Virus genome (UHGV): UHGV-0088497
Length of the DNA stretch: 27,542 nt
DNA from: a virus
Direction: 5' to 3' (one strand)
In this document: in pieces, positions 1 through 27,542 of the stretch
Layout of the letters: each line of letters opens with the position of its first letter
Position numbering within the stretch: position 1 is the stretch's first letter
The notes under the pieces: generated by a model
What the model was told of the DNA's origin: nothing
Seen by the model: the letters and a program-made list of their open reading frames with translations, nothing else
Database searches by the model: none
Made by a program: the position numbers and the translations under genes

Positions 1-33
1 AGGAAAACATGGTCAGGCAAAAGTGTAGCGGTA

Positions 34-255
34 TTAGGCGCAGCTATTTAGCACCTCATCAATCACATTCAACATATCAGCGAGAATGTAAGCTCTGTTC
101 CCGCCGTTAGAGTACTGGGTATCATGCTGCAGGTGTTCACGTATCTGGTGCAGGCGATCGACTGATACAGGACCGTTCGCCGGGTGGTTAGTTGTCATTG
201 AGCCTTTATTCATTACTGTTGTCCTCGCAGCAGTAGTGGCGTCCTTCTGGGTCAT
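34..255 (-). CDS. hypothetical phage early-region protein (73 aa)
   Basis: ORF in track; last gene of a same-strand chain of overlapping ORFs. Start uncertain: in-frame ATG at 213 (GAGG about 9 nt upstream, ATGAATAA overlap with upstream stop) or ATG at 198 are alternatives to 255. No recognisable motif. Confidence 0.4.
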   Translation of the reverse strand: MTQKDATTAARTTVMNKGSMTTNHPANGPVSVDRLHQIREHLQHDTQYSNGGNRAYILADMLNVIDEVLNSCA

Positions 256-475
256 CGGTTACAAATCCACACTCGCTACAGGTAAATTCATCTGGGGGAG
301 ATAAATCATCCTGACGGTTGTTATTACAAAAAGGATTACCATCACCGCCAGGCCACTCTTCAAGTTCGTCTTCACGCTGACAGTTCCGGCATAGGTCATT
401 GCCAGCCCACATATCCTCTTTGCATCGAGGGCAACGGTCTAAATCTTCATCTTTCACTGGCATCCCTCCTGGCAA
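206..475 (-). CDS. Cys-rich putative zinc-binding phage protein (CPRC...CRNC...CSEC)
   Basis: ORF in track with paired CxxC motifs. Codon at 475 is TTG; more likely starts are ATG at 463 or GTG at 457 (AGGAGG 7 nt upstream of the GTG). Confidence 0.5.
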   Translation of the reverse strand: MPGGMPVKDEDLDRCPRCKEDMWAGNDLCRNCQREDELEEWPGGDGNPFCNNNRQDDLSPPDEFTCSECGFVTDDPEGRHYCCEDNSNE

Positions 476-570
476 TCGTGGTTTTCTGGCTCATCGGCTT
501 TGTAATACCCGCCACAAACAGGGCAGATAACTAGCGGCGTCTCATCGTAATTTGAAGTTCCAGTAATCAT
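454..570 (-). CDS. small zinc-ribbon-like protein (38 aa, CPVC...C...GC), translationally coupled
   Basis: Hand translation of minus strand: MITGTSNYDETPLVICPVCGGYYKADEPENHDCQEGCQ. Its ATG (568-570) overlaps the TGA (567-569) of the upstream gene. Below the ORF-track length cutoff. Confidence 0.35.
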   Translation of the reverse strand: MITGTSNYDETPLVICPVCGGYYKADEPENHDCQEGCQ

Positions 571-821
571 TGTGCTGCTCCCTGTCTGGCTCTATTCAAT
601 AGCTGGTTAAACATCATGGTTAGGCTGTTACTGCACCCAAACGGCATATCGTTAACACGGTATGTTGGAATGCCCTTGCGAACACCTGACTTCACGATCC
701 GGCCTGTGCCATAGAGTTGCGATAATGCGCCAGCGACCGCGGGTGTCTTTTTGTTCATACCTTTGGCGATTTCACCGCTGGTGGTATTCGGATGAGCCTG
801 GAGATATTCAAATACGGTCAT
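567..821 (-). CDS. small winged-helix-like DNA-binding protein (84 aa)
   Basis: ORF in track; helix-turn-helix-like segment TSGEIAKGMNKKTPAVAGALSQL; basic C-terminus; ATGA overlap with the next gene. Confidence 0.5.
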   Translation of the reverse strand: MTVFEYLQAHPNTTSGEIAKGMNKKTPAVAGALSQLYGTGRIVKSGVRKGIPTYRVNDMPFGCSNSLTMMFNQLLNRARQGAAQ

Positions 822-994
822 GGCGTTTTACCTTTACGTTCCTGTTCCAGTTGCACCAGAGACTCTTTTAATGCTGCGAACGTAGCTTCCAGTCTGGTGG
901 CGACTTCGCGCATAAGCGGTGCATGCTTTGGTGGCAATTCAGCAACGGAGGCAAAAGCCTCAGCTACGAGTTCTTTTACCTTCATGCGGCGCAT
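818..994 (-). CDS. small hypothetical protein (58 aa), translationally coupled
   Basis: Hand translation: MRRMKVKELVAEAFASVAELPPKHAPLMREVATRLEATFAALKESLVQLEQERKGKTP. Sits between the stop of 982-1548 and the start of 567-821, with its TGA overlapping the ATG at 821. Confidence 0.35.
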   Translation of the reverse strand: MRRMKVKELVAEAFASVAELPPKHAPLMREVATRLEATFAALKESLVQLEQERKGKTP

Positions 995-1548
995 TGGCGC
1001 AGCTCCACCAGTTCGTTAAAGCGATTCATGAACAGGCCATAGGCTTGACCAGGGCGGAGAGGGATTACCTGAACGAGATCAGAGCAGGGAATACCTTCGA
1101 GAATTTCCCACTTCGAACCATCATCGATTTCCATATCACGGCGCTCGGTGGCTAACATGGTTAGATCGGCATATTTCACGACAGCAGCTTGTTCAAGTGA
1201 GATACCGAATTTAAAGCGGATAAGACCATCAACATAAGTTTCCATGCGCTGATAGTCAGGCAGCAAGGCTTTGAGCGGGGCTGGAATATCCTGGCAATAT
1301 GCCTCCGCAGCGTCGTGCATCAGCGCTTCAAAGGCGAACTCTGGCGGCACAATCTGGCTTACAAGCACAGAGTGCTGGGCCACACTGTAGAACTCTGGCA
1401 GATGCCCAGCGAATCGACAGATGTTGGAAAGCGCCGTCGCGATATCCTCAACATCGATATCGTCGATTGTGGCGGTCAGGTAGTTAAATTTTTTACCGCA
1501 TAATGTCTGAATGTAGCTCATGGTTTTCTCCATATTGGCGCGCTGCAC
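982..1548 (-). CDS. HD-domain phosphohydrolase (YfbR-like 5'-deoxynucleotidase fold)
   Basis: 188-aa ORF with HD-type metal-binding pattern (H...HD...D: AQHSVLVS, MHDAAEAY). Recognised from family memory, not searched. Confidence 0.6.
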   Translation of the reverse strand: MQRANMEKTMSYIQTLCGKKFNYLTATIDDIDVEDIATALSNICRFAGHLPEFYSVAQHSVLVSQIVPPEFAFEALMHDAAEAYCQDIPAPLKALLPDYQRMETYVDGLIRFKFGISLEQAAVVKYADLTMLATERRDMEIDDGSKWEILEGIPCSDLVQVIPLRPGQAYGLFMNRFNELVELRQCAA

Positions 1549-1675
1549 CGCGCAGATTTTGTTTGCACGAATCCCTCGCCAAAAGGCGAATAAAAGTTTG
1601 GGTTTCGTTTCAGTAAATGCCCCATCTATAGGTATTTAGCGCAACGGGTTGCTCCATCGTTATTATGCTGTTGTG

Positions 1676-1714
1676 TTAAATAGCTACCAAGATAGGTAGT
1701 GAGTAGCTATTTAA
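1676..1714. promoter_or_regulatory. perfect 12-bp inverted repeat TTAAATAGCTAC / GTAGCTATTTAA with 15-bp spacer (inner CTACC...GGTAG repeat) in divergent intergenic region
   Basis: Read directly at 1676-1687 and 1703-1714, between divergently oriented genes (1548 minus, 1774 plus). Likely a dimeric regulator site or hairpin. Confidence 0.4.
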
Positions 1715-1773
1715 CTACAGCAATGATTAGAGTAATCTGGATATCCTAATGTCTTTATTTTTAAGGTTTTTTT

Positions 1774-2259
1774 GTGGCTAGTGAAAAAAAATTAAAAATT
1801 CCATTCGATACCAACAAAAACTATTACAGTGGAATTCGTGGTGTTTTGAGCGGTATTGTTTGCTCTATGATCGGTGTTTATATTACCGGGCTATTTAGCG
1901 GAGCTATTAGTGTTGCTCAGATTTTTGAAATGCCAATAGTTATCATCAGTGCTTGGGTCGCTTTGTGTGCTTCTTTGTGGGCGATATCATATAAATTTGA
2001 AGATAGGGTTATATGCACATTTGGTCGTAATTGGGATTGTCCTAGAACAGCGAACTTTTTTTTATTTTTGCTTTACATAATGATAGGTGTCTTTTGTTCA
2101 CTTATATTCGAGGCCTTTCTGAAGGGGGGGGCCTCCCGCTCCTTATATGTTTCAATGGCGGGCTTTTTAGTTTTCTTACGACTTTTTTGTTTCTTCAGCA
2201 TTAAGAACTATGCTCAAATACAAAGCAAATCTGTTGATGAAACTAACCATGAAAAGTAA
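1774..2259 (+). CDS. AT-rich polytopic membrane protein (about 4 predicted TM helices), accessory gene beside the immunity region
   Basis: 161-aa ORF with GTG start at 1774 preceded by AAGG (1763-1766); four hydrophobic stretches; sequence visibly more AT-rich than flanking phage genes; contains a G8 tract (2124-2131) and a T8 tract (2056-2063). Confidence 0.6.
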   Translation: MASEKKLKIPFDTNKNYYSGIRGVLSGIVCSMIGVYITGLFSGAISVAQIFEMPIVIISAWVALCASLWAISYKFEDRVICTFGRNWDCPRTANFFLFLLYIMIGVFCSLIFEAFLKGGASRSLYVSMAGFLVFLRLFCFFSIKNYAQIQSKSVDETNHEK

Positions 2260-2291
2260 CCTGTATTAATAGGGTATCCAGATTGTTAAAG

Positions 2292-2318
2292 AGCGAAGCG
2301 TCCGATGGGCGCTTTTTT
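2292..2318 (+). terminator. putative intrinsic terminator (imperfect stem followed by T6)
   Basis: GAGCGAAGCGTCCGATGGGCGCTTTTTT shortly after the stop of 1774-2259; stem is imperfect. Confidence 0.3.
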
Positions 2319-2403
2319 GTTGCCTGCGAATCATCCGGTTATTCATATGCCACCGGCGGCTACTTCGTGGGCGTCCTGCCTGTTCGCTGTTGATGAATGA
2401 AAT

Positions 2404-2460
2404 CTAACTTAACTTAGCTTTGAGATCAAGAAAAAACACCAAACCATTCTTAGCTTGATG
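2404..2460. promoter_or_regulatory. OL-like operator repeats (CTAACTTAACTTAG; CTTAGCTT motif twice)
   Basis: CTAAC-N4-CTTAG at 2404-2417 and CTTAGCTT at 2413-2420 and 2449-2456 share the half-site seen in the cI/cro intergenic operators (3136-3203). Confidence 0.4.
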
Positions 2461-2483
2461 TTAAGAGGAAGGTTAGAGGTGGG

Positions 2484-3110
2484 TTAAAGTTCGTACTGAA
2501 CGCCTTTGACAACTCCGATAATCAGGCAATTACCGTTTATTGAAATGTTTGGATAGCGTGGATTCAAGGGAACTAAGAACTTTTGAGGCCCATCGATGAC
2601 GAGTTTTTTTACAGTAGCCTCGCTTGTCCCATCAAGCCTGGCTACGACTATCTTTCCATTAAATGGCTCTGCATCAGGATCTACTATGACCGTTGCCCCT
2701 TCTGGGATTGTGGGGAGCCCATTAGGGTTTGTCATCGAATCACCTTTGACCTCCAATGCAAAGGAGCTATCACCTATCCTGAGTGATGTTTCTACCCACT
2801 TATCTACTTCACTGAAAACTTCTGCTGCTTTACATTCTGTAAACTGTCCAGCCTGAACCCAAGATATCACCGGAATCCTTCGCATCTTGGTTATCAGATT
2901 CCCTTCGAATTCAGTGCCATAAAGTATGTAATCAATTGATGTGTTGAAATACTTTGCAAGTTTCGCAAGTGACTCACCGCCTGGCACATTAATGTCTTTT
3001 TCCCAATACCCAACCGCCACATCGCTAACACCACAGAACTTACCCAGTTCTTTCTGCGAGGTTTTAGTTATGCGCCTGAGAGCTTTGATGCGCTGACCGA
3101 CAGTTTCCAT
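2484..3110 (-). CDS. cI: CI-like prophage repressor (N-terminal HTH_XRE, C-terminal S24/LexA-like autopeptidase)
   Basis: HTH segment QKELGKFCGVSDVAVGYWE; S24 hallmark GDSM (Ser) with downstream Lys (KKLV). ATG at 3110 gives METVGQRIKAL; the ORF-track start at 3143 is TTG and unlikely. Divergent from the cro-like gene. Confidence 0.85.
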   Translation of the reverse strand: METVGQRIKALRRITKTSQKELGKFCGVSDVAVGYWEKDINVPGGESLAKLAKYFNTSIDYILYGTEFEGNLITKMRRIPVISWVQAGQFTECKAAEVFSEVDKWVETSLRIGDSSFALEVKGDSMTNPNGLPTIPEGATVIVDPDAEPFNGKIVVARLDGTSEATVKKLVIDGPQKFLVPLNPRYPNISINGNCLIIGVVKGVQYEL

Positions 3111-3133
3111 TTGAACACCATAAAAAATTAAAA

Positions 3134-3205
3134 GGCTAAGCAATCTTAGTTTTTATTGACCAAAGTTAGATTGGTTATTAATATCTAATCAAACTTAGCT
3201 AAGGG
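3134..3205. promoter_or_regulatory. OR-like operator/promoter region between divergent cI and cro (PR candidate -35 TTGACC 3156-3161, -10 TAATAT 3179-3184)
   Basis: Palindromic sites CTAAGCAATCTTAG (3136-3149), CTAATCAAACTTAG (3185-3198) and CTTAGCTAAG (3194-3203); sigma70-like hexamers with 17-bp spacing for the rightward promoter. Confidence 0.6.
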
Positions 3206-3211
3206 GGCATT

Positions 3212-3439
3212 ATGACAACCGATGATATTGAAAACTACTTCGGCAGTACTGAGAAAGTTGCCGAGTTTTTTGGAATCACAAGCGAGGCCGTTTACCAGTG
3301 GCGTAATAGAACTGGTCGCCTAATCCCGAAAGGACGTGCAGCAGAAGCAGCCTATCGGACTGGGGGAAAATTGGTTTTCCATCCCGACCTTTACGAAAAG
3401 CGTAGCGATGCTTCAGTAAAACTCAAACCACAGGAATAA
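3212..3439 (+). CDS. cro: Cro-like small DNA-binding regulator
   Basis: 75-aa ORF divergent from cI, SD AGGGGG upstream of ATG 3212, HTH-like segment FGITSEAVYQWRNRTG; position-typical. Confidence 0.65.
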   Translation: MTTDDIENYFGSTEKVAEFFGITSEAVYQWRNRTGRLIPKGRAAEAAYRTGGKLVFHPDLYEKRSDASVKLKPQE

Positions 3440-3449
3440 GGGGGGAGCT

Positions 3450-4001
3450 GTGGGTAACGAACCTATTTGGAAAGTCGAACGTCAGCCAGCCTGGCTGGTG
3501 GCGGCGATAAAAAAAACGATCACCGATCTTCCTGGTGGTTATGCCGAGGCGGCGGAATGGTTGGGCGTGACAGAGAACGCATTGTTCAACCGCCTTCGTG
3601 TTGACGGCGACCAAATCTTCCCGCTGGGCTGGGCAATGGTTTTACAACGTGCTGGTGGTTCAACTCATATTGCTGATGCCGTTGCGCGCCATTCTCAGGG
3701 CGTATTTGTACCGCTGGCAGATGTCGATGATCTGGATAACGCCGATATCAACCAGCGCCTGATGGAGTCCATCGAATGGATAGGCCGTCATTCGAATTTT
3801 GTACGTAAAGCCACGGCTGATGGGGTAATTGACGCAGATGAGCGTGCTCAGATTGAGGAAAACAGCTATCAGGTTATCGCGAAGTTCCAGGAGCACGTAA
3901 CGCTTCTTTATCGAGTTTTTTGTGTCGCTGAAAAGAGTGACGCCCGCGAGTGTGCAGCTCCGGGCGCCTTGGCGAACAACTCTTCGAGTATGGAGAAATA
4001 A
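3450..4001 (+). CDS. CII-like (CP76-type) lysogeny-establishment regulatory protein
   Basis: 183-aa ORF immediately after cro, GTG start with AAGGGGGGAG upstream. Family call from memory of ~180-aa phage regulatory protein CII (CP76) proteins; not verified. Confidence 0.5.
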   Translation: MGNEPIWKVERQPAWLVAAIKKTITDLPGGYAEAAEWLGVTENALFNRLRVDGDQIFPLGWAMVLQRAGGSTHIADAVARHSQGVFVPLADVDDLDNADINQRLMESIEWIGRHSNFVRKATADGVIDADERAQIEENSYQVIAKFQEHVTLLYRVFCVAEKSDARECAAPGALANNSSSMEK

Positions 4002-4149
4002 TCCGCATGAGCAGTTTAACGGCTTTTAACCGTCTACCGCAACTCAGGATAATCCCGGTTTCGGGTACTCCGTTGTTTCGGTATGAACGCAGATTATCAA
4101 CCCGCTGGGTTCCGTGTAACCACAGTAGGGCGGTTTCAATTGTGGGGGT

Positions 4150-4344
4150 CTACAACCGGAGGGCAAAACGCCTGTGCGCGAACTTAACCGAAGGTTCAAA
4201 GACCACCGTGGAGTGCCAGTCCGTGTTATCCGCTGGGAGCCAGAAACACAGCGCGTTATCTATCTGCGTGATGGCTACCCGCACGAATGCTTCAGCCCAC
4301 TTGAGCATTTCAGGCAAAAATTCAGGGAGATAACGGACGATCAT
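4150..4344 (-). CDS. hypothetical small protein (about 65 aa) antisense in the cII-like to replication-gene gap
   Basis: Minus-strand ORF with more typical codon choice than the competing plus-strand ORF 3950-4333, which is rich in AGG/AGA/CGG/CTA codons. Weak call; the region may be non-coding. Confidence 0.2.
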   Translation of the reverse strand: MIVRYLPEFLPEMLKWAEAFVRVAITQIDNALCFWLPADNTDWHSTVVFEPSVKFAHRRFALRL

Positions 4345-5209
4345 GAGCACTAAATTAACCGGCTACGTATGGGATGGTTGCGCGGCGTCGGGCATGAAGT
4401 TGTCTAGTGTCGCGATCATGGCTCGACTCGCTGATTTCAGCAGTGATGAGGGCGTATGCTGGCCGTCAATTGAAACTATTGCTCGCCAGCTTGGCGCAGG
4501 CCCGAGCACTATCAGAACGGCAATCGCAAAGCTTGAAAAAGATGGCTGGCTCACGCGTACACAGCGCCGTAATGGTAACCGTAATGCTTCGAACGTGTAC
4601 CGCCTGAATGTGGCGAAACTTCAGGCTGCCGCATTTTCTCAACTGTCAGATTCTGACACATCAAAATCTGACGCATCAAAATTTGACACCTCAAAAACTG
4701 ACCCGTCGAAATCCGGCAAAAACGGCGGTTTTGACCCGTCAGAATCTGGCGGGGATCCGTCAGTAAAATCAAAACAAGATCCACAAGTAACTTTAAAACC
4801 CTCTTGTCCGGTTGCGGCGCAACCCGACCCTGAGGTTGTGATTACTGATCAGGCCAGACAGGTTTTGTCTTACCTGAACCAGACAACTGGTTCACGCTAC
4901 CAGGTATGCAGCACGTCGCTGGAGAACATTCGCGCCCGTCTGCGGGAACAGTTCACTGTTGATGATCTGTGCCTTGTGGTGGATTACAAAAACGCTGATT
5001 GGCGTGATAGCGAGCAGGCTCAATACCTCCGCCCGGCAACTCTGTTTATTCCAAAAAACTTCCCCGGTTACCTGCAAAGCGCGACCAAATGGTCTGCCGC
5101 TGGGCGACCTGAACGCGTTAACGGTAAATGGGCGACTAACTCAGCCAGCCGCGCAAACTTCCAAAATGTTGACTATTCACTGCCAGAAAATTCGGGGTTC
5201 CGCTCTTGA
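4343..5209 (+). CDS. replication initiation protein (N-terminal wHTH, conserved phage C-terminal domain; functional analogue of lambda O)
   Basis: 288-aa ORF after the cII-like gene; N-terminal HTH (PSIETIARQLGAGPSTIRTAIAKLEKDGWL); internal iteron repeats within the linker coding sequence, as in lambda O. Confidence 0.75.
   Translation: MSTKLTGYVWDGCAASGMKLSSVAIMARLADFSSDEGVCWPSIETIARQLGAGPSTIRTAIAKLEKDGWLTRTQRRNGNRNASNVYRLNVAKLQAAAFSQLSDSDTSKSDASKFDTSKTDPSKSGKNGGFDPSESGGDPSVKSKQDPQVTLKPSCPVAAQPDPEVVITDQARQVLSYLNQTTGSRYQVCSTSLENIRARLREQFTVDDLCLVVDYKNADWRDSEQAQYLRPATLFIPKNFPGYLQSATKWSAAGRPERVNGKWATNSASRANFQNVDYSLPENSGFRS
4643..4775 (+). repeat. iteron array (ori-like): about six degenerate copies of CTGACNCATCAAAAT at ~15-bp period, followed by an AT-rich stretch
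   Basis: Read directly: ctgacacatcaaaat / ctgacgcatcaaaat / ttgacacctcaaaaa / ctgacccgtcgaaat / ttgacccgtcagaat / ccgtcagtaaaatcaaaa; encodes the repetitive SDSDTSKSDASKFDTSKTDPSKS peptide. Confidence 0.6.
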
Positions 5210-6525
5210 TGCCAAATAAATATTGCCAGGCGCTGGCAGAACTGCGCAGTAAACCAGCTCACGAATTGAAAGAAGTTGGAGATCAGTGGAGGACACCTGA
5301 TCTGCTTTTCTGGGGGATCAACGCGTTATTTGGCCCATTAGTTCTGGACTTGTTTGCTGACGACGACAACGCGAAATGCCCGGCATGGTACACCGCCGAA
5401 GATAACGCGCTGACCCAGGACTGGTCTGAACGTCTGGCAAAACTGGGTGGTGCAGGTTATGGCAACCCACCGTATAGCCGTTCGCAGTACCACGAGAAAC
5501 AGGCGATCACTGGTATGACGCACATCATGAAGTACGCAGCAGCCCAGCGCGAGAAGGGCGGTCGCTATGTATTCCTGATAAAAGCCGCGCCAAGTGAAAC
5601 GTGGTGGCCGGAAGATGCCGATCACATTGTATTCATTCGCGGGCGCATTGGGTTCGATCTGCCTGTGTGGTTTGTACCTGCTGACGAAAAACAGAAGCCC
5701 ACCAGCGCGTTTTTTGCCGGTGCCATAGCTGTATTCGATAAGTCATGGCGTGGTGAGCGGTTCAGCTATATCAACCGTACCGAACTGGAGGCAAAAGGGC
5801 GGGCGTTTATGACTTTGGCGCAATTTGCTGCCAGCAAGTCTCAACCTGCAACTGCCACACCATCTGTAGCTGACAAGCCAGAAGCAGAGTTGCCACTTAC
5901 CCAGAAAGATATTTTTGATATCAGCGGTGTCGAGGCGTGGGCATGCGTTAGAGCTGCGTTCGGCGATAAAGAAGAATACACATTTAGTGAATCGAAGTTT
6001 GGGCATACCTGGGCGGCGGATTCTGTCGAAGCACCGGAATTCACTCAGGTATCACCATTAACGATCGACAAAGCGAAGCTGCTTATTCGTGAGAGTATTT
6101 TGTTCGGTGTGGATGAGTGGCTGTTGTCGATTGAATTCGATGACGCTGCTGCGCGCCTGGATATGTCGGAACGTATTCGTACTGTTGCCCTTGAAGCATC
6201 TGGTGAATATGGCATGAACAGTACTGATTTCATTGCAGCTATGGGAAGCCTGGATGTTTCCAGTTGGTCCAATATTCGCCAGATCCGCATGCACATCCGT
6301 GAGAAAACTAAACCAGTATCGGATCCGCTTCCCGAGTCCCGTATCTGGCCGCTGGAGGTTGGAATTGTATTCGACCAGGTAGACGGCGCTGACATGCTGG
6401 ATGAATCACAGCAGAACAAGCTGAAAGCCAACATCAATCAACTCTGGCTGGAACGAACGGCCACCAGCGAAATCATTACTGCTGCTTCTGAACTTGTTCG
6501 CAATATGCGGGGAGAGGCCGCGTGA
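5209..6525 (+). CDS. phage Dam-family N6-adenine DNA methyltransferase (NPPY motif) with a ~250-aa C-terminal extension of unknown function
   Basis: GNPPY catalytic motif in the N-terminal ~190 aa; ATG at 5209 overlaps the upstream TGA; the C-terminal region has no motif I recognise. Confidence 0.7.
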   Translation: MPNKYCQALAELRSKPAHELKEVGDQWRTPDLLFWGINALFGPLVLDLFADDDNAKCPAWYTAEDNALTQDWSERLAKLGGAGYGNPPYSRSQYHEKQAITGMTHIMKYAAAQREKGGRYVFLIKAAPSETWWPEDADHIVFIRGRIGFDLPVWFVPADEKQKPTSAFFAGAIAVFDKSWRGERFSYINRTELEAKGRAFMTLAQFAASKSQPATATPSVADKPEAELPLTQKDIFDISGVEAWACVRAAFGDKEEYTFSESKFGHTWAADSVEAPEFTQVSPLTIDKAKLLIRESILFGVDEWLLSIEFDDAAARLDMSERIRTVALEASGEYGMNSTDFIAAMGSLDVSSWSNIRQIRMHIREKTKPVSDPLPESRIWPLEVGIVFDQVDGADMLDESQQNKLKANINQLWLERTATSEIITAASELVRNMRGEAA

Positions 6526-6968
6526 AACTGATCCTGCCTTTTCCTCCGAGCGTGAACACTTACTGGCGCGCCCCTAACAAGGGGCCGCTGGCCGGTCGTC
6601 ACCTCATTAGCGCTGATGGCCGTAAATACCAGAGCACTGCCTGCGTGGCGATCATTGAGCAATTACGACGTCTCCCGAAGCCATCGACCGAATTGGCAGC
6701 GGTAGAAATCACTCTGTACCCGCCGGATGCGCGCCGCAGGGATATCGATAATTACAACAAAGCCCTGTTTGACGCGCTGACGCATGCGGGTGTCTGGGAA
6801 GATGACAGCCAGATTAAGCGCATGCTGGTGGAATGGGGACCCGTTGTGCCGAAAGGTCGGGTAGAGATAACGATCAGCAGATATGAACCGGCGGGTGCAG
6901 CCGCCTTATATGGAGAAAAGTATGAGCCAGTTAATCGTGAATGGTGTAGTAACAATGTCCAGCCGTGA
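6522..6968 (+). CDS. rusA: RusA Holliday junction resolvase
   Basis: 148-aa ORF with RusA-like N-terminus (ILPFPPSVNTYW) and acidic residues (DIDNYNK, DALTHAG...DD); GTG start overlapping the upstream stop. Confidence 0.85.
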   Translation: MKLILPFPPSVNTYWRAPNKGPLAGRHLISADGRKYQSTACVAIIEQLRRLPKPSTELAAVEITLYPPDARRRDIDNYNKALFDALTHAGVWEDDSQIKRMLVEWGPVVPKGRVEITISRYEPAGAAALYGEKYEPVNREWCSNNVQP

Positions 6969-7608
6969 TATTGCGGATCTGGTTCAGAGTAAACACAGTG
7001 ACGTGAAACGCTCGGCTGAGCGTCTTGTTGCTGCGGGAATTTTAACCGCGCCATTGGCGCAGTTCGATTTTGAGCATAACGGTAATGTGTACCAGGAGTA
7101 TCGTTTTAACAAACGCGACTCTCTGGTGATTGTTGCCAGATTATCACCTGAATTTACCGCCGCGGTCGTCGATCGCTGGCAGGAACTGGAAGAAGGACAG
7201 AGTGTCAGTGTTCCCCGCTCATTACCGGAAGCGCTTCGCCTGGCTGCTGATTTAGCCGAGCAGAAAGAGCAACTGACGATCCAGCTGGCAGCCGCGGCGC
7301 CAAAAGTGGAGTTTGTTGATCGTTATTGCTCTGCAAAAGGCTCCATGTCATTCCGGCAGGTAGCCAAATTGCTTAACGCAAAAGAAACTGAGTTTCGTCT
7401 GTTCCTTATTGAACGCAATATCCTGTATCGCCTCGGCGGCACACTTACCCCCATGGCGCAGCACATTTCCGCGGGAAGATTTGAAGTTAAGACGGGAACA
7501 TCGAGCACATCCAATCACGCATTCAGCCAGACGCGTTTCACTGCCAAGGGAGTACGCTGGATTGGTGGTTTGTGGGCTGAACATATTGCAGGGGGGCAGG
7601 CGGCGTGA
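6922..7608 (+). CDS. Rha-family phage regulatory protein / antirepressor (Rha N-terminal domain plus ANT/KilAC-like C-terminus)
   Basis: N-terminus MSQLIVNGVVTMSSRDIADLVQSKHSDVKR matches the Rha pattern; GGAG 6 nt upstream of ATG 6922; C-terminal FRQVAKLLNAKETEFRLFLIERNILYR is ANT-like. Confidence 0.7.
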   Translation: MSQLIVNGVVTMSSRDIADLVQSKHSDVKRSAERLVAAGILTAPLAQFDFEHNGNVYQEYRFNKRDSLVIVARLSPEFTAAVVDRWQELEEGQSVSVPRSLPEALRLAADLAEQKEQLTIQLAAAAPKVEFVDRYCSAKGSMSFRQVAKLLNAKETEFRLFLIERNILYRLGGTLTPMAQHISAGRFEVKTGTSSTSNHAFSQTRFTAKGVRWIGGLWAEHIAGGQAA

Positions 7609-8600
7609 GGGCTTTGTTAACTCCTGAAGTCGCCCATCGCATGGGGATTGTGTTGTTTCGTCCCGGCGCGGAACTGATGCACCTCTTTATGCGTGGTCGC
7701 GTTTTGCTCGAGCCTGAACCAGAAGAAATGGCGTCATTCAGTACAGGAGCTGTTCCCGCCGCCATTCAGCCGCTGGCTGATGATCCGGTAATGCGGCAGG
7801 TCTTCGAGAATGATCGGGTTATTCAGCGTGCCGGTGGGCTTCCTTCCCTTGAGCAATGGTTGAGTACCCGGTTTGAATGCCAGTGGCCACATTCATCGTG
7901 GCACGATAAGAACTTCACAATAATGCGGCACCCACCAGGAAGTATTCACCTGTGCTGGCATTGCGATCACACTTTGTCGGGGCAACATACCGAACAGCTT
8001 GCAGGTATAGCGGCAGGAAACCTGGTATCCTGGATTCTGGAAGTCATTCGGCGTGATTCTGGTTTTCCCGAGTCGCATATCCTGACGCTTCCGGAACTGT
8101 GCTGGTGGATGGTCAGAAACGACCTGGCTGATGTTATTCCGGAAAGCGTTGCGCACAAGGGGCTACGCCTTCCGGATGAGAAGATCCGCTCGGTCATGAG
8201 GGAAAGCGATATTGTACCTTCCGTTTCTGCAACCAGCCTCGTGCAGGAGAAGGCGAAGAAGATCATCACGCTCTCTGTTGATCCGGAGTCTCCGGAATCT
8301 TTCATGCTCAGGCCAAAGCGACGCCGCTGGATAAATGAGACTTACACCCGCTGGGTAAAAACACAACCCTGTGAGTGTTGCCGACGGCCAGCAGATGATC
8401 CGCACCATATCGTAGGGCACGGTATGGGTGGTACAGCAACAAAAGCCCATGACCTCTTCGTGATCCCTCTGTGCAGAGAGTGCCACGACGAGTTACACGC
8501 CGATGTACCGGCATTCGAGCAGAAGCATGGTACGCAGCTTGAGCTGCTACTGCGTTTTATGGATCGGGCGCTGGCGATCGGTGTAATTGCGAAAGCTTAA
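7605..8600 (+). CDS. DUF968-like phage protein with C-terminal Cys/His-rich HNH-like zinc-binding motif (putative nuclease)
   Basis: 331-aa ORF; C-terminus CECCRRPADDPHHIVGHG...CRECHDELH; GTG start overlapping the upstream stop. Family names from memory. Confidence 0.55.
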   Translation: MRALLTPEVAHRMGIVLFRPGAELMHLFMRGRVLLEPEPEEMASFSTGAVPAAIQPLADDPVMRQVFENDRVIQRAGGLPSLEQWLSTRFECQWPHSSWHDKNFTIMRHPPGSIHLCWHCDHTLSGQHTEQLAGIAAGNLVSWILEVIRRDSGFPESHILTLPELCWWMVRNDLADVIPESVAHKGLRLPDEKIRSVMRESDIVPSVSATSLVQEKAKKIITLSVDPESPESFMLRPKRRRWINETYTRWVKTQPCECCRRPADDPHHIVGHGMGGTATKAHDLFVIPLCRECHDELHADVPAFEQKHGTQLELLLRFMDRALAIGVIAKA

Positions 8601-8617
8601 GTGTATGGAGAAAAGTG

Positions 8618-8983
8618 ATGCGTGATATTCAAATGTTACTTGAAAGATGGGGCGGGTGGGCTGCCAGTGATAGTTCTGGCGTGGACTATTCTCCTATAGC
8701 TGCAGGATTTAAGGGGCTGTTGCCGCAAACAGGTAGATCCCGACCGTCATGTACTGACGATGATGCGCTGATCATCGAAGGTTGCCTGGCGCGATTGAAA
8801 AGCCGGAAACCATATGAGCATTCACTGCTTGTAGCTCACTATCTGTATGGAATATCCAAGAGGAAGATCGCAAAAGTGCGTAAAAAAGATGAGAAATTGA
8901 TACGGATCGAGATACAGATGGCTGAGGGGTTTATTGATGGCTGCCTTTCAATGTTGGATGTAAGGCTTGATATGGATGAATAA
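8618..8983 (+). CDS. late-gene antitermination protein Q (Phage_antitermQ family)
   Basis: N-terminal RDIQMLLERWGGWAA and central AAGFKGLL...DDDALIIEGCLARLK...LLVAHYLYGISKRKIAK resemble Q-like antiterminators of Salmonella/E. coli lambdoid prophages; GGAG upstream. Confidence 0.7.
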   Translation: MRDIQMLLERWGGWAASDSSGVDYSPIAAGFKGLLPQTGRSRPSCTDDDALIIEGCLARLKSRKPYEHSLLVAHYLYGISKRKIAKVRKKDEKLIRIEIQMAEGFIDGCLSMLDVRLDMDE

Positions 8984-8989
8984 CTAATT

Positions 8990-9023
8990 GTTAACATTAT
9001 GCCCCGTGTAGGGGCCTAATGTT
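8990..9023. terminator. long imperfect hairpin (AACATTATGCCCC-GTGTA-GGGGCCTAATGTT) between convergent Q and the minus-strand cassette; tR'-like or bidirectional terminator candidate
   Basis: Inverted repeat read directly; no strong T-run, so function is uncertain. Confidence 0.35.
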
Positions 9024-9471
9024 ACAAGTGAGGGAAAATTCTACGCAGCACTAACCAACACCTACCAAATGTGCAAAGTGAAAGGAGCAGCGAAGACAAT
9101 CCTAACAGGAGAAATAAAAAATCAATTGGTTGAGCAAAGACCTTAACATCCTCTGGTAAGAACATAGCGATCAGTGGAAACAAGCAGGCCAAAATCAGCG
9201 TCAACCCTGTTGATAGCAAGCGATTTATCAATGTTGGTAATATATTATTCCTTTTGAGGGCGTTAATGGCCCCATCTTTGTCACTATCTGCGCTACTGAA
9301 TATAGATATAGCGGCGAGAACAAACCCAAAAAGAATTCCTGAAATTGTCGAAAGCACACCTGCTGTAGTTAACACATCAGCATGTTTCATAGGCTTAAAC
9401 AGTTTTGTCGCTGCATAAGTAATCAGAACTAAGAGGACCACTTTCCAAAAAAGAGTTAGAAATTCTCTCAT
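9022..9471 (-). CDS. small 4-TM inner-membrane protein (149 aa), second gene of two-gene accessory cassette (RexB-like architecture)
   Basis: Four hydrophobic helices; strong SD (AAGGGAGGA) upstream of ATG 9471, 18 nt after the stop of the upstream gene; AT-rich sequence. Confidence 0.65.
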   Translation of the reverse strand: MREFLTLFWKVVLLVLITYAATKLFKPMKHADVLTTAGVLSTISGILFGFVLAAISIFSSADSDKDGAINALKRNNILPTLINRLLSTGLTLILACLFPLIAMFLPEDVKVFAQPIDFLFLLLGLSSLLLSLCTFGRCWLVLRRIFPHL

Positions 9472-9489
9472 TTTGTCCTCCCTTTTGCG

Positions 9490-10437
9490 TTACTGGTTTT
9501 TTTTTGCAAGCTCATACTGTGCAAGGTAATTTGCATTATCAATTTTAGCAGATATCATCGCCGTCCTGATATCAGAATCAGAAGGATAGCCGCTTTTTAC
9601 TACTATAGTTTTCGAGCCTATGAGCACTTGATCAAGTAGGCTTTTTGGCGCTGTATCTGATGGTTCTGTTACATCAATTTTCTTGATGTTTAGCCCGCCA
9701 GAGCCTTTGGGGAATAGTTCAAGCAGTTCTTTAATAGCATCAGTAACTGATGATTTAAGATAGTTGAAGCCTGCTCTTTTGGGACGAATGCGACCGCGCA
9801 TGTTAAGTCTCAGGTGTGAACCGCCCATACCAACCACCATATCAATGATGTCATTAGTAAGGTCATTCTTAATCTGATAATTAGCTTTATTGAAATTTCT
9901 TGGCGCTGCGACAGTGAGGTCAAAACTGCGAAGGATGTTCCCATCTTCAAGAAGTTCCTTCATGCTCTCGTGCTTCCAGATAGCCTCGAATGTAACATTT
10001 TTCATTTGTGTCTTGTTGTACAGAATGAAAGATAAATCATTCACTTTGGGGCCTAAATGGTTGAGAGTCATTGCTAGTAAATCTGTTTCAAAGTAGTAAA
10101 TAAAATATGTCCGTTCTACTACTGAATCTTTATCGCTAAGCGGTATCGTTCGCTCGCTTCCTGTGGTGCCATCCTCGATAAAAGGTAAGAGACAATCACG
10201 CCTCCACGAGACATACCCAAAATAACTCTGCTGCTTATCATCCTTTTCAAGAATGACAAGTTTTAAACCGCGGTTTTGGGTTTCTGCTGTCACCACTAAA
10301 GGGAATGTAACCGGAGTCGTGTTTGTCATTTGCTCGAATGCAAGTTTCGCTGTAGACAGACCGTCTTTTTTACTTCCATTTCCAGTGAAAAAGCCAACTC
10401 TTACGCGACGAGTTTTCTTCTTATCTTCTGTAGTCAT
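9490..10437 (-). CDS. soluble 315-aa protein of unknown function, first gene of two-gene accessory cassette (RexA-like position)
   Basis: Long AT-rich ORF with no catalytic motif I recognise. ORF-track start at 10443 is TTG; ATG at 10437 is more likely. Confidence 0.65.
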   Translation of the reverse strand: MTTEDKKKTRRVRVGFFTGNGSKKDGLSTAKLAFEQMTNTTPVTFPLVVTAETQNRGLKLVILEKDDKQQSYFGYVSWRRDCLLPFIEDGTTGSERTIPLSDKDSVVERTYFIYYFETDLLAMTLNHLGPKVNDLSFILYNKTQMKNVTFEAIWKHESMKELLEDGNILRSFDLTVAAPRNFNKANYQIKNDLTNDIIDMVVGMGGSHLRLNMRGRIRPKRAGFNYLKSSVTDAIKELLELFPKGSGGLNIKKIDVTEPSDTAPKSLLDQVLIGSKTIVVKSGYPSDSDIRTAMISAKIDNANYLAQYELAKKNQ

Positions 10438-10675
10438 TATCAATCCGATGAGAATTTCTGATAAACGGACGAAAAATACTATAAATAATTGAGAAGATCA
10501 TTAGCGCGGTCCGCAAAAAGTGATGTAACGTGTTAAGAGTGGTTACTTGGTCACATTGCTTAATCATCAAATTCAGCTTCTGAGTTTTGTTTTAACGATG
10601 CTTGATTGTGCGACTTATCTCTCTGAAACTTATCTTCTTTTCCTTGACTATGAATTTTCTATCTAAGGAGGTTCT

Positions 10676-10924
10676 ATGTTGGGAGTGTGTTCTTGTGGTG
10701 GTAGGCTTGATGAGTCGCAGTATTCCACCGATAGCCTAGGTAATACGTTCAAATCTTGTCCAAGATGTACGCAGATTTCCGGGCATCACGTTTTCTATCT
10801 TATTGAGGAGTTTGGCGAGAGGGATATGGGGGATGGCAGAGTTATAGTGCAACCATATTGCCCATCGTGCAGAAACTACCAAGAAAGATCATTAGTTCCT
10901 GCGTTTGAGTGCAGTGGTTCATGA
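10676..10924 (+). CDS. Cys-rich zinc-ribbon protein (CSCGG...CPRC...CPSC), 82 aa
   Basis: ORF with strong SD (AAGGAGG, 10663-10669) and a canonical intrinsic terminator immediately downstream. Confidence 0.6.
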   Translation: MLGVCSCGGRLDESQYSTDSLGNTFKSCPRCTQISGHHVFYLIEEFGERDMGDGRVIVQPYCPSCRNYQERSLVPAFECSGS

Positions 10925-10942
10925 TCACAACATTCAATATAA

Positions 10943-10966
10943 GACCACCTTCGGGTGGTTTTTTTA
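10943..10966 (+). terminator. Rho-independent terminator (ACCACC-TTCG-GGTGGT followed by T6)
   Basis: Perfect 6-bp GC-rich stem with tetraloop at 10944-10959 and a T-run at 10960-10965. Confidence 0.8.
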
Positions 10967-11088
10967 TGACAAATCAGACATGCGCGGCGCGTAAAGGCGC
11001 TGGTGGTCGCAGAATGGAATTCTTCTCTTGCTGGTGAAGCCAACCAGAGTTATCTGTATGTCACTCTAATTGTTTAAGGGTAAAAGGC

Positions 11089-11280
11089 ATGCTAAATCAG
11101 CAAGATATGACAGAAACCGCGAAGGCTGTTTTCAATGAGTTAAGCGATAAACCAGCATCGGTTGGGGAGATTGCACAGAATACCCACCTCAGCCGCGAAC
11201 GTTGCCAACTCATACTTACGCAATTGGTGATGGCGGGATTATCTGACTACCAGTTCGGATGTTATAAGCGTTTCCAGTGA
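11089..11280 (+). CDS. small hypothetical protein (63 aa), possibly DNA-binding
   Basis: ORF in track with AAAAGG upstream; short helix-rich sequence; no firm motif. Confidence 0.4.
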   Translation: MLNQQDMTETAKAVFNELSDKPASVGEIAQNTHLSRERCQLILTQLVMAGLSDYQFGCYKRFQ

Positions 11281-11410
11281 TATGTTTTTTTGCACTATGT
11301 GAACTGCATCAACAGTTTAGTTTTTTCTTATTTCTGGCTTAAAAATAGTTTTTGACATAACTCTTTAGCTATTAAGATTTTTTACCTTATCAACTTGATA
11401 GAGGTGAAAA

Positions 11411-11743
11411 ATGAGTGTTGAAAATTATGAAATTGCTTTAAATGATGTTGACCCAACTAACCTGGGTGCGGTTAAAGACTTATTGGAGACACACTCCCAT
11501 CTTTTCAATGACTATTTTCTAGCCGGTTATGGCGGTGATGCCCGATACTCCGTTATTGATGGCTCATTTGAAGTTATCGGTATTGGAGATGGTTTTTTTG
11601 AGTATGAGGTTGGGATTGATTTTTTTGCTGGTTGCTCAGATATGAACGATACCCACGAAGACTCTGGGATACTTGAATATGAAGTTAGAGATGGAAGTAT
11701 TCACATTGAAGTGGATGAAGCTGTCTGGAGAGTAGACAATTAA
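11411..11743 (+). CDS. strongly acidic small protein (110 aa)
   Basis: SD GAGGTG upstream of ATG 11411; many D/E and few K/R (large net negative charge); immediately upstream of a DNA methyltransferase gene. Confidence 0.55.
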   Translation: MSVENYEIALNDVDPTNLGAVKDLLETHSHLFNDYFLAGYGGDARYSVIDGSFEVIGIGDGFFEYEVGIDFFAGCSDMNDTHEDSGILEYEVRDGSIHIEVDEAVWRVDN

Positions 11744-11933
11744 TTCCCGCTTACTGATCCTAATCGCGCCGCTATAAATGGTTTGGCGGCTTTCTGCTGT
11801 GGAAATGGGCGGCTGGTGGGTGTTAGCGCACCCAGTCAGCCATCAGCTCATGCTTTCAGGTCACAAGCTAACCAAGGCCCACTGCTTTAGCGCAAAAGCA
11901 ACGTGAGCCTATCAGAGTTACGCTTACTGATCT

Positions 11934-12986
11934 ATGAAAAATACTGTAAAAATAAACAGGGTTGAGTTAATCAACGCTGATAGCCTGCATTACGTCGCCA
12001 CCCTCCCGGATAACTCTATTGATCTGATTGTTACGGATCCTCCGTACTTCAAAGTGAAGCCTAACGGCTGGGACAACCAATGGAAGGGGGACGAGGACTA
12101 CTTACGCTGGCTTGATAGCTGCCTGGCTGAGTATGCTCGCGTTCTTAAACCTGCTGGCAGCATCTACCTGTTTTGCGGTCACCGACTGGCCTCAGACATA
12201 GAGATTATGATGCGTACCCGGTTCAAAGTTTTGAATCACATCATTTGGGCAAAACCATCGGGCCGCTGGAATGGATGTAACAAAGAAAGCCTGCGTGCGT
12301 ACTTTCCATCTACGGAACGGATTTTGTTTGCTGAGCACTATCTTGGGCCGTACACAGGTAAAGAGGATGTTTACGAAAGGAAAAGCACAGAGCTAAAGCA
12401 GCACATTATGACGCCGCTGATTGATTACTTCCGTAATGCCCGTGAATCACTGGGAGTCAGCTCGAAAGAAATAGCTGAGGCAACCGGAAAGAAAAACATG
12501 GCGTCACACTGGTTTGGTGCAAGCCAATGGCAACTACCAAATGAAGTGGACTATAGAAAATTGCAGGAACTGTTCACGCGGATCGCTATCGATAAGCACA
12601 TTCAGCAGAAGCTTGAACATCCTCACCACCAGCTGGTAGCCACCTATCAGTCATTAAACCGCAAGTATTCAGAATTGCTGGAGGAATACAAAACCCTCCG
12701 GCGCTGCTTCTCTGTTTCCGCTTTTGTTCCGTATACCGACGTATGGACGCATAAGCCTGTTCAGTTTTATCCAGGCAAACATCCATGCGAAAAACCTGCC
12801 GACATGCTGAAGCAGATCATTAGCGCCAGCAGCAGACCGGGGGATATCGTTGCCGATTTCTTTATGGGCTCTGGTTCAACTGTGAAAGCTGCAATAGAAC
12901 TTGGTCGTCGGGCGATCGGCGTAGAACTGGAAACCGACAGGTTTATTCAGACCACCGAAGAGGTGGAAAAACTCAACAAAACATAA
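11934..12986 (+). CDS. beta-class DNA methyltransferase (motif IV DPPY before motif I FxGxG), N6-adenine or N4-cytosine specific, no adjacent restriction gene seen
   Basis: VTDPPYF near the N-terminus and DFFMGSGST near the C-terminus give the beta-class motif order. Confidence 0.8.
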   Translation: MKNTVKINRVELINADSLHYVATLPDNSIDLIVTDPPYFKVKPNGWDNQWKGDEDYLRWLDSCLAEYARVLKPAGSIYLFCGHRLASDIEIMMRTRFKVLNHIIWAKPSGRWNGCNKESLRAYFPSTERILFAEHYLGPYTGKEDVYERKSTELKQHIMTPLIDYFRNARESLGVSSKEIAEATGKKNMASHWFGASQWQLPNEVDYRKLQELFTRIAIDKHIQQKLEHPHHQLVATYQSLNRKYSELLEEYKTLRRCFSVSAFVPYTDVWTHKPVQFYPGKHPCEKPADMLKQIISASSRPGDIVADFFMGSGSTVKAAIELGRRAIGVELETDRFIQTTEEVEKLNKT

Positions 12987-13129
12987 CGATCATCACGCTC
13001 CCTGTTGCTGTGGTGATCACCATTTTCAGGCACCGGGAATCATCCTTACTTTTAGTTGAACAAAAGAGCCCGGTTGCCTGATCCCCTCCAATCACACACA
13101 GCGCCATCCGAAAAATCGGAGGTGAGGCT

Positions 13130-13408
13130 ATGACCAGAATGAGCACCATTTACAGCAGACTTTCATATGGATCAGGAACCACGCTTGCCGGCTGCGGTGT
13201 ATCAGCGAAGGCATATGCCGAAACAGCCAAAACAGCAAAAGAGGTGTCCTGGATGTTGGCCGACAGAATTGCAGGGTTAAGCCTGAGCGACTGGGCAATT
13301 ATTGTCGGTATCGCATGCACAGTTATCACCTGTGCAGTGAACTGGTATTTCCGCTGGAAAGAACGGGAGGATCGGCGCAATGGCTATGCCACCAAAGCTG
13401 AAGAATAA
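13130..13408 (+). CDS. class II holin (pinholin, phage-21 S21-like) with dual-start motif (M-T-R-M)
   Basis: C-terminal TM2 and basic tail (WAIIVGIACTVITCAVNWYFRWKEREDRR) resemble S21; Gly/Ala-rich weakly hydrophobic TM1; GGAGG 7 nt upstream of ATG 13130 and a second ATG at 13139. Confidence 0.75.
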   Translation: MTRMSTIYSRLSYGSGTTLAGCGVSAKAYAETAKTAKEVSWMLADRIAGLSLSDWAIIVGIACTVITCAVNWYFRWKEREDRRNGYATKAEE

Positions 13409-13928
13409 ACTGAGCGCAGCGGTCGTTGGTTTGATTCTTGCGGGGGCTTCCGCGCCCGTGATTCTCGATCAGTTTCTGGATGAGAAAGAGGGTAACAGCC
13501 TGACAGCATATCGCGACGGCGGCGGAATCTGGACTATTTGCCGTGGCGCCACGATGGTTGATGGTAAGCCAGTCGTTCAGGGGATGAAACTGACGCAAGC
13601 TAAGTGTGAACAGGTCAATGCCATTGAGCGTAACAAGGCGCTGGCGTGGGTTGAGCGAAATATCAGGGTACCGCTGAGCGAACCACAGAAAGCCGGGATC
13701 GCATCTTTCTGCCCATATAACATAGGCCCCGGAAAATGTTTCCCGTCCACGTTCTATAAGCGAATGAACGCCGGCGACACAAAAGGCGCGTGTGAAGCTA
13801 TTCGCTGGTGGATTAAAGACGGTGGCCGCGATTGTCGCCTGACCAAAGGCCAGAAAAATGGCTGTTATGGGCAGGTAGAACGACGAGATCAGGAAAGCGC
13901 GCTGACGTGCTGGGGGATAGACCAGTGA
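13386..13928 (+). CDS. SAR endolysin (GH24/T4-type lysozyme with N-terminal signal-anchor-release domain, R21-like)
   Basis: N-terminus [27 protein letters not shown] (SAR-like); catalytic region [22 protein letters not shown] (E...D...T spacing of T4-lysozyme type); follows a pinholin. Confidence 0.8.
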
Positions 13929-14440
13929 GCCTGCGCTATCAGTTCATTGCTATTTCGGTGCTGGTGGCCGTCGCATTTATCGCCGGAAACGAGTGGAGTA
14001 ACCGCGGTTGGGAAAAAAAGTGGGCGGAACGTGACAGCGCGAAATCCTCGCAAACAGCGAACGCGCAGACCGCCGCCCGCATGATTGAACAAGGGCGAAT
14101 TATTGCCCGTGATGAGGCTGTAAAAGATGCACAAGCACAAGCCGCTAAATCTGCTGCGAATGCTGCTGGCCTGTCTGCCACTGTTAGCCAGCTGCGCACC
14201 GAAGCAACAAAGTTTGCCGCCCGCCTGGACGCCGCAAAGCACACCTCAGATCTTGCCGCTGCCGTCAGAAGCAAAACAGCCGGAGCCGACGCCAGAATGC
14301 TCGCCGACATGCTCGGAAGTATTGCAGAAGAAGCTCGATATTATGCTGAGCGATCTGACGAAAGCTACCGGGCTGGAATGACATGTGAGCGTGTTTACGA
14401 CTCGGTGAGACATTCGAATAACAACAGGGTTACACGATGA
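13925..14440 (+). CDS. i-spanin Rz
   Basis: GTG at 13925 overlaps the endolysin stop; N-terminal TM helix ([15 protein letters not shown]) then Ala/Gln-rich coiled-coil-like periplasmic domain. The ORF-track start at 13832 would overlap the endolysin by ~100 nt. Confidence 0.7.
14127..14381 (+). CDS. o-spanin Rz1 lipoprotein, embedded in Rz in the +1 frame
   Basis: Lipoprotein signal with lipobox LASC ([23 protein letters not shown]) followed by a Pro-rich mature region; fully inside the Rz coding region. Alternative start at ATG 14160. Confidence 0.7.
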
Positions 14441-14522
14441 ACGCCCACGTGCAGTGGCTGTGCTTGATGGTAGGATTGACGAGAAGAGGGAAAAACTTAA
14501 AGTGCTTGGGGTAACGATTACT

Positions 14523-14645
14523 TTAATTTTTACTGGTATATCGCTTTTGCAATTCAAGTTTCGCCCAGTGCATAAGGAACCCGATTATGGGAGCCGCATA
14601 AGGGGAAAGTGCGTTAAGAAAGTCAATTAGAGTTGTGTCTATCAT
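14523..14645 (-). CDS. 40-aa hydrophobic peptide with canonical SD (candidate small membrane protein / toxin-like peptide)
   Basis: Hand translation of minus strand: MIDTTLIDFLNALSPYAAPIIGFLMHWAKLELQKRYTSKN; AAGGAG (rc of 14653-14658) 7 nt upstream of the ATG (rc of 14643-14645); in the otherwise gene-free lysis-to-cos gap. Confidence 0.35.
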   Translation of the reverse strand: MIDTTLIDFLNALSPYAAPIIGFLMHWAKLELQKRYTSKN

Positions 14646-14912
14646 ATTGTATCTCCTTCAAACCAAAATTGTGGAGATGGCTGAGGATTTCAGTCATCTA
14701 TTGTAGGGCCTAATAGGTCTTCCCATTAGTGAGTCGTAAAGATTGCGACTCTTTAAAAGATTCATTACAGGAGATATGGAAATGGTTTCGCTTCGTTTGA
14801 ACAAAGCTGCGTTAATCAGCGCCACCGGCATTCACTGAGTGTCTGCGATCATTCTTTACTAAATAATTCATGGGTTTATCATGGTGACTCTTTGATAAAA
14901 GGAGTTTTGGTA

Positions 14913-15116
14913 ATGAAATTTCTCTGGGTTGTATGCATTATTTGCGGAGTTATTGGGTTTGTGCAGGGAATTATCGGGGTGTTCGGTGCTGTTAGTGCGC
15001 CTCAGCAGGCTGCTGGTGCAGCAATGGGCGTTGCATGGGCGGTAATCCCATATTGCATCTGTCGTGCTATCCAGCAGATGAGACCACAAGAAGTGGTAAT
15101 CAAAAAAGACGAATGA
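14913..15116 (+). CDS. small membrane protein (67 aa, two hydrophobic helices)
   Basis: AAAGGAG 6-7 nt upstream of ATG 14913; hydrophobic sequence; followed by an intrinsic terminator. The ORF-track start at 14892 is less likely. Confidence 0.5.
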   Translation: MKFLWVVCIICGVIGFVQGIIGVFGAVSAPQQAAGAAMGVAWAVIPYCICRAIQQMRPQEVVIKKDE

Positions 15117-15138
15117 TACTCAGCTATCACATCGAATA

Positions 15139-15162
15139 AGCCTCGCAAAAGCGGGGCTTTTT
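15139..15162 (+). terminator. Rho-independent terminator (AGCCTCGC-AAAA-GCGGGGCT followed by TTTT)
   Basis: 8-bp stem (one G-U pair) with a short T-run, directly after the small membrane protein gene. Confidence 0.55.
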
Positions 15163-15217
15163 AATGCCCGCCACCTATCATCGCAAGTGATAATCATTAT
15201 TAATAAATGGGTCCTCC

Positions 15218-15254
15218 TGGCAGGTTGGCCTGCCACGGGGCGGCGTGCTCGCGG
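15218..15254. other. cos site: cosN-like GGGCGGCGTGCTCGCGG (putative 12-nt cohesive end GGGCGGCGTGCT at 15238-15249) preceded by palindrome TGGCAGG-TTGG-CCTGCCA
   Basis: 10/12 match to the lambda cohesive end GGGCGGCGACCT as I recall it, followed by CGCGG as in lambda; ~110 bp upstream of the Nu1-like gene. Confidence 0.55.
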
Positions 15255-15354
15255 AAAACGGCTAGTTTTTCAGATCTAAGGTCATCATCATCATTTGCGC
15301 AGGTTATTGATCTCATTGGAGGCGATTTCGTGCAGATGTCGAATCGTTTAAAAA

Positions 15355-15855
15355 GTGTTCACCATCATGGACCAGGAAATTGCCACTTTAAAACTGAATA
15401 TCAACCAGTTGGCGGGGATCACTGGCGTACACCGTCAGACGGTCGCCGCCAGGCTGAAAAATATTGAACCGGCACCAGGTAGCAACAGCAAATTAAAGCT
15501 TTACCTGATCACCGACATTCTGACCGAACTGATGATCCCCACTGTGTCAGCCAATATCGATGACATGCTGCCATCGGACAGGCTTTCCCACTGGAAAGCG
15601 GAGAATGAGCGACTCAAGTTTGAGCAGGATACGGGGCAGCTCATTCCCGCTGATGAAGTGGCGCGCGAATTCTCATTGATGGCGAAAGCCGTCGTCATGG
15701 TACTTGAAACCCTCCCTGATGTACTTGAGCGTGACTGTGCATTAACGCCTGTTGCGGTTTCTCGCGTGCAGAGCGTTATTGATGACCTGCGCGATCAGAT
15801 GGCGGAGAGGGTGCAGGACGCTGAAGCAGAGGAGGAAGAGCCAGAGGAGGACTGA
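15355..15855 (+). CDS. terminase small subunit (lambda Nu1-like)
   Basis: N-terminal HTH region (LKLNINQLAGITGVHRQTVAARL) resembles lambda Nu1 (NKKQLADIFGASIRTIQNW); acidic C-terminus; stop overlaps the large-subunit start. Start may be GTG 15355 or ATG 15367. Confidence 0.75.
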   Translation: MFTIMDQEIATLKLNINQLAGITGVHRQTVAARLKNIEPAPGSNSKLKLYLITDILTELMIPTVSANIDDMLPSDRLSHWKAENERLKFEQDTGQLIPADEVAREFSLMAKAVVMVLETLPDVLERDCALTPVAVSRVQSVIDDLRDQMAERVQDAEAEEEEPEED

Positions 15856-17957
15856 TGGCAAAGCGGGCATCCGCCAGAGGCATCCGCCGCGATGTTTCCG
15901 GTATCTTACGTGCCCCGCGTCGAATGCAGGTGGCCGATGCGGTCAGTACTTATATGCGCGTGCCGATGGGGGCGGGTAACTCCGTTCCATGGGATCCGGA
16001 TCTGGCACCTTACGTGATTGAACCGATGAACTGCCTGGCATCGCGTGAATATGACGCGGTAGTGTTTGTTGGTCCGGCGCGAACGGGTAAAACCATTGGT
16101 CTGATTGATGGCTGGATTGTTTACAACGTTGTCTGTGATCCGGCTGATATGCTCCTGATTCAGATGACTGAGGAAAAGGCGCGCGAGCACTCCAAAAAGC
16201 GTCTTGATCGTACATTCCGTTGCAGCCCTGAAGTGAAATCCCGACTGAGCCCGCGGCGTAATGATAACAACGTATATGACCGCACGTTTCGCGCCGGGAA
16301 CTACCTGAAAATCGGCTGGCCATCGGTCAATATCATGTCCTCATCGGACTATAAATGCGTGGCACTGACCGACTATGACCGTTTCCCGGAAGACATTGAC
16401 GGGGAAGGTGACGCCTTTTCACTGGCATCAAAGCGAACAACAACGTTCATGTCGTCAGGAATGACACTGGTTGAGAGTTCGCCGGGCCGCGACATACGTG
16501 ACACAAAATGGCGCCGTAGCTCACCGCATGAAGCACCTCCTTCAACGGGGATTCTGGCGCTGTACAACCGTGGTGATCGCCGTCGCCTTTACTGGCCGTG
16601 CCCACATTGCGGTGAATATTTCCAGCCTGAAATGGACAATATGACAGGTTACCGCGATATCGCGGACCCTGTTCAGGCCAGCGAGAAAGCCTGTCTTCAA
16701 TGCCCTGCCTGTAAAGAGCACATCACTGCGGATATGAAGCGTTCGCTCAATATGAAAGGGAAGTGGCTGCGGGATGGGCAAACCATCGACAACGATGGTG
16801 TTATCACTGGGGAAGGGCGACGCTCGCGCATTGCCTCCTTCTGGATGGAAGGCCCTGCCGCCGCGTACCAGACCTGGGCGCAGCTCATCTATAAATTTCT
16901 TACCGCTGAGCAGGACTATCAGGCCACTGGCAGCGAGGAGGCACTGAAGACGGTAATCAACACCGACTTTGGGCGTCCGTATCTTCCTCGCTCCAGCATG
17001 GAACAGCGCAAAAGTGAACTGCTTGAGCAGCGTGCGGAGGTTGTACCAAAGCGCTCTGTTCCGGACGGGGTTTGTTTCCTTATGGCGACCGTCGATGTTC
17101 AGGCGGGGCGCAACCGGCGTTTTGTTGTTCAGGTTACTGGCTACGGCAGCATGGGAGAGCGCTGGCTGGTGGACCGCTACAATATCAGGCAGTCGATGCG
17201 CTATGACGCCAATGGCGAGAGCCAGCAGATTGACCCGGCAAGCTATCCGGAAGACTGGGATTTATTGCTGACCGATGTGTTTAACAAAGCCTGGCCAATG
17301 GCATCGGATCCGACTAGGTGTATGCGGCTGATGGCGATGGCCGTTGACTCCGGCGGTGAGGATGGTGTGACCGACAACGCTTATAAATTCTGGCGTAAGT
17401 GTCGTCGTGAAGGACTCGGAAAACAGATTTACCTGTTCAAAGGCGACAGTGTCCGCCGATCCAAACTTATCTCCCGAACCTTTCCTGATAATACCGGACG
17501 TTCAAGCCGACGGGCACAGGCTTCTGGTGATGTCCCGCTTTACTTGATCCAGACCGATGCTCTGAAAGACCGGGTGAACAACGCTTTGTGGCGTGATTCA
17601 CCAGGCCCTGGCTATGTGCATTTCCCTGACTGGCTCGGTAGCTGGTTTTACGATGAACTGACCTATGAGGAGCGATCGACTGATGGCAAATGGAGTAAGC
17701 CGGGACGTGGTGCAAACGAAGCATTTGACCTGCTGGTCTACGCTGATGCGCTCGCCATCCTCCACGGCTACGAGAAAATCAAATGGCCCGCTGCTCCTGA
17801 GTGGGCGAGGCGGGAAACCTGGCTGGAGAACGCGCCGCCGGAAGCTGGCGAAGCGGCATCCCAGACACCAGAACCAGTACCCACCAAAAAACGGAAGCGG
17901 AAAAAGCCCGTAACCGATGATTCTAACCCCTGGAGTACATCAGGAGGATGGTTGTGA
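15855..17957 (+). CDS. terminase large subunit (lambda gpA-like)
   Basis: 700 aa with Walker A motif (VGPARTGKT), size and position typical of gpA-type terminases; ATGA overlap with the small subunit. Confidence 0.9.
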   Translation: MAKRASARGIRRDVSGILRAPRRMQVADAVSTYMRVPMGAGNSVPWDPDLAPYVIEPMNCLASREYDAVVFVGPARTGKTIGLIDGWIVYNVVCDPADMLLIQMTEEKAREHSKKRLDRTFRCSPEVKSRLSPRRNDNNVYDRTFRAGNYLKIGWPSVNIMSSSDYKCVALTDYDRFPEDIDGEGDAFSLASKRTTTFMSSGMTLVESSPGRDIRDTKWRRSSPHEAPPSTGILALYNRGDRRRLYWPCPHCGEYFQPEMDNMTGYRDIADPVQASEKACLQCPACKEHITADMKRSLNMKGKWLRDGQTIDNDGVITGEGRRSRIASFWMEGPAAAYQTWAQLIYKFLTAEQDYQATGSEEALKTVINTDFGRPYLPRSSMEQRKSELLEQRAEVVPKRSVPDGVCFLMATVDVQAGRNRRFVVQVTGYGSMGERWLVDRYNIRQSMRYDANGESQQIDPASYPEDWDLLLTDVFNKAWPMASDPTRCMRLMAMAVDSGGEDGVTDNAYKFWRKCRREGLGKQIYLFKGDSVRRSKLISRTFPDNTGRSSRRAQASGDVPLYLIQTDALKDRVNNALWRDSPGPGYVHFPDWLGSWFYDELTYEERSTDGKWSKPGRGANEAFDLLVYADALAILHGYEKIKWPAAPEWARRETWLENAPPEAGEAASQTPEPVPTKKRKRKKPVTDDSNPWSTSGGWL

Positions 17958-18169
17958 ACCGTGTTGATATTGAAGCCATGATCCAGCGATATACCGAAGC
18001 CGAAATGGCGGTGCTGGATGGCAAAACTATCCGTTTCAATGGGCAGGAAATGACGATGGAGAACCTGTCTGAAATCCGAAAAGGGCGTCAGGAGTGGGAG
18101 CGTCGGCTCTCTTCTCTTATTTCTCATCGCCGCGGGCGACCCGGTTACCGACTGGCGAGGTTTGAATGA
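17948..18169 (+). CDS. head-tail joining protein (lambda gpW-like)
   Basis: 73-aa ORF between terminase and portal; C-terminal RRGRPGYRLARFE resembles the gpW C-terminus. Confidence 0.7.
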   Translation: MVVNRVDIEAMIQRYTEAEMAVLDGKTIRFNGQEMTMENLSEIRKGRQEWERRLSSLISHRRGRPGYRLARFE

Positions 18170-19674
18170 GCCTTTTAGATGATGCGATTGGGGTCTTTTC
18201 GCCTGGCTGGAAAGCAGCCCGTCTGCAGGCGCGCGCGAAAATCAGGGCATATGAAGCCGTTACCCCGACCAGAACGCACAAAGGGCGCCGTGAAAATCGT
18301 TCAGCTGATCAGCTCAGCAAAATGGGGGCGGTATCACTGCGGGAGCAGGCCCGGTGGCTCGATAACAATCACGATCTGGTGATTGGGGTGTTCGATAAGC
18401 TGGAAGAGCGGGTGGTTGGGAAAGCCGGAATTATTGTTGAACCCCATCCCAAACTGATGAACGGTAAAATCGCCAAAAAGCTTGCAGATCAGATCCGTAA
18501 TAAATGGGCAGAATGGTCTGTCAGGCCTGATGTCACGAACCAGTTTACCCGCCCGATGCTTGAGCGCCTGATGTTGCGCACCTGGCTGAGGGATGGCGAA
18601 GTGTTTGCCCAGCTTGTCAGTGGAACCGGGAATGGTCTTACGCCAGCAGCCGGTATCCCCTTCTGGCTTGAAGCGCTTGAACCAGATTTTATTCCCATGA
18701 ACAGCGATGCTGCCAGCCAGCTTAATCAGGGGGTATTCGTCGACAACTGGGGCAGACCAAGGAAATATCAGGTTTATAAAAGCCTGCCCGTTTCAGGCCG
18801 TCAGCTTGATACCAAAGAAGTGGATGCGGAAAACATGCTGCATCTTAAATTTGTCCGCCGTCTGCACCAGACCCGGGGAGTATCGATGCTGTCCGGTGTA
18901 CTGATGCGTCTGAGTGCACTCAAAGAGTATGAAGATGCTGAGCTCACCGCCGCACGTATTGCTGCTGCGCTGGGTATGTACATCAAAAAGGGGGACGGGC
19001 AAAGCTTAGAGGAGGGTAACAGTTCTTCCGATGATGATGATCGGGAATTGATGATTCAGCCTGGCATCATTTATGACGATCTGAAACCTGGTGAAGATAT
19101 CGGCATGGTGAAATCTGACCGGCCCAATCCTAACCTTGAAACCTTCCGAAATGGGCAACTTCGCGCTGTTGCAGCAGGTAGCCGACTCAGCTTTTCAAGC
19201 ACAGCCAGAAACTACAACGGCACCTACAGCGCGCAGCGGCAGGAACTGGTGGAATCAACAGATGGCTATCTCATTTTACAGGACTGGTTTATTGGCGCGG
19301 TGACCCGGCCAATGTACCGCGCCTGGCTGAAAATGGCGGTGGCCGCTGGCGAGATTAAATTACCCCGCGGTCTGGATATGGAGTCGCTGTACTCGGCGGT
19401 GTATTCCGGCCCTGTTATGCCGTGGATCGATCCGGTTAAAGAGGCCAATGCCTGGAAGTTACAGATCCGGGGCGGAGCGGCAACGGAATCCGACTGGGTC
19501 CGCGCCAGCGGACGTAACCCGAACGATGTGAAGGCGCGCCGGAAGGCAGAGATCGACGAAAACAAAGAGATGGGGCTGGTGTTTGACACTGACCCTGCCA
19601 ATGACAAAGGAGGCACAAGTGCCGAAGCCAAAGAACCGGGCGCACCACCGTCCGAAAGCCAGCGCAAAAAGTAA
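18166..19674 (+). CDS. portal protein (lambda gpB-like)
   Basis: 502-aa ORF right after gpW with ATGA overlap; size and position typical of lambda-type portals. Confidence 0.85.
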   Translation: MSLLDDAIGVFSPGWKAARLQARAKIRAYEAVTPTRTHKGRRENRSADQLSKMGAVSLREQARWLDNNHDLVIGVFDKLEERVVGKAGIIVEPHPKLMNGKIAKKLADQIRNKWAEWSVRPDVTNQFTRPMLERLMLRTWLRDGEVFAQLVSGTGNGLTPAAGIPFWLEALEPDFIPMNSDAASQLNQGVFVDNWGRPRKYQVYKSLPVSGRQLDTKEVDAENMLHLKFVRRLHQTRGVSMLSGVLMRLSALKEYEDAELTAARIAAALGMYIKKGDGQSLEEGNSSSDDDDRELMIQPGIIYDDLKPGEDIGMVKSDRPNPNLETFRNGQLRAVAAGSRLSFSSTARNYNGTYSAQRQELVESTDGYLILQDWFIGAVTRPMYRAWLKMAVAAGEIKLPRGLDMESLYSAVYSGPVMPWIDPVKEANAWKLQIRGGAATESDWVRASGRNPNDVKARRKAEIDENKEMGLVFDTDPANDKGGTSAEAKEPGAPPSESQRKK

Positions 19675-21643
19675 TTCCTGGTTCCGTATGCAGGCCAGCG
19701 CCGACAACGAAGCGGATATTTATATCTACGACGAGATCGGCTACTGGGGGGTGACGGCGCGCCAGTTTGTAAATGACCTGAAGGCGCTGGGCGATATTAC
19801 CCATATCAACCTTCATATCAATTCGCCCGGTGGCGATGTCTTTGATGGCATCGCCATTTTTAATGCCCTGAAGCATCACGGCGCGGCAATCACCGTTCAC
19901 ATTGATGGTCTGGCAGCTTCAATGGCTTCGGTGATTGCGATGGTTGGCAACCCGGTAATTATGCCGGAAAACACGATGATGATGATCCACAAACCATGGG
20001 GATTCGCAGGTGGCGATGCCAACGACATGCGGGATTATGCCGATCTGCTGGATAAGGTCGAGTCTGTCCTGATCCCGGCGTACGCGGAGAAAACAGGAAA
20101 AACGACCGATGAAATCGCCGCCATGCTGGACGATGAAACCTGGATGGATGGTAAAGAATGCTTAGCGCATGGCTTTGCCGATCAGGTCACTACATCTCTG
20201 CAGGCGATGGCCTGTATTCAATCAAAACGTATTGAGGACTTTGAAAAGATGCCAAACAGCATTCGTAACATGATCACCCCGCCGCGCAATACTACCCAGC
20301 GCGAACCGCAGCAACCGCAACCACAGGTGGCGGCAACGACGACCCCAGCGCCAGCGTCCACTTCTGATGAAGCCACTATCCGTGCACAGGTGCTTGCCGA
20401 GCAAAAGAACCGTGTTAACGCAATTAACGATCTCTTTGCGATGTTCGGTGGCAAGCATCATGAGCTGCAGAATAAATGCATCGCGGATCCGGAATGCACA
20501 GTGGCTCAGGCTAAAGATGAATTGCTGGCGGCGCTGGGCAAAAATGCCACACCGTCGAATAAAACTACGGATGCGCACATTTACGCCGGGAACGGTAACT
20601 TTGTTGGCGACGGAGTTCGTCAGGCACTGATGGCGCGCGCTGGCTTCGAGAGCCTGGAGCGGGACAACGTCTATAACGGCATGACGCTGCGCGAATATGC
20701 CCGTATGGCACTGACCGAACGCGGCATCGGCGTTTCCAGCTATAACCCGATGCAAATGGTCGGTATGGCACTGACGCACAGCACGTCTGACTTCGGTAAT
20801 ATCCTGCTCGACGTTGCTAATAAAGCGTTACTGCAGGGCTGGGAGGAAGCGGCAGAAACTTTTGAGCAGTGGACCAAGAAAGGCCAGTTGTCTGACTTTA
20901 AAACGGCGCATCGTGTCGGTCTGGGCGGCTTCTCATCCCTGCGTCAGGTACGCGAAGGTGCTGAATATAAGTATGTGACCACCAAAGATAAAGGTGAAAG
21001 CATCGCGCTGGCCACCTACGGTGAAATCTTCTCTATTACCCGTCAGGCGATCATCAATGACGATCTGAATCAGTTAACCGATGTACCTATGAAGATGGGC
21101 CGTGCAGCAAAAGGGACGATTGGCGACCTGGTGTATGCCATTCTGACCGAAAACGCGAAATTGTCTGATGGTAAGCCGCTGTTCCATGCTGATCACGGTA
21201 ATATTTCCGCAGGCGCGATTTCTGTAGCCAGCCTTGATGAAGCGCGCAAGATGATGCGTCTGCAGAAAGAGGGTGAGCGTCCCCTGAATATTCGCCCGGC
21301 ATTCATGCTGGTGCCAGTCGCGCTCGAAACCCTGGCAAACCAGACGATCAAGTCTGCCAGTGTGAAAGGGGCGGATATCAACGCCGGTATCATGAACCCA
21401 ATTCAGAACTTTGCTGATGTTATCGCGGAGCCGCGTCTTGACGCCAAAGACACCAGCGCCTGGTATCTGGCCGCCGCTAAGGGCACGGACACCATCGAAG
21501 TGGCATACCTGAACGGCGTTGATACTCCGTATATCGATCAGCAAGAAGGCTTCACTACCGACGGTATTGCCACCAAAGTGCGCATCGATGCCGGTGTATC
21601 ACCTCTGGATTATCGCGGCATGGCGAAATCAACCGGGAAATAA
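19619..21643 (+). CDS. prohead protease (S49/ClpP-like) - scaffold - major capsid protein fusion (Gifsy-type)
   Basis: N-terminal ClpP/S49-like domain (IYIYDEIGYWG, INSPGGDVFDG), Pro/Gln-rich linker, C-terminal ~350 aa capsid-like. GTG 19619 has a strong SD (AAGGAGG 19607-19613); alternatives are TTG 19583 and ATG 19688. Confidence 0.8.
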   Translation: MPKPKNRAHHRPKASAKSNSWFRMQASADNEADIYIYDEIGYWGVTARQFVNDLKALGDITHINLHINSPGGDVFDGIAIFNALKHHGAAITVHIDGLAASMASVIAMVGNPVIMPENTMMMIHKPWGFAGGDANDMRDYADLLDKVESVLIPAYAEKTGKTTDEIAAMLDDETWMDGKECLAHGFADQVTTSLQAMACIQSKRIEDFEKMPNSIRNMITPPRNTTQREPQQPQPQVAATTTPAPASTSDEATIRAQVLAEQKNRVNAINDLFAMFGGKHHELQNKCIADPECTVAQAKDELLAALGKNATPSNKTTDAHIYAGNGNFVGDGVRQALMARAGFESLERDNVYNGMTLREYARMALTERGIGVSSYNPMQMVGMALTHSTSDFGNILLDVANKALLQGWEEAAETFEQWTKKGQLSDFKTAHRVGLGGFSSLRQVREGAEYKYVTTKDKGESIALATYGEIFSITRQAIINDDLNQLTDVPMKMGRAAKGTIGDLVYAILTENAKLSDGKPLFHADHGNISAGAISVASLDEARKMMRLQKEGERPLNIRPAFMLVPVALETLANQTIKSASVKGADINAGIMNPIQNFADVIAEPRLDAKDTSAWYLAAAKGTDTIEVAYLNGVDTPYIDQQEGFTTDGIATKVRIDAGVSPLDYRGMAKSTGK

Positions 21644-21734
21644 TCCCTTCCACTCAAGCAGCACATCACAGCCCATCAGGGTTTTTTTTGTATCTGAATT
21701 CGGCCCCGTATGGGGCTGGATGGAGACTGAATTT

Positions 21735-22061
21735 ATGGCGAAGAATTTTGTACAGCATGGCAAAACTATTGAGATTGCCAACACGGGCAGCGCTGCGATC
21801 CTGAGTGGTTCGCCGGTGATGGTGGGGAAAGTCGTGGCGATTGCCATTACTGATATTGCGGCAGGCCAGACAGGGGACGGTTTTTCCGAAGGTGTTTTCC
21901 TGCTGCCTAAGCTGACTACCGATGCGATCACCATCGGTGAGCAGGTTCATATCAAAGATGGAAAAGTGCAGAACGACGCGACAGGTGCCGATCTGGCCGG
22001 GGTTGCCTGGGAAGATGCTGCTGCCAGTTCCGCAATTGTAGCCGTGAAAATCAATGCCTAA
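21735..22061 (+). CDS. small head decoration/cement-like protein (DUF2190-like; family from memory)
   Basis: ATG 21735 with GGAG upstream gives a 108-aa Gly/Ala-rich protein right after the capsid gene; the 5' extension of the track ORF overlaps the capsid gene and is unlikely. Confidence 0.55.
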   Translation: MAKNFVQHGKTIEIANTGSAAILSGSPVMVGKVVAIAITDIAAGQTGDGFSEGVFLLPKLTTDAITIGEQVHIKDGKVQNDATGADLAGVAWEDAAASSAIVAVKINA

Positions 22062-22329
22062 TCCCTTTGACAGACTTGTCAGTCGCATGGATGCGGTCAC
22101 GGTGAACAAAATGGGCAAGCTAGCGACCATAAACGGGGAGCCCATGATTGTTATTCCGGCTGAGTTTCTGGAAGAAATGGGGCCTTTAAGCGGAACAGGG
22201 CGGTCGCTGGTGGTGTTTACCGTTGGCTACCAGCCACGCCGTAATGATGTGGTGATTTTTGAGGGGGAGGAATTCCATCTGACCCGTCACGAGCGCTTTA
22301 ACGGTAAGCCGCGCATCTTTATCGAATAG
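22054..22329 (+). CDS. hypothetical head completion / head-tail connector protein (position-based)
   Basis: 91-aa ORF between the decoration-like and gpZ-like genes; no motif recognised. Confidence 0.45.
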   Translation: MPNPFDRLVSRMDAVTVNKMGKLATINGEPMIVIPAEFLEEMGPLSGTGRSLVVFTVGYQPRRNDVVIFEGEEFHLTRHERFNGKPRIFIE

Positions 22330-22337
22330 GAGGGGGG

Positions 22338-22916
22338 ATGTCGGTTAAAGGCCTGGAAAGGGCTATTCAGAATCTTAACAGCCTCAGCCGGTTAATCGTT
22401 CCTGAGGCAACTGCGAAAGCACTTAACCGTGTGGCCAGCAGAACGATAAGTCAGGGCAGCAAAACTGTAGCGAAAGAGGCAAAGGTGGATGATAACCGGA
22501 AAACGGGGCTTCCGGTTCGTCTGGTCCGGCAGCGTTCCCGTTTACGCAAGGCCCGCCACGATCGTCCGGTCGCATCGATAAAAATCAACCGCGGTAATCT
22601 CCCCGCGATAAAGCTCGGCACGGCGCGCGTCCGGCTGTCGCGTAAAAAAGGGGCCAGAAACGGATCGGGCAGTGTCCTTAAAATCGGACCCTATACCTTT
22701 CGCAATGCGTTTATTCAACAACTGGCGAACGGGCGCTGGCAGGTCATGCGGCGCGTAGGTCAGGCCCGTTATCCGATTGATGTGGTCAAAGTTCCTCTTG
22801 AGACACCGCTCACCGTGGCATTCACCTCTATTTCCAAGCGCCTTATTGAAAGCGATATGCCCAAAGAACTTTCCGCAGCTCTGAAAAACCAACTGAGGAT
22901 CCACCTGAAGCGATGA
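22338..22916 (+). CDS. tail completion protein (prophage minor tail protein Z-like)
   Basis: 192-aa basic protein upstream of gpU, with GGAGGGGGG upstream; family call from memory. Confidence 0.6.
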   Translation: MSVKGLERAIQNLNSLSRLIVPEATAKALNRVASRTISQGSKTVAKEAKVDDNRKTGLPVRLVRQRSRLRKARHDRPVASIKINRGNLPAIKLGTARVRLSRKKGARNGSGSVLKIGPYTFRNAFIQQLANGRWQVMRRVGQARYPIDVVKVPLETPLTVAFTSISKRLIESDMPKELSAALKNQLRIHLKR

Positions 22917-23314
22917 ACAGACACAGCGCAATTCGTGCAGCCATTTTGGCAAAACTGAAAGCCGATATCACCGACACCGTCACCTGGTTTGACGGGCGCC
23001 CTGTTTTTCTGGAAGAGCAGGATCTCCCTGCATTGGCTGTTTACCTTTCTGACGCGGAGTACACCGGCGATTCGCTTGATGAAGATTCGTGGCAGGCGGT
23101 TGTTCACATCGAGGTATTTCTTAAAGCCTCCAGCCCCGACAGCGCGCTTGATTCCTGGATGGAAGAGAAAGTGTATCCGGCAATGGCCTTCATCCCGGGT
23201 CTGACCGAACTGGTCGAGACGTTCACCCCGCAGGGTTATGACTATCAGCGGGATGATGAAATGGCCACCTGGGGTTCAGTCGATTTCACGTACTTAATCA
23301 CCTATTCAATTTAA
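22913..23314 (+). CDS. tail terminator protein (lambda gpU-like)
   Basis: Clear resemblance to lambda gpU as recalled: FDGRPVF, ALAVYLSDAEYTGDSLDEDSWQA, HIEVFL, SALDSWME, GYDYQRDDEMATW, DFTYLITY. Confidence 0.85.
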   Translation: MNRHSAIRAAILAKLKADITDTVTWFDGRPVFLEEQDLPALAVYLSDAEYTGDSLDEDSWQAVVHIEVFLKASSPDSALDSWMEEKVYPAMAFIPGLTELVETFTPQGYDYQRDDEMATWGSVDFTYLITYSI

Positions 23315-23323
23315 GAGGTACTT

Positions 23324-24067
23324 ATGCCTACACCCAATCCACTGGCACCCGTGAAAGGCGCCGGTACCACACTCTGGCTTTACACAGGAACGGGTAACGC
23401 TTTCGCTAACCCACTCTCGGATATCGACTGGAACCGTCTGGCGAAAATTAAAGAGCTGACGCCGGGCGAAATGACCGCCGAATCGTATGACGACACCTAC
23501 CTTGATGATGAGGACGCCGACTGGAGCGCGACCGCTCAGGGTGCAAAATCGGCAGGGGATACATCACTTACGCTTGCCTGGAAGCCGGGAGAACAGGGAC
23601 AGAAAGAACTGGTCACCTGGTTTAACGATGGTTCTGTCCGGGTGTACAAGATTAAATATCCGAATGGTACCGTCGACGTTTTCCGCGGCTGGTGCAGCAG
23701 TCTGGGTAAAGCTATCCCGGCAAAAGAGGTCATTACCCGCACAGCGAAAATCACCAATACCGGCAAGCCCGAACTGGCTGAAGAAAGTGGTTCTGCGTCC
23801 ATTGCTGTTACAGGCGTTACGCTGGATAAATCCACGGCAAGCGTCGCCGTTGCAGCGACCATCGCGCTCAATGTGACGGTTAATCCTGCCAGTGCATCGG
23901 ATCCTTCTTTCCGCGTGGCAACCTCTGATGGGGCAAAAGCGACGGTATCTGTAAGCGGCAACACGATCACCGTAACGGGTGTAGCAGCCGGTAACGCTGA
24001 CATTATTGTTATGACCAGCGACGGCAATTTCGTTGCAGTCAGCAAAGTCACTGTCACCGCTTCCTGA
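23324..24067 (+). CDS. major tail protein (lambda gpV-like) with C-terminal Ig-like domain
   Basis: Strong resemblance to lambda gpV as recalled: [71 protein letters not shown]. Confidence 0.9.
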
Positions 24068-24077
24068 GGAGGGGGAT

Positions 24078-24509
24078 ATGTTCCTCAAAAAAGAACCATT
24101 TAACTACCTTGGCGAATCCACCACGCTGAATGAACTGTCAGCGCTTCAGCGTATTGAGTACCTTGAATTTCTGGCTGCGGAAGAAAAGACACTTGGTCAT
24201 GAAAGCGACAGCATCAGCGATCAGGAAATGACTGCCCGTCTGGTGGGTTCAAACATCCGCTGCGGTGCGCGCGTGATCGCACTTTCTCTCTGGCATAATG
24301 ACCCCGCAGGTCCCGACGAAGAAGCGCTTTACCAGCAGGTTCTCAAAGGCTGGCCGCCGGAAGCGATCGGCAAGGCTGAAATGCAGGTTAAGTTGCTCTC
24401 CGGCATGCTCGTTCCGGTTGATGATGACAACACTGACGATCCAGGTGCCCCATCAGAGGCCGAAGGCGCAGAAGCTGTTACGGCGGAAAAGCCCTTGCCA
24501 GCGAGCTGA
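24078..24509 (+). CDS. tail assembly chaperone (lambda gpG-like)
   Basis: Starts MFLKKEPF (lambda gpG MFLKTESF) with LSALQRIE and SLWHN matches; GGAGGGGG upstream of ATG 24078. The track ORF start at 24033 overlaps the gpV end. Confidence 0.85.
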   Translation: MFLKKEPFNYLGESTTLNELSALQRIEYLEFLAAEEKTLGHESDSISDQEMTARLVGSNIRCGARVIALSLWHNDPAGPDEEALYQQVLKGWPPEAIGKAEMQVKLLSGMLVPVDDDNTDDPGAPSEAEGAEAVTAEKPLPAS

Positions 24510-24832
24510 AATTTGTCCTGAATCTGGCGCGCGAGTTCGGGCGACCCGACTGGCGCGCCATGCTGGCTGGAATGACTTCTGGTGAGCTGGGTGACTGGCA
24601 CCAGTTCTACCGGGAACATTATTTTCAGGACGCGCAGCTCGATGCGCATTTTTCCGGGCTGCTTTATTCCATCTCTTCTATTTTCTTCCGCGATCCGGAA
24701 CTTACCCCCGCACATTTCAGCCTGCTTTCTCCTTCCGGCAGCATCATCAGTGATGATGAACCGGATGATGACACGCTGATGGCCGCAGCTGAGGGGATCA
24801 CAGGAGGTATCCGATATGGCCCAGCAGATTAG
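24078..24832 (+). CDS. gpG-T fusion chaperone via programmed -1 ribosomal frameshift (putative slip site GGAAAAG at 24485-24491)
   Basis: The -1 frame after the end of G encodes a gpT-like sequence (KFVLNLAREFGRPDWRAMLAGM...; lambda T: VLNLARELGRPDWRAMLAGM as recalled) with no start codon of its own until 24560. Confidence 0.6.
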
Positions 24833-27176
24833 CGATCTGGTCATCAACCTTGATGTCGACAGCGCCACGTTCAGCGAGCAGGTTGCCCGCATAAAGGGCC
24901 AACTCACAGGGATGGCTGATGATTCTGAAAAAGTCCAGACGCGAATGCAGCGCGCCTCAGAGCGACAGGTTGCAGCATTAAAAAGTGTGGGGGATGCAGG
25001 AGCTTCTGCAGCGGCGGAAATCAAATCCCGCCAGGCAGACGCCACGGAAGGGTTGGCTCAAAACTGGCAAAAAGTATCTAAATCCGTTGATGAAACACAC
25101 CGCCGGGTGACAGACCTCAGCCAGCGCATGCGTGAGAATGACGGCCAGGCGGCAGTGCTCGCAAGGCGGCAGGATGAACTTGCTGCATCTTTTTTTCGCC
25201 AGATAGACAGTGTTCGCCAGTTGAACGGAGAAACACAATCTCTCGCTAATGTGCAGGCACGCTTTCGTGCCGCAAGGGCTCAGGGAAATATTACCCAGCA
25301 GGATTACCTTGCGTTGATCTCTCATACGACAGCCCGACAGAAAGAGCTTCAGATTGTCGAAGAGAAAGCAGGGATTGCACGGGCGCGTTTTCTCCGTCAA
25401 CTGAAGTCTCAGGTTGTGGAGCAAAAGCTCTCCGGTACCGAACTGCTGCGAATGAAGGCTGCACAGGTTGGAGCCAGTGATGCCGCAGAAGTTTATATCC
25501 GTAAGCTTGAAGCGGCTAAAGTCGCCACGCACGGGCTGGGTCTGCAAAGTGCTGCGGCGCGTCGGGAACTTGGCGTTCTGATGGGCGAAGTCATGCGCGG
25601 TAACTTTGGTGCCCTTCGTGGTTCCGGTATTACGCTGGCCAACCGCGCCGGATGGATAGATCAGCTGATGACTTTACGCGGGCTGGGCATGGCCGGCATG
25701 GTCGGGGGGGTTGCTGCGGCGGTTGTTGGGTTGGGTAAAGCCTGGTATGACGGCAGCAAAGAGTCTGAGGAATTTAATAAACAGCTAATCCTGACCGGGA
25801 ACTACGCGGGTAAAACATCCGGTCAGCTTCAGGCGCTGGCGCGCTCGCTGGCCGGTAATGGTATCACTCAGCATGCCGCTGCAGGCGTGCTGGCGCAGGT
25901 CGTTGGAAGCGGCGCGTTCAGCGGTAATGACGTCAGCATGGTCAGCAATGTCGCCGCCAGGCTGCAGCAGGCTACCGGGCAGGCCGTCGACGAAACCATA
26001 AATCAGTTTAAACGCCTGAAGGATGATCCGGTTAACGCGGTCGCGACGCTCAATGATTCCCTGCATTTTCTGACGGCCACCCAGTATGAACAGATTTCCT
26101 CTGCTCAGGCGCTGGGGGATTCGCAGAAAGCAGCCGAGCTGGCAATGCGGGCATATTCTGACGCCGTTATACAACGAGCGGGGGCTGTAGAGGACAATCT
26201 TGGTTCTCTCGAAAAAGCGTGGAACTGGGTGAAGAATGCTGCTTCCGGGGCGTGGGATGCGATGCTGGGCGTAGGGCGTAATCCTGACACCGCGATGAAG
26301 CGCCAGGACTCTTTCGCTGAATGGCAGGCAGCAGAGAAAGAGTACCGCGCGCTGTCCAGCAATCTTAAAGTCGACCCAGATTATGCCGGTAACAACGTTC
26401 TGCAGAAAGCTGATGCGGAAAGGCTGAGAAACGCGCGCCAGCAGGTGGAGCTTAAAAAGCAGGCTTATGATCTGGCTGATCAGCAATATGCCCAGGAAGG
26501 ACTGACAGCCGCGCGGGAAAAAATGCGGACGGATCAGCAAACTCAGGCAATCCGCAGCCAGCAGCAGTTTAACCAGTTGGTGGAATCCGGCGCGACGGCG
26601 GCAGAAAAGCGGGCTTCAGCAGAGAAAAAGCTCAGTCAGCTTATTGAGAAAAACCGTCAGGATGCGAAAGACGGTATCGCCACGCTGTGGACTGACAAGG
26701 ACATTGCTGCAGCGCGGGCAGGGATCGAAAAGCAGTTTAAGGACGCCAAAACCCCAAAAGGCAAAAGCTATTCAACGCCAGCCGGGGACAAAGCTGAAGA
26801 AAAAGCACAGGCCGAACTTCTCACCCTTCAGGCCCAGCTTAAAACGCTTGAGCAGCATACCAGCGTGAACGATGTTATCAGCAAACAGCGTCAGGACCTC
26901 TGGCAGACTGAAAATCAGTTCACAGTTCTTCAGGAGGCCGCTGGTCGTCGTCAGCTTACGGCGCAGGAAAAATCCCTGCTGTTCCAGGTCGAGCAGGCCG
27001 AAGCCTCCAAGCGGGAACTCGTGGCCGGAGGGCTCAAGGTTTCCCAGCTCGAAGACGAAGAACAGTGGAAAAAAGTCGCCATTGAAAAGGTGTGGCCTGA
27101 AATGGCGGACTTCGTGGGCGGCAAGGATGCCATCAACGAATATCTGAAGGCTTGCGGCAAGCAGCCCTGGAACTAA
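24816..27176 (+). CDS. tail tape measure protein (lambda gpH-like)
   Basis: 786-aa Ala/Gln-rich, largely helical ORF directly after G/T; GGAGG upstream of ATG 24816. Confidence 0.85.
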   Translation: MAQQISDLVINLDVDSATFSEQVARIKGQLTGMADDSEKVQTRMQRASERQVAALKSVGDAGASAAAEIKSRQADATEGLAQNWQKVSKSVDETHRRVTDLSQRMRENDGQAAVLARRQDELAASFFRQIDSVRQLNGETQSLANVQARFRAARAQGNITQQDYLALISHTTARQKELQIVEEKAGIARARFLRQLKSQVVEQKLSGTELLRMKAAQVGASDAAEVYIRKLEAAKVATHGLGLQSAAARRELGVLMGEVMRGNFGALRGSGITLANRAGWIDQLMTLRGLGMAGMVGGVAAAVVGLGKAWYDGSKESEEFNKQLILTGNYAGKTSGQLQALARSLAGNGITQHAAAGVLAQVVGSGAFSGNDVSMVSNVAARLQQATGQAVDETINQFKRLKDDPVNAVATLNDSLHFLTATQYEQISSAQALGDSQKAAELAMRAYSDAVIQRAGAVEDNLGSLEKAWNWVKNAASGAWDAMLGVGRNPDTAMKRQDSFAEWQAAEKEYRALSSNLKVDPDYAGNNVLQKADAERLRNARQQVELKKQAYDLADQQYAQEGLTAAREKMRTDQQTQAIRSQQQFNQLVESGATAAEKRASAEKKLSQLIEKNRQDAKDGIATLWTDKDIAAARAGIEKQFKDAKTPKGKSYSTPAGDKAEEKAQAELLTLQAQLKTLEQHTSVNDVISKQRQDLWQTENQFTVLQEAAGRRQLTAQEKSLLFQVEQAEASKRELVAGGLKVSQLEDEEQWKKVAIEKVWPEMADFVGGKDAINEYLKACGKQPWN

Positions 27177-27191
27177 ACGACATCCCTCCAC

Positions 27192-27227
27192 AAAAAAGCC
27201 CGGACGGTTTTTGTCCGGGCTTTTTTT
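27192..27227. terminator. bidirectional Rho-independent terminator (A6-GCCCGGAC-loop-GTCCGGGC-T7)
   Basis: Perfect 8-bp GC-rich stem (27198-27205 / 27213-27220) flanked by an upstream A-run and a downstream T-run, between convergent H and the minus-strand gene. Confidence 0.8.
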
Positions 27228-27269
27228 GCGGGAAGAGGGAAAACGCCGTTGCCCGTCTGCGGAAAGGCG

Positions 27270-27542
27270 TCAGGCCCGGCCCTGCTTCCAGCACCATACC
27301 TTTCCGAGTGCCATCGCGGGAATCATGGACAAGGCAGGGATAAGCGAAACCAGCGAACCCGCGAGGATAAACAGGACGCCCACCACCATGCTCACCGGAA
27401 TGGCTTCCTGCAGAAAAACCAAGGCCAGCACGGGCGCGAGGGCGGGCTTGAAGAAGAAGACCAATGAGGCGGTGATCGGAGAGGTCGCCTCCATCGCCAT
27501 AAAGTAGCAGGCAAAGCCCGCCCCGGTCACGCCGACGCAGAT
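27270..27542 (-). CDS. partial CDS (C-terminal part; continues beyond window end): polytopic membrane protein, EamA/DMT-transporter-like
   Basis: Hydrophobic helices (VGVLFILAGSLVSLIPA, ALAPVLALVFLQEAIP) typical of DMT-family transporters; the ORF runs off the window, so the N-terminus is missing. Confidence 0.45.
   Translation of the reverse strand: MCVGVTGAGFACYFMAMEATSPITASLVFFFKPALAPVLALVFLQEAIPVSMVVGVLFILAGSLVSLIPALSMIPAMALGKVWCWKQGRA

What the first reader, a model, noticed from the sequence alone, without database searches (positions are those of the whole stretch)
1549..2330. AT-rich 4-TM membrane protein gene inserted beside cI, convergent with the predicted PL direction
A 161-aa polytopic membrane protein gene with its own RBS and a terminator-like element lies at the position where lambda carries rexAB, but on the opposite strand. 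OL-like operator repeats (2404-2460) lie between it and cI, so leftward early transcription would run antisense through this gene. That would give expression in the lysogen and silencing by convergent transcription on induction, which is typical logic for superinfection-exclusion or lysogenic-conversion cargo. No N-like antiterminator ORF is evident between the operators and the first leftward gene.
Basis: partly seen in the sequence, partly recalled or inferred. Interest (0 to 1): 0.65.

Follow-up and report, generated by a model that had tools for sequence, protein, structure and literature searches.

The report
Prophage membrane cargo beside antitermination leader
A real but uncharacterised four-helix membrane protein gene sits backwards in a prophage's early-left operon, where lambda and P22 carry sieB, and next to it lies an unannotated, widely conserved leader RNA plus a ribosomal-type boxA that may replace the missing N antiterminator.

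Summary
Window 1554-2271 is the lowest-GC stretch of the window (36.5% against 50.8%). It carries one real gene (1774-2259, +) for a 161-aa four-helix membrane protein, with an AAGG ribosome-binding site and a terminator at 2295-2315. The gene is convergent with PL.

- The slot is not lambda's rexAB position, which lies between cI and OL. It is the sieB position, beyond PL/nutL on the opposite strand, as in lambda, P22 and Rac.
- The protein belongs to a rare family with no detectable relation to SieB, RexB, SieA or any Pfam, PHROG, PADLOC or NCBIfam family. A prophage exclusion or abortive-infection role is inferred from position only.

- On the leftward strand there is a covariation-supported structured RNA (2387->2326) that starts about 8 nt after the predicted PL start.
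- It is followed by the same hairpin and then a 12/12 rrn-type boxA (2294->2283).
- The RNA is absent from Rfam 15. It recurs behind repressor genes in more than 100 phage contigs and about 60 Enterobacterales species, including E. coli K-12 e14 and T5-like phages.
- It is not found in N- or put-bearing phages.

I propose that it is an N-independent antitermination leader. That function is untested.

The parts
982..1521 (-). First leftward (PL operon) gene. ATG at 1521, with GGAG at 1531-1528.
   Evidence: ORF list and sequence. There is only a weak YfbR-like/HD hit. It is homologous to the left-operon gene of E. coli 1943.
1538..1553 (.). GC-rich hairpin GCGCGCTGCACCGCGC that marks the left joint of the cargo cassette.
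   Evidence: Found in the scan. It is the left limit of homology with L003-L006 and the right limit of left-flank homology with L002.
1554..2271 (+). Low-GC cargo cassette (moron) of 718 bp.
   Evidence: 36.5% GC, the lowest stretch in the window. It travels as a unit at 92-93% identity in Citrobacter and Kluyvera prophages with three different cI alleles. E. coli 1943 has other cargo between the same flanks.
1675..1715 (.). Perfect 13-bp inverted repeat GTTAAATAGCTAC-N15-GTAGCTATTTAAC in the gene's upstream region. Possible operator or RNA hairpin.
   Evidence: the repeat finder I6. Each arm carries a boxA-like GCTATTTAAC. Function is unknown.
1774..2259 (+). Gene for a 161-aa four-helix inner-membrane protein of a rare, unnamed family.
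   Evidence: No family or fold match.
2283..2294 (-). boxA GCUCUUUAACAA on the leftward transcript.
   Evidence: The only exact match in the window. It is identical in 12 of 12 positions to the boxA core of the E. coli rrnB leader. A boxA with at most one mismatch follows the leader RNA in 27 of 126 distinct loci, and those 27 are most of the 34 such sites in 2.86 Mb.
2295..2315 (.). Bidirectional hairpin. On the + strand it is the intrinsic terminator of the membrane gene. On the - strand it is a boxB-like hairpin 3 nt upstream of boxA.
   Evidence: for the + strand terminator. Compared with the rrnB boxB-AC-boxA arrangement. Conserved together with boxA in SfIV, L002, L021 and others.
2326..2387 (-). 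Structured PL-leader RNA. P1 pairs 2387-2383 with 2330-2326, and P2 pairs 2356-2352 with 2339-2335. The near-invariant core is AGGCAGGACGCCCACGAAGUAGCC.
   Evidence: Covariation. The covariance model scores 97.9 bits at 2315-2398. More than 100 distinct viral and about 60 genomic instances. No Rfam match.
2401..2429 (-). Predicted PL promoter: -35 TTGATC (2429-2424), a 17-nt spacer, -10 TAGATT (2406-2401). The start is predicted near 2394.
   Evidence: Read from the sequence. It overlaps operator 2404-2417. Equivalent TTGACA/TATAAT-type promoters precede the RNA in other loci. The start site is not mapped.
2404..2453 (.). OL operators at 2404-2417 and 2440-2453.
   Evidence: They match the OR sites at 3136-3149 and 3185-3198.
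2435..2462 (-). Terminator-like hairpin just after cI, overlapping the distal OL site.
   Evidence: SfV has an annotated terminator at the same place.
2484..3110 (-). cI repressor (HTH_3 + Peptidase_S24).

Best explanation
**Setting.** The window is an e14/SfV-like lambdoid prophage. It has a cI-cro-YmfL(CII) immunity region and a Q antiterminator, but no N.

**Shown.**
- A 718-bp low-GC cassette (1554-2271) sits in the PL operon between the PL-proximal control region and the first leftward gene.
- It carries one gene, convergent to PL, for a 161-aa four-helix membrane protein.
- The gene is under purifying selection and belongs to a rare family. A 28%-identical relative occupies the same slot in another prophage.
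- The gene's terminator hairpin is shared with the leftward strand.
- The leftward transcript would begin about 8 nt before a conserved three-helix RNA. It would then run through the hairpin, and 3 nt later through a boxA identical to the rrn boxA.

**Inferred mechanism.**
- In the lysogen, cI shuts PL. The membrane protein would then be made from a weak or regulated promoter of its own, and its transcript would stop at the hairpin before reaching PL, OL and cI.
- By position and type, its most likely job is prophage-encoded superinfection exclusion or abortive infection at the inner membrane. That would make it a functional analogue of SieB, SieA or RexB, though not a relative.
- On induction, PL transcription complexes would be made termination-resistant without a phage protein. 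The leader RNA would act in cis on RNA polymerase or a host factor, as HK022 put does.
- Where present, the hairpin-boxA would recruit NusB/NusE and the other Nus factors, as at rrn operons and CRISPR arrays.
- This would let the complexes pass the hairpin and about 760 nt of untranslated, C-over-G antisense RNA across the cassette. Rho would otherwise terminate there, before the first leftward start codon at 1521.
- A convergent cargo gene can be tolerated in this slot because the slot lies downstream of an antitermination site.
For: **Anatomy.**

**Protein is real and conserved.**

**Same slot in relatives.** Close homologues sit in this slot with three different cI alleles. So does a 28%-identical homologue in Phytobacter.

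**sieB precedent.** Lambda, Rac and P22, whose record annotates a sieB promoter and RNA start. One of 55 distinct convergent ORFs in this slot is a Pfam SieB.

**Leader RNA.**
- 9 of 13 pairs show changes on both sides.
- 96.7% of cells are paired, against 72% in shuffles and at most 49% when the partners are slid.
- G-U pairs occur only when the RNA is read on the leftward strand.
- It is always near the 5' end of a promoter-proximal transcript.
- In 59 of the 80 loci where a same-strand ORF of 80 aa or more ends within about 320 nt upstream, that ORF is an HTH repressor.
- It heads early operons in SfV, ST64B, SPN3UB, mEp237, an Aeromonas phage and the pre-early region of a T5-like phage.
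- It is present in E. coli K-12 e14 upstream of ymfJ.
- It is absent from lambda, P22, HK022, HK639 and Rac, which have N or put.
- SfV has an annotated intrinsic terminator inside the operon downstream of the RNA and no N.

**boxA.**
- It matches rrnB 12 of 12, with the same hairpin-then-boxA order.
- It is strongly enriched just after the RNA.
- It is commoner where the next ORF is convergent: 23 of 31 loci against 41 of 128, Fisher p = 3e-5.

**Composition.** The + strand of the cassette has G over C by 0.13-0.27 in 200-nt windows across the ORF, so the antisense RNA is C-rich and G-poor.

**Established knowledge.** Rho terminates untranslated RNA, and boxA with Nus factors prevents this at CRISPR arrays (PMC7665894). 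HK022 put RNA modifies RNA polymerase just downstream of PL without any phage protein (PMC9378689).
Against: - No transcript, promoter or phenotype data exist for the membrane gene. No consensus sigma-70 promoter was found upstream of it.
- The protein has no similarity to any exclusion or defence family. One remote relative is chromosomal, next to fliE, and not in a prophage. The exclusion role therefore rests on position alone.
- The antitermination role of the RNA is inferred from position only. It has no detectable similarity to put.
- Single-sequence folding energy is no better than shuffled controls.
- Only about a fifth of instances have a consensus boxA. There is no second, PR-side copy.
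- The association between boxA and convergent ORFs uses crude ORF calls and is not corrected for relatedness.
- No strong minus-strand intrinsic terminator is predicted in the visible part of the left operon.
Confidence: 0.5

Rival explanations
1. The gene is an inverted counterpart of rexAB at the rex position, and its main regulatory logic is silencing by convergent PL transcription.
For: The protein is similar in size and topology to RexB, at 161 against 143 aa, and both have about four hydrophobic helices. The gene is convergent with PL.
Against: rexAB lies between cI and OL and is co-transcribed with cI. This gene lies beyond OL/PL. hhalign probability against RexB is 0.1%. There is no RexA partner. 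sieB is the positional precedent. Transcriptional interference is untested.
Confidence: 0.1
2. The leader RNA is not an antiterminator. It is instead a cis-regulatory element of another kind, such as a riboswitch-like or protein-binding attenuator, an RNase-protective 5' structure, or a processed trans-acting small RNA.
For: The near-invariant core of about 25 nt implies a specific ligand or partner. In the window a hairpin followed by U-rich sequence lies 11 nt downstream of the RNA and could end a short RNA. Many instances lack boxA.
Against: No consistent expression platform follows the RNA. Depending on the locus, what follows is a gene start, a hairpin-boxA, a large structured insert or another conserved extension. 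Its position, right after early promoters at the head of long operons in unrelated phage types including T5-like pre-early regions, is that of put (PMC9378689). It is not found in N- or put-bearing phages.
Confidence: 0.3
3. The leader RNA and hairpin-boxA form the nut site of an unrecognised phage-encoded N analogue made elsewhere in the genome, as with Gp17 of mEp021, which is encoded in the right operon.
For: N-like proteins are small and diverge too fast to be found by homology. mEp021 uses an N-like Gp17 with three nut sites (PMC11893012). boxA next to a hairpin is nut-like.
Against: The same RNA core occurs in lambdoid, Aeromonas and T5-like phages with very different gene sets. That favours a host partner. 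No arginine-rich small ORF was seen near PL or cro in the window. The order hairpin-then-boxA is that of rrn, not of lambda nut.
Confidence: 0.15
4. The membrane protein is not an exclusion factor. It may be another lysogen-fitness or lysis-related function, such as a toxin, a holin-like protein, an immunity protein, a transporter accessory or an envelope modifier.
For: No homology ties it to exclusion. One relative is chromosomal beside flagellar genes. Cargo in this slot is very diverse and mostly unknown.
Against: There are no Pfam hits to holin, colicin-immunity, GtrA or toxin families. The slot is the classical sieB slot. There is no partner gene in the cassette.
Confidence: 0.35

Closest known systems
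sieB of lambda, P22 and Rac (superinfection exclusion B)
   Same: A single accessory gene inside the PL operon, on the strand opposite to PL, just beyond the nutL region. It encodes a small protein with hydrophobic segments. The P22 record annotates its own promoter and RNA start.
   Different: No sequence or profile similarity. Here no N gene lies between nutL and the cargo. Whether an internal Esc-like start exists was not tested.
lambda RexB
   Same: A small prophage membrane protein near the immunity region, with a similar length and about four hydrophobic helices.
   Different: RexB lies between cI and OL, is co-transcribed with cI and works with RexA. This gene lies beyond PL, is convergent and is solitary. 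hhalign probability is 0.1%.
HK022 / HK639 put antiterminator RNA
   Same: A structured RNA of about 60-70 nt that begins within a few nucleotides of the PL start in a lambdoid phage lacking N (PMC9378689).
   Different: No sequence or covariance-model similarity. The topology differs: a closing helix encloses two arms, rather than two side-by-side stem-loops. There is only a PL copy and no putR equivalent. It is often joined to boxA. Function is untested.
rrn leader boxB-boxA antitermination site, and boxA upstream of CRISPR arrays
   Same: The boxA core is identical (12/12), with a hairpin 2-3 nt upstream. It would protect a long untranslated transcript from Rho (PMC7665894).
   Different: No boxC-like UGUGUGGG follows it. 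It sits on a phage early transcript behind an extra structured RNA. Nus-factor dependence has not been shown.
Morons of lambdoid phages (own-promoter, own-terminator cargo of deviant GC)
   Same: Deviant GC, an own terminator, insertion between conserved backbone joints, and replacement by other cargo in relatives.
   Different: No promoter was identified. The terminator is shared with the backbone's antitermination site.

Membership tests
SieB (PF14163) | Sequence/profile similarity to SieB | tested here: not met
   No Pfam hit at E <= 1 for any of 14 family members. hhalign probability is 0.1% against lambda SieB and 0.15% against P22 SieB.
SieB (PF14163) | Position in the PL operon beyond nutL, on the strand opposite to PL | tested here: met
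   Compared with annotated lambda, Rac and P22 records.
SieB (PF14163) | Excludes or aborts superinfecting phage | not testable with these tools
   Needs phage challenge assays.
RexB (lambda rexAB system) | Located between cI and OL, co-transcribed with cI, with a RexA partner | tested here: not met
   The gene lies beyond OL/PL on the opposite strand and has no second gene in the cassette.
RexB (lambda rexAB system) | Sequence/profile similarity to RexB | tested here: not met
   hhalign probability 0.1%. No Pfam hit.
P22 SieA | Sequence/profile similarity | tested here: not met
   hhalign probability 0.9%. tblastn against 50,697 phage records found nothing.
Known anti-phage defence proteins (PADLOC-DB) | Match to any defence-system model | tested here: not met
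   No hit for the window protein. Two remote members hit PDC-M18B only weakly, at E = 0.003.
Moron | Base composition deviates from the backbone, and the insert lies between conserved joints | tested here: met
   36.5% against 50.8% GC. The joints are at 1538-1553 and 2272-2317.
Moron | Own terminator | tested here: met
   Hairpin at 2295-2315 followed by a T-run.
Moron | Own promoter active in the lysogen | tested here: inconclusive
   No site with 9 or more of 12 consensus matches lies upstream on the + strand. The 220-nt upstream region contains a 13-bp perfect inverted repeat.
HK022-type put RNA | Homology to putL/putR in sequence and structure | tested here: not met
   Model R1 finds nothing in HK022 or HK639, whose record annotates a putL-like RNA. 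Rfam has no match.
HK022-type put RNA | Lies immediately downstream of the early promoter in a phage without N | tested here: met
   P1 starts about 8 nt after the predicted PL start. The same holds in other loci.
HK022-type put RNA | Makes RNA polymerase termination-resistant in cis without phage proteins | not testable with these tools
   Needs reporter or in vitro transcription assays.
Lambda-type nut site | boxA followed by a boxB hairpin that is bound by an N protein encoded just downstream | tested here: not met
   boxA is present, but the hairpin precedes it and no N-like ORF exists.
rrn-type antitermination leader | boxA consensus preceded by a hairpin | tested here: met
   12/12 to rrnB boxA, with the hairpin 3 nt upstream against 2 nt in rrnB.
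rrn-type antitermination leader | boxC downstream, and dependence on NusB, NusE and SuhB | tested here: inconclusive
   No UGUGUGGG-like boxC follows boxA. Factor dependence is not testable here.

The most novel reading that the evidence does not exclude
The conserved PL-leader RNA (window 2387->2326) would be a new class of phage processive antiterminator. It would be a nascent RNA, unrelated to HK022 put, that needs no phage protein. Alone or together with an rrn-type boxA and host Nus factors, it would make early transcription complexes resistant to Rho and to hairpin terminators. It would be the N substitute of the large e14/SfV/ST64B/Gifsy-like group of prophages, and would also be used by T5-like phages for their pre-early operon. 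It would explain why convergent cargo genes such as this membrane protein can be inserted directly behind PL.
Probability: 0.4. Interest if true: 0.8.

Novelty: new variant of a known kind. Interest (0 to 1): 0.6.

Why it matters
**The membrane gene.** It adds an uncharacterised protein family to the classical sieB slot of lambdoid prophages. Cargo there is usually tied to phage exclusion, so it is a reasonable candidate for a new single-gene membrane defence.

**The leader RNA.** This is the more consequential part.
- How the many N-less lambdoid prophages of Enterobacterales get early transcription through terminators and untranslated stretches is largely unaddressed outside HK022 and HK639.
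- This RNA is strongly conserved, supported by covariation and unannotated. It sits exactly where put sits.
- It is frequently joined to a ribosomal-type boxA.
- It is present in E. coli K-12 itself, in the e14 ymfJ leader. The hypothesis can therefore be tested directly with standard reporter fusions and existing nus, suhB, rpoC and rho tools.

**If confirmed.** It would be a second, much more widespread family of RNA-based processive antiterminators.

Tried and rejected
- **Rfam 15.** No match on the whole window at gathering thresholds, or on 1500-3300 at E <= 5. No relevant hit on five related loci either.
- **Protein families.** Pfam, PHROGs, PADLOC and NCBIfam on the protein and on 14 family members gave nothing meaningful.
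- **Phage records.** tblastn of the protein against 50,697 phage records found no match.
- **Structure.** The first AlphaFold run with seven close sequences was unusable, at pLDDT 48. The second was good, but Foldseek against PDB and BFVD gave only E > 0.5 and TM <= 0.38. The afdb50 library was unavailable.
- **Relation to put.** The put sequences of HK022 and HK639 were read and searched with the model. There was no relation.
- **Candidate N.** A lysine-rich 42-aa antisense ORF (2073-2201, -) was considered. It has no ribosome-binding site and lies inside the Phe-rich coding region, where AAA is simply the complement of TTT. Its preservation in 93%-identical homologues is uninformative. It was rejected.
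- **Thermodynamic folding.** Folding of the single sequence does not recover the comparative structure and is not better than shuffles.
- **Central part of the RNA.** Two alternative pairings of GGC, with the near GCC or with the far GCY, could not be told apart. The seeds fixed most of those columns.
- **Promoter scans.** They gave no more sites than shuffles. A minus-strand promoter-like site at 1690-1662 is not evidence of anything.
- **Literature.** Searches by sequence and by topic found no description of the RNA. King et al. 2011 (PMC3187212), the survey of put-like RNAs, could not be read, so prior description there cannot be excluded.
Full report
**1. What is at the coordinates**

Window 1-6000 is the immunity and early region of a lambdoid prophage.
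- cI lies at 2484-3110 on the minus strand, with HTH_3 and Peptidase_S24 domains.
- cro lies at 3212-3439 (+), with the P22_Cro domain.
- A CP76/YmfL-type CII lies at 3450-4001 (+).
- Leftward genes run from 1521 down to the window edge.
- Further right come replication genes, Dam, RusA, Rha/ANT, DUF968, a Q antiterminator (8615-8983), lysis genes and terminase.

AAGG lies 7 nt upstream of the start. A hairpin plus T-run follows at 2295-2318. Kyte-Doolittle profiling gives four hydrophobic segments. The stretch 1554-2271 has 36.5% GC against 50.8% for the window, and it is the lowest such stretch anywhere in the window.

**2. The ORF is a real gene of a rare family**

- Against two Citrobacter homologues, pN/pS is 0.21.
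- The word-indexed search found only six clusters, all at least 89% identical, from Kluyvera, Citrobacter and Atlantibacter.
- The exhaustive profile search of 1.84 billion representatives found 11 more distant relatives at 23-51% identity.
- These share clear motifs: IPxxxNExYYxGLR, SMxGVY, NRV and LLYIxIGVFCSLIFD.
- With that alignment AlphaFold gives a confident four-helix bundle, with pLDDT 81 and pTM 0.73.
- Nothing links it to a known family. There is no Pfam, PHROG, PADLOC or NCBIfam match. tblastn finds nothing in 50,697 phage records. Foldseek finds nothing in PDB or BFVD.
- Profile comparison gives probabilities below 1% against lambda SieB and RexB and against P22 SieA and SieB.

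**3. It is a cassette in a recurrent slot**

- Window 1538-2317 recurs at 92-93% identity in prophages integrated beside icd that carry three different cI alleles.
- In E. coli 1943 the flanks (567-1553 and 2272-4200) are conserved, but the interior is replaced by other cargo. That cargo includes a different + strand ORF.
- The joints are a GC-rich hairpin at 1538-1553 and the segment 2272-2317.
- A 28%-identical family member in Phytobacter occupies the same place between the left operon and cI. Another relative is chromosomal, next to fliE.

**4. The slot is the sieB slot, not the rex slot**

- In lambda, rexA and rexB lie between cI and OL. The present gene lies beyond OL/PL.
- Lambda sieB, Rac sieB and P22 sieB all lie inside the PL operon on the opposite strand, just past N/nutL. 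The P22 record annotates a sieB promoter and RNA start site of its own.
- The layout is therefore a documented one. Here it simply has no N gene in between.
- I examined 159 distinct loci that carry the leader RNA described below and have an ORF of 90 aa or more within 1.8 kb downstream. By crude mechanical ORF calls, that first ORF is convergent in 64 of them.
- Of 55 distinct such convergent ORFs, one is a Pfam SieB, one is a BssS, and the rest have no family. The slot collects diverse, mostly unknown cargo.

**5. What lies between the gene and PL**

Megablast showed that window 2272-2462 is conserved non-coding DNA. It occurs in SfIV, SfV, SfII, ST64B, mEp460, ZF40, phiNP and many E. coli genomes, and no feature is annotated under it in most of those records.

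Read on the minus strand, the order is as follows.
- A terminator-like hairpin lies just after cI (2462->2435).
- Next come the OL sites (2404-2417 and 2440-2453) and a candidate PL: TTGATC at 2429-2424, a 17-nt spacer, and TAGATT at 2406-2401.
- About 8 nt after the predicted start lies a structured RNA (2387->2326).
- Next is the hairpin at 2315->2295, which is the membrane gene's terminator read backwards.
- 3 nt later comes GCUCUUUAACAA (2294->2283).

That 12-mer is the only exact match in the window. It is identical to the boxA core of the E. coli rrnB leader. In rrnB a hairpin also precedes boxA, by 2 nt. The order hairpin-then-boxA is that of rrn, not that of lambda nut.

**6. The leader RNA is a real, widespread structured RNA**

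*Recurrence and position*
With loci fetched earlier these gave 119 distinct versions.
- All lie shortly after diverse promoter-like sequences.

*Structure*
- Two helices covary strongly. P1 appears as GCGAA/UUCGC, ACGAA/UUCGU, GUCAUC/GAUGAC and CCACC/GGUGG. P2 changes in the same compensatory way.
- On a 30-sequence alignment, 9 of 13 pairs show changes on both sides.
- 96.7% of cells are paired, against 72% in shuffles and at most 49% when the partners are slid.
- G-U pairs appear only on the leftward strand, which fixes the transcribed strand.
- The centre, AGGCAGGACGCCCACGAAGUAGCC, is nearly invariant. Its own pairing could not be resolved.

*Where the covariance model does and does not hit*
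- It scores 97.9 bits at 2315-2398 in the window and finds no second copy there.
- It hits E. coli K-12 e14 just upstream of ymfJ at 72 bits.
- It hits SfV and ST64B, SPN3UB and mEp237, and an Aeromonas phage.
- It hits the pre-early terminal-repeat region of a T5-like Providencia phage, where CGCUCUUUAAAAA follows it.
- It finds nothing in lambda, P22, HK022, HK639 or Rac.
- A degenerate scan of species-representative genomes followed by the model gave 62 genomic hits, nearly all from Enterobacterales.

*Neighbours*
- In 80 of 97 distinct viral loci, a same-strand ORF of 80 aa or more ends within about 320 nt upstream of the RNA.
- 59 of those ORFs have HTH_3 and 38 have Peptidase_S24. The RNA therefore sits directly behind the repressor gene, at the head of the early-left operon.

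*Not previously catalogued, as far as could be checked*
- Rfam 15 has no match.
- No paper in the searchable library contains the core sequence.
- A 2025 review of Rho termination names only HK022 put as a phage RNA that modifies RNA polymerase.
- The 2011 survey of put-like RNAs could not be read.

**7. Link between boxA, the RNA and convergent cargo**

- A boxA with at most one mismatch follows the RNA in 27 of 126 distinct instances, mostly 60-80 nt after the core. Those 27 account for most of the 34 such sites in 2.86 Mb of collected sequence.
- boxA-positive loci more often have a convergent first ORF: 23 of 31 against 41 of 128, Fisher p = 3e-5. This count is not corrected for relatedness and uses crude ORFs, so it is only suggestive.
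- In the window, the PL transcript must cross about 760 nt without a translated frame between boxA and the first leftward start codon at 1521.
- The + strand there has G over C by 0.13-0.27 in 200-nt windows across the ORF, so the antisense RNA is C-rich and G-poor. By established knowledge, that composition favours Rho loading.
- Rho terminates untranslated RNA, and boxA with Nus factors counteracts this at CRISPR arrays (PMC7665894).
- SfV has an annotated intrinsic terminator inside the operon downstream of the RNA and no N.

**8. Proposed mechanism**

*Shown:* the anatomy above.

*Inferred:*
- With PL repressed in the lysogen, the membrane gene is transcribed from its own promoter, which has not been identified. 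Its transcript is stopped by the hairpin before it can run into PL, OL and cI.
- On induction, the nascent leader RNA makes PL elongation complexes termination-resistant. Where present, the hairpin-boxA contributes with host Nus factors.
- The complexes then pass the hairpin and the untranslated antisense stretch and reach the left operon.
- The protein's role as an exclusion or abortive-infection factor rests on position and protein type only.

I put about 0.85 on the anatomy, about 0.4-0.5 on the antitermination function of the RNA, and about 0.35-0.4 on an exclusion function for the protein.

**9. Rivals**

- The RNA could be another kind of leader, such as an attenuator, a stabiliser or a small-RNA precursor. 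Against this, no common expression platform follows it.
- It could be the nut site of an unrecognised phage protein, as in mEp021 (PMC11893012). Its presence in very different phage types argues for a host partner.
- The protein could have a non-defence role. One relative is chromosomal.

**10. Verdict**

- The finding is real. Its layout is ordinary: a moron in the sieB slot.
- Its protein is a new family of unknown function.
- Its neighbourhood contains an apparently undescribed, testable candidate for N-independent antitermination.

Noticed in passing
window 1734-1748 and 2270-2284: A 15-nt inverted repeat, AATCTGGATATCCTA / TAGGGTATCCAGATT (93% complementary), brackets the membrane ORF. 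The right arm continues straight into boxA, and AAUCUGG follows boxA in many other phages. In L005 the two arms are a perfect 13-mer containing the palindrome GGATATCC. It could be a recombination joint, a regulator site or a 5'-3' mRNA pairing.
   Followed up: partly
window 1675-1715: A perfect 13-bp inverted repeat with a 15-nt spacer lies in the cassette's upstream region. Each arm holds a boxA-like GCTATTTAAC, and a nested CTACC/GGTAG stem lies inside. It is conserved with one mismatch in L005. It may be an operator or an RNA hairpin.
   Followed up: no
L003/L004 6541-6700; L005/L006 6541-6906; also L017, L022, L105, L115: Large inserts of 158-364 bp lie between the leader RNA and the hairpin-boxA. 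On the leftward strand they begin GGURUCUUCGGGAGGGG. In L005 the insert ends with the complementary CCCCGCCCGAAGAUAC, which suggests a long closing stem around a variable interior. There is no Rfam match.
   Followed up: partly
L005, L006, L024, L030, L127, L129 just downstream of the leader RNA: A second conserved non-coding extension is shared by several prophages: ...CAUGGCGAAAGCCG.AAG.CUUGAAGGCG...GCGCGCUAAAG.AUAGCGGGGAGAACCUGGGGCGG... It has no Rfam match and its function is unknown.
   Followed up: no
L134 (mEp237), L135 (SPN3UB), L137 and many IMG/VR loci with P1 = GUCAUC or CCACC: In this subclass the leader RNA is followed not by boxA but by another conserved stretch: UUAACGCGCAG.AGGU...AACGUUCCGC, then a hairpin, then AAGGGCAA. 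The first gene follows that. It may be a different downstream module.
   Followed up: no
L139 6103-6187 (E. coli K-12 MG1655, e14 prophage, between ymfK and ymfJ): K-12 itself carries the leader RNA (72 bits) as the ymfJ 5' leader. No RNA feature is annotated there.
   Followed up: partly
L136 2473-2558 (Providencia phage vB_PreS_PR1, terminal repeat): A T5-like virulent phage has the same RNA, followed by boxA-like CGCUCUUUAAAAA. It sits at the head of the pre-early genes, upstream of the A2 and A1 DNA-transfer genes.
   Followed up: partly
window 9022-10443 (-): A two-gene module (149 aa and 317 aa) lies on the reverse strand immediately after the Q antiterminator gene, a classical cargo position. 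It has no Pfam or PADLOC match.
   Followed up: partly
window 2073-2201 (-): A lysine-rich 42-aa ORF lies antisense inside the membrane gene. It has no ribosome-binding site and is probably a by-product of the Phe-rich sense frame.
   Followed up: yes
L180 (Chryseobacterium sp.), L197 (Pseudomonas lundensis), L201 (Martelella alba): The model hits genomes labelled as non-Enterobacterales, at 86.6, 86.2 and 43.6 bits. This may reflect contamination, mislabelling or a wider host range. It was not examined.
   Followed up: no
L128 37910-37969 (phage HK639): The HK639 record annotates an 'M3-like RNA' after its CII-like gene, in addition to the putL-like RNA. It is unrelated in sequence to the RNA found here.
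   Followed up: no

What the first reader, a model, noticed from the sequence alone, without database searches (positions are those of the whole stretch)
2404..3203. Shared operator half-site (CTTAG / ACTTAGCT) on both sides of cI defines putative OL and OR
Palindromic or near-palindromic sites built on CTAAG-N4-CTTAG occur three times in the cI/cro intergenic region (3136-3203) and again ~30-80 bp downstream of the cI stop (2404-2460). This is the arrangement expected for a CI repressor controlling divergent PR/PRM and a leftward PL, and it gives a testable operator consensus for this immunity type.
Basis: seen in the sequence. Interest (0 to 1): 0.4.

Follow-up and report, generated by a model that had tools for sequence, protein, structure and literature searches.

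The report
P22-type repressor operators flanking cI
The short palindromes on both sides of this prophage's repressor gene are very probably the repressor's real DNA-binding sites, laid out almost base for base as in phage P22 but with a different recognition sequence (CTAAG-N4-CTTAG) that had not been worked out for this common immunity type.

Summary
CTAAG-N4-CTTAG with at most one mismatch occurs only three times in 27.5 kb (2404, 3136, 3185), all in the 325 bp of non-coding DNA flanking cI. Weaker sites lie at 2440 and 3161. None of 20,000 local shuffles reached the observed counts.

- Fifteen relatives from seven genera keep an identical recognition helix and keep the sites in place, while spacers and flanks drift.
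- A matrix trained only on relatives ranks these five sites as the window's top five.
- More distant repressors with other recognition helices carry other half-sites (TTAAG, GTAGG), each in both their OR and OL regions. SfV also has its own motif on both sides of cI.
- The layout overlays the annotated P22 switch within 1 bp: OR3/OR2/OR1 spaced 25 and 24 bp around PR, and OL1 inside a leftward promoter (TTGATC-17-TAGATT).

Corrections: the third OR site is the degenerate 3161-3174, not the CTTAGCTAAG palindrome. OL2 sits inside the cI terminator hairpin.

This is an ordinary lambdoid switch. However, a 2025 paper states that the operator specificity of this repressor group (phage LLS) is unknown, so the consensus is a new, testable prediction. 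Binding was not measured.

The parts
2484..3110 (-). cI repressor gene (208 aa): HTH N-terminal domain plus S24 self-cleaving C-terminal domain
   Evidence: Pfam HTH_3 and Peptidase_S24. The N-terminal domain is closest to the P22 C2 N-terminal domain (E about 5e-11). The C-terminal domain is closest to lambda CI, with QAG, GDSM and KKL aligned to lambda's QAG, GNSM and KKL. The recognition helix SDVAVGYW is invariant in 15 relatives.
3212..3439 (+). cro (75 aa), divergent from cI
   Evidence: Pfam P22_Cro, E 1.2e-11. Closest solved structures are N15 Cro and P22 Cro. Its recognition helix TSEAVYQW has Ala at H3 and Gln at H6, which the published Cro code pairs with A at +5 and G at +6 of the half-site (PMC6649833). 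That matches CTAAG.
3136..3149 (.). OR3-like operator CTAAGCAATCTTAG (perfect palindrome), containing a PRM -10-like TAAGAT (3148-3143, minus strand)
   Evidence: 19.0 bits. Same position as P22 OR3, which holds the same TAAGAT inside the annotated PRM. The PRM assignment is by analogy only.
3161..3174 (.). OR2-like weak operator CAAAGTTAGATTGG, starting at the last base of the PR -35
   Evidence: 3 mismatches. Fifth-best matrix score in the window although this site class was not in the training set. Rahnella has CTAATAAAGATTAG here. P22 OR2 (TAAAG-ATTC-CTTTA) starts at the same base of its -35.
3185..3198 (.). OR1-like operator CTAATCAAACTTAG, immediately after the PR -10
   Evidence: 21.4 bits. 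Same position as P22 OR1.
3156..3184 (+). PR: TTGACC (3156-3161), 17 nt, TAATAT (3179-3184)
   Evidence: Promoter scan. TTGACC is invariant in 16 sequences. It aligns with the annotated P22 PR.
2404..2417 (.). OL1 operator CTAACTTAACTTAG (minus strand CTAAGTTAAGTTAG)
   Evidence: Best matrix score in the window, 24.9 bits. ATCTAACTTAACTTAG is invariant in 15 of 16 relatives although the DNA to its left is unrelated in several of them. Rahnella uses the same 16-mer as its OR1.
2401..2429 (-). PL: -35 TTGATC (2429-2424), 17 nt, -10 TAGATT (2406-2401); predicted start near 2394
   Evidence: Read from the sequence. The CTTG of the -35 and TAGATT are conserved; most relatives have TTGACC. It overlays the annotated P22 PL (GGTCAAG, 6 nt, OL1) with the same 6-nt gap.
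2440..2453 (.). OL2, probable operator CAAACCATTCTTAG, 36 bp from OL1
   Evidence: 2 mismatches. Fourth-best matrix score, 8.7 bits. The half-sites are conserved while the 4-bp spacer varies (CATT, TATT, TTTT, TAAA). P22 OL2 lies 35 bp from OL1. It overlaps the cI terminator, so part of the conservation has another cause.
2435..2462 (-). cI intrinsic terminator hairpin, followed by a U-run (2434-2428) that runs into the PL -35
   Evidence: Terminator scan. RNAalifold gives 11 pairs kept in 10 relatives, with G-U changes that work only on the minus-strand RNA and one fully compensated pair.
2284..2294 (-). boxA-like CGCTCTTTAAC in the PL leader
   Evidence: Identical to the CGCTCTTTAAC that I read as boxA within the region annotated 'nutL (boxA)' in P22. 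Only exact match to GCTCTTTAACAA in the window. Conserved in the relatives that carry an inserted gene here.
1774..2259 (+). Inserted rightward gene (161-aa membrane protein) within the leftward operon, with its terminator at 2295-2315
   Evidence: ORF list and terminator scan. No family hit. Its position and orientation match sieB in P22.

Best explanation
The CTAAG-N4-CTTAG sites are the operators of a P22-C2-type immunity switch.

Binding. A dimer of the cI product (HTH domain like P22 C2, lambda-like self-cleaving C-terminal domain) binds 14-bp palindromes, one recognition helix (SDVAVGYW) per CTAAG half-site. The symmetry axis falls between base pairs.

Right operator. Three sites spaced 25 and 24 bp sit around the promoters:
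- OR1 (3185-3198) covers the PR start.
- OR2 (3161-3174, weak, probably filled cooperatively) lies in the PR spacer.
- OR3 (3136-3149) covers the likely PRM -10 (TAAGAT).
Repressor therefore shuts off cro and the rightward early genes and autoregulates cI.

Left operator. OL1 (2404-2417) fills the spacer and -10 of a leftward promoter (TTGATC-17-TAGATT). Repressor there blocks the early-left transcript, which would otherwise run through a P22-like leader with a boxA, antisense across the inserted membrane-protein gene, and into the early-left genes. OL2 (2440-2453), 36 bp upstream, probably assists OL1 and also lies within the DNA that encodes the cI terminator hairpin.

Cro is expected to bind the same sites and favour lytic growth. 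SOS-induced self-cleavage of the repressor would lift repression.

Shown here: the sites, their enrichment, conservation, co-variation and geometry. Inferred: binding, occupancy order, cooperativity, the exact transcript starts, and PRM activation.
For: - Enrichment. All three hits with at most 1 mismatch, and 4 of 6 hits with at most 2, lie in the 325 bp flanking cI. 0 of 20,000 local shuffles reach this.
- Conservation. Sixteen sequences were compared: the window, three other E. coli prophages, two phages, and Enterobacter, Kosakonia, Kluyvera, Serratia and Rahnella loci. The repressors are 82-99% identical with an invariant helix. The half-sites stay in place while spacers and flanks vary, and the cI DNA of the compared E. 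coli and phage relatives (other than the near-identical strain 1943) is only 77-79% identical.
- Cross-validation. A matrix trained on relatives only ranks OL1, OR1, OR3, OL2 and OR2 as the top 5 of about 27,500 positions.
- Co-variation. Xenorhabdus and Photorhabdus repressors (helix SHVAISQW, near P22's SNVAISQW) have clear TTAAG-N4-CTTAA sites in OR, and their OL regions show CTTAA half-sites rather than clear full sites. Morganella and Proteus repressors (NRVTVTGW) have GTAGG-N4-CCTAC in both OR and OL. SfV has its own GGTACA-type motif in both.
- Geometry. In the annotated P22 record, OR centres are 25 and 23 bp apart (here 25 and 24). OR2 starts at the last base of the PR -35 in both. 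The gap between OL1 and the PL -35 is 6 nt in both. OL1 to OL2 is 35 bp in P22 and 36 bp here. TAAGAT lies inside OR3 in both. The boxA-like CGCTCTTTAAC in the PL leader is identical.
- P22 consensus. It is ATTTAAGATATCTTAAAT, with TTAAG half-sites, a 4-bp centre and Val33 contacting the TTAA (PMC5175364). The equivalent Val is kept here.
- Cro code. Cro has Ala at H3 and Gln at H6, which predicts A at +5 and G at +6 (PMC6649833), as found in CTAAG.
Against: - No binding or transcript data exist for this repressor or any close relative. PMC12315714 states that the specificity of the LLS repressor is unknown.
- OR2 matches only 7 of 10 half-site positions.
- OL2 overlaps the cI terminator stem-loop, which alone explains much of its conservation.
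- PL in this window scores only 8 of 12 against the sigma-70 consensus and was not reported by the promoter scan.
- The PL transcript must pass, in antisense, the terminator of the inserted gene and 490 bp of that gene before reaching the early-left genes. A second promoter-like site lies at 1690-1662.
- One relative (Serratia aquatilis) lacks OL1.
- The OL evidence for the Xenorhabdus and Photorhabdus group rests on half-sites, not on clear full sites.
Confidence: 0.88

Rival explanations
1. The conserved blocks are only promoter and terminator elements (PR, PRM, PL hexamers and the cI terminator). The palindromic look is incidental and no repressor reads CTAAG.
For: Every site touches a promoter hexamer or the terminator: OL1 overlaps the PL -10, OR3 holds TAAGAT, OR2 abuts the PR -35, and OL2 is in the hairpin.
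Against: The conserved bases extend well outside the hexamers and form dyads with a variable 4-bp centre. The same 16-mer serves as OL1 everywhere and as OR1 in Rahnella. The half-site changes together with the recognition helix in distant relatives while the promoter layout stays the same. P22 sites at the same positions are annotated as C2 repressor operators.
Confidence: 0.03
2. The site at 2404-2417 is a real repressor site but not part of a promoter. It would be a distal auxiliary site (for example for looping to OR), and the true early-left promoter would lie at 1549-1773, next to the early-left genes.
For: A promoter-like TTGGTA-17-CATAAT lies at 1690-1662 on the minus strand. That region holds strong inverted repeats. 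A convergent gene and its terminator lie between 2404 and the early-left genes.
Against: There is no CI-type site with 2 or fewer mismatches in 1549-1773. The hexamers TTGNNN-17-TAGATT around OL1 are conserved in 15 relatives and overlay the annotated P22 PL. The downstream leader carries a P22-type boxA-like sequence. P22 likewise has a rightward gene (sieB) inside its leftward operon. In SfV the same leader runs straight into a leftward gene with no inserted gene between them.
Confidence: 0.05
3. Sub-claim only: 2440-2453 is just the cI terminator and not an operator, so OL has a single site.
For: The left half (CAAAC) and the G of CTTAG are stem bases of a hairpin whose pairing is maintained in 10 relatives. 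The site has 2 mismatches and scores only 8.7 bits. A site 36 bp from OL1 and upstream of the -35 is not needed for repression.
Against: The loop bases AAG (minus strand) are almost invariant while the next three loop bases vary freely, which a terminator does not require. It is the fourth-best site in the window for a matrix that never saw it. P22 has OL2 at the matching distance of 35 bp.
Confidence: 0.35
4. The sites are read by Cro or by the CII-like YmfL protein only, not by the cI repressor.
For: Cro is encoded next to the sites and its helix fits the A+5/G+6 rule (PMC6649833).
Against: In every studied lambdoid switch CI and Cro share operators (PMC6649833). The half-site follows changes in the cI recognition helix across relatives. 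The closest solved relative of the cI N-terminal domain, P22 C2, binds a site with the same geometry and an AAG core (PMC5175364). I am not aware of CII-type activators that recognise palindromes with a 4-bp centre; this rests on my own knowledge.
Confidence: 0.03

Closest known systems
Salmonella phage P22 immunity region (C2 repressor, Cro, OR1-3, OL1-3, PR, PRM, PL, nutL)
   Same: - The repressor N-terminal domain is the closest solved relative, and Cro belongs to Pfam P22_Cro.
- Sites are 14-bp cores: 5-bp half-sites with an AAG/CTT core and a 4-bp centre (PMC5175364).
- OR centre spacing is 25 and 23 bp in P22, and 25 and 24 bp here.
- OR2 starts on the last base of the PR -35 in both, and OR3 contains TAAGAT in both.
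- The gap between OL1 and the PL -35 is 6 nt in both. OL1 to OL2 is 35 bp in P22 and 36 bp here.
- CGCTCTTTAAC occurs in the PL leader of both, and both have a rightward membrane-protein gene inside the leftward operon.
   Different: - The half-site is CTAAG, not TTAAG. The recognition helix is SDVAVGYW versus SNVAISQW, that is N32D, I35V, S36G and Q37Y in P22 numbering.
- The C-terminal domain is closer to lambda CI than to any other solved structure.
- There is no recognisable OL3.
- There is a 26-nt gap between OR3 and the cI start, instead of a start codon abutting OR3.
- There is no N (gene 24) homologue and no nutR-like boxA after cro.
- The CII-like gene is of the YmfL/CP76 type rather than P22 C1.
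Escherichia phage LLS and the CPS-53-like (yfdP-yfdS) prophages of E. coli, phage mEp460_4F5
   Same: This is the same immunity group. cI is 90-92% identical in protein for LLS and the CPS-53-like prophages examined, with an identical recognition helix, and all five sites lie at the same positions. mEp460_4F5 was matched at the DNA level only (78.5%); its 89% repressor identity to LLS is from PMC12315714. 484 of 5,426 complete E. coli genomes hold at least 80% of window 2260-3460.
   Different: DNA identity is 77-79%. The inserted gene left of OL differs, and LLS has an unrelated PL leader. [quoted passage not shown]
Bacteriophage lambda CI/Cro switch
   Same: Divergent cI and cro, three operators about 24 bp apart in OR, OL downstream of cI with a leftward promoter, and a self-cleaving C-terminal domain whose QAG, GDSM and KKL align with lambda's QAG, GNSM and KKL. 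I take these to correspond to lambda's Ala-Gly cleavage site and catalytic Ser and Lys (own knowledge).
   Different: Lambda operators are 17 bp with the axis on a base pair, and the half-sites are unrelated (PMC6649833). Lambda Cro has a different fold. Lambda has rexAB between cI and OL, and N next to PL.
Shigella phage SfV, and the Morganella/Proteus and Xenorhabdus/Photorhabdus prophage repressors
   Same: Same order of elements: leader, PL/OL, cI terminator, cI, OR, cro. SfV shares the PL leader sequence with the window. Each has its own dyad in both OR and OL.
   Different: Different recognition helices and half-sites: GGTACA type in SfV, GTAGG-N4-CCTAC in Morganella and Proteus, and TTAAG-N4-CTTAA in Xenorhabdus and Photorhabdus. 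These are separate immunity specificities.

Membership tests
Lambdoid CI/Cro immunity switch, P22 C2 subtype | Repressor with an N-terminal HTH domain and a C-terminal S24 self-cleaving domain (cleavage site, Ser and Lys) | tested here: met
   Pfam HTH_3 (E 4e-10) and Peptidase_S24 (E 1.5e-27). QAG, GDSM and KKL align with lambda CI's QAG, GNSM and KKL; I take these to be lambda's A111-G112, S149 and K192 (own knowledge).
Lambdoid CI/Cro immunity switch, P22 C2 subtype | Divergently transcribed cro next to cI | tested here: met
   75-aa ORF at 3212-3439 (+), Pfam P22_Cro E 1.2e-11. PDB hits to N15 Cro and P22 Cro.
Lambdoid CI/Cro immunity switch, P22 C2 subtype | Three dyad-symmetric operators about two helical turns apart in the cI-cro intergenic region, overlapping PR and PRM | tested here: met
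   Sites at 3136-3149, 3161-3174 (weak) and 3185-3198, with centres 25 and 24 bp apart. PR is TTGACC-17-TAATAT. The PRM position is inferred by analogy with P22.
Lambdoid CI/Cro immunity switch, P22 C2 subtype | The same operator type downstream of cI, overlapping a leftward early promoter (OL/PL) | tested here: met
   OL1 at 2404-2417 lies within TTGATC-17-TAGATT on the minus strand, and OL2 is at 2440-2453. Both are conserved in relatives and overlay the annotated P22 PL/OL.
Lambdoid CI/Cro immunity switch, P22 C2 subtype | P22-type site geometry: 5-bp half-sites with an AAG core, a 4-bp non-contacted centre, and the axis between base pairs | tested here: met
   CTAAG-N4-CTTAG compared with the P22 consensus ATTTAAGATATCTTAAAT (PMC5175364). 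The centre varies among relatives in the OR and OL2 sites.
Lambdoid CI/Cro immunity switch, P22 C2 subtype | Same immunity specificity as P22 (TTAAG half-site, helix SNVAISQW) | tested here: not met
   The half-site starts with C, not T, at all strong sites. Four recognition-helix residues differ. This is a different immunity type within the same architecture.
Lambdoid CI/Cro immunity switch, P22 C2 subtype | Repressor and Cro physically bind the operators and repress PR and PL | not testable with these tools
   No binding data for this group were found in the searchable literature (PMC12315714).
N/nut antitermination of the early-left transcript (lambda, P22) | boxA plus a boxB hairpin in the PL leader, and an N-family protein encoded downstream | tested here: inconclusive
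   A boxA-like CGCTCTTTAAC identical to the P22 nutL sequence is present at 2294-2284 on the minus strand. I saw no P22-like boxB after it, no N-like ORF among the leftward ORFs, and no boxA after cro. PMC12315714 reports no N homologue in LLS.

The most novel reading that the evidence does not exclude
The early-left transcript of this phage group may be antiterminated without any N protein. The PL leader carries a boxA-like sequence identical to P22 nutL's and nearly identical to the ribosomal RNA operon boxA. It also carries a small hairpin (CCGGT...ACCGG) that is kept by compensatory changes in SfV. No N gene and no rightward nut site are visible. The leader might recruit host Nus factors on its own, or work like an HK022 put RNA, to carry polymerase through the antisense terminator and the inserted gene. 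In addition, OL2 lying inside the DNA that encodes the cI terminator hairpin could couple repressor occupancy to cI 3'-end formation or to PL.
Probability: 0.15. Interest if true: 0.55.

Novelty: new member of a known kind. Interest (0 to 1): 0.3.

Why it matters
This immunity type is common. 484 of 5,426 complete E. coli genomes hold at least 80% of this 1.2-kb segment, and close relatives occur in Enterobacter, Kosakonia, Kluyvera, Serratia and Rahnella. Its only studied member, phage LLS, was published in 2025 with the statement that its operator specificity is unknown (PMC12315714).

The consensus CTAAG-N4-CTTAG, with five mapped sites and three promoters, gives a ready design for gel shifts, reporters and heteroimmunity tests.

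Together with the TTAAG (P22-like) and GTAGG (Morganella/Proteus) groups, it forms a natural series for asking how changes at positions H1, H5 and H6 of a C2-type recognition helix re-target the outer bases of the half-site.

It does not change the picture of how lambdoid switches work.

Tried and rejected
- Third OR site. The CTTAGCTAAG palindrome (3194-3203) was rejected: its right half is not conserved and overlaps the likely cro ribosome-binding site.
- Rightward promoter at OL. The 30-nt similarity between 2390-2419 and 3171-3200 suggested one, but by eye I found no usable -35, and the similarity is explained by the shared operator.
- OL3. P22 has a third site 29 bp beyond OL2. By eye I found nothing convincing at 2460-2483, and that stretch is not conserved.
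- Rfam. A scan of the whole window at gathering thresholds gave no hit, so the PL leader belongs to no curated RNA family.
- Leader fold. The 139-nt leader is no more stable than its shuffles (z = 0.54).
- Literature. Searches for the exact site sequences and for CPS-53 or mEp460 operators found no prior description.
- Inserted gene. Pfam, PHROGs and PADLOC gave no family for the membrane protein or its counterparts in relatives. These proteins are unrelated to each other and to P22 SieB.
- CI-type sites at 1549-1773. None has 2 or fewer mismatches, so that region is not a second OL.
Full report
**What is in the window.** The region is the early control region of a lambdoid prophage.
- cI lies at 2484-3110 on the minus strand (208 aa). 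It has an HTH_3 domain and a Peptidase_S24 domain.
- cro lies at 3212-3439 on the plus strand (Pfam P22_Cro).
- A YmfL/CP76-type CII-like gene lies at 3450-4001.
- The leftward early genes start at 1548.
- A rightward 161-aa membrane-protein gene (1774-2259) lies between those genes and cI.
- The repressor's N-terminal domain is closest to the P22 C2 N-terminal domain among solved structures. Its C-terminal domain is closest to lambda CI, with the QAG, GDSM and KKL motifs aligned.

**Checking the observation.** CTAAG-N4-CTTAG with at most one mismatch occurs three times in 27,542 bases, at 2404, 3136 and 3185, against 0.57 expected.
- With two mismatches there are six hits. A fourth (2440) also lies next to cI.
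- The two non-coding stretches that flank cI total 325 bp. In 20,000 dinucleotide-preserving shuffles of those stretches alone, none reached the observed counts. The AT-richness of the intergenic DNA therefore does not explain the result.
- ACTTAGCT is shared by 2412-2419 and 3193-3200.
- One detail needs correcting. The intergenic region holds two strong sites and one degenerate site (CAAAGTTAGATTGG, 3161-3174). The CTTAGCTAAG palindrome at 3194-3203 is OR1's right half followed by what looks like the cro ribosome-binding site.

**Conservation.** The phage and E. coli collections hold many relatives at about 79% DNA identity. These include phage LLS, vB_EcoM-689R6, mEp460_4F5 and CPS-53-like prophages, and 484 of 5,426 complete E. 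coli genomes cover at least 80% of the 1.2-kb query. A scan of one genome per species added loci from Enterobacter, Kosakonia, Kluyvera, Serratia and Rahnella.
- In the sixteen sequences compared, the repressors are 82-99% identical and the helix-turn-helix GVSDVAVGYWEKD never changes.
- The operators stay in register: CTAAG..ATCTTAG at the cI-proximal site, TTGACC-(A/T)A(A/T)(G/T/A)-N4-(A/C)TT(G/T/A)G in the middle, and ATCTAA(T/C/A)-N4-(C/A)TTAG next to cro.
- Downstream of cI, ATCTAACTTAACTTAG is invariant in 15 of 16 sequences, although the DNA immediately to its left is unrelated in LLS, Kosakonia, Rahnella and others.
- The 4-bp centres vary at the OR sites and at 2440-2453, as expected for bases the protein does not contact.
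- A position weight matrix was built only from relatives, leaving out the window and its near-identical twin. It places 2402-2419, 3183-3200, 3134-3151, 2438-2455 and 3159-3176 as the five best of all window positions. The last two belong to site classes that were not in the training set.

**Co-variation.** More distant repressors found in the same scan have the same gene order but other recognition helices, and their dyads change accordingly.
- Xenorhabdus and Photorhabdus (SHVAISQW, close to P22's SNVAISQW) have TTAAG-N4-CTTAA in OR. In their OL regions I saw CTTAA half-sites rather than clear full sites.
- Morganella and Proteus (NRVTVTGW) have GTAGG-N4-CCTAC, present in both OR and OL.
- SfV shares the leftward leader sequence with the window but has a different cI. 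It carries its own GGTACA-type dyads in its annotated operator region and again between its cI terminator and that leader, inside a clear TTGACA-18-TAATGT leftward promoter.
- This is the pattern expected if the dyads are what the repressor reads.

**Comparison with P22.** The P22 record annotates OR1-3, PR, PRM, OL1-3, PL and nutL. Read side by side, the two regions match to within one base pair.

| Feature | P22 | This window |
|---|---|---|
| OR centre spacing | 25 and 23 bp | 25 and 24 bp |
| First base of the OR2 core | last base of the PR -35 | last base of the PR -35 |
| OR1 | directly after the PR -10 | directly after the PR -10 |
| Hexamer inside OR3 | TAAGAT, within the annotated PRM | TAAGAT |
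| Gap between OL1 and the PL -35 | 6 nt | 6 nt |
| OL1 to OL2 | 35 bp | 36 bp |

- The leftward promoter here is TTGATC (2429-2424), 17 nt, TAGATT (2406-2401). Most relatives have TTGACC. With 8 of 12 consensus matches it falls below the threshold of the simple scan, which I take to be why that scan missed it.
- The transcript it would make begins with a leader that resembles the P22 leader. That leader carries CGCTCTTTAAC, identical to the sequence I read as boxA within the annotated P22 nutL region.
- P22 also has a rightward membrane-protein gene (sieB) inside its leftward operon. The convergent gene at 1774-2259 is therefore not an argument against PL.
- The published P22 consensus is ATTTAAGATATCTTAAAT, with TTAAG half-sites, a 4-bp centre and Val33 packed against the TTAA methyl groups (PMC5175364). 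The window's repressor keeps that valine but differs at four helix positions: N32D, I35V, S36G and Q37Y.
- Cro has Ala at H3 and Gln at H6. The published Cro recognition code pairs these with A at +5 and G at +6 of the half-site (PMC6649833), as in CTAAG.

**The second left site and the terminator.** The stretch 2435-2462 on the minus strand is a hairpin followed by a U-run, directly after the cI stop.
- Ten relatives keep all 11 pairs. Several changes are G-U changes that pair only in the minus-strand RNA, and one pair is fully compensated. This is the cI terminator.
- The site CAAAC-CATT-CTTAG lies in its 3' stem and loop on the plus strand. On the minus strand the loop reads AAG followed by three variable bases.
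- A terminator has no need for a conserved AAG in its loop, and P22 has OL2 at the equivalent distance. I therefore regard 2440-2453 as a probable operator with a second role. This is the weakest of the five assignments.

**Rivals.** The idea that the conservation reflects promoters alone does not explain the dyad symmetry, the reuse of the OL1 16-mer as OR1 in Rahnella, or the co-variation with the helix. The idea that the real PL lies at 1549-1773 is not supported: that region has no CI-type site with 2 or fewer mismatches. It does contain a promoter-like site and strong inverted repeats of unknown role.

**Prior knowledge.** None of the site sequences appears in the searchable literature. 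The 2025 description of phage LLS says that, among repressors of known specificity, the closest relative of its repressor is P22's. [quoted passage not shown] The LLS repressor is 92% identical to this one, with the same helix and the same sites. The consensus derived here therefore fills that gap by computation only.

**Verdict.** This is a new specificity within a well-known architecture: useful and testable, but not surprising. Binding, occupancy order, cooperativity and transcript starts remain inferred.

Noticed in passing
window 2284-2294 (minus strand), within the PL leader 2262-2400: CGCTCTTTAAC here is identical to the sequence I read as boxA within the annotated P22 nutL region, and close to the ribosomal RNA operon boxA (the rrn comparison rests on my own knowledge). 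I saw no N-like gene, no P22-like boxB after it, and no boxA after cro. The LLS paper also reports no N homologue and suggests put-like antitermination.
   Followed up: partly
window 2343-2364 (minus strand); SfV locus L001 about 1515-1535: A small hairpin CCGGT-N12-ACCGG lies in the PL leader. SfV, which has a different immunity type but shares this leader, has CCTGG...CCAGG, so two pairs changed on both sides. The leader as a whole folds no better than its shuffles (z = 0.54).
   Followed up: partly
window 1734-1748 and 2270-2284; same places in L003, L005, L006: The inserted gene at 1774-2259 is bracketed by 15-nt inverted repeats (AATCTGGATATCCTA / TAGGGTATCCAGATT). Relatives carry unrelated genes of similar size (144-171 aa; 15-21% identity among those compared) at the same spot. 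Two of them (L003, L005) have both repeat copies and L006 has only the left one, suggesting a cassette-exchange point or an RNA pairing across the insert.
   Followed up: partly
window 1774-2259 (+): A 161-aa multi-pass membrane protein with no Pfam, PHROG or PADLOC family. It sits where P22 has the superinfection-exclusion gene sieB, so it may be an exclusion or defence gene expressed from the prophage.
   Followed up: partly
window 1629-1715: A perfect 13-bp inverted repeat GTTAAATAGCTAC-N15-GTAGCTATTTAAC, with a third related copy at 1629-1645. A leftward promoter-like TTGGTA-17-CATAAT lies at 1690-1662. The arms resemble boxA (GCTATTTAAC). This could be a binding site for another regulator or a bidirectional hairpin between the inserted gene and the early-left genes.
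   Followed up: no
window 2073-2201 (minus strand): A 42-aa, very lysine-rich ORF lies antisense inside the inserted gene, about 80 nt downstream of the boxA-like sequence on the PL transcript. It is probably a by-product of the Phe/Leu-rich sense strand, but it is the only basic small ORF at the position where N would be.
   Followed up: no
window 3450-4001 (+) and L003 4179-4719: The CII-like YmfL gene starts 10 nt after cro, with no room for a nutR or terminator. In the near-identical E. coli 1943 prophage the gene is annotated as frameshifted.
   Followed up: no
L012 (Serratia aquatilis) downstream of cI: This relative keeps the OR sites but has lost OL1 (only ATTAACTTAATT remains) and the PL -35. 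It may be a decaying prophage.
   Followed up: no

What the first reader, a model, noticed from the sequence alone, without database searches (positions are those of the whole stretch)
5209..6525. Dam-family N6-adenine methyltransferase fused to a ~250-aa C-terminal domain of unknown function at the position of lambda P
The NPPY-containing methyltransferase domain occupies roughly the first 190 aa; the rest of the 439-aa protein has no motif I recognise. The gene directly follows the O-like initiator, overlapping its stop codon, where lambdoid phages usually encode a helicase loader (P or DnaC-like), and no helicase-loader-like gene is evident elsewhere in the replication block.
Basis: partly seen in the sequence, partly recalled or inferred. 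Interest (0 to 1): 0.5.

Follow-up and report, generated by a model that had tools for sequence, protein, structure and literature searches.

The report
Phage adenine methyltransferase with rare add-on module
This prophage gene encodes an ordinary phage DNA adenine methyltransferase that carries a rare, uncharacterised 150-residue add-on module, which related phages attach to a different DNA-modification protein; nothing indicates that it replaces the missing lambda-P-type helicase loader.

Summary
The ORF is real: 5209-6525(+), 438 aa from the ATG, which overlaps the stop codon of the O-like initiator gene by one base. Residues 15-198 are a phage N6-adenine DNA methyltransferase, well above the curated cut-offs of TIGR01712 and PF05869, with NPPY at 86-89.

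The "~250-aa unknown domain" is three units:
- **Sub-a (aa ~227-275):** small and very conserved.
- **Sub-b (aa ~276-370):** a helical bundle. Sub-a and sub-b together form a module I call MID.
- **Tail (aa 377-438):** three helices, standard in the ~292-aa homologues (ST64B Sb44, phiNP mtase).

MID is rare: 39 of 5426 complete E. coli genomes, against 2134 with the methyltransferase domain. It matches no Pfam or PHROG family, and PDB and viral-structure searches gave only weak, generic helical matches. It is under purifying selection. It also ends ParB-like proteins in the same genome slot of related phages.

No helicase or loader gene is present. The same is true of relatives whose methyltransferase lacks MID, or lacks both MID and the tail, so the absence belongs to this replication module. 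The C-terminus shows no similarity to lambda P.

Verdict: observation confirmed, helicase-loader reading not supported. This is a new domain variant of a known enzyme, of modest interest.

The parts
5209..6525 (+). Methyltransferase gene, 438 aa plus stop. Architecture: MTase domain, linker, MID (sub-a and sub-b), tail.
   Evidence: Annotated 'phage N-6-adenine-methyltransferase' in E. coli orthologues of 95-96% nt identity.
5260..5802 (+). Catalytic N6-adenine methyltransferase domain (aa 18-198). NPPY at aa 86-89 corresponds to nt 5464-5475.
   Evidence: PF05869 E 2e-43; TIGR01712 206.9 bits against cut-off 97; NPPY position.
5887..6033 (+). MID sub-a (aa 227-275). A small beta-alpha-alpha-beta-alpha unit and the most conserved part of the extension. 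Invariant residues: S239, G240, W244, A245, C246, A249, F251, S262, K263, H266, W268, A269, D271.
6034..6318 (+). MID sub-b (aa 276-370), a helical bundle of five helices.
6337..6522 (+). Conserved C-terminal tail (aa 377-438), three helices. It is shared with the ~292-aa homologues that lack MID.
   Evidence: Matches phrog_111 positions 283-343 and phrog_16025. Of 108 homologues with both anchor motifs, 106 have a 40-51 aa linker instead of MID. AF2 pLDDT 82-90.
4343..5209 (+). O-like replication initiator gene (winged helix plus Phg_2220_C C-terminal domain). Its stop codon overlaps the methyltransferase start.
   Evidence: Weak DnaD_N and 'DnaD-like helicase loader' PHROG hits cover both halves.
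4646..4750 (.). Iteron-like direct and inverted repeats inside the initiator gene; a candidate origin.
   Evidence: families D1, D2 and pairs I2, I6. The layout resembles the lambda ori iterons inside O.
6522..6968 (+). Downstream RusA-family resolvase gene. Its start overlaps the methyltransferase stop.
   Evidence: PF05866.

Best explanation
The gene encodes an orphan phage N6-adenine DNA methyltransferase, of the kind that sits after the initiator gene in e14/CPS-53/ST64B-type lambdoid early regions. It is probably translated by coupling to the initiator gene and methylates phage (and host) DNA.

Its C-terminus is modular. A 62-aa three-helix tail is common in the Salmonella, Citrobacter and E. 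coli branch of the family. Between the catalytic domain and the tail sits a rare ~150-aa cassette (MID), made of an acidic, highly conserved small unit (sub-a) and a helical bundle (sub-b).

MID is portable. In related phages it ends ParB-like (DGHHR-motif) proteins encoded in the same genome slot. One of these is encoded next to a DpdA-like transglycosylase gene.

My reading is that MID is an accessory adaptor or oligomerisation module for DNA-modification enzymes. It would tether them to a partner, either a protein or DNA, or pair them up. It is not a replication protein.

Helicase recruitment in this phage group is most likely done by the initiator itself, through its DnaD-like Phg_2220_C domain acting on host DnaB/DnaC, as many plasmid initiators do.

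**Shown:** the identity of the methyltransferase domain; the three-unit architecture; the rarity, portability and purifying selection of MID; the absence of loader genes in MID-plus and MID-minus relatives alike.
**Inferred:** the methylation target; the adaptor role of MID; helicase loading by the initiator.
For: - **Methyltransferase identity:**
- **Modular structure:** the AF2 model shows three separately folded units with disordered joints and pTM 0.43.
- **Tail without MID:** ST64B Sb44, phiNP mtase and 106 of 108 homologues.
- **Neither tail nor MID:** the 217-aa E. coli form, in the same gene order.
- **Rarity of MID:** 39 genomes against 2134 with the methyltransferase domain.
- **MID on ParB-like proteins:** P0126, P0127, P0130 and Pantoea phage AH07 gp48 carry a ParB HTH domain, with MID at the C-terminus and no tail.
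- **AH07 neighbour gene:** it hits phrog_887, queuine tRNA-ribosyltransferase. In the Dpd system, the partner of DpdA is a ParB-like ATPase (PMC10164549).
- **Selection:** dN/dS is 0.04-0.18 in every unit.
- **No loader gene in any relative examined:**
- **Initiator:** weak DnaD_N and DnaD-like PHROG matches.
- **Precedent:** a small phage MT-A70 methyltransferase needs a separate winged-helix subunit for substrate choice (PMC10810198).
Against: - No partner or activity of MID is known, and fold searches gave only generic helical matches.
- All three C-terminal units are acidic (pI 4.3-4.9). That is unusual for DNA-binding domains and weakens the DNA-tethering version.
- The co-occurrence with DNA-modification enzymes rests on two enzyme types and a handful of loci.
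- Every MID-bearing gene seen lies just downstream of the initiator gene: directly after it in the methyltransferase forms of the window, L005, Eeyore (L007) and L008, and after one or two small intervening genes elsewhere (a PerC-like gene in L004; PerC plus a 40-aa ORF before the ParB-like genes of AH07, L009 and L013/14). A replication-linked role is therefore not excluded.
- Helicase loading by the initiator alone is inferred and was not tested.
Confidence: 0.6

Rival explanations
1. The C-terminal extension (MID, the tail or both) is a non-homologous functional replacement of lambda P. It would bind the O-like initiator and host DnaB and deliver the helicase to the origin, fused here to a methyltransferase.
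Confidence: 0.06
2. MID, the tail or both act as a C-terminal target-recognition or DNA-binding region, in the position where gamma-class methyltransferases such as M.TaqI carry theirs. They would change the sequence specificity or processivity of an otherwise minimal enzyme.
Confidence: 0.2
3. MID is an independent counter-defence or host-takeover domain, for example an acidic DNA-mimic or decoy, that is carried on DNA-modification enzymes because both serve to evade restriction.
For: The composition is acidic (pI 4.3-4.9). The distribution is patchy and cassette-like among close relatives. It is attached to two unrelated anti-restriction-type enzymes, a methyltransferase and a ParB-like protein next to a DpdA-like gene.
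Against: No similarity to Ocr, ArdA or any other known protein was found. No confirmed stand-alone copy exists. Four of the apparent stand-alone genes proved to be N-gap, in-frame-stop or split-gene artefacts (P0009, P0005, P0128, P0132), P0124 lies on an odd scaffold, and the others were not checked.
Confidence: 0.12

Closest known systems
Phage N-6-adenine-methyltransferase of ST64B (Sb44, 297 aa) and Citrobacter phage phiNP (mtase, 293 aa); TIGR01712 / PF05869
   Same: The catalytic domain is ~75-86% identical, and the same 60-aa C-terminal tail is present. The genome slot is the same: downstream of the O-like initiator and upstream of RusA or the Q region.
   Different: These proteins join the catalytic domain to the tail with a 40-51 aa linker. 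The window protein has the ~150-aa MID cassette there instead.
The 217-aa E. coli prophage form (CPS-53 yfdM-type locus: O-like, YfdN/PerC, methyltransferase, LexA-like, RusA)
   Same: It has the same catalytic domain and the same early-region layout, and no helicase loader.
   Different: It has no tail and no MID. A PerC-family gene lies between the initiator and the methyltransferase.
ParB-like protein gp48 of Pantoea phage AH07 (440 aa), and P0126, P0127, P0130
   Same: They carry the whole MID (sub-a and sub-b) at about 40% identity overall; individual members range from 34 to 42%. They occupy the same slot after an O-like/Phg_2220_C initiator.
   Different: The N-terminal enzyme is a ParB/Srx-type domain (DGHHR motif) plus ParB HTH, not a methyltransferase. 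MID ends the protein with no tail. In AH07 the next gene is a DpdA-like transglycosylase.
Lambda P (helicase loader)
   Same: Only the gene position immediately after the initiator gene, with overlapping stop and start codons.
M.EcoPA8orf6770P with PNB-2 (Stx prophage MT-A70 methyltransferase plus a winged-helix specificity subunit, PMC10810198)
   Same: A small phage methyltransferase without a recognition domain of its own relies on an accessory nucleic-acid-binding polypeptide. This is a functional analogy for what a fused accessory module could do.
   Different: It belongs to a different methyltransferase family (DPPW, MT-A70). The accessory is a separate protein and is unrelated in sequence.

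Membership tests
Phage N6-adenine DNA methyltransferase (TIGR01712 / Pfam PF05869 'Dam') | Profile score above the curated cut-off | tested here: met
   TIGR01712: 206.9 bits against 97.05, aa 15-196. PF05869: 148.4 bits against 28.1, aa 18-198.
Phage N6-adenine DNA methyltransferase (TIGR01712 / Pfam PF05869 'Dam') | Catalytic (D/N)PP(Y/F/W) motif | tested here: met
   NPPY at aa 86-89. It is conserved in all aligned full-length homologues.
Phage N6-adenine DNA methyltransferase (TIGR01712 / Pfam PF05869 'Dam') | Methylation of adenine in DNA, and the target motif (GATC is reported for some family members, from my own knowledge) | not testable with these tools
   Needs methylome sequencing of a strain that expresses the gene. 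GATC is not depleted in the window: 132 sites against 110 +/- 9 expected.
Lambda P / DnaC / DnaI-type helicase loaders | Sequence or profile similarity to a known loader family | tested here: not met
   No Pfam, PHROG or NCBIfam loader family matches aa 199-438. hhalign of the C-terminal profile against lambda P gives probability 0.1%.
Lambda P / DnaC / DnaI-type helicase loaders | Fold similarity to a solved loader | tested here: not met
Lambda P / DnaC / DnaI-type helicase loaders | Conserved wherever the cognate initiator is present, as an essential replication function should be | tested here: not met
   MID is absent from phiNP, ST64B and L012. MID and tail are both absent from the common E. 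coli form. All of these have the same initiator type. MID is in 39 genomes against 2134 with the methyltransferase domain.
Lambda P / DnaC / DnaI-type helicase loaders | Binds the replicative helicase DnaB and the initiator | not testable with these tools
   Needs pull-down or two-hybrid assays, or complex structure prediction.
MerR / excisionase-type winged helix-turn-helix (for sub-a) | Fold match and a basic DNA-contacting surface | tested here: inconclusive
Intein or other self-splicing insertion (for MID) | Nucleophile at the N-terminal junction, His-Asn plus Cys/Ser/Thr at the C-terminal junction, and presence only as an insertion | tested here: not met
   MID starts around KPEAELPL and ends at PLPE|S. 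There is no terminal His-Asn. In ParB-like proteins MID is C-terminal, with nothing after it.

The most novel reading that the evidence does not exclude
MID is a dedicated coupling module. It would dock DNA-modification enzymes (the Dam-like methyltransferase here, a ParB/DpdB-like NTPase elsewhere) onto the phage initiator complex or the host replisome, so that nascent phage DNA is modified as it is made. In the strongest form of this idea it would also help recruit DnaB in a phage group that encodes no loader.
Probability: 0.12. Interest if true: 0.65.

Novelty: new variant of a known kind. Interest (0 to 1): 0.3.

Why it matters
The enzyme itself is routine and already annotated in RefSeq, including in E. 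coli Nissle 1917. The new element is a compact, strongly conserved module with no family assignment. It moves between two unrelated DNA-modification enzymes that occupy the same slot of lambdoid early regions.

If MID proves to be a targeting or coupling device, it would show how phages direct protective DNA modification. It would also give a handle on a large prophage group whose replication module has an initiator but no helicase loader.

If it is merely an oligomerisation or stabilising add-on, the finding is a small annotation refinement.

Tried and rejected
- **Stand-alone MID genes.** Apparent separate genes turned up in the searches. Four of those examined were artefacts. P0009 and P0005 arise from runs of N in metagenome scaffolds. 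P0128 follows an in-frame TAG inside sub-a, seen in two samples. P0132 lies behind a split ParB-like gene. P0134, a MID-containing fragment, does too. P0124 lies on the opposite strand of an odd scaffold. Other small hits (P0129, P0138, P0140) were not checked. No convincing case of separate genes remains.
- **YfdN/PerC (ST64B Sb43).** This gene sits between initiator and methyltransferase in relatives. It is not similar to the extension (BLASTP E 10).
- **The 108-aa LexA-family gene.** It follows the short E. coli methyltransferase and is not related to MID or the tail (hhalign probability 0.05%).
- **Lambda P against the C-terminal profile.** No relation.
- **PDB sequence searches.** The best hit is a HisE pyrophosphatase at E 0.14, and the acidic catalytic motifs of that fold are not conserved here.
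- **Viral structure library (BFVD).** Best E 0.73.
- **afdb50 fold library.** Not available.
- **M.EcoGII and Hia5-type non-specific methyltransferases.** Checked in the literature; they belong to other families.
- **The Stx-prophage rRNA methyltransferase.** It is MT-A70 (DPPW), not this family.
- **Intein hypothesis.** Rejected on junction residues and on the C-terminal position of MID in ParB-like proteins.
- **Full-length structure model.** Packing of the tail or MID against the catalytic domain is therefore unknown.

Full report
**1. The observation**

The window has an ORF at 5209-6525 on the plus strand. From the ATG at 5209 it is 438 aa. Homologues begin MPNKYC or MxxNKYC, so the ATG is the likely start. 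This ATG shares one base with the TGA of the preceding gene (TGATG), a typical arrangement for translational coupling.

- Pfam PF05869 (Dam) matches aa 18-198, E 2e-43.
- NCBIfam TIGR01712, 'phage N-6-adenine-methyltransferase', matches aa 15-196 at 206.9 bits against a cut-off of 97.
- NPPY is at aa 86-89.
- Nothing in Pfam matches the remaining 240 residues, even at E<=10 across 13 family members.

**2. Surroundings**

The region is a lambdoid early-right operon:

| Coordinates | Gene |
|---|---|
| 2484-3143 (-) | cI-like repressor |
| 3212-3439 | Cro-like |
| 3450-4001 | CII/YmfL-like |
| 4174-4353 | DUF4222 |
| 4343-5209 | initiator |
| 5209-6525 | methyltransferase |
| 6522-6968 | RusA |
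| 6883-7608 | Ant |
| 7605-8600 | DUF968/HNH |
| 8615-8983 | Q |

The initiator has an N-terminal winged helix (HTH_36) and the Phg_2220_C domain. It hits PHROGs called 'replication initiation O-like' and 'primosomal protein'. It also hits DnaD_N and two 'DnaD-like helicase loader' PHROGs more weakly. It is not similar to lambda O by BLASTP. Like lambda O, it contains iteron-like repeats inside the gene, at 4646-4750.

No helicase or loader gene was found among the window ORFs scanned. None is annotated in the PGAP annotation of a 95%-identical E. coli prophage that runs from integrase to terminase.

**3. Anatomy of the C-terminal 240 residues**

Comparison with homologues shows that the region is not one domain.

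- **The tail.** ST64B Sb44 (297 aa) and phiNP mtase (293 aa) have the catalytic domain, a 40-51 aa linker, and then a ~60-aa tail (SRIWPLEVG...QQNKLKANINQLWLER...). This tail is ~70-90% identical to aa 377-438 of the window protein. Among the hits to the C-terminal region, 108 carried both anchor motifs. Of these, 106 had the short linker and 2 had the long insertion. The tail corresponds to the end of phrog_111 and to phrog_16025.
- **The insertion.** It spans aa ~223-376 and I call it MID.
- **Predicted structure.** An AlphaFold2 model of aa 215-438, built on an 18-sequence alignment, has mean pLDDT 77.8 and pTM 0.43. It shows three separately folded units joined by low-confidence linkers:
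  - sub-a (aa 229-270, beta-alpha-alpha-beta-alpha, pLDDT 70-78);
  - sub-b (aa 283-366, five helices, pLDDT ~90);
  - the tail (aa 382-434, three helices, pLDDT 82-90).
- **Conservation.** Sub-a is the most conserved part. It has 15 invariant positions across methyltransferase-type and ParB-type proteins, including W244-A-C246 and H266-x-W-A-x-D271.
- **Selection.** All units are under purifying selection, with dN/dS 0.04-0.18. Sub-a is as constrained as the catalytic domain.
- **Charge.** All three C-terminal units are acidic, pI 4.3-4.9.

**4. Distribution**

The methyltransferase domain is present in 2134 of 5426 complete E. coli genomes. MID DNA is present in 39, including Nissle 1917. 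It is also in the phages Eeyore, Flotzy and Phi06_2987.

The commonest E. coli form is 217 aa, with neither MID nor tail. It sits in the order O-like, YfdN/PerC, methyltransferase, LexA-like, RusA, KilA-N, DUF968, Q.

An exhaustive profile search of 1.84 billion representative proteins with sub-b found only 15 hits. Some of these are 349-446-aa proteins with a ParB HTH domain and an N-terminal DGHHR motif. In them the whole MID (sub-a and sub-b) forms the C-terminus, with no tail.

One such protein is gp48 of Pantoea phage AH07. It lies after an O-like/Phg_2220_C gene, a PerC-like gene and a 40-aa ORF. It is followed by a gene that hits phrog_887, queuine tRNA-ribosyltransferase, at E 8e-97. 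In the bacterial Dpd system, the transglycosylase DpdA needs a ParB-like ATPase, DpdB (PMC10164549). The AH07 pair therefore looks like a DNA-modification pair. This last step is inference.

Apparent stand-alone MID genes did not hold up. Four of those examined were artefacts of scaffold gaps, an in-frame TAG or split genes. One more lies on an odd scaffold, and a few small hits were not checked.

**5. Tests of the helicase-loader idea**

- **Sequence.** No loader family matches. hhalign of the C-terminal profile against lambda P gives probability 0.1%.
- **Comparative.** Close relatives with the same initiator and gene order lack MID (phiNP, ST64B), or lack both MID and tail (the 217-aa E. 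coli form). None of them encodes a loader.

The missing loader is thus a property of the whole e14/CPS-53/ST64B-type replication module, not something that this extension makes up for. The most economical explanation is that the initiator, through its DnaD-like C-terminal domain, recruits host DnaB/DnaC directly, as several plasmid initiators are known to do. This is inference from established knowledge and was not tested here.

**6. What MID might do**

In ParB-like proteins, MID occupies the place where ParB proteins normally carry their dimerisation domain (established knowledge).

Taken together, I favour an adaptor or oligomerisation module that serves DNA-modification enzymes. The alternatives are a recognition or processivity domain, or an independent acidic counter-defence domain. 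A replication-coupling role is not excluded, because every MID-bearing gene seen lies just downstream of the initiator gene: directly after it in several methyltransferase forms, and after one or two small genes in L004 and in the ParB-like forms.

**7. Comparison with known systems, and novelty**

The enzyme is a member of a known and widely annotated family. The tail is a known but unnamed feature of one branch of that family. MID has no family assignment in Pfam, PHROGs or NCBIfam, and the structure libraries searched gave only weak, generic matches. It is a cassette shared by two enzyme types.

This makes the finding a new domain variant of a known kind. It is of modest interest unless MID proves to couple DNA modification to replication.

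**8. Limits**

- No full-length model was made, so contacts between the extension and the catalytic domain are unknown.
- The afdb50 fold library was unavailable.
- The methylation target, the binding partners and the route of helicase loading all need experiments.

Noticed in passing
window 11934-12986 (+): A second DNA methyltransferase gene lies downstream of Q. It is 350 aa and belongs to a different family (PF01555 N6_N4_Mtase, E 3.5e-44; phrog_67). The prophage therefore carries two unrelated amino-methyltransferases.
   Followed up: partly
window 4646-4750: Iteron-like 15-19-nt direct and inverted repeats (TGACCCGTCGAAATCCGGC-like) lie inside the O-like initiator gene, in the stretch that encodes its low-complexity Ser/Asp/Lys linker. 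This is a likely replication origin, laid out as in lambda O.
   Followed up: partly
L006 3125-4447 and 4444-5199 (Pantoea phage AH07 gp48, gp49): A ParB-like protein (DGHHR motif, ParB HTH) ends in the same MID module. The next gene is a 251-aa protein that hits phrog_887 (queuine tRNA-ribosyltransferase, E 8e-97). This may be a phage DpdB/DpdA-like 7-deazaguanine DNA-modification pair.
   Followed up: partly
L010 5053-6276 and L011 4197-5420: In two independent samples a methyltransferase-MID gene carries an in-frame TAG inside sub-a (GDK*EYTF). Gene callers therefore split it into a 283-aa 'Dam' and a 91-aa ORF. This is either a pseudogene in a decayed prophage or stop-codon read-through.
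   Followed up: partly
L017 4001-5471, L018 4001-5471 (E. coli O157:H7 and O25b:H4 prophages): The commonest E. coli form of this methyltransferase is 217 aa, without tail or MID. It is preceded by a PerC-family gene (yfdN) and followed by a 108-aa LexA-family winged-helix gene. The winged-helix protein is unrelated to MID or the tail by hhalign. Whether it is an accessory subunit of the methyltransferase is open.
   Followed up: partly
window 9022-9471 (-) and 9490-10443 (-): Two minus-strand ORFs (149 and 317 aa) lie between Q and the late genes. They match only PHROGs of unknown function (phrog_8552, phrog_7651), and the one scanned against Pfam (9490-10443) had no hit. They look like a moron-type insertion.
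   Followed up: no
window 982-1548 (-): A 188-aa ORF in the leftward operon matches phrog_318, 'deoxyribonucleoside 5' monophosphate phosphatase' (E 3e-94). It has no Pfam hit.
   Followed up: no
whole window: GATC occurs 132 times against 110 +/- 9 expected from shuffles. The Dam target is therefore not avoided and is slightly enriched.
   Followed up: no
window 3950-4333 (+) and 4174-4353 (+): Two overlapping ORFs in different frames both have PHROG matches: phrog_1170 (unknown function) and phrog_1343 (DUF4222). PGAP annotates only the DUF4222 gene in the E. coli relative. Whether the 127-aa ORF is a real gene was not resolved.
   Followed up: no

What the first reader, a model, noticed from the sequence alone, without database searches (positions are those of the whole stretch)
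4643..4775. Iteron-type origin embedded in the replication initiator gene
About six tandem degenerate 15-bp repeats (consensus near CTGACNCATCAAAAT) followed by an AT-rich segment lie inside the linker coding region of the O-like initiator, mirroring lambda ori inside O. The protein repeat SDSDTSKSDASKFDTSKTDPSKS is the coding shadow of the DNA repeat.
Basis: partly seen in the sequence, partly recalled or inferred. Interest (0 to 1): 0.45.

Follow-up and report, generated by a model that had tools for sequence, protein, structure and literature searches.

The report
Phage replication origin inside initiator gene
A roughly 195-base stretch in the middle of a prophage's replication-initiator gene is almost certainly the phage's origin of replication, built like the classic lambda origin: a sound but ordinary finding for a less-studied initiator family.

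Summary
Window 4646-4750 holds six copies of a 12-bp core, TCAAAATCTGAC. Five are spaced 15 bp apart and one lies 33 bp further on. A 40-bp AT-rich stretch follows (4759-4799, GC 0.275).

The array lies in the low-complexity linker of a 288-aa initiator (4343-5209) with an HTH_36 winged-helix N-terminus and a Phg_2220_C C-terminus.

The decisive evidence is comparative. In 72 homologues from many Enterobacterales genera, synonymous codon identity is about 0.43 in the N-terminal domain. It is about 0.84 (median 0.95) across codons 98-162 (window 4634-4828). No alternative reading frame is open there. The DNA itself is therefore under selection.

The constrained element is larger than reported. 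It comprises:
- the iterons
- an inverted iteron copy
- two conserved GATC 14-mers in the AT-rich segment
- a covarying palindrome (4806-4828)

Providencia and Proteus homologues fuse this left half to the right arm of ori-lambda and a lambda-O-type C-terminus. That places the element at the position of ori-lambda.

More distant HTH_36 initiators carry their own iterons at the same place. SPP1 G38P, which shares the C-terminal family, has a proven origin inside its own gene.

Verdict: a new member of a known kind. No experiment exists for it. Interest is modest.

The parts
4343..5209 (+). Initiator gene (288 aa): HTH_36 winged-helix N-terminal domain, low-complexity linker, Phg_2220_C C-terminal domain
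   Evidence: ORF list. Pfam HTH_36 E 8e-12 at aa 23-70 and Phg_2220_C E 1e-25 at aa 174-245. PHROG matches 'replication initiation O-like' and 'primosomal protein'.
4634..4828 (.). Whole zone under DNA-level constraint (codons 98-162): the proposed origin
   Evidence: Pairwise synonymous codon identity is 0.84 (median 0.95) here. It is 0.43 in codons 1-97 and 0.52 in codons 163-185, across 72 homologues; Mann-Whitney p 2.6e-19. No alternative frame is open across the zone.
4645..4657 (.). First iteron, a perfect 13-bp palindrome GTCAGATTCTGAC
   Evidence: Matches on both strands; inverted repeat I6.
4661..4717 (+). Four further iterons at 15-bp spacing: cores at 4661-4672, 4676-4687, 4691-4702 and 4706-4717, the last degenerate. 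Each core TCAAAATCTGAC is followed by a 3-nt variable spacer.
   Evidence: Per-position information is 1.3-2.0 bits at most core positions (0.85-1.05 bits at core positions 4, 11 and 12) and 0.4-0.65 bits in the spacer, from 397 units.
4718..4728 (.). Short variable spacer between the tandem array and the conserved right core
   Evidence: Not conserved among the 72 homologues.
4729..4750 (.). TTTTGACCCGTCAGAATCTGGC: an inverted copy of the 15-bp unit that overlaps the sixth direct core (4739-4750). It contains the dyad TGACCCGTCA.
   Evidence: Inverted repeats I1-I3, 85% complementary to the first unit. Nearly invariant in 72 homologues. The dyad resembles the iteron core TTGACCCGTCAA of the O157 prophage homologue, whose conserved right core begins at GTCAGAATCTGG.
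4754..4767 (+). GATC 14-mer number 1, GATCCGTCAGTAAA (Dam site at 4754-4757)
   Evidence: GATC present in 72/72 homologues. Direct repeat D2 with 4733-4742.
4759..4799 (.). AT-rich segment with an A-rich coding strand: candidate DNA-unwinding element
   Evidence: GC 0.275. In 72 homologues the mean GC is 0.31 against 0.52 for the gene, and A/(A+T) is 0.68.
4778..4791 (+). GATC 14-mer number 2, GATCCACAAGTAAC, 24 bp after the first
   Evidence: A second GATC at +24 in 62/72 homologues. The same motif occurs in three copies in phage EKP1.
4806..4828 (.). Palindrome GTCCGGTTGCG-G-CGCAACCCGAC at the right edge of the origin
   Evidence: Inverted repeat I7, 11-nt arms, 91% complementary. As single-stranded DNA the hairpin folds at -8.5 kcal/mol, z -2.5. 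In 44 distinct homologue versions 77.7% of cells pair, against 20-43% when slid. There are 29 double-sided changes, and 0/500 shuffles reach the observed value.

Best explanation
Window 4634-4828 is the phage's origin of theta-type replication. It lies within the linker-coding part of its own initiator gene and has the architecture of ori-lambda and of SPP1 oriL.

**Proposed mechanism (all steps inferred)**
1. The winged-helix N-terminal domain of the 288-aa protein binds the six 15-bp-phased iterons. Their half-sites are TCTGAC and (G/A)TCA(A/G)A, so binding is probably as dimers. This would form a nucleoprotein complex.
2. The stress of that complex on supercoiled DNA, helped by rightward early transcription through the site, opens the adjacent 40-bp A-rich segment that carries two Dam sites.
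3. The Phg_2220_C C-terminal domain then recruits the host helicase, DnaB, with or without DnaC. The early operon encodes no phage helicase or helicase loader.
4. The palindrome marks the right border of the origin. It travels with the C-terminal module when modules are exchanged.

**Shown here**
- The anatomy of the element.
- Selection acting on the DNA itself.
- Co-inheritance of the iterons with the N-terminal domain.
- Positional homology with ori-lambda.

**Inferred**
- Binding, unwinding and helicase loading.
For: - **Repeats are non-random and clustered**.
- **Synonymous sites are frozen over codons 98-162 only**, in 72 homologues whose N-terminal domains are 67-99% identical. Variation is confined to the 3-nt spacer of each unit and to one short spacer at 4718-4728.
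- **No overlapping ORF, Rfam family, promoter or terminator** accounts for the constraint.
- **The AT-rich segment and the GATC pair are conserved**.
- **The palindrome shows compensatory changes**.
- **Lambda link:** Providencia and Proteus homologues join this N-terminus, iteron array and AT-rich core to the right arm of ori-lambda and to a lambda-O-type C-terminus. The SfIV C-terminus matches lambda O at 30% identity, E 1e-25.
- **Other iteron sets at the same place:** more distant HTH_36 initiators (EKP1, Kp4885-1, BZS1, Stx2a_F451, RothC, an O157 prophage) each have their own iterons there.
- **No orphan copies:** of 80 IMG/VR contigs with the origin core, 76 carry the N-terminal domain in the same ORF. 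The other four are cut, frameshifted or truncated.
- **Proven analogues:** SPP1 G38P is a pfam09524 protein whose proven oriL, made of iterons plus a DNA-unwinding element, is embedded in gene 38 (PMC5737612). Ori-lambda consists of iterons plus an AT-rich tract in the middle of O (PMC7466680).
Against: - There is no experimental evidence of binding or origin activity for this family. No paper describing it was found.
- The 15-bp iteron period is shorter than in lambda, where spacing is 20-24 bp. How proteins would pack on it is unclear.
- The AT-rich tract is short and only about 72% AT.
- The sixth unit and the right core are retained unchanged behind an N-terminal domain with a different iteron array, in the O157 prophage. 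That part may therefore not be an initiator-specific site.
- No helicase or loader gene lies nearby, and no DnaA boxes exceed chance. The helicase-loading step is a guess.
- The register of protein contacts is unresolved. It could be TCAAAATCTGAC, or the dyad TGACnnnTCA centred on the variable codon.
Confidence: 0.82

Rival explanations
1. The repeats are only a flexible Ser/Asp/Lys-rich protein linker that grew by replication slippage. On this view the DNA repeat has no cis-acting role.
For: The peptide is of low complexity. Copy number varies from 1 to 9 among homologues. The single-sequence AlphaFold model shows no secondary structure for aa 104-168, but its confidence is low.
Against: Protein-level selection cannot fix wobble positions. 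TCA, AAA and TCT are used in 94-100% of homologues at most well-populated repeat columns, while synonymous sites in the adjacent domain are saturated. The one codon per unit that is free at the DNA level also varies freely in amino acid. The non-repetitive 100 bp downstream is equally frozen.
Confidence: 0.04
2. The frozen segment is a conserved junction between modules. It would be kept similar by frequent recent homologous recombination among lambdoid phages rather than by selection for origin function.
For: Module junctions do fall inside the segment. One lies after the iteron array (O157 prophage). Another lies at the palindrome (SfIV, Kp4873-4 and Providencia types).
Against: Recent common descent would give uniformly low divergence. 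The variation instead has a 15-bp periodicity: the spacer codons are free and the core is fixed. The palindrome changes by compensatory pairs. Conservation spans hosts from Citrobacter to Proteus, with N-terminal domains only 67-75% identical. Junctions inside ori-lambda are expected, because the left half matches the N-terminal domain and the right half matches the C-terminal domain.
Confidence: 0.05
3. The array is a binding site for the initiator or another regulator with a role other than initiation. Candidate roles are autoregulation or translational and transcriptional roadblock, copy control by handcuffing, or a Dam/SeqA-controlled switch. The true origin would lie elsewhere.
For: Iterons in plasmids also serve in copy control. 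Two conserved GATC sites lie 24 bp apart. A Dam-family methyltransferase gene lies directly downstream in about half of the homologous loci.
Against: The full set of origin features is present together: iterons, AT-rich tract and palindrome. It is positionally homologous to ori-lambda and parallels SPP1 oriL. No other iteron cluster exists in the window. Regulatory roles would add to origin function rather than replace it.
Confidence: 0.07
4. The constraint reflects an overlapping gene or a structured RNA encoded in this stretch.
For: In the window, ORFs are open on the + strand (4608-4766) and on the - strand (4551-4784).
Against: Four alternative frames contain stops in all 72 homologues, and the fifth is open in only 29. 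The ATG at 4608 is not conserved. Rfam gives only a chance-level microRNA hit. No promoter or terminator signal exceeds the shuffled expectation.
Confidence: 0.02

Closest known systems
Ori-lambda inside gene O of phage lambda, and the 4-6 iteron origins of Stx phages 933W and P27
   Same: - The origin lies in the middle of the initiator gene, between the DNA-binding N-terminal part and the C-terminal part.
- Direct repeats have internal dyad symmetry.
- An adjacent AT-rich tract of about 40 bp has an A-rich coding strand, followed by a palindrome.
- The element sits in the rightward early operon after cro and cII.
- Natural hybrids join this left half to the lambda right arm and a lambda-O-type C-terminus.
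   Different: - The iteron sequence and spacing differ: a 12-bp core at 15-bp period, against 18-bp iterons at 20-24 bp.
- The N-terminal domain matches Pfam HTH_36, not Phage_rep_O, and shows no BLASTP similarity to lambda O.
- The C-terminus is Phg_2220_C.
- No P-type helicase loader gene follows.
- Two conserved GATC sites lie in the AT-rich tract.
SPP1 oriL inside gene 38, with the replisome organizer G38P (pfam09524)
   Same: The C-terminal Pfam family is the same, PF09524. The protein is a non-AAA+ initiator. Its origin, made of iterons (AB boxes) plus an AT-rich unwinding element, is embedded in its own gene. A 356-bp oriL is necessary and sufficient in vitro (PMC5737612).
   Different: SPP1 is a lytic phage of a Gram-positive host. 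It supplies its own helicase (G40P) and loader (G39P). No such genes are present here. The iteron sequences are unrelated.
Shigella phages SfII and SfIV, E. coli prophage initiators, and the K-12 CPS-53 yfdO remnant
   Same: These share the same N-terminal domain (80-89% identity), the same iterons and the same AT-rich core.
   Different: The C-terminal domain is of the lambda-O type instead of Phg_2220_C. The right-arm palindrome differs (GTCCGG...CCGGAC). The SfIV genome paper does not mention an origin.
Iteron plasmids (pSC101, P1, F, R6K, RK2 Rep proteins)
   Same: Winged-helix initiators bind tandem iterons next to an AT-rich unwinding element. P1 oriR also has GATC-containing repeats in its AT-rich region (own knowledge).
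   Different: Plasmid origins lie outside the rep gene and usually include DnaA boxes. No DnaA box here exceeds chance. The only plasmid replication-protein family found in the Pfam scan, RP-C, scored below its cut-off.

Membership tests
Lambda-type intragenic iteron origin (architecture class) | The origin lies inside the initiator gene, between the segments coding for the N-terminal DNA-binding part and the C-terminal part | tested here: met
   The repeats lie between Pfam HTH_36 (aa 23-70) and Phg_2220_C (aa 174-245). In Providencia and Proteus hybrids the segment abuts the lambda right arm.
Lambda-type intragenic iteron origin (architecture class) | Several direct repeats (iterons) with internal dyad symmetry | tested here: met
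   There are six units. The first is a perfect 13-bp palindrome and the last overlaps an inverted copy.
Lambda-type intragenic iteron origin (architecture class) | An AT-rich tract immediately downstream of the iterons | tested here: met
   4759-4799 has GC 0.275. In 72 homologues the mean is 0.31 against 0.52 for the gene.
Lambda-type intragenic iteron origin (architecture class) | A palindrome to the right of the AT-rich tract | tested here: met
   4806-4828, with covariation. The lambda counterpart is visible.
Lambda-type intragenic iteron origin (architecture class) | The DNA sequence itself is under selection, independent of the encoded protein | tested here: met
   Synonymous identity is 0.84 against 0.43 in the flanking domain. 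No overlapping ORF explains it.
Lambda-type intragenic iteron origin (architecture class) | The initiator binds the iterons, and the segment supports initiator-dependent replication | not testable with these tools
   This needs EMSA or footprinting and a plasmid replication assay.
Lambda O protein family (Pfam Phage_rep_O, PF04492) | The N-terminal domain matches Phage_rep_O | tested here: not met
   The window protein and all 50 homologues scanned match HTH_36, while lambda O matches Phage_rep_O. BLASTP against lambda O finds nothing. An HHpred-level link of lambda O to HTH_36 is reported in PMC5509034 but was not reproduced here.
Lambda O protein family (Pfam Phage_rep_O, PF04492) | A lambda-O-type C-terminal domain (the part that contacts P) | tested here: not met
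   It is absent from the window protein. It is present in the SfIV type (E 1e-25). A profile comparison of the two C-terminal types aligns only the tails, at probability 62%.
Replisome organizer family of SPP1 G38P (Pfam Phg_2220_C, PF09524) | The C-terminal domain matches PF09524 | tested here: met
   E 1.3e-25, 89.7 bits against a cut-off of 27. G38P is stated to be pfam09524.
Replisome organizer family of SPP1 G38P (Pfam Phg_2220_C, PF09524) | The origin (iterons plus unwinding element) is embedded in the organizer's own gene | tested here: met
   Same evidence as for the architecture class. For SPP1, see PMC5737612.
Replisome organizer family of SPP1 G38P (Pfam Phg_2220_C, PF09524) | Cognate helicase loader and helicase genes lie downstream | tested here: not met
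   The downstream genes are a Dam-family methyltransferase, RusA, an antirepressor, DUF968 and Q.
Iteron-plasmid Rep/origin systems | DnaA boxes in the origin and a Rep protein of a plasmid Rep family | tested here: not met
   DnaA-box matches are at chance level; the one in the origin has 2 mismatches. The only plasmid replication-protein family found, RP-C, scored below its cut-off.

The most novel reading that the evidence does not exclude
The origin may be a three-part cassette whose central piece is a portable, initiator-independent unwinding module. That piece is the inverted unit plus two GATC 14-mers in the A-rich tract (4729-4799).

It is shared unchanged by initiators with different iteron arrays, as in the O157 prophage. 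Its firing could be gated by adenine methylation: by the phage's own Dam-family enzyme, encoded directly downstream in about half of the relatives, or by host Dam and SeqA. This would give these 'solo-initiator' phages a methylation switch for replication that lambda lacks.
Probability: 0.15. Interest if true: 0.5.

Novelty: new member of a known kind. Interest (0 to 1): 0.3.

Why it matters
- **Annotation.** It gives a precise, testable origin for a widespread group of enterobacterial prophages. The group includes SfII/SfIV-like phages, phiNP, YeP3, many E. coli prophages and the K-12 CPS-53 remnant. Their records annotate only a 'replication protein O' or a 'helix-turn-helix protein'.
- **A general method.** An origin hidden in a gene can be found from frozen synonymous sites alone.
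- **Module boundaries.** The natural hybrids show where the exchangeable origin modules begin and end: the N-terminal domain with its iterons, the AT-rich core, and the palindrome with the C-terminal domain.
- **An open question.** These phages raise the question of how an initiator without a partner helicase loader recruits the host helicase.
- **Scope.** None of this overturns current understanding.

Tried and rejected
- **DnaA boxes:** matches to TTATCCACA with up to 2 mismatches are at chance level (83 found, 69 +/- 8 expected). The one in the origin is not conserved.
- **Rfam:** only a chance microRNA hit far below threshold.
- **Promoter and terminator scan:** nothing above the shuffled expectation.
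- **Overlapping ORFs:** rejected.
- **GC skew:** the cumulative skew across the window gives no origin signal.
- **C-terminal domain homology:** a profile comparison of the lambda-O-type and Phg_2220_C domains aligned only the C-terminal tails, at probability 62%. The reported HHpred link could not be confirmed.
- **PDB sequence search:** only weak MarR and PaaX winged-helix hits, E 0.02 or worse.
- **AlphaFold:**
  - The single-sequence model has mean pLDDT 45 and was not used for a fold search.
- **Literature:** searches for a description of this origin family found none.
- **Orphan origins:** a search for origin copies without an initiator in IMG/VR found none.

Full report
**Setting**

The window is part of a lambdoid prophage. 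Its best match is in Citrobacter murliniae, with 99% identity over the N-terminal 100 aa.

Around the finding lie these genes:
- an S24 CI-like repressor (2484-3143, minus strand)
- Cro (3212-3439)
- a CII-like activator (3450-4001)
- a DUF4222 gene (4174-4353)
- a 288-aa protein (4343-5209)
- a Dam-family methyltransferase fusion (5206-6525)
- RusA, an antirepressor, DUF968 and the antiterminator Q

The 288-aa protein has an HTH_36 winged-helix domain at aa 23-70 and a Phg_2220_C domain at aa 174-245. It matches PHROG families annotated as O-like replication initiators. No helicase or helicase-loader gene is present in the operon.

**The observation**

Tandem Repeats Finder reports a 15-bp period at 4652-4713. 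With the core TCAAAATCTGAC, copies lie at 4646, 4661, 4676, 4691, 4706 (degenerate) and 4739. Only two other matches with at most 2 mismatches occur in the remaining 27 kb.

Self-similarity at lag 15 is 44/60. Shuffles give 27.8 +/- 1.5, and 0/1000 reach the observed value.

The first unit, GTCAGATTCTGAC (4645-4657), is a perfect palindrome. TTTTGACCCGTCAGAATCTG (4729-4748) is an inverted copy of the 15-bp unit. The lowest-GC 40-bp window of the gene follows at 4759-4799, with GC 0.275.

**Is the DNA or the protein selected?**

I collected 77 loci from GTDB species representatives and four phage loci. From these I built a codon alignment of 72 homologues.

Among sequences that share the consensus amino acid, pairwise identity of the codon differs sharply by region:

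| Codons | Mean codon identity |
|---|---|
| 1-97 | 0.43 |
| 98-162 | 0.84 (median 0.95; 30 of 61 columns at 0.95 or higher) |
| 163-185 | 0.52 |

The difference between the first two regions gives Mann-Whitney p 2.6e-19.

Within each repeat unit, Ser is TCA or TCT, Lys is AAA and Asp is GAC almost without exception. The codon after GAC varies in both nucleotides and amino acid. Information is 1.3-2.0 bits at most core positions and 0.4-0.65 bits in the spacer, from 397 units that are all codon-aligned.

The non-repetitive 100 bp that follow are equally frozen. No alternative frame is open across the zone. Four frames have stops in all 72 sequences, and the fifth is open in 29. Rfam and the promoter and terminator scans give nothing.

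**Anatomy of the constrained zone (4634-4828)**

- **(i) Iterons.** Five tandem iterons lie at 4645-4717.
- **(ii) Variable spacer.** It spans 4718-4728.
- **(iii) Right core.** It spans 4729-4791. Its consensus in homologues is TTTT[G/C]ACCCG[T/C]CAGAATCTGGnGGGGATCCGTCAGTAAAtTCAAAAC..GATCC. It holds three features:
  - the inverted unit
  - the sixth direct core
  - two 14-mers starting with GATC, 24 bp apart
  - The first GATC is present in 72/72 homologues and the second in 62/72.
- **(iv) A-rich tract.** It spans 4759-4799. Mean GC is 0.31 in homologues against 0.52 for the gene.
- **(v) Palindrome.** GTCCGGTTGCG-G-CGCAACCCGAC lies at 4806-4828.
  - Across 44 distinct versions, 77.7% of cells pair, against 20-43% when the partner is slid.
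  - There are 29 double-sided changes, for example GGTTCCG/CGGAACC and GGTTGCC/GGCAACC, some of which alter the amino acid.
  - 0/500 shuffles reach the observed value.
  - The structure was derived from one of the sequences, so this is supportive rather than conclusive.

**Link to known origins**

Lambda's annotated origin has four 18-bp iterons, an A-rich tract, and then TTCGTCAGAGAATTCTGGCGAATCC. Providencia and Proteus homologues carry the present N-terminal domain, iterons and GATC/A-rich core. These are fused to TTCGTCGCAGAATTCTGGCGAATCC...GACCAGCC and to a lambda-O-type C-terminal domain.

SfIV-type proteins also have a lambda-O-type C-terminus, at 30% identity and E 1e-25. The segment therefore occupies the position of ori-lambda in natural hybrids. 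The left half travels with the N-terminal domain and the right arm travels with the C-terminal domain.

An O157:H7 prophage initiator is 52% identical in the N-terminal domain. It has a different iteron array (TTGACCCGTCAAAT) but an identical right core from GTCAGAATCTGG onward. This marks a second junction.

More distant HTH_36 initiators have their own iterons at the same place:

| Phage | Repeats found |
|---|---|
| EKP1 | 15-bp units plus three GATC-containing repeats |
| Kp4885-1 | 4 x 23 bp |
| BZS1 | 5 x about 24 bp |
| Stx2a_F451 | 3 x 21 bp |
| RothC | 4 x about 23 bp |

Of 80 IMG/VR contigs with an exact copy of the right core, 76 have the N-terminal domain in the same ORF. The rest are cut, frameshifted or truncated.

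SPP1 G38P is a pfam09524 protein. Its oriL, made of iterons plus an unwinding element, is embedded in gene 38, and a 356-bp oriL is necessary and sufficient in vitro (PMC5737612). Ori-lambda is described in the same terms in PMC7466680.

**Mechanism**

The most likely reading is a lambda/SPP1-type origin. The N-terminal winged helix binds the iterons. The A-rich tract opens. The C-terminal domain recruits the host helicase. Only the anatomy, the selection on DNA and the modular co-inheritance are shown here.

Open points:
- the register of contacts
- the meaning of the short 15-bp period
- the role of the GATC pair, given that a Dam-family gene lies directly downstream in 33/71 and 41/72 related loci
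- helicase loading without a phage loader, given that DnaA boxes are not enriched

**Membership and novelty**

The element meets every sequence-testable feature of the lambda-type intragenic origin class. Its protein belongs to the Phg_2220_C family of SPP1 G38P.

It is not a member of the Phage_rep_O family by Pfam or BLASTP. The reported HHpred relation (PMC5509034) could not be reproduced with shallow profiles.

I found no publication describing this origin. The SfIV genome paper does not mention one.

It is a new member of a known kind. The finding is well supported in silico, untested at the bench, and of modest interest.

Noticed in passing
window 4174-4353: A DUF4222 gene overlaps the start of the initiator gene. 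The same gene sits directly upstream of HTH_36 initiators in E. coli prophages, phage EKP1 and Serratia phage BZS1. This is a conserved gene pair of unknown function, possibly a replication accessory.
   Followed up: partly
window 5140-5209 (C-terminal tail of the initiator); L002, L003, L004, L058: Two kinds of C-terminal tail exist: a short one, '...VDYSLPENSGFRS', and a long one, '...ERDxAYxRF...WNxIWKE...'. Each occurs on both C-terminal core types, Phg_2220_C and lambda-O-type. The tail therefore looks like a further exchangeable module, perhaps a docking peptide for a host factor.
   Followed up: partly
L090 2502-3209 (E. coli K-12-type CPS-53/KpLE1, yfdO region): The yfdO pseudogene is an N-terminally truncated copy of this initiator family. 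It still matches the part of the query that holds the origin region (window 4576-4782, 85.6% identity). yfdN (PerC family) and a truncated Dam-family methyltransferase gene follow it.
   Followed up: partly
L089 2055-3767 (E. coli O157:H7 prophage): This initiator is 52% identical in the N-terminal domain and has a different iteron array (TTGACCCGTCAAAT). Its right core and lambda-O-type C-terminus are SfIV-like, with the right core nearly identical. A DnaC/IstB-like ATP-binding protein gene follows, unlike in the window.
   Followed up: partly
window 5206-6525: The methyltransferase ORF is 439 aa, but the Pfam Dam domain covers only aa 19-199. The C-terminal 240 aa have no Pfam match. A Dam-family gene lies directly downstream of the initiator in 33/71 GTDB loci and 41/72 viral loci.
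   Followed up: partly
L017, L021, L048, L083: Typical Enterobacterales prophage loci with this initiator appear in records named Vagococcus, Chryseobacterium, Martelella and 'Elizabethkingia phage EKP1'. These are probably contaminated or mislabelled assemblies.
   Followed up: no
window 11934-12986: A second DNA methyltransferase gene (N6_N4_Mtase) lies in the same prophage.
   Followed up: no
window 6522-6968 and 6883-7608: The listed RusA and antirepressor (Rha/KilAC) ORFs overlap by 86 nt. The antirepressor probably starts at a later start codon.
   Followed up: no

Follow-up and report, generated by a model that had tools for sequence, protein, structure and literature searches.

A candidate late promoter beyond an antisense, RexAB-like cassette in the Q-to-holin gap of virus genome UHGV-0088497

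In UHGV-0088497, 4146 bp separate the gene for the antiterminator Q from the holin gene (8984-13129 of the window, the whole 27,542-nucleotide stretch analysed here), and this gap contains two antisense and four sense genes as well as a hairpin and a strong terminator. Where would Q-modified transcription begin at such a locus, and what would it cross on its way to the lysis genes? A preliminary description placed PR' and qut directly after Q, with read-through of the hairpin, the antisense cassette and the terminator. The gap, the hairpin, the antisense pair and the terminator do lie where it put them, the four sense genes that it did not itemise lie between the cassette and the holin, and the gap does carry accessory cargo. 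The origin of late transcription is another matter: from sequence comparison, we consider it quite probable that the gap consists of two compartments with the late promoter as the divider.

Layout of the gap and its borders

The features that border the gap, with the hairpin at its Q end, are as follows.
8615-8983, + strand: Q antiterminator of the Q21 family (QuuD-like), 122 aa (PF06530, E 1.7e-53)
8988-9027, no strand assigned: hairpin between the convergent Q and rexB-like genes (RNA fold)
13130 onward, + strand: holin (PF16080/PF04971)
13130-14440, + strand: lysis genes, comprising holin, lysozyme and Rz-like genes (PF16080, PF00959)

Q is 51% identical to QuuD of DLP12, and among solved structures it matches those of Q21 (6P18/6JNX, E 2.2e-5); PF06530 itself has been placed in the Q21/Q933W family by a preprint on the Q21 structure. 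The lysis genes share 92% DNA identity with those of the Nissle prophage. G+C content is 37-45% across 8750-11750, as against 52-55% on both flanks.

From the stop of Q to the stop of the convergent gene there are only 38 bp, and the hairpin fills them. Its folding energy is -20.2 kcal/mol on the + strand (8984-9030) and -19.3 kcal/mol on the - strand of 8971-9030, with no U-run 3' of it on the + strand. In L002, a relative from E. coli, the equivalent place is also taken up by a hairpin, but one that differs in sequence. The window's hairpin probably serves as the terminator of the cassette and as an insulator.

The antisense cassette

Beyond the hairpin lie two genes on the strand opposite to Q, followed by their likely control region.
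9022-9471, - strand: RexB-like membrane protein, 149 aa, four long helices (AlphaFold model, gene order)
9490-10443, - strand: RexA-like protein of the DUF6731 family, 317 aa, with a likely ATG start at 10437
10444-10505, - strand: divergent control region, expected from its sequence to hold the cassette promoter

The DUF6731 protein has a RexA-like fold. The similarity is structural, and the profile signal is marginal: a broad profile aligns with RexA at an hhalign E of 3e-4 and a probability of 40% over 221 collinear columns. For the 149-aa partner, the likeness to RexB lies in size, topology and gene order. Its AlphaFold model (pLDDT 82) has helices at residues 2-24, 30-60, 77-104 and 116-145, its gene always follows the DUF6731 gene in the loci examined, and in BFVD it is matched best by a 165-aa mycobacteriophage Sbash protein (E 0.034); by sequence, it has no match to RexB. 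Gene order and partner size agree with rexA-rexB of lambda, where the 435-nt rexB gene lies just downstream of rexA. Lambda RexAB and the pairs of P. putida prophage P1, mycobacteriophage Sbash (gp30/31) and Gordonia phage CarolAnn are likewise prophage-encoded, and each has a cytoplasmic RexA-fold protein of ~280-370 aa followed by a four-TM protein of ~145-165 aa. The window's pair differs in belonging to DUF6731, in matching none of the Pfam RexA/DUF4747 and RexB models, and in lying convergent with Q, between Q and PR', not beside the cI repressor. Apparently, then, the pair is an unrecognised relative of the lambda RexAB phage-exclusion system. In Yersinia, Cronobacter and Xenorhabdus, and also in metagenomes, it lies tail to tail with PF06530 Q genes; of 5426 complete E. 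coli genomes, 90 carry it.

Could the cassette do something other than Rex-type abortive infection? It might encode a DNA-binding modulator of RdgC/RexA fold with a membrane anchor, acting on the prophage's own lysis-lysogeny switch; it might block injection, or be a toxin-antitoxin-like module. RexA is reported to affect the lambda switch independently of RexB (PMC11077077), the two proteins resemble RexA and RexB in sequence marginally or not at all, and no PADLOC model matches the cassette better than E 0.003. We regard such a function as unlikely, while granting it appreciable weight. By analogy with lambda RexAB, the pair would instead be expressed in the lysogen from its own promoter, the DUF6731 protein would sense infection and open its four-helix membrane partner, and the opened partner would depolarise the cell and so abort the infection. 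Both the promoter and the exclusion phenotype are predictions; a possible -10, TATAGT, can be read on the - strand at 10483-10478, in a control region that is not conserved in L002. Early-operon transcription that continues past Q could, if antiterminated, still enter the cassette in antisense.

A candidate late promoter on the far side of the cassette

Just beyond the cassette, 1.54 kb past Q, a conserved module occupies 10506-10594 and combines an invariant TAnnnT -10, a palindrome, a 17-nt block and a terminator after a short leader.
10506-10514, + strand: palindrome GCGGTCCGC in the -35/spacer region of the putative PR', a candidate Q-binding element
10526-10531, + strand: putative PR' -10 hexamer TAACGT (TAnnnT conservation)
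10532-10563, + strand: conserved block of start site and initial transcribed sequence, GTTAAGAGTGGTTACTT ggtCACAttgCTTAA, as judged by conservation
10570-10594, + strand: weak terminator at the tR' position, a six-pair stem then TTTGTTTTA (-3.0 kcal/mol)

The 17-nt block GTTAAGAGTGGTTACTT has a single copy in the window, at 10532, with 0.04 matches expected by chance (up to 3 mismatches). Across 30 loci, TAnnnT always stands directly 5' of the block with varying inner bases, and in 29 the palindrome starts at -35 to -31 from the start site as inferred via the -10, which makes it the positional counterpart of the curated QBE of phage 21. Five palindrome classes pair with five classes of Q helix-turn-helix (29 of the 30 loci), a correlation that linkage alone could produce. 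About 24 of the 30 have a GC-rich hairpin and a T-run at the tR' position, the T-run beginning 34-62 nt past the motif; the window's own tR' is weak. Comparison of these loci shows that the candidate module is conserved, and where and in which orientation it lies; from this we infer a start site, Q binding to the palindrome and a pause element. The last, presumably sigma-dependent, would lie within the block at 10532-10563. Of the -10-like repeats, the best is AAGAGT and then GGT; it begins just 3 nt past the -10, compared with 6-7 nt in lambda and phage 21, and the predicted start site therefore falls inside the repeat. The literature consulted yielded no mapped transcript 5' end for this promoter class.

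The layout parallels the curated PR' of phage 21 (-35, QBE, -10, TSS, pause element, terminator) and that of lambda. Phage 21, for which loading and loaded complexes have been solved, uses a Q of the same family and the same logic: a promoter with a Q site in the spacer, a -10-like element close to the start, and a terminator no more than ~50 nt away. It differs in its longer and only distantly similar Q21 (162 aa, E 2e-5), in a QBE that is a direct repeat, ATTGAGCA/AATGAGCA, as opposed to the candidate inverted repeat here, and in a PR'21 that directly follows Q.

What happens to the module when cargo is present? In 14 related loci the block lies 64-177 bp past the Q stop. In 16 others, among them DLP12 (nmpC) and an Stx2a phage, the distance grows to 0.6-2.9 kb, with the block, its -10 and its palindrome all beyond the cargo. 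In loci with a Q homologue, the block always shares the strand of Q and always lies downstream of it. Every displaced locus has its main cargo genes in antisense, and the sole sense ORF in these Q-to-PR' gaps is a 72-aa ORF in DLP12. When displaced, the module retains promoter-like elements of its own; a promoter left beside Q would have lost its Q site. The block is identical in the Stx2a phage and in DLP12 (qsr') of E. coli K-12, where the order is quuD - nmpC - essD and the block begins past antisense nmpC, 175 bp before essD. DLP12 and phage PA-2 (lc porin) resemble the window in Q family, in an antisense cargo gene between Q and the lysis genes, and in an identical GTTAAGAGTGGTTACTT...terminator block past the cargo, just upstream of the holin. 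They differ in that the cargo is a porin gene (IS5-interrupted in K-12), not a Rex-like pair, in having no genes from PR' to the holin, and in the palindrome class, TTTACGTACGTAAA.

An improbable alternative is that the block is a lysis-operon promoter that is mainly host-controlled (e.g. by sigma-E/stress) or Q-independent, with the palindrome as another regulator's operator. For the DLP12 lysis operon, PMC7918800 reports control by Q (citing Rueggeberg 2013) and also responses to RpoE and Hha; the repeat is inverted, unlike the QBE of phage 21, and the window's class has a poor -35 (TTAGCG at 19-bp spacing). However, the block is linked to Q genes across genera on a constant strand, palindrome class follows the Q recognition helix, and a terminator past the block makes sense only with antitermination. 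The layout in the preliminary description, with PR'/qut right after Q, is canonical in lambda (Q stop to PR' ~50 bp) and phage 21, but we consider it very improbable here, given the hairpin-filled space beside Q, where no copy of the Q-linked block occurs, and the shift of the block past cargo elsewhere.

Most likely, then, a Q-dependent late promoter lies inside the gap, downstream of the cassette, and Q-modified transcription begins there. Because the module is downstream of the cassette, late transcription most likely crosses neither the hairpin nor the antisense genes; the proposed read-through holds for the strong terminator alone, and the proposed silencing of the cassette by late transcription loses its basis. 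The module is 2.6 kb upstream of the holin, and so not literally directly upstream of it, which is where the preliminary description said that a late promoter would contradict its scheme.

The space between Q and the putative PR' is, on these comparisons, a recurrent cargo site. Related prophages fill it with other genes that face backward, some of them of defence type; the cargo proteins include an SRA/type IV restriction-like protein, an HNH-type nuclease, a TIR-like protein, an NYN protein, an RNase A toxin with its immunity protein, the KAP NTPase PDC-S20, a metallo-beta-lactamase fold protein and the NmpC porin. The hotspots for defence genes in P2-like phages and in P4-like satellites (Rousset et al. 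2022, PMC9122126) are likewise fixed intergenic slots with interchangeable cargo that includes defence-type genes, but in another phage group and at another slot; the slot described here separates a regulator from its cis target, with the main cargo antisense in every locus examined.

The sense genes and the putative late leader

From the putative promoter to the holin, all genes are on the Q strand.
10676-10924, + strand: 82-aa Cys-rich (zinc-ribbon-like) ORF, the first gene past PR' (phrog_7682, E 3.8e-20)
10943-10966, + strand: strong intrinsic terminator (RNA fold)
11089-11280, + strand: 63-aa winged-helix ORF (DprA_WH, E 8e-5; phrog_331)
11282-11783, + strand: moron-like insertion with a 110-aa ORF at 11411-11743 (phrog_13663)
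11768-11795, + strand: third terminator-like hairpin, GCCGC...GCGGC then TTTCT, conserved in relatives
11800-11933, + strand: conserved structured leader of the methyltransferase gene (alignment, consensus fold)
11934-12986, + strand: N6/N4 DNA methyltransferase (PF01555, E 3.5e-44; PADLOC MTase_II, E 4.6e-142)

We hypothesize the following division of labour. Compartment 1 (8984-10505), between Q and its target promoter, would hold the autonomous antisense RexAB-like cassette, with the hairpin on its Q side. PR' would comprise the palindrome, the -10 and the start block (~10506-10563), with the weak terminator next after it, and compartment 2 (10595-13129) would be the leader of the late operon, running from the 82-aa gene through the strong terminator, the 63-aa gene, the 110-aa moron, the third terminator and the structured leader to the methyltransferase. 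In a lysogen, PR' transcripts would end at the weak or the strong terminator. On induction, Q would load at PR', and the modified polymerase would pass all three terminators to reach the methyltransferase and lysis genes, never reaching the cassette. Taken jointly, the two compartments, a PR' past the cassette and a RexAB-like cassette form a model that we think likely to be right.

The preliminary description also likened the gap to a moron hotspot and to the stx site. Recurrent cargo bears out the former, and the stx equivalence applies only to the sense genes at 10676-12986, in a locus whose order from Q onward matches that of Stx2a_1447; the stx-equivalent compartment holds just the 82-aa, 63-aa and 110-aa genes and the methyltransferase. 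In the Stx2a-converting phage Stx2a_1447 (AP012536) and similar Stx phages, a Q 53% identical to the window's is followed by two antisense genes, the block and terminator, a small winged-helix ORF, a methyltransferase with the same leader, and late cargo. The differences are the tRNAs and stx2AB after the methylase, antisense proteins of 343 and 179 aa with no sequence similarity to the window's pair, and the absence of the 82-aa and 110-aa genes.

The 82-aa ORF belongs to a family of unknown function, and its stretch has no DNA match among the related loci compared; homology to the Nissle prophage module begins at 10929. The strong terminator (GACCACC/GGTGGTT stem, TTCG loop, seven T) folds at -13.8 kcal/mol within 10930-10975, with seven U past the stem. 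For the 63-aa ORF, DNA identity is 86% in the Nissle prophage and 74% in Stx2a_1447. The insertion has an AT-rich upstream region (G+C 37-39%); the Nissle prophage, otherwise 86-92% identical, lacks it and has one junction in its place (L001 position 4324). The third hairpin keeps its place in 9 loci, with three pairs changed on both sides. Judging by its recurrence after the PR' block (L010, L011, L044, L048, L051, L056 and L084), the methyltransferase is a common first large gene of this putative late operon. Its leader, which includes a Chi octamer (11812-11819) and matches no Rfam family, has a consensus fold of -51.6 kcal/mol and 82% mean column identity over 198 columns (leader and flanks) in 9 loci with 72-92% coding-DNA identity to the window; it is found in 58 phage records.

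Probable position of the late promoter

The window is a lambdoid prophage with a cI-like repressor gene, cro/cII-like genes, replication genes, RusA, Ant and a DUF968/HNH protein. The gap of about 4.1 kb between Q and the holin, with partly antisense cargo, that the preliminary description had pointed out is real; it measures 4146 bp, and its genes could be located. G+C content is 37-45% over 8750-11750 as compared with 52-55% outside.

Features of the window (coordinates; strand for the cargo genes; description)
2484-3143; cI-like repressor, minus strand
8615-8983; Q, 122 aa, full-length PF06530 match (E 1.7e-53)
8988-9027; hairpin, -20.2 kcal/mol (fold of 8984-9030)
9022-9471; antisense; cassette gene, 149 aa
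9490-10443; antisense; cassette gene, 317 aa
10526-10531; -10 hexamer TAACGT, immediately 5' of the conserved block
10570-10594; weak terminator at the tR' position, -3.0 kcal/mol
10676-10924; + (late strand); 82-aa Cys-rich, zinc-ribbon-like ORF
10943-10966; strong terminator, -13.8 kcal/mol (fold of 10930-10975), seven U
11089-11280; + (late strand); 63-aa winged-helix ORF
11411-11743; + (late strand); 110-aa ORF
11768-11795; third hairpin, terminator-like, T-run after the stem
11934-12986; + (late strand); N6/N4 DNA methyltransferase
13130 (start); holin, followed by lysozyme and then an Rz-like gene

With QuuD of the E. coli K-12 prophage DLP12 the Q protein shares 51% identity; its relationship to the solved Q21 chains is distant (E 2.2e-5), and its family, PF06530, is assigned to the Q21/Q933W family in the Q21 structure preprint. 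The locus in E. coli WY517-2 (L002) shares this Q and both antisense genes at ~75% DNA identity, with the holin 300 bp further on, and when this 300-bp stretch is aligned with the window, a non-coding block (10532 onward) is more conserved than the genes. DLP12 has an identical copy over GTTAAGAGTGGTTACTT, which starts 175 bp before essD, on the far side of the antisense porin gene nmpC, with a terminator after it. We searched for the block in 80 Q-homologue loci, one genome per species, and found matches confined to the Q strand and downstream of Q, bar a few with three to four mismatches that were scattered or distant from Q. Those in loci L032, L043 and L049 we excluded as chance matches: each has three to four mismatches, lacks the adjoining TAnnnT and lies far from Q. 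Within the window the block is single-copy, against a chance expectation of 0.04 matches at up to 3 mismatches. It starts 64-177 bp past the Q stop codon in 14 loci, the canonical layout, and is displaced by 0.6-2.9 kb in 16: the window, L002, DLP12, the Stx2a phage Stx2a_1447 and twelve others.

What type of element is this block? In an alignment of 30 loci anchored on it, TAnnnT stands immediately 5' in 30/30, its inner bases variable, and upstream of TAnnnT come a palindrome and then an A-tract. The left arm of the palindrome in the QuuD class is TTTACG, at 16-bp spacing to the hexamer, and is a plausible -35; the -35 of the window's class is poor. After the block come CACA...CTTAA and, in about 24 of the 30 loci, a GC-rich hairpin whose T-run starts 34-62 nt past the block. 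The curated record for phage 21 reads -35 TTGACA, Q-binding element (QBE) in the spacer, -10, start site and pause element TAAGCTG at +2, with the terminator ending about 50 nt from the start site, and lambda PR' reads TTGACT, 17 bp, TAAATT, 6 nt and then AACGAT-GGG. To judge from its conserved elements, the module follows the same PR'-unit logic as phage 21 and lambda. The best candidate for a sigma-dependent pause element in the window is the -10-like repeat AAGAGT followed by GGT, which resembles AACGAT-GGG of lambda and TAAGCT of phage 21 but begins only 3 nt beyond the -10. Phage 82 PR', with its extended -10-like element at about +9-14 and GCC at +15-17 (PMC5001585), was rejected as a template; Q82 is of another family, and these features do not suit the block. 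The PR' leader matches no Rfam family.

Thus, the late promoter most likely lies at about 10506-10563 and not at 8984, since the module has its own -10 and upstream elements everywhere and sits on the far side of the cargo, and since a hairpin fills the 38 bp after Q. PR' would then not be directly downstream of Q, contrary to what had been proposed; the module is found 1549 bp beyond the Q stop codon. The observed architecture is genuine but most likely works otherwise: cargo flanks a displaced late promoter on both sides. Q-modified polymerase has no need to cross the hairpin and the antisense cassette, and nothing favors the idea that late transcription shuts the cassette off, given a PR' placed past it. 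Read-through of the strong terminator at 10943-10966, as predicted, would still be needed; altogether, Q-modified polymerase would have to pass three terminators, at 10570-10594 (weak), 10943-10966 (strong) and 11768-11795, the last being a hairpin present in nine loci, with three pairs changed on both sides. For the hairpin after Q, the best reading is a terminator of the cassette that also acts as a buffer where the two genes converge; at the equivalent spot, L002 carries a hairpin of unlike sequence.

At the tR' position, about 24 of 30 relatives have a strong terminator and the window a weak one; the window's strong one comes ~350 bp later, beyond the 82-aa ORF. With so weak a terminator ahead of it, this ORF could be transcribed from PR' in the lysogen. 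The true position of PR' decides expression predictions for late-region cargo, including the toxin genes of Stx phages with this Q type: genes upstream of PR' would be lysogen-expressed and Q-independent, and genes downstream induction-dependent. A literature search on the block sequence found no relevant paper; the StxS paper maps PR' in the Sakai Stx phages. DLP12, PA-2 and some Stx phages already show the layout, where it has gone unremarked. What appears to be new is the explicit placement of PR', an antisense-only slot between Q and PR', the pairing of palindromes with Q proteins, and a RexA link for DUF6731.

A candidate Q-binding element

The palindrome, at 10506-10514 in the -35/spacer region of PR', falls into five classes, each of which goes with one class of Q helix-turn-helix sequence in 29/30 loci. 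The exception, L006, has a degenerate left arm and a Q of the first class.

Palindrome classes and the paired Q helix-turn-helix classes
GCGGTCCGC (window); KKDEKLIRIEIQMAEGF
TTTACGTACGTAAA (TTTACGATCGTAAA in one locus); CSDGxIGKxLQKAEG
GCGTACGC; CSDGTIRKELQTALGF
TTCGTTACGAA; CSEGKIRQKLMIAETF
TGCGTTACGCA; LSEGMIRIKFQMAEGF

Counted from the start site deduced from the -10, the palindrome begins between -35 and -31, which is where the QBE lies in lambda and phage 21. The QBE of phage 21 is a direct repeat (TGAGCA twice, between -35 and -10), whereas the window palindrome is an inverted repeat; no such direct repeat is present between -35 and -10 in the window, and GCGGTCCGC occupies the equivalent position. 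We consider the palindrome a candidate inverted-repeat QBE. Its pairing with Q fits a co-evolving specificity; shared descent could also yield the same pairing, because Q and PR' are linked. The five palindrome classes with their five recognition-helix classes represent a ready swap set for Q specificity.

Antisense cargo between Q and the probable PR'

In all displaced loci the main ORFs of the gap are on the minus strand, and the only sense ORF of ≥70 aa in the gaps is one of 72 aa in DLP12. This uniform antisense orientation suggests that sense insertions may be selected against. The cargo varies by locus, and much of it is defence-type.

Cargo of the slot between Q and PR'
SRA-domain protein, matching methyl-directed restriction enzymes
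HNH-type nuclease (PDC-M68A/SAVED-HNH models)
TIR-like protein
NYN-domain protein
RNase A-type CdiA toxin with CdiI immunity protein
KAP NTPase, PDC-S20 (E down to 1e-175)
metallo-beta-lactamase fold protein
NmpC porin
several proteins with no match

The slot offers a simple genomic anchor in the search for defence genes, bounded as it is by a PF06530 Q and the GTTAAGAGTGGTTACTT block. In Stx2a_1447 (L084 1884-3447) it holds two antisense genes, of 343 and 179 aa, that are unlike the window's pair and match nothing in Pfam or PADLOC; they are uncharacterised cargo in a clinically relevant phage.

What, then, is the window's own cassette? Searched by itself, the 317-aa protein matches nothing in Pfam or PADLOC. 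A protein of Citrobacter freundii is 100% identical to it, and its homologues carry DUF6731 (PF20505), which no paper in the library searched mentions. A profile search of PDB sequences gave no match, and Foldseek of the AlphaFold model (pLDDT 78, pTM 0.75) against the PDB returned nothing significant; the next matches were IML3, CENP-N/CHL4, RdgC, Cas2 and 3OH8, the same relatives that the RexA structure paper lists for RexA itself (PMC11077077). By this model the protein has the RexA fold, i.e. a split globular domain with a dimerisation domain, RdgC-like. At the sequence level, Pfam RexA (PF15969)/DUF4747 is matched by 0/25 homologues at E up to 5, and narrow DUF6731 profiles show no significant similarity to RexA by hhalign (probability 0.4-1.7%), whereas a broad profile (50 sequences, from an exhaustive search yielding 172 clusters) is collinear with the RexA family profile over 221 columns (E 3e-4, probability 40%).

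The 149-aa partner is modeled by AlphaFold as four long helices, and its gene is downstream of the DUF6731 gene in every locus where it was called. The order is that of lambda, where rexB is a 435-nt gene directly downstream of rexA, and by its model the partner corresponds to what marks RexB in the RexAB pair, namely an adjacent four-TM protein of about 144 aa encoded downstream. Pfam RexB (PF15968) is matched by 1/29 partner homologues, at a non-significant E of 0.03, and hhalign finds no sequence similarity to RexB (probability 0.2%). The best match among predicted viral structures, at E 0.034, is a 165-aa protein of mycobacteriophage Sbash, possibly gp31 of the Rex-like system gp30/gp31 that has been characterised in that phage (PMC6426596). 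Lambda rexAB lies beside cI and is co-transcribed with it, whereas the cassette is 6 kb from the cI-like gene, between Q and PR'. On these models, the cassette appears to be RexAB-like in fold and architecture, while belonging to neither of the Pfam families RexA and RexB; it may function in Rex-type exclusion. Kiwa (the membrane protein KwaA with the DUF4868 protein KwaB) was considered and set aside, as the KwaA/KwaB models and fold were not matched, and other known defence systems gave no PADLOC or Pfam match.

Cassette-like DNA occurs in 90/5426 complete E. coli genomes, and DUF6731 pairs convergent with a PF06530 Q are found in Yersinia, Cronobacter, Xenorhabdus and metagenomic contigs. 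The link to RexA supplies a working hypothesis for a hypothetical gene pair of E. coli and several other Enterobacterales. Our joint reading, which we put forward tentatively as somewhat short of probable, is that the Q-PR' junction of Q21-family lambdoid prophages is a dedicated accessory hotspot, much of it defence-type, that accepts antisense insertions only; that the DUF6731 and four-TM pair, among its commonest occupants, is a previously unrecognised RexAB-type abortive-infection family; and that the adjacent palindrome is a new inverted-repeat QBE co-evolving with the Q recognition helix. Separately, a Cronobacter dublinensis prophage (L087) that also has a DUF6731 gene carries a HicA/HicB toxin-antitoxin pair (4568-4744 and 4110-4517 of that locus) on the late strand; the pair falls between that gene and the holin, presumably in the compartment equivalent to that of stx.

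Late-strand cargo and the methyltransferase leader

The likening of the insertion to the stx site of Stx phages is right for 10676-12986, which is on the late strand after PR'/tR', and fails for the antisense cassette at 9022-10443, which is upstream of PR'. In Stx2a_1447 the order is Q, two antisense genes, block and terminator, a 65-aa gene, methylase, three tRNAs and stx2AB, and stx2AB is in the same compartment as the window's sense-strand genes.

A moron, in the sense of Hendrix and Juhala, is an autonomous gene that separates two genes lying side by side in relatives. The mosaic here was read from pairwise blastn. The E. coli Nissle 1917 prophage has another Q (229 aa) and a protease gene as cargo, and matches the window over 10929-11281 at 86% (the terminator and 63-aa gene) and over 11784-14422 at 92% (the methylase leader through the lysis genes). 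Because it matches both flanks and lacks 11282-11783 at a single junction, this 110-aa unit, which has a G+C content of 37-39% and is followed by a hairpin and T-run, is an extra moron; we infer that it has its own promoter. The methyltransferase, found after PR' in at least 7 other loci, is a regular member of the late-operon leader and not a local insertion.

Directly 5' of the methyltransferase ATG is a non-coding leader of ~135 nt (11800-11933). Across nine loci, which share 72-92% DNA identity with the window over the region, the leader and its flanks align at 82% mean column identity with long invariant runs, and the consensus fold is stable (-51.6 kcal/mol), with few covarying pairs. 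No Rfam family matches the leader, which recurs in 58 phage records, among them those of Stx2a and Stx2c phages, cdtI, mEp460 and phiP27. The ATG lacks an obvious Shine-Dalgarno sequence and is just 3' of the leader's outer stem.

Repeated sequences are also found here. The 12-nt direct repeat CGCTTACTGATC occurs at 11747-11758, just past the 110-aa ORF in the segment absent from the Nissle prophage, and at 11919-11930, ending three nt short of the methylase ATG. The Chi octamer GCTGGTGG has 14 copies in the 27.5 kb window (11 on the + strand) as compared with 0.9 expected, for example at 10999-11006 and 11812-11819, and one copy is invariant within the methylase leader. Chi-rich lambdoid phages are reportedly the subject of a 2025 Genome Research paper. 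Elsewhere in the window, a 161-aa multi-pass membrane ORF (1774-2259, +), convergent with the cI-like repressor gene, lies in a 36-40% G+C island (1500-2500), the region where lambda has rexAB, and looks like another accessory gene.

What the first reader, a model, noticed from the sequence alone, without database searches (positions are those of the whole stretch)
9022..10443. AT-rich antisense two-gene cassette between Q and the lysis genes: candidate abortive-infection / exclusion system with Rex-like architecture
Two co-directional minus-strand genes sit against the flow of the phage late operon: a 315-aa soluble protein with no motif I recognise, followed 18 nt later (strong SD) by a 149-aa protein with four predicted TM helices. 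Both are visibly more AT-rich than the flanking phage genes, which points to horizontal acquisition. A large cytoplasmic protein followed by a small 4-TM protein of ~145 aa is the gene order and size pattern of lambda RexA/RexB, but here the pair is not beside cI; it occupies the Q-to-lysis cargo hotspot. I see only faint local resemblance to RexA as I remember it, so this may be a distant or unrelated sensor-plus-membrane-effector system.
Basis: partly seen in the sequence, partly recalled or inferred. Interest (0 to 1): 0.85.

Follow-up and report, generated by a model that had tools for sequence, protein, structure and literature searches.

The report
Distant RexA/RexB-like prophage defence gene pair
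Two back-to-front genes next to the late-gene activator Q of a Citrobacter prophage are very distant relatives of phage lambda's RexA/RexB exclusion system, so they add a widespread, unnamed enterobacterial family to the few Rex-like systems known, though their function is untested.

Summary
Two minus-strand genes (315 aa, then 149 aa after an 18-nt spacer with a strong ribosome-binding site) lie between Q and the lysis genes in AT-rich DNA.

- **The 149-aa protein (B)** has four transmembrane helices in the same layout as RexB. Family members hit the PADLOC RexB model at about 1e-4. The family profile aligns with RexB at E about 6e-4, above 40 of 40 local-shuffle and 2 reversed controls. The best viral fold match is very probably Sbash gp31, a validated RexB-like protein.
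- **Linkage:** B directly follows A in 86 of 87 loci, and their divergence is tightly coupled (r 0.98) but independent of Q.
- **Mobility:** the cassette carries its own terminator hairpin. In about 74 of 80 viral loci it fills one slot between Q and a conserved backbone element that is probably the late promoter. It also occurs in unrelated mobile elements.

I read it as a RexAB-type abortive-infection system, a new member of a known kind. No phenotype or expression was tested.

The parts
9490..10437 (-). Gene A: 315-aa soluble protein with a RexA-like fold, a divergent member of the DUF6731 family
9472..9489 (-). 18-nt spacer between A and B carrying the ribosome-binding site AAGGGAGG; indicates one operon
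   Evidence: Sequence read directly. A-to-B adjacency on one strand in 86 of 87 loci.
9022..9471 (-). Gene B: 149-aa four-transmembrane protein, RexB-like
   Evidence: ORF. phrog_8552. Hydropathy and positive-inside pattern match RexB. AF2 model with four long helices, pLDDT 81.5. hhalign against the RexB family E 5.6e-4, above all controls. Family members hit PADLOC RexB at 1.2e-4 and 2.1e-4. Top BFVD match is a 165-aa Sbash protein, the length of gp31.
8988..9027 (.). Stem-loop between the convergent stop codons of Q and B; probable terminator or insulator that belongs to the cassette
   Evidence: dG -21.2 kcal/mol on the plus strand and -19.3 on the minus strand, z -3.8 and -4.6. All 27 distinct spacers in related loci have a GC-rich hairpin directly after the B stop. 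Its sequence differs per allele, and several are flanked by A and T runs.
10438..10496 (-). Cassette-specific upstream region; the A-B promoter is expected here but was not identified
   Evidence: Similarity between loci with different A-B alleles resumes only at 10497. A TATAGT sequence at 10483-10478 has no good -35 (read). The consensus scan found nothing usable.
10497..10568 (+). Context: conserved phage-backbone block bordering the slot, candidate Q-dependent late promoter or Q-utilisation site
   Evidence: Conserved at 77-94% where A is too diverged for blastn. Its core GTGTTAAGAGTGGTYACTT is also present next to unrelated cargo in L105-L107. The function is inferred.
8615..8983 (+). Context: antiterminator Q gene, convergent with B; its stop lies 38 nt from the B stop
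   Evidence: PF06530, E 1.7e-53. In about 74 of 80 viral loci the same Q family lies 15-50 nt from the B stop.

Best explanation
The pair is a RexAB-type two-component phage-exclusion (abortive-infection) cassette carried as an autonomous cargo unit by a lambdoid prophage. Shown here: A has the RexA/RdgC-type two-domain fold and is closest to lambda RexA. B is a small four-helix inner-membrane protein with RexB's layout and faint RexB sequence similarity. The two genes are always adjacent, are translationally linked and co-diverge. The unit has its own terminator hairpin and moves between mobile elements. Inferred by analogy with lambda RexAB, P. putida RexABpp and Sbash gp30/gp31: A is a cytoplasmic dimer that binds DNA non-specifically and senses a product or intermediate of an infecting phage. 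Activated A engages the cytoplasmic central loop of oligomeric B. B then compromises the membrane potential or integrity, so ATP falls, growth stops and the infecting phage fails to replicate. Also inferred: the pair is expressed from the prophage in lysogens, from a promoter in or beside 10438-10568.

For: **B resembles RexB.** The transmembrane boundaries and the K/R-rich central loop match RexB. hhalign of the B family against the RexB family gives E 5.6e-4. The true score of 27.5 compares with a maximum of 20.9 in 40 local shuffles and 12-14 for reversed controls. PADLOC RexB is hit by two B-family members at 1.2e-4 and 2.1e-4, one of them nearly full length. That member, P0149, is the partner of a DUF6731 protein and is 31% identical to RexB over 84 columns. 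The best BFVD fold match is a 165-aa Sbash protein, the length of gp31.

**Linkage.** B follows A in 86 of 87 loci. Four distant DUF6731 genes also have a small multi-transmembrane partner directly downstream. Identity of A and of B to the window copy correlates at r 0.98, against 0.18 for A and Q.

**Mobility typical of defence cargo.** The pair occurs in lambdoid prophages, a different Klebsiella prophage next to an Imm_superinfect gene, beside a Vibrio inovirus, and in a Vinavirales element. The DNA is AT-rich and the cassette carries its own hairpin.
Against: - A shows no significant sequence-level link to RexA: hhalign E 0.06-0.14, and no Pfam or PADLOC RexA hit.
- The window's own B does not hit RexB models. 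The RexB link rests on weak scores for membrane proteins, where composition inflates similarity.
- The fold is shared with RdgC and kinetochore DNA-binding proteins, so it does not by itself imply defence.
- No promoter was found and nothing is known about expression.
- No phenotype is known for any DUF6731 member; no paper mentions the family.
- Rex-like systems differ in which partner is the effector (Butters), and the mechanism of lambda Rex is itself unsettled.
Confidence: 0.6

Rival explanations
1. Reversed polarity, as in Kiwa or the Butters gp30/gp31 system. B is the membrane anchor or sensor that holds A inactive. On infection A is released or activated and is itself the effector, binding incoming or replicating phage DNA and blocking replication without membrane damage.
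For: A has a DNA-clamp type fold, and RexA and RdgC bind DNA non-specifically. Kiwa pairs a four-helix membrane protein with a non-specific DNA-binding dimer that blocks replication. In Butters the cytosolic partner is the effector. One B-family member weakly hits KwaA at E 0.0016.
Against: A has no DUF4868 or KwaB signal, and no KwaB chain appears in either fold-search list. The gene order is A then B, as in Rex, not KwaA then KwaB. B's nearest relatives are RexB and probably Sbash gp31, which act as effectors.
Confidence: 0.15
2. The pair mainly serves the prophage's own development and not defence. Lambda RexA biases the CI-Cro switch towards the lytic state. By analogy, A (and convergent transcription into Q) would tune Q or late-promoter activity, which would explain the constant position beside Q.
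For: In about 74 of 80 viral loci the pair sits 15-50 nt from the Q stop and next to the conserved backbone block. Lambda RexA has a documented regulatory role independent of RexB.
Against: The same slot holds unrelated cargo in other prophages. A-B alleles swap independently of Q (r 0.18). The pair also occurs in elements without any Q gene. A hairpin separates the two transcription units in every allele.
Confidence: 0.08
3. A different kind of membrane-associated cargo, for example a superinfection-exclusion function that blocks DNA entry, or a host-fitness factor. The Rex resemblance would then reflect only shared ancestry of folds.
For: The sequence links to Rex are weak. Prophage cargo slots carry many kinds of genes. 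In Klebsiella the pair's neighbour is an Imm_superinfect gene.
Against: A strictly conserved, co-evolving pair of a soluble RexA-fold protein and a RexB-like protein is the defining Rex architecture. All five described Rex-like systems tested so far confer phage defence.
Confidence: 0.1

Closest known systems
Phage lambda RexA/RexB exclusion system
   Same: Gene order is soluble protein then small membrane protein, in one operon on a temperate lambdoid phage. The A model's best structural match is RexA. B has RexB's size, four-helix layout and basic central loop, plus faint sequence similarity.
   Different: A has no significant sequence similarity to RexA, and neither window protein hits the RexA or RexB models. 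A is 36 residues longer. The pair lies beside Q and the late-promoter region, not beside cI. Function is untested.
Pseudomonas putida prophage P1 RexABpp (PP_5643/PP_5644; PMC12894663, 2026)
   Different: Whether PP_5643 belongs to DUF6731 could not be tested, because the sequence could not be obtained. That system lies downstream of a Cro/CI-type repressor gene.
Mycobacteriophage Sbash gp30/gp31 and Gordonia phage CarolAnn gp44/gp43
   Same: Validated Rex-like pairs with a four-helix effector whose central cytoplasmic loop is essential. The B model's best viral fold match is a 165-aa Sbash protein, the length of gp31.
   Different: There is no sequence similarity: hhalign of B against gp31 gives E 0.38, and gp30 is 372 aa. 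The hosts are Actinobacteria. The identity of the BFVD hit with gp31 rests on length and fold only; Sbash genes 1-17 were not checked.
Kiwa (KwaA/KwaB)
   Same: A four-helix membrane protein plus a dimeric, non-specific DNA-binding protein of about 315 aa. It is a possible mechanistic analogue.
   Different: KwaB is a Rossmann-like domain plus DUF4868, a different fold. The gene order is reversed. A has no profile or fold match.
RdgC recombination-associated protein
   Different: A much weaker match than RexA. RdgC is a chromosomal housekeeping gene with no membrane partner.

Membership tests
RexAB-type exclusion systems | Large subunit has the RexA two-domain fold (split globular domain plus inserted dimerisation domain) | tested here: met
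RexAB-type exclusion systems | Large subunit matches RexA sequence models (Pfam PF15969, PADLOC RexA) | tested here: not met
   No hit at E up to 10 for A or 41 relatives. No PADLOC RexA hit, while lambda RexA scores 9e-110 as a control. hhalign E 0.06. The validated Sbash gp30 also fails the PADLOC model.
RexAB-type exclusion systems | Small four-transmembrane protein encoded directly downstream in the same operon | tested here: met
   18-nt gap with a ribosome-binding site. Four transmembrane helices. Adjacency in 86 of 87 loci.
RexAB-type exclusion systems | Small subunit homologous to RexB (PF15968, PADLOC RexB) | tested here: inconclusive
   The window's B has no hit. Two family members hit PADLOC RexB at about 1e-4, and one of 33 hits Pfam RexB at 0.03. 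Profile-profile E is 5.6e-4, above all controls. P0149 is 31% identical to RexB over 84 columns.
RexAB-type exclusion systems | Located in the immunity region and co-expressed with the repressor (lambda arrangement) | tested here: not met
   The pair lies convergent with Q, about 6 kb from the repressor region. Sbash, Butters and Rubeelu also depart from this arrangement.
RexAB-type exclusion systems | Large subunit dimerises and binds DNA non-specifically; both genes are needed for phage exclusion with membrane depolarisation | not testable with these tools
   Needs biochemistry and infection assays.
DUF6731 (PF20505) | Match to the family profile | tested here: met
   The window protein itself has no Pfam hit. 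Relatives at 61% identity or less carry PF20505, and 18 of 42 aligned relatives hit it. The A1 profile retrieves DUF6731 proteins at E 1e-26 to 1e-7. Membership is therefore by transitive profile evidence.
Kiwa (KwaA/KwaB) | KwaB with a DUF4868 domain; KwaA encoded first | tested here: not met
   A has no DUF4868 or KwaB hit. No KwaB chain appears in the fold-search lists. The gene order is opposite. Only one B relative hits KwaA, at 0.0016.
PADLOC candidate system PDC-M67 | Match to the PDC-M67A and PDC-M67B profiles | tested here: inconclusive
   A hits PDC-M67A at E 0.003, colinear over about 90 residues. A distant DUF6731 protein hits at 1.3e-4. Two B relatives hit PDC-M67B at 0.06. This is possibly a sister branch, not membership.

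The most novel reading that the evidence does not exclude
The fixed position of this RexA/RexB-like cassette is functional. It is wedged between the Q gene and what looks like Q's target promoter, and transcribed towards Q. On this reading the RexA-like DNA-binding protein, or the convergent transcript, gates the prophage's own late-gene switch while the pair also aborts superinfection. It would be a second example, at the Q/late-promoter node, of the dual role proposed for lambda RexA at the CI/Cro switch.
Probability: 0.08. Interest if true: 0.75.

Novelty: new member of a known kind. Interest (0 to 1): 0.55.

Why it matters
A 2026 paper states that only five Rex-like systems have been described, and the mechanism of lambda Rex is still unsettled roughly 70 years after its discovery.

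If this reading is right, several things follow:

- **A named family.** The uncharacterised family DUF6731 and its unnamed four-helix partner become a Rex-like family.
- **A common one.** It is frequent in prophages of Escherichia coli, Citrobacter, Klebsiella, Salmonella, Yersinia, Serratia and Vibrio. At the DNA level alone, 207 of 5,426 complete E. coli genomes match this allele.
- **Many natural variants.** Alleles range from 41% to 100% identity in one genomic slot. That gives material for finding what triggers Rex-type sensors and how A talks to B.
- **A tractable model.** The pair is orf54/orf53 of the sequenced phage cdtI.
- **A gap in current tools.** Defence-finding tools that rely on RexA and RexB sequence models miss this family.
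- **A cargo slot.** The region between Q and the late promoter exchanges membrane-associated cassettes.

Tried and rejected
- **Direct profile searches.** Pfam, NCBIfam, PADLOC and PHROGs named nothing for A or B beyond PHROG families of unknown function and a weak PDC-M67A hit.
- **PDB by sequence.** A profile search found nothing.
- **KwaB/DUF4868.**
- **MotA/ExbB.** Nine of 33 B relatives hit this proton-channel family weakly. RexB family members do not share the hit, so I treat it as composition noise.
- **Sequence homology of A to RexA.** hhalign gave E 0.14 against one sequence and 0.06 against a four-sequence family. It aligns the family's most conserved motif NHLGPxxxDL with RexA's invariant GPxxxDL. 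This is suggestive but not significant.
- **B against Sbash gp31 by sequence.** No similarity.
- **Other cargo in the same slot.** Cargo in L105-L107 shows no HMM similarity to A, B, RexA or RexB.
- **Phage collection at the DNA level.** No match. The protein search found five records.
- **Fetching P. putida PP_5643.** A 22-mer derived from a published primer had no match in the species-representative genomes, so the relation to RexApp is untested.
- **AlphaFold database.** The afdb50 library was unavailable for the B model.
- **Promoter scan.** No convincing promoter for the pair.
- **Rfam.** Nothing above chance in 8500-13300.

Full report
**1. Observation**

- **A** runs 9490-10437 and is 315 aa from its ATG. 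The mechanical ORF begins two codons earlier, at a TTG. An identical 315-aa protein is on record from Citrobacter freundii.
- **B** runs 9022-9471 and is 149 aa.
- **The spacer** is 18 nt and contains AAGGGAGG.
- **Composition:** GC is 0.39-0.42 over the pair against 0.52-0.55 in the genes left of Q. The AT-rich stretch extends from about 8.6 to 11.8 kb.
- **Context:** the flanking genes are a Q antiterminator (PF06530, E 1.7e-53) on one side. On the other side are small ORFs, an N6/N4 DNA methyltransferase, a holin, a lysozyme and a DUF2514 spanin-like gene.

The window is a lambdoid prophage, and the description is confirmed.

**2. What protein A is**

- **Profile searches:** A has no direct hit in Pfam, NCBIfam or the PDB by sequence. 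It belongs only to an uncharacterised PHROG and has a weak, colinear hit to the PADLOC candidate PDC-M67A.
- **Family DUF6731:** relatives at 61% identity and below carry PF20505 (DUF6731). Eighteen of 42 aligned relatives hit that model. An exhaustive HMMER search with the family profile found 249 cluster representatives at E ≤ 1e-3. The distant ones (285-306 aa) are DUF6731 proteins of Pseudoalteromonas, Shewanella and Vibrio. A is therefore a divergent DUF6731 protein. No paper in the searched library mentions DUF6731.
- **Structure:** an AlphaFold2 model built on 42 sequences has pLDDT 82 and pTM 0.68.
  - The next hits are Iml3, Chl4 and CENP-N at about 7 and RdgC at 6.2.
  - That list matches the set of structural relatives the RexA structure paper reports for RexA itself (PMC11077077).
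  - Foldseek independently ranks RexA first (E 2.7e-6) and RdgC second (5.5e-4).
- **Topology:** the order of secondary-structure elements is a strand-rich N-terminal part, a mixed insert at about 156-257, and C-terminal helices. This fits RexA's split globular domain with an inserted dimerisation domain.
- **Sequence link to RexA:** not significant. hhalign gives E 0.14 and 0.06. It does align the family's most conserved motif, NHLGPxxxDL, with RexA's invariant GPxxxDL in the same position before the hinge.

**3. What protein B is**

- **Layout:** hydropathy gives four segments (4-25, 39-57, 85-103, 118-136). The central loop and C-terminus are basic. RexB's segments are 8-26, 44-66, 84-102 and 116-134, and its central loop is also basic. 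The AF2 model (pLDDT 81.5) has four long helices.
- **The window's own B** hits no RexB model.
- **Two B-family members hit the PADLOC RexB model.**
  - The partner of a distant DUF6731 gene (L093) scores E 1.2e-4.
  - P0149 scores E 2.1e-4 over nearly the full length.
  - P0149 was retrieved with the window's B at E 7e-6.
  - It lies directly downstream of a 305-aa DUF6731 gene.
  - It is 31% identical to RexB over 84 aligned columns (hhalign E 0.0018).
- **Profile-profile comparison:** a broadened B-family profile against a 14-member RexB family gives E 5.6e-4. The true score is 27.5. Forty locally shuffled RexB controls reach at most 20.9, and reversed controls score 12-14.
- **Fold match among viral proteins:** the best BFVD match of the B model is an uncharacterised 165-aa protein of mycobacteriophage Sbash (prob 0.99). 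Among Sbash genes 18-89, only gene 31 encodes 165 aa. gp31 is the RexB-like effector of a validated defence system (PMC6426596).

Each line is weak on its own, and membrane proteins inflate such scores. Together they make distant RexB homology likely.

**4. The pair is one unit**

- Across the window and 86 related loci, B follows A on the same strand in 86 of 87 cases. The exception has a truncated A.
- Four distant DUF6731 genes also have a 132-146 aa multi-transmembrane ORF directly downstream. These share a motif in the second helix, S-T-x-[SA]-G-x-L-[FL]-G-F.
- Identity of A and of B to the window copies correlates at r 0.98 over 80 loci. Identity of A and of the neighbouring Q correlates at only 0.18.

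**5. Where it sits and how it moves**

- **Position beside Q.** In about 74 of 80 viral-contig loci the pair is convergent with the same Q family. The two stop codons are 15-50 nt apart. A ranges from 41% to 100% identity while Q stays at 50-92%.
- **Own terminator hairpin.**
  - All 27 distinct spacers carry a GC-rich hairpin just after the B stop.
  - Its sequence differs between alleles, and several are flanked by A and T runs like bidirectional terminators.
  - The window's hairpin (8988-9027) folds at -21 and -19 kcal/mol on the two strands.
- **Backbone block on the other side.**
  - Similarity between different alleles resumes at 10497-10568.
  - The core of that block is present even where the slot holds unrelated cargo.
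  - Those cargos are a 357-aa four-helix coiled-coil protein, or a pair of about 290 aa and about 135 aa.
  - The block therefore belongs to the phage backbone.
- **Probably outside the late operon.**
  - Only 38 nt separate Q from B, which leaves no room for a promoter there.
  - In one relative, tRNA genes follow the block.
  - I infer that the block is, or adjoins, the Q-dependent late promoter.
  - The cassette would then lie between Q and that promoter, outside the late operon.
- **Other mobile elements.** The pair also occurs in:
  - a non-lambdoid Klebsiella prophage, beside an Imm_superinfect gene;
  - next to an inovirus prophage in Vibrio fluvialis;
  - next to an integrase with CI and GPA genes in a metagenome contig;
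  - a Vinavirales element of Vibrio cyclitrophicus.
- **In a sequenced phage.** The pair is orf54/orf53 of phage cdtI, in the same arrangement.

**6. Mechanism**

*Shown:* the fold of A, the layout and faint RexB similarity of B, operon linkage, co-divergence, modular mobility and a private terminator.

*Inferred from lambda RexAB, P. putida RexABpp and Sbash gp30/gp31:*

- A is a DNA-binding dimer that senses infection and activates oligomeric B through its cytoplasmic loop.
- B then damages the membrane potential, which arrests the cell and aborts the infection.

I give the full mechanism 0.6, and the narrower claim that this is a RexAB-type pair about 0.85.

*Rivals:*

- Reversed polarity as in Kiwa or Butters (0.15).
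- A role in the prophage's own Q/late switch (0.08). Unrelated cargo in the same slot and occurrence without Q weaken this.
- Some other membrane cargo function (0.1).

**7. Comparison and novelty**

- The pair meets the architectural and fold criteria of Rex-like systems. It fails the RexA sequence models and the lambda genomic position.
- The validated Sbash gp30 fails the PADLOC RexA model too. Rex-like pairs already vary in genomic position.
- I therefore class this as a new member of a known kind: a sixth, sequence-distinct and apparently much more widespread Rex-like family.
- It is not Kiwa.
- Its relation to PP_5643 could not be tested.

**8. Limits**

- There are no expression or phenotype data, and no promoter was found.
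- The RexB link is weak.
- Calling the Sbash hit gp31 rests on length and fold.
- The late-promoter assignment of 10497-10568 is inference.

Noticed in passing
window 10497-10568: A non-coding block is conserved together with Q even where the antisense cargo is unrelated (core GTGTTAAGAGTGGTYACTT in L105-L107). It probably marks the Q-dependent late promoter or Q-utilisation site. That would place the cargo slot between Q and its target promoter.
   Followed up: partly
L105 5261-6334; L106 5189-6743; L107 4912-6460: The same slot after Q in E. coli prophages holds other antisense cargo. One is a 357-aa four-transmembrane coiled-coil protein. Another is a soluble protein of about 290 aa (annotated 'LAPAL motif-containing putative phage structural protein') with a two-transmembrane protein of about 135 aa. 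Neither shows HMM similarity to A, B, RexA or RexB. They may be further uncharacterised two-gene membrane systems.
   Followed up: partly
window 8988-9027 and the equivalent spacers in L009-L088: Every one of 27 distinct spacers between the B and Q stop codons has a GC-rich hairpin directly after the B stop. The sequence differs per allele while the structure is kept, and several have A and T runs like bidirectional terminators. The window version has a stem of about 13 bp without a T run.
   Followed up: yes
window 10676-10966: An 82-aa ORF with two CxxC pairs (zinc-ribbon-like, no Pfam hit, 50-99% conserved in a few loci) is followed by a strong plus-strand intrinsic terminator, GACCACC-TTCG-GGTGGT plus seven T, at about 10941-10966.
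   Followed up: partly
window 11089-11280 and 11934-12986: A 63-aa protein with a DprA-like winged helix (E 8e-5) and a 350-aa N6/N4 DNA methyltransferase occur together between the slot and the holin in many related prophages, including phage cdtI. This looks like an orphan methylase module. The 110-aa acidic ORF between them (11411-11743) has no match.
   Followed up: no
phage records ON470608.1 and ON470622.1: The A homologue in Escherichia phages vB_EcoS-733R5 and vB_EcoS-716R3 is annotated 'portal (connector) protein'. Given its RexA-like fold and DUF6731 membership, this is almost certainly a mis-annotation.
   Followed up: no
L110 (PQ189356.1) 1389-2896; L002 6001-7420; L094 4001-5430: The A-B pair also rides on non-tailed or unrelated elements: a Vinavirales (autolykivirus-like) Vibrio element next to its integrase, the edge of an inovirus prophage in Vibrio fluvialis, and an integrase/CI/GPA element in a marine metagenome.
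   Followed up: partly
PADLOC models PDC-M67A and PDC-M67B: A, one distant DUF6731 protein and two B relatives give weak, colinear hits to the two components of the untested PADLOC candidate system PDC-M67. That candidate may be another branch of Rex-like systems.
   Followed up: no

Follow-up and report, generated by a model that had tools for sequence, protein, structure and literature searches.

The gene at positions 11934..12986 (plus strand) of the 27,542-nucleotide stretch of viral DNA analyzed here, in the following called the window, encodes a beta-class N6-adenine DNA methyltransferase (MTase) of the M.EcoGII family. It is located in a lambdoid late gene order in front of the lysis genes, and its start codon is reached through a conserved, structured leader RNA. 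We consider it highly probable that the MTase is part of a Q-dependent late operon, is silent in the lysogen and confers broad anti-restriction protection after induction. The leader is apparently undescribed and probably keeps the MTase, presumably a toxic one, in check.

The MTase gene has an ATG start and encodes a protein of 350 amino acids, which matches Pfam family PF01555 (N6_N4_Mtase) over residues 29-335 with an E-value of 3.5e-44 and 151.8 bits (cutoff 26.7). The best PADLOC model is MTase_II PDLC03265 (E=4.6e-142), and a further match is to phrog_67 (E=5.8e-96). The original prediction of a beta-class amino-MTase was accurate down to its exact coordinates: the DPPY motif (residues 35-38) precedes FMGSG (residues 310-314), i.e. 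motif IV comes before motif I, and the target recognition domain (TRD) lies between the two, which together with the PF01555 match above the gathering score identifies a beta-class N6_N4 ('D12') enzyme. According to the alignment with M.EcoGII, Rossmann portions at residues 1-134 and approximately 260-350 flank a helical linker and TRD at approximately 135-259. In the PDB, the Rossmann halves align with those of RsrI, MboIIA, CcrM, DpnA and the 8urk/9c3u MTase (E-values of 1e-13 to 1e-26); these matches are limited to residues ~10-113 and 281-341, leaving the central TRD unmatched. An AF2 model predicts an all-helical insert at residues 146-255 with low confidence (mean pLDDT of 64.5, shallow alignment) and was judged too uncertain for a fold search. 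The gene is subject to purifying selection, with dN/dS values of 0.05-0.07 in comparisons with its orthologues in Nissle and phiNP, and a protein of identical sequence in the same gene arrangement occurs on at least 24 public contigs.

In the original prediction, the TRD had figured as an unknown to be resolved by homology search. Such a search now yields M.EcoGII as a full-length homologue: in BLASTP, the two colinear proteins (350 and 349 amino acids) are identical at 261 of 348 positions (75%), with 84% positives and 2 gaps, and the window MTase has no additional domains relative to M.EcoGII. The net charges of the linkers are similar. The TRD (approximately residues 160-237) aligns without gaps at only 67% identity, and MTase specificity can shift through few substitutions. 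The two enzymes have in common the beta-class motif order, a central, presumably helical TRD, a charged linker, residence in a lambdoid prophage and the lack of a restriction partner; they differ in a quarter of all residues, in a third of those within the TRD and at position 179, which is Q in M.EcoGII and E in the window MTase. The nearest relative of the window protein is the resurrected ancestor Anc289 (84% identity overall, 82% in the TRD), an intermediate between M.EcoGII and SUPREM, and in a neighbor-joining tree the window MTase branches beside Anc289 within the group that descends from Anc284/SUPREM and contains M.EcoGII. The tree is a simple one in which the M.EcoGII sequence (Table S1 of PMC11551740) and the ancestor sequences were read from PDF by OCR and contain small errors; Anc289, Anc291 and Anc284 are, moreover, inferred sequences and not natural proteins.

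M.EcoGII, which like M.EcoGI comes from E. coli O104:H4 C227-11, is a non-specific adenine DNA/RNA MTase (Murray et al. 2018, PMC5778455) that is silent in lysogens and toxic upon expression (PMC5778455). It has been classed with Mu Mom as a protective modification at the time of induction (PMC12707154). M.EcoGII, Anc291 and SUPREM (Anc284) are largely non-sequence-specific, and all six resurrected ancestors are active and methylate DNA and RNA, their specificity having been profiled mainly on RNA (PMC11551740). Since the window MTase is a full-length homologue of M.EcoGII in a clade bracketed by non-specific enzymes, it is expected to belong functionally to this already characterized family and to act on adenines in practically every context, with no discrete motif. 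Family members occur in 2,720 of 5,426 complete E. coli genomes, with up to 8 copies per genome, and are also widespread among Enterobacterales prophages. Protection of phage DNA by the family has been proposed, and we found no demonstration of it in the literature; likewise, our literature search for the Nissle methylome, prophage MTase activity or expression in the window prophage or in Nissle returned nothing usable.

The window has a lambdoid gene map, and the MTase is phage/prophage-encoded with no cognate restriction gene. A Q-family antiterminator of 122 amino acids is encoded at 8615..8983 on the plus strand (phrog_79, E=8.6e-46; PF06530 Phage_antitermQ on an identical contig), and the encoded protein presumably lets transcription continue into the MTase and lysis genes. 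Directly 3' of the MTase follows a lysis cassette on the same plus strand with a holin (13130-13408), a lysozyme (13380-13928) and a DUF2514 spanin-like gene (13832-14440). The order of MTase and lysis genes is shared by Nissle, phiNP, PhiR40_1, and Yersinia and Aeromonas phages. In the loci compared, the M.EcoGII-family MTase always lies 3' of Q and directly 5' of either holin/lysis genes or tRNA-stx; in Stx phages, tRNAs and stx are located between the MTase and the lysis genes, whereas the MTase of the window directly precedes the lysis cassette. In the window, ARAGORN predicted neither tRNAs nor a tmRNA. The notion that the MTase forms part of the low-GC cargo island has to be abandoned, because its GC content of 0.48 contrasts with 0.39-0.41 for the upstream cargo and because the gene moves with the lysis cassette and the leader while the cargo varies between prophages.

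Several elements lie upstream of the MTase. A canonical intrinsic terminator (ACCACC-UUCG-GGUGGU followed by U6) can be read from the plus strand at 10944..10965, 3' of an 82-aa Cys-rich open reading frame and 5' of a small winged-helix (wHTH) open reading frame of 63 amino acids (11089..11280, plus strand; DprA_WH/TrmB-like, phrog_331). The wHTH frame is found upstream in 73 of 85 viral loci, its stop codon lying 151-162 nt before the MTase ATG. A profile search detected it in 70 of 105 loci, none of them from the distant lineages; we therefore regard it as a frequent but non-obligatory partner and rejected the idea that it is an obligatory partner of the leader. Between this frame and the hairpin and leader described below, the window carries an extra plus-strand open reading frame of 110 amino acids (11411..11743, phrog_13663, GC 0.39) that is restricted to the window, one further locus (L009) and identical contigs and is missing from most related loci. 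This inserted frame could carry its own promoter. The late promoter pR' was located neither by scan nor by eye. A simple promoter/terminator scan gave no more sites than expected by chance and missed both plus-strand hairpins: the one at 10944..10965 was reported only as a minus-strand reading and the one at 11768..11797 was not flagged. The latter (GCCGC at 11768-11772 pairing with GCGGC at 11786-11790, followed by UUUCUG), also read from the plus strand, is located immediately 5' of the leader and is weak, with 5 bp, a 13-nt loop and an interrupted U-tract. At the same position, related loci have strong stems and U-runs of varying sequence with compensatory changes in the stem (RNAalifold). 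All of these loci have an intrinsic terminator ahead of the leader, and the hairpin at 11768..11797 is its weak counterpart in the window.

The leader itself was recognized by its conservation and by a covariance model as a structured RNA of 139 nt (11798..11936, plus strand) that ends at the MTase AUG. A long-range helix (11806-11810/11877-11881) closes P1 (11811-11822/11829-11841) and P2 (11843-11848/11866-11871) and is followed by P3 (11883-11888/11895-11900) and P4 (11903-11908/11922-11927). Among 87 distinct sequences, 29 of 35 pairs show compensatory changes, distributed over all five helices. The bases were paired to 91.7%, compared with 28-42% when slid and with 0 of 500 shuffles. The window scores 168 bits with the covariance model, which was used for the alignment instead of MAFFT and RNAalifold, as these misaligned the covarying hairpins of divergent leaders and gave a poor consensus. 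There is one copy per locus, and all 36 true matches adjoin an MTase. The leader abuts the MTase start codon in Enterobacterales and a com-like gene in front of the MTase in Aeromonas-type phages. It is 79-85% identical where third codon positions are only 39-50% identical, and the closest relatives of M.EcoGII among the sequences compared (93-95% identity) carry the same leader. A pseudoknot between the P2 loop (GGUCA) and UGAUC just 5' of the AUG could form in more than 93% of the sequences; it is neither supported nor refuted by covariation, since the bases are near-invariant and double changes do not occur.

No Shine-Dalgarno (SD) sequence precedes the MTase AUG, as indicated by an anti-SD dG of +1.3 kcal/mol versus -5 to -12.6 kcal/mol for neighboring genes. 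An SD core is found in only 1 of 87 leaders, while leader-less homologues have AGGAG or AAGGAGG. A search of Rfam 15 with the region 11200-12100 (cmscan, E<=10) returned only a spurious miRNA match on the opposite strand (16 bits versus a cutoff of 85 bits), none of Weinberg's 224 motifs is linked to the leader/MTase context, and a comparative paper on Stx pR' mentions neither a methyltransferase nor the leader element. We see an even balance of chances that the leader represents an uncatalogued class of cis-regulatory RNA which replaces the SD sequence, gates translation of toxic M.EcoGII-family MTases and responds to a phage late factor, to a small protein (wHTH in enterics, Com in Aeromonas-type phages) or to a metabolite (SAM/SAH).

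The early region of the window contains a Dam-type phage MTase on the plus strand (5206..6525; PF05869 Dam, E=2e-43; TIGR01712 phage_N6A_met, E=1.3e-61), so that the gene studied here is indeed, as had been predicted, the second MTase of a lambdoid prophage. The PF05869 domain covers residues 18-198 and is followed by a C-terminal extension of ~225 amino acids. Pairs of a Dam-type and an M.EcoGII-type MTase are common in related phages, e.g. Nissle, phiNP and Yersinia P840.

With regard to the enzyme, it is conceivable but unlikely that it is a sequence-specific orphan with a discrete motif, acting epigenetically in the lysogen or regulating the phage cycle like Dam, CcrM or P1 Dmt. Regulatory orphan MTases do exist in phages (reviewed in PMC12707154), the TRD differs from that of M.EcoGII at a third of its positions and some RefSeq copies are named 'site-specific DNA-methyltransferase', although this name is generic and automatic. 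The position of the window MTase inside a clade bracketed by non-specific enzymes argues against a discrete motif, as does the distance from M.PflMI (CCANNNNNTGG), an R-M enzyme and the nearest one with confirmed site specificity. M.PflMI shares the beta-class fold and is predicted to have a similar TRD (PMC11551740), but its identity to M.EcoGII is only ~27% and it has no charged interdomain linker; the window MTase is far closer to M.EcoGII. A role in the lysogen is in addition hard to reconcile with a gene that lies behind terminators, has no SD sequence and belongs to a family whose members are silent in lysogens. We think it quite improbable that RNA, alone or together with DNA, is the main substrate in vivo, with a late takeover or anti-defence function and DNA protection as a secondary effect. 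M.EcoGII does methylate RNA and DNA:RNA hybrids (PMC5778455), and the exchange E179Q lowers RNA methylation by SUPREM 3.4-fold (PMC11551740), E179 being the residue present in the window MTase and Q179 that of M.EcoGII. However, RNA activity of the natural enzyme is ~100-fold below its DNA activity (Table S3 of PMC11551740), and residue 179 on its own is weak evidence.

That the MTase is the modification half of an R-M or defence system, with a partner in the minus-strand cargo at 9022-10443 or among the small open reading frames at 10676, 11089 and 11411, was suggested by several neighbors that initially had no family assignment and by the 'MTase_II' label of the best PADLOC model. This reading is already largely refuted, and we hold it to be extremely unlikely. 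In line with the orphan status claimed originally, Pfam, NCBIfam and PADLOC searches of all sizeable open reading frames of the window gave no restriction endonuclease or defence-system domain, the neighbors showed no nuclease domain, and no cognate endonuclease gene adjoins the MTase as in Type II R-M systems; the neighbors vary among loci. The 317-aa protein of the minus-strand cargo, the largest neighbor of unknown function, appeared RexA-like in a fold search (its sequence gave zero matches in the PDB) and the 149-aa protein was modeled with four transmembrane segments, so that this cargo looks RexAB-like in the models and not like a nuclease. Furthermore, the MTase of E. coli Nissle prophage 3 is 97.7% identical in amino acid sequence to that of the window, comes with a 99% identical leader and has different upstream cargo, and the sole recurrent neighbors at more than 120 loci are the wHTH frame, the leader and lysis/stx genes, while upstream cargo is variable. 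As to the conserved block itself, we deem it improbable that it is a small open reading frame, a site acting at the DNA level or an independent sRNA gene instead of a cis-acting RNA regulator. There is an invariant AUG within the AAUGGGCG anchor, a 42-aa open reading frame is present at 11778-11906 and sRNAs are encoded in prophage late regions. Yet the frame that opens at the anchor AUG runs for 4-44 codons before a stop, its peptides show no conservation and stops occur in all three frames in ~87% of the sequences, which led us to reject a small coding frame or uORF. What is conserved is the base pairing, with its compensatory changes in all five helices; in every case the 3' end of the block coincides with a same-strand start codon, and no terminator belonging to the block is present there. 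Known prophage sRNAs were rejected as well: the AgvB, AsxR and EcOnc anti-sRNAs, StxS and the Pas sRNAs differ in position and size, the anti-sRNAs and Pas sRNAs being located elsewhere and shorter.

In phage Mu, translation of mom, a toxic DNA-modification gene, is switched on by Com, a small zinc-finger protein that binds a leader hairpin. Mom is not a methyltransferase, and we know of no Mu counterpart to a multi-helix leader of 139 nt. The arrangement in the window resembles com-mom in that a DNA-modifying enzyme, probably toxic, silent in the lysogen and made late, is preceded by a small open reading frame of the size of a regulator gene, structured RNA and an SD-poor start. None of the small open reading frames of the window encodes a Com homologue (PF10122), the upstream one being a winged-helix protein. 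In contrast, Aeromonas-type relatives (L088, L139-141, L183) have a gene for a true Com homologue (PF10122, E=1.4e-8) that follows the leader and overlaps the start of the MTase; at these loci com, not the MTase, is the gene directly behind the leader. Because PF10122 is absent from the window and present in these relatives, we treat the likeness of the window to com-mom as a functional analogy and not as membership.

Taking the M.EcoGII-type reading as a basis, we infer late-only expression, an anti-restriction role and a leader that acts as a post-transcriptional gate. In an operon with the order Q, variable cargo, terminators, leader, MTase and lysis genes, transcripts of the lysogen would end at the upstream terminators 5' of the MTase. 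MTase mRNA arising from read-through would be translated poorly because the start codon has no SD sequence and lies behind a folded leader of 139 nt. After induction, Q-modified RNA polymerase would pass the terminators, and the MTase would be made alongside lysis and packaging functions. Its helical TRD may bind nucleic acid without reading the sequence, and replicating phage DNA would be hypermethylated during lytic growth, such that in the next host the progeny could withstand many restriction systems that are sensitive to m6A. Layered protection or epigenetic regulation had been envisaged originally. Protection is retained, in the form of a broad one-enzyme shield of lytic progeny DNA, whereas epigenetic regulation in the lysogen is unlikely given at least two terminator-like hairpins and the absence of an SD sequence.

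The MTase itself adds little, as it is another natural variant of a family already used for chromatin footprinting, MadID and RNA methylation, albeit one with E179, the residue associated with stronger RNA activity in engineered SUPREM. The correction matters for annotation: thousands of such genes are labeled 'site-specific DNA-methyltransferase', and looking for a discrete motif in a methylome, as originally suggested, would probably be in vain. The leader is the more interesting outcome: it is supported by covariation, not contained in Rfam and exclusive to these genes in Enterobacterales and Aeromonas phages, and it could explain how lysogens tolerate the gene for a lethal enzyme and why native M.EcoGII is silent. 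The variants that contain Com tie the M.EcoGII family to the Mu com-mom paradigm of translational control. If our interpretation is correct, about half of all E. coli genomes contain the leader, which would also precede the gene for M.EcoGII, an enzyme in wide use. In many Shiga-toxin phages it lies on the transcript path from Q to stx, downstream of the late promoter and ahead of the toxin genes, and could thus bear on toxin expression.

The methyltransferase gene lies exactly where the original prediction had placed it, as an ORF at 11934..12986 on the plus strand that starts with ATG and encodes 350 aa. The protein matches the Pfam family N6_N4_Mtase (PF01555, E=3.5e-44) over residues 29-335 and must carry a large central insert, because these 307 residues span a model of only 221 positions. 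PHROG 67 is also matched, as is, at full length, the PADLOC Type II methyltransferase model PDLC03265 (E=4.6e-142). The assignment to the beta class was borne out by the motif order, with DPPY at residues 35-38 and FMGSG at residues 310-314. Matches in a PDB sequence search were restricted to the two catalytic segments. An AlphaFold model (shallow alignment, pLDDT 64.5) has a Rossmann domain split around an all-helical insert (residues 146-255), a layout that fits the architecture reported in the literature; the model is too uncertain to count as further evidence. The dN/dS of the gene is 0.05-0.07 and at least 24 public contigs carry the identical protein in the same gene arrangement, which argues that the gene is functional in an evolutionary sense.

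Sequence searches revealed a gene 96.5% identical in E. coli Nissle 1917 and a relative with 74% identity in the Stx2e phage phiP27. At lower stringency, 2,720 of 5,426 complete E. coli genomes were seen to carry the family, and as many as eight copies were counted in one genome. [quoted passage not shown] The window protein has 75% identity (84% positives) with M.EcoGII over the full length with two gaps. [quoted passage not shown] The homology search for the target-recognition domain suggested with the original prediction thus yielded an M.EcoGII-like domain. M.EcoGII, Anc291 and SUPREM are reported to be largely non-sequence-specific, and all resurrected ancestors to methylate both DNA and RNA; M.PflMI, the closest enzyme whose site specificity is proven, is only about 27% identical and devoid of the charged linker (PMC11551740). 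Because of homology and phylogenetic bracketing, non-specific adenine methylation is the activity expected of the window enzyme. The finding itself is real, and the enzyme joins a well-known family as a new member. Residue 179 is Glu, as in SUPREM, and Gln in M.EcoGII. In SUPREM, an engineered variant with high RNA activity, the exchange E179Q cuts RNA methylation 3.4-fold (PMC11551740), and the natural window enzyme with its Glu179 may outperform M.EcoGII on RNA.

The gene is an orphan, as had been proposed: searches of all sizeable ORFs in the window detected neither a restriction endonuclease domain nor a defence domain. The second methyltransferase of the prophage is likewise genuine. It is encoded in the early region (5206..6525, plus strand, 439 aa) and matches the Dam domain PF05869 (E=2e-43) and TIGR01712, 'phage N-6-adenine-methyltransferase'. 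The Dam domain occupies residues 18-198, and the C-terminal ~225 aa have no Pfam assignment. Two orphan methyltransferases in one phage are ordinary for such phages. The gene order of the window is that of a typical lambdoid prophage: S24 repressor, CII, replication protein, Dam-type methyltransferase, RusA, Ant, DUF968 and Q, followed by cargo, the methyltransferase at 11934-12986, holin, lysozyme, DUF2514 and terminase. The methyltransferase does not belong to the low-GC cargo. In the phages compared (Nissle, Citrobacter phage phiNP, PhiR40_1, Stx2a and Stx2e phages, an O157 prophage, a Yersinia phage and an Aeromonas phage), the gene is always located 3' of Q and either directly 5' of holin and lysis genes or 5' of tRNAs, stx and then lysis genes. 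The content of the interval between Q and the methyltransferase differs from phage to phage, and the gene is therefore a conserved late-operon gene separate from the cargo; its GC content is 0.48 versus 0.39-0.41 for the cargo. The window and the locus L190 (GCA_016087095.2) point to Citrobacter or a close relative, rather than E. coli, as the likely host: an annotated Citrobacter freundii protein matches the DUF6731 protein at 100% identity, and the whole 8600-13400 arrangement was found in no complete E. coli genome, the best match covering 41%.

Directly upstream of the gene lies a 139-nt structured RNA leader (11798-11936, plus strand) that ends at the methyltransferase AUG. When the upstream regions of 85 loci were aligned, conservation in the ~150 nt 5' of the start codon exceeded that of both flanking genes, and a profile search found exactly one leader copy per locus, always abutting the methyltransferase start codon, even in a Yersinia phage whose methyltransferase is only 58% identical. 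A scan for three invariant anchors in one genome per species gave 50 matches. At all 36 that resemble the leader profile, an M.EcoGII-family methyltransferase (55-93% identical) begins at the leader 3' end on the same strand, whereas none of the 14 chance matches in unrelated phyla is accompanied by such a gene. Leaders remained 79-85% identical while third codon positions fell to 39-50%, pointing to strong constraint on the leader. The leader does not encode a peptide: the frame from the invariant AUG ends after 4-44 codons and its peptides are unconserved. A 42-aa ORF (11778-11906, plus strand) reported by the ORF finder overlaps the leader; its frame is broken at variable points in related leaders and it is almost certainly no gene. 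No family in Rfam 15 matches the leader, and no description was found there or in the searched literature, although such a search cannot prove it undescribed.

A covariance model was built from a clean seed and a hand-drawn structure and then used to align all leaders. In this model, a long-range helix (UGGGC/GCCCA) encloses hairpins P1 and P2 and is followed by P3 and P4. Among 87 distinct leader sequences, aligned to the model in a way that favours the structure, pairing is kept in 91.7% of cells as compared with 28-42% for slid partners, 29 of 35 pairs have changes on both sides, and compensatory cells number 289 versus 18-56 in the slid controls. The observed pairing values were reached by none of 500 shuffles, and all five helices covary. 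P1 sequences differ wholly between genera, which is evident without the fitted alignment, in the raw leader sequences.

No Shine-Dalgarno sequence is present at the methyltransferase start codon, the anti-SD duplex having +1.3 kcal/mol as opposed to -5 to -12.6 at neighbouring genes. Only one of the 87 leaders contains an SD core, and leader-less homologues have AGGAG or AAGGAGG instead. Two nucleotides 5' of the start, a GATC Dam site (11929-11932) lies within the conserved CUGAUCUAUG and is kept in most leaders. The prophage also carries a gene for a Dam-type methyltransferase, and Mu mom is famously Dam-regulated; the site may be no more than a coincidence of the conserved RNA sequence.

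In the related loci, a GC hairpin with a U-run always lies directly 5' of the leader, variable in sequence with pairing kept. The window version (11768-11797, plus strand) is comparatively weak, and a textbook intrinsic terminator is located further upstream (10944-10965, plus strand). In Stx2a and Stx2e phages and the O157 prophage (L004 3864-5059, L005 3858-5053 and L086 4858-6053), the terminator-leader-methyltransferase unit sits between Q and tRNA-stx, and late transcripts of Shiga toxin must therefore cross the leader and the methyltransferase gene. A 63-aa winged-helix ORF (11089-11280, plus strand) is a frequent 5' neighbour. It cannot be an obligatory partner, because 70 of 105 loci carry it and distant lineages lack it. 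Between it and the hairpin, a 110-aa ORF is inserted (11411-11743, plus strand; phrog_13663, no Pfam match, GC 0.39) that occurs only in the window, the related locus L009 and identical public contigs and splits a pair spaced 151-162 nt in most related loci. As it sits 5' of the hairpin and leader, these two stay with the methyltransferase.

In phage Mu, Com binds a leader hairpin and activates mom translation. The Aeromonas-type phages resemble this system in a com-methyltransferase arrangement with two independent Com lineages. With the covariance model, a divergent leader was located in Aeromonas phage PCAh2, 133 nt 5' of the methyltransferase, and its long-range helix (GUGGC/GCCAC) contains two compensatory pairs. 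A small protein encoded in the interval, by a gene overlapping the methyltransferase start, matches Zn_ribbon_Com (PF10122, 'Mu-like prophage protein Com', E=1.4e-8). PF10122 genes between leader and methyltransferase were found in the related loci L088 (1435-1623), L139-L141 and L183 (2871-3089), the last being the second lineage with the same layout, in which the leader runs exactly up to the com start codon. The window differs in that no Com was found in it. Its 82-aa Cys-rich ORF (10676-10924, plus strand; CxC...CPRC...CPSC, phrog_7682, weak YnfU match) was ruled out as a Com homologue; it is preceded by a very strong Shine-Dalgarno sequence (AAGGAGG), and the canonical terminator at 10944-10965 follows directly 3'.

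We propose that, in the lysogen, transcription from the late promoter would halt at the terminators upstream of the methyltransferase, and that little protein would be made from any leaked mRNA, whose start codon lacks an SD and follows the folded leader. Upon induction, Q-modified polymerase would read through the terminators and the enzyme would be made alongside the lysis and packaging genes. A review places M.EcoGII and Mu Mom in one group of modification enzymes, which lie silent in the lysogen, are toxic once expressed and are produced upon induction (PMC12707154). An anti-restriction benefit of the M.EcoGII family is a proposal in the literature, where our search found no demonstration of it. 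The window enzyme would methylate most adenines of replicating phage DNA, and the progeny may thereby be shielded from many m6A-sensitive restriction systems. The leader RNA, with its putative regulatory role, is the part of the finding that deserves follow-up.

Follow-up and report, generated by a model that had tools for sequence, protein, structure and literature searches.

Tandem promoters of virulent-phage polymerase type precede a small-peptide gene in a lambdoid prophage: a candidate anti-phage cassette

Between the lysis genes and cos of a lambdoid prophage, on a stretch of 27,542 nucleotides analysed here as a whole (the window), a 40-codon open reading frame (ORF) lies antisense to the late genes, directly downstream of two tandem promoters that match those of single-subunit RNA polymerases of virulent phages. 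The architecture of this cassette, which has strong in silico support, comprises the ORF with its Shine-Dalgarno (SD) sequence, selection on the reading frame, the promoter match, covariation in the leader RNA and modular spread among prophages. We consider it probable, judging from these features, that the cassette is a silent payload that would be fired by the polymerases of infecting Autographiviridae and whose peptide would then stop the invader. A first-pass annotation of the window had already described the ORF, and its translation, its coordinates and the AAGGAG (14658-14653) 7 nt before the ATG all proved exact; it was also right that this is a small protein gene missed by standard size filters, and an accessory element antisense to the late operon. 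It overlooked, however, the two promoters, and since these are virulent-phage polymerase promoters directly upstream of the ORF, a reading of the locus along type I toxin-antitoxin lines, at which it had hinted, has been revised. The features of the locus are collected in Table 1.

Table 1. Features of the prophage locus and the peptides of related cassettes (positions in the window)
Feature	Position	Strand	Sequence or remark
Holin	13130-13408	plus	lysis gene
Lysozyme	13380-13928	plus	lysis gene
Rz/DUF2514 spanin	stop at 14440	plus	Rz1-like frame embedded
Conserved 3' flank	14441..14522	minus	travels with the cassette; conserved across different lysis cassettes
40-aa ORF, type A payload	14523..14645	minus	MIDTTLIDFLNALSPYAAPIIGFLMHWAKLELQKRYTSKN; predicted single long alpha-helix, conserved HWAKLELxKRY tail
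Shine-Dalgarno AAGGAG	14653..14658	minus	7 nt before the ATG; in initiation region GAAGGAGATACAATATG
5' RNA hairpin at predicted P2 transcript start	14675..14699	minus	AGAUGACUGAAAUCCUCAGCCAUCU; 9 pairs
P2, Gajwadongvirus-type RNA polymerase promoter	14694..14717	minus	CCTATTAGGCCCTACAATAGATGA; predicted +1 about 14698
P1, Berlinvirus/T7-type single-subunit RNA polymerase promoter (-17..+6)	14719..14741	minus	CTTTACGACTCACTAATGGGAAG; predicted +1 = G at 14724
Inverted repeat GAGTCG-N9-CGACTC	14731..14751	minus	right arm = P1 specificity core
Gene of a predicted 67-aa membrane protein	14913-15116	plus	MKFLWVVCIICGVIGF..., own AAGGAG, matches phrog_12304 (function not assigned)
DUF1441 small-terminase-like gene	15355-15855	plus	3' of the gap
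GpA-type large terminase	15855-17957	plus	packaging gene
Type B peptide			MLEIYVFKVLFYSTYLILGLLAHWAKLELTKRYERKN; found in 48 blocks
Type D peptide			MFLLEVIKFETALIELATPVIDVICHWIKLELSKRYGGS; from L158

The lysis-to-cos gap of the first-pass annotation is real: it extends from the Rz stop to cos (~15178-15355) and is an island of low GC (38-40%, vs 53-58% in the flanks). In an alignment of nine phage backbones with various terminases (GpA or TerL/HNH) and endolysins (lysozyme or GH19), the conserved cassette module coincides with this island, and the slot is constant across unrelated lambdoid backbones, antisense and just 3' of the lysis genes. Atypical composition together with mosaic spread in unrelated prophages is what marks an accessory moron, and the cassette has both. 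The deposited phages closest to the window share only ~80% identity with it; when the gap was searched at near identity in E. coli genomes and among deposited phages, only the Rz end was recovered, and scans of genome contigs for the locus, by DNA pattern and by protein alignment, gave no match. No single-subunit polymerase is encoded by the prophage, the largest ORFs of the window being those of the terminase, a protease-capsid fusion and a product of 786 aa, so the cassette should be silent in the lysogen.

The flank 3' of the ORF is probably the remnant of the end of a convergent spanin gene; in three loci (L007, L012 and L016) a 76-aa gene of the late strand crosses it. At the other end of the gap, the claim that no convincing protein gene besides the ORF exists stood for 14441-14890, but the 67-aa membrane-protein gene begins just beyond, at 14913. 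This gene accompanies the cassette in backbones with the GpA terminase and is absent with others, and it is therefore an independent moron. It is preceded in the window by a portable inverted-repeat block, ACAGGCATTCACTGAGTGCCTGT followed by GATAAT (14824-14861, plus strand), which lies upstream of P1. The same block occurs in ST64B (NC_004313, 39253-39284), ZF40 (NC_019522, 21749-21780) and MK416022 (27310-27338), in unannotated intergenic DNA and always 40-60 nt 5' of a small accessory gene of the late strand; it looks like a promoter or operator of morons. We considered it as a further phage-polymerase promoter and rejected this, given its recurrence in temperate phages ahead of late-strand accessory genes. 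A short plus-strand ORF, MEMVSLRLNKAALISATGIH, at 14776-14838 falls inside a stretch upstream of P1 that is conserved in cassette types A-C and partly in the SfIV type.

In the locus alignment of the nine backbones, the P1 sequence forms an invariant block ~79 nt upstream of the ATG. This block matches 122 deposited phage records, mostly T7-like podophages of ~39-40 kb with several sites each, and one of the matching sites is annotated 'promoter'. We scored the window with weight matrices built from genuine promoters (17 annotated ones of T7, 15 of Berlinvirus ETEP21B, 8 of SP6, 9 of PP99 and 5 of K1-5). P1 is identical to two curated ETEP21B promoters over -13..+4 and scores 27.7 on the Berlinvirus matrix, where the phage's own promoters have a median of 31.7 and the best of 40 shuffles reached 22.4. 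The next best site in the window on this matrix scores 10.5, and apart from the cassette promoters no site in the 27.5 kb exceeds that value on any matrix. On the strict T7 matrix P1 scores 18.1, below every genuine T7 promoter (26-39), so T7 itself may use it poorly; for the same reason an assignment to T7 proper was dropped in favour of the Berlinvirus type. The control prophage DLP12 of K-12, which is without the cassette, gave nothing above 10.1 in 10 kb; as K-12 DLP12 does not carry the cassette, the classical T7 data obtained on K-12 are uninformative about it.

P2 follows P1 immediately. Its sequence matched Autographiviridae of 44-46 kb weakly, and the motif TTAGGCACTACAATAG is present in 9 copies in the genome of Pectobacterium phage PP99 (0.42 expected), all on the transcribed strand and mostly intergenic. 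PP99 is a Gajwadongvirus and encodes its own RNA polymerase. P2 is one base off the PP99 promoter consensus, which types B and C carry exactly, and its score on the PP99 matrix (27.7) falls inside the range of PP99's own promoters (24.3-33.1), the best shuffle scoring 15.5. Of the sequence features of T7-supergroup promoters, we found a 23-bp match (-17..+6) with scores in the phages' own range for P1 and P2, a conserved specificity region (-12..-5) and GGGA at +1. An inverted repeat overlapping P1 is kept in SfIV and absent in L007 and L085, and in the E. coli type of cassette its two arms have changed in concert (GAGTTGT / ACAACTC); the repeat might serve as an insulator against read-through or mask the promoter.

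The P1-P2 pair also stands upstream of the type B and type C peptides in viral contigs, whereas P2 alone precedes the type D peptide in L158 and a T7-type promoter alone precedes another hydrophobic ORF, of 38 aa, in L085. In the Shigella phage SfIV the cassette occupies, in antisense orientation, the stretch without annotation that separates the spanins from the HNH/terminase genes. Its T7-type promoter is followed by a hairpin, then by an SP6-type promoter (ATTTAGGTGACACTTTAGAAGGA) and AAGGAGG, and its ORF, again of 40 aa, is a different one. The T7-type site of SfIV scores 26.2 on the T7 matrix and 32.5 on the Berlinvirus matrix, and the SP6-type site 31.7 on the SP6 matrix, where SP6's own promoters range from 28.1 to 36.4. 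A further form is found in ~630 of 5,426 complete E. coli genomes (~12%), including O157:H7, with nothing annotated under the cassette. It combines a T7-type site with a second promoter, ATTTACTGGACACTATAGAAGGA, which is a base-perfect K1-5 promoter (35.9 on the K1-5 matrix; the K1-5 genome holds 5 sites of this type vs 0 expected), and the hairpin between its two promoters co-varies among strains. These combinations show that promoter modules and payloads have been shuffled, on a constant design of virulent-phage polymerase promoter, structured leader, strong SD and ORF of 37-42 codons. In the commonest E. coli form (L032, NZ_CP025950, and L033, NZ_CP066748; locus 1365-1658), iss, a serum-resistance gene and homologue of lambda bor, lies ~230 nt downstream in the same orientation with no evident terminator in between, and a phage polymerase might read from the cassette into it.

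The likeness of these sites to phage promoters could in principle be due to chance or be a functionless relic of recombination, the ORF being an orphan moron with an unrecognised host promoter. The marginal score of P1 on the strict T7 matrix would fit this, and our scans for host promoters were crude. However, two adjacent sites score in the range of genuine promoters with nothing else in 27.5 kb coming close, the P1 specificity core (CGACTCAC) is invariant in all cassette variants and the specificity cores hold across diverged copies, and in independent sister cassettes there are promoters of SP6 type and exact K1-5 ones. Homology of the cassette to T7-like phages is, moreover, confined to the promoter itself (~25-39 nt). 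We therefore regard coincidence or relic as highly improbable. More broadly, we cautiously favour the view, drawn from comparison of these loci, that enterobacterial temperate phages carry modular 'promoter traps', in which promoters taken over from T7-, SP6-, K1-5- and Gajwadongvirus-like virulent phages would let the invader's polymerase itself turn on tiny effector peptides, independently of host shut-off; the promoter sets would be tuned to local predators, one form being that of ~12% of complete E. coli genomes.

Downstream of the promoters, a hairpin at the predicted start of the P2 transcript is preserved across types A, B and C, with 98.4% of cells paired and compensatory double changes in 4 of its 9 pairs. 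Its covariation score is 0.471, compared with 0.187 in shuffles, none of 500 of which reached the observed value, and falls to at most 0.063 when the register is slid; in L152 the hairpin is rebuilt in a third way. This pattern of substitutions shows that the predicted transcript is constrained as RNA on the strand of the ORF. The 3' arm of the hairpin overlaps UCUCC, a candidate for pairing with the SD (GGAGA). A strong SD is kept in all variants and with every type of peptide, despite their differing sequences. We compared the initiation region with the capsid-gene leaders of T7, ETEP21B, PP99 and K1-5; the window's region resembles that of T7 gene 10 (GAAGGAGATATACATATG), and the SfIV type (AAGGAGGTTCAACATG) can be set beside the Berlinvirus capsid gene (AAGGAGATTCAACATG).

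The ORF itself is very probably translated, as judged from its sequence context and conservation. The window contains 3 instances of AAGGAG followed, after a spacer of 5-9 nt, by ATG and an ORF of 35 aa or more, vs 0.18 expected from block shuffles; the two besides this ORF both belong to accepted genes. In public assemblies, gene callers have called the identical peptide in at least 45 blocks, in each case antisense and between lysis and packaging genes; a protein search returned diverged clusters at 80-95% identity, and scans of viral contigs added a 77% variant. The first-pass annotation had proposed comparing synonymous with non-synonymous change in relatives. Among 12 distinct type-A ORF sequences the proposed frame is free of stops and has a pN/pS of 0.30, whereas stops number 14-49 in the other five frames of the same sequences, where the ratio is 0.46-1.58; variable sites are distributed over codon positions as 11/8/19. 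Most homologues came from searches at the protein level, however, and such searches are biased towards intact ORFs. The frame is also kept in more distant relatives: the type B and type D peptides share 36-47% identity with that of the window, differ from it by in-frame indels only and have the common tail HWxKLELxKRY. Copies of type B itself have a pS of 0.04, a divergence too low for an estimate of selection. The coding status of the SfIV-type and E. coli-type ORFs is weaker, because their N-terminal half is very variable and their C-terminal half overlaps Rz or Rz1 on the other strand.

These data bear on the alternative that the functional product is the RNA, either an unterminated antisense transcript running into the lysis and late genes of the prophage or a decoy, with the ORF incidental. 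A simple scan found no terminator-like site 3' of the ORF, and extended antisense transcripts might therefore play a part as well; inspection of the sequence beyond the ORF showed no ATCTGTT, the class II pause signal of T7. In favour of this alternative, the cassette invariably runs against the direction of the lysis genes, the hairpin co-varies, and the SfIV-type ORF has a variable N-terminal half and a C-terminal half that overlaps Rz. The centre of the ORF is also peculiar: 31 nt (14596-14626, minus strand; TTGACTTTCTTAACGCACTTTCCCCTTATGC) hardly vary in any of the type-A variants, synonymous sites included, which suggests a constraint at the nucleotide level beyond coding and would likewise suit a functional RNA. 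On the other hand, the low pN/pS is confined to the frame of the ORF, that frame survives at 36-47% identity through in-frame indels, and four payload sequences each come with a strong, correctly spaced SD and 37-42 codons. Moreover, the lysis genes of the prophage are silent in the lysogen, which would leave an antisense RNA without an obvious target. We thus think it unlikely that the RNA is the product, and take the peptide to be the payload.

AlphaFold2 models the peptide as one continuous helix (residues 4-39, pLDDT 87.9). The first-pass annotation had predicted a transmembrane helix; the helix stands, but its membrane character is borderline, the best 19-residue Kyte-Doolittle mean being 1.42. 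The corresponding value is 1.79 for type B and 1.79-2.29 for types B and C and the L085 peptide, which are transmembrane-like, while the type D peptide is charged and amphipathic. Since the relatives include both a plainly hydrophobic peptide (type B) and, in L158, the charged, amphipathic type D, a hydrophobic toxin is possible but insecure. No payload peptide matches a Pfam, PHROG or PADLOC family (E up to 1), and tblastn of the window peptide against phages gave chance-level matches only. The ORF lies on the strand opposite to holin, lysozyme and Rz and has no family match, which sets it apart from holins, antiholins and spanins. On these comparisons the cassette is outside all the toxin, holin and defence families with which it was compared.

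The type I interpretation, to which the first-pass annotation had pointed, would make the locus a classical toxin-antitoxin or addiction module of the Hok/Sok kind that stabilises the prophage, its likeness to phage promoters being secondary. A short peptide that is predicted to form a helix, is hydrophobic in part and ends in a basic tail is in keeping with such a toxin, as are the possible pairing of UCUCC with GGAGA, which would act against the SD, and a sigma-70-like antisense promoter at 14476-14503. This promoter, however, the sole one of its kind, varies or is missing among variants, and with no match in Rfam (E up to 10, except chance hits elsewhere) the antisense RNA that had been suggested for the gap found no support. 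Nor did a simple consensus scan find a plausible sigma-70 promoter for the ORF, so that a toxin mRNA would have no host promoter, let alone a conserved one, and the search of Pfam, PHROG and PADLOC families, known type I toxins among them, gave no match for the peptide. Such a module would also leave unexplained why two or three classes of virulent-phage promoter, all correctly oriented, are swapped between hosts. We consider an addiction module very unlikely.

Firing by an invader's polymerase would account for these features as follows. In the uninfected lysogen the gene would be silent, and during the prophage's own lytic growth the late transcript would run antisense to it. An infecting Berlinvirus-like or Gajwadongvirus-like phage would bring its polymerase, which would fire the promoters of the cassette; the polymerase of T7 is made early and is active after the host RNA polymerase has been inhibited. 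The hairpin-stabilised leader and a ribosome site of capsid-gene strength would then yield a burst of a helical peptide of 37-42 aa, and this would stop the invader, through membrane damage (abortive infection) or through binding to a protein of phage or host, so that sister lysogens would be protected. From the architecture we thus infer transcription by phage polymerases, action of the peptide and a protective outcome. The action of the peptide is the weakest step of this mechanism: membrane damage and binding of a protein target are both possible, since the window peptide is of borderline hydrophobicity and type D, a relative, is amphipathic and bears charge. As to the trigger, the best reading is that no sensor protein would be needed, the invader's polymerase directly recognising the promoter.

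The cassette might instead perform a service to the prophage unrelated to defence: its peptide could shift the timing of lysis, or its tandem promoters could be a T7-style replication origin from which prophage DNA would be copied or rescued during a lethal infection. In favour of this, the cassette adjoins the lysis genes and, being AT-rich, can be compared with the primary origin of T7, in which an AT-rich stretch comes after tandem promoters. However, the use of promoters from different phage groups suggests breadth of detection rather than an origin, L158 and L085 have one promoter each, and nothing in the cassette would serve packaging or escape. We give this explanation as little weight as that of chance likeness, and return to a defensive cassette as the preferred reading.

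In design the cassette most resembles the late units of the T7 group (phi10 with its 5' stem-loop and the gene 10 site, the design used in pET): both have a 23-bp promoter, a 5' hairpin, a ribosome site AAGGAGAT and ATG. Unlike these units, the cassette resides in a lambdoid prophage without such a polymerase, joins promoters of two phage genera and drives a 40-aa peptide rather than a virion protein. Coupling of an effector to transcriptional takeover by a lytic phage has precedents. Hok/Sok excludes T4 when host transcription stops, and systems of the ToxIN type sense shut-off; with these the cassette would share an output, in the form of a small peptide effector, that is tied to the takeover. 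They act, however, via loss of a labile antitoxin RNA, whereas the cassette would work in reverse, its payload being transcribed by the invader's polymerase; and unlike Hok/Sok it has no antitoxin or host promoter that we could find and no sequence relationship.

Promoters of a resident element that answer the transcription machinery of another phage are likewise known. The late promoters of P4 are activated by Ogr of P2, and PICI and PLE are induced by helper proteins. P4, PICI and PLE are, however, parasites that spread via their helper, whereas the cassette has no replication or packaging genes and would be directed at virulent phages. In the 1990s the Klaenhammer laboratory reportedly fused a lactococcal phage-inducible promoter to a lethal gene in an engineered suicide cassette. 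The principle is the same, a promoter specific to the infecting phage driving a lethal or inhibitory product, but those cassettes were man-made and relied on a phage activator with the host RNA polymerase, while the present one is natural, widespread and would respond to more than one phage group. The morons between Rz and cos, lambda bor and iss, share with the cassette the slot, the antisense orientation, low GC and mosaic distribution; in contrast, bor and iss are lipoprotein genes that have host promoters and are active in the lysogen, where the cassette has phage-polymerase promoters and a 40-aa peptide. The small RNA svsR, encoded by a prophage inside cI and acting through maltoporin (PMC12803456), was considered as a related locus and rejected on account of that location and mode of action. 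Full-text literature yielded no prior description of the cassette idea; subscription journals were thinly covered, so an earlier report is possible.

If the proposed mechanism holds, infection would be sensed by the invader's polymerase recognising a cis-element directly, with no sensor protein, which would be a new route of sensing. It would account for the expression of a defence gene at a stage when T7-like phages have already shut down host transcription. Hundreds of intergenic regions without annotation in E. coli, Shigella and related bacteria would acquire a meaning, and natural isolates would be expected to resist Autographiviridae in phage therapy. The cassettes would also be a natural source of polymerase-specific switches and of small effector peptides that are new.

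Elsewhere in the window, an accessory region between the Q antiterminator and the lysis genes (9022-10443, minus strand, and 11934-12986, plus strand) contains two minus-strand genes of 149 and 317 aa with no Pfam match and an N6/N4 DNA methyltransferase; this region might hold defence genes.
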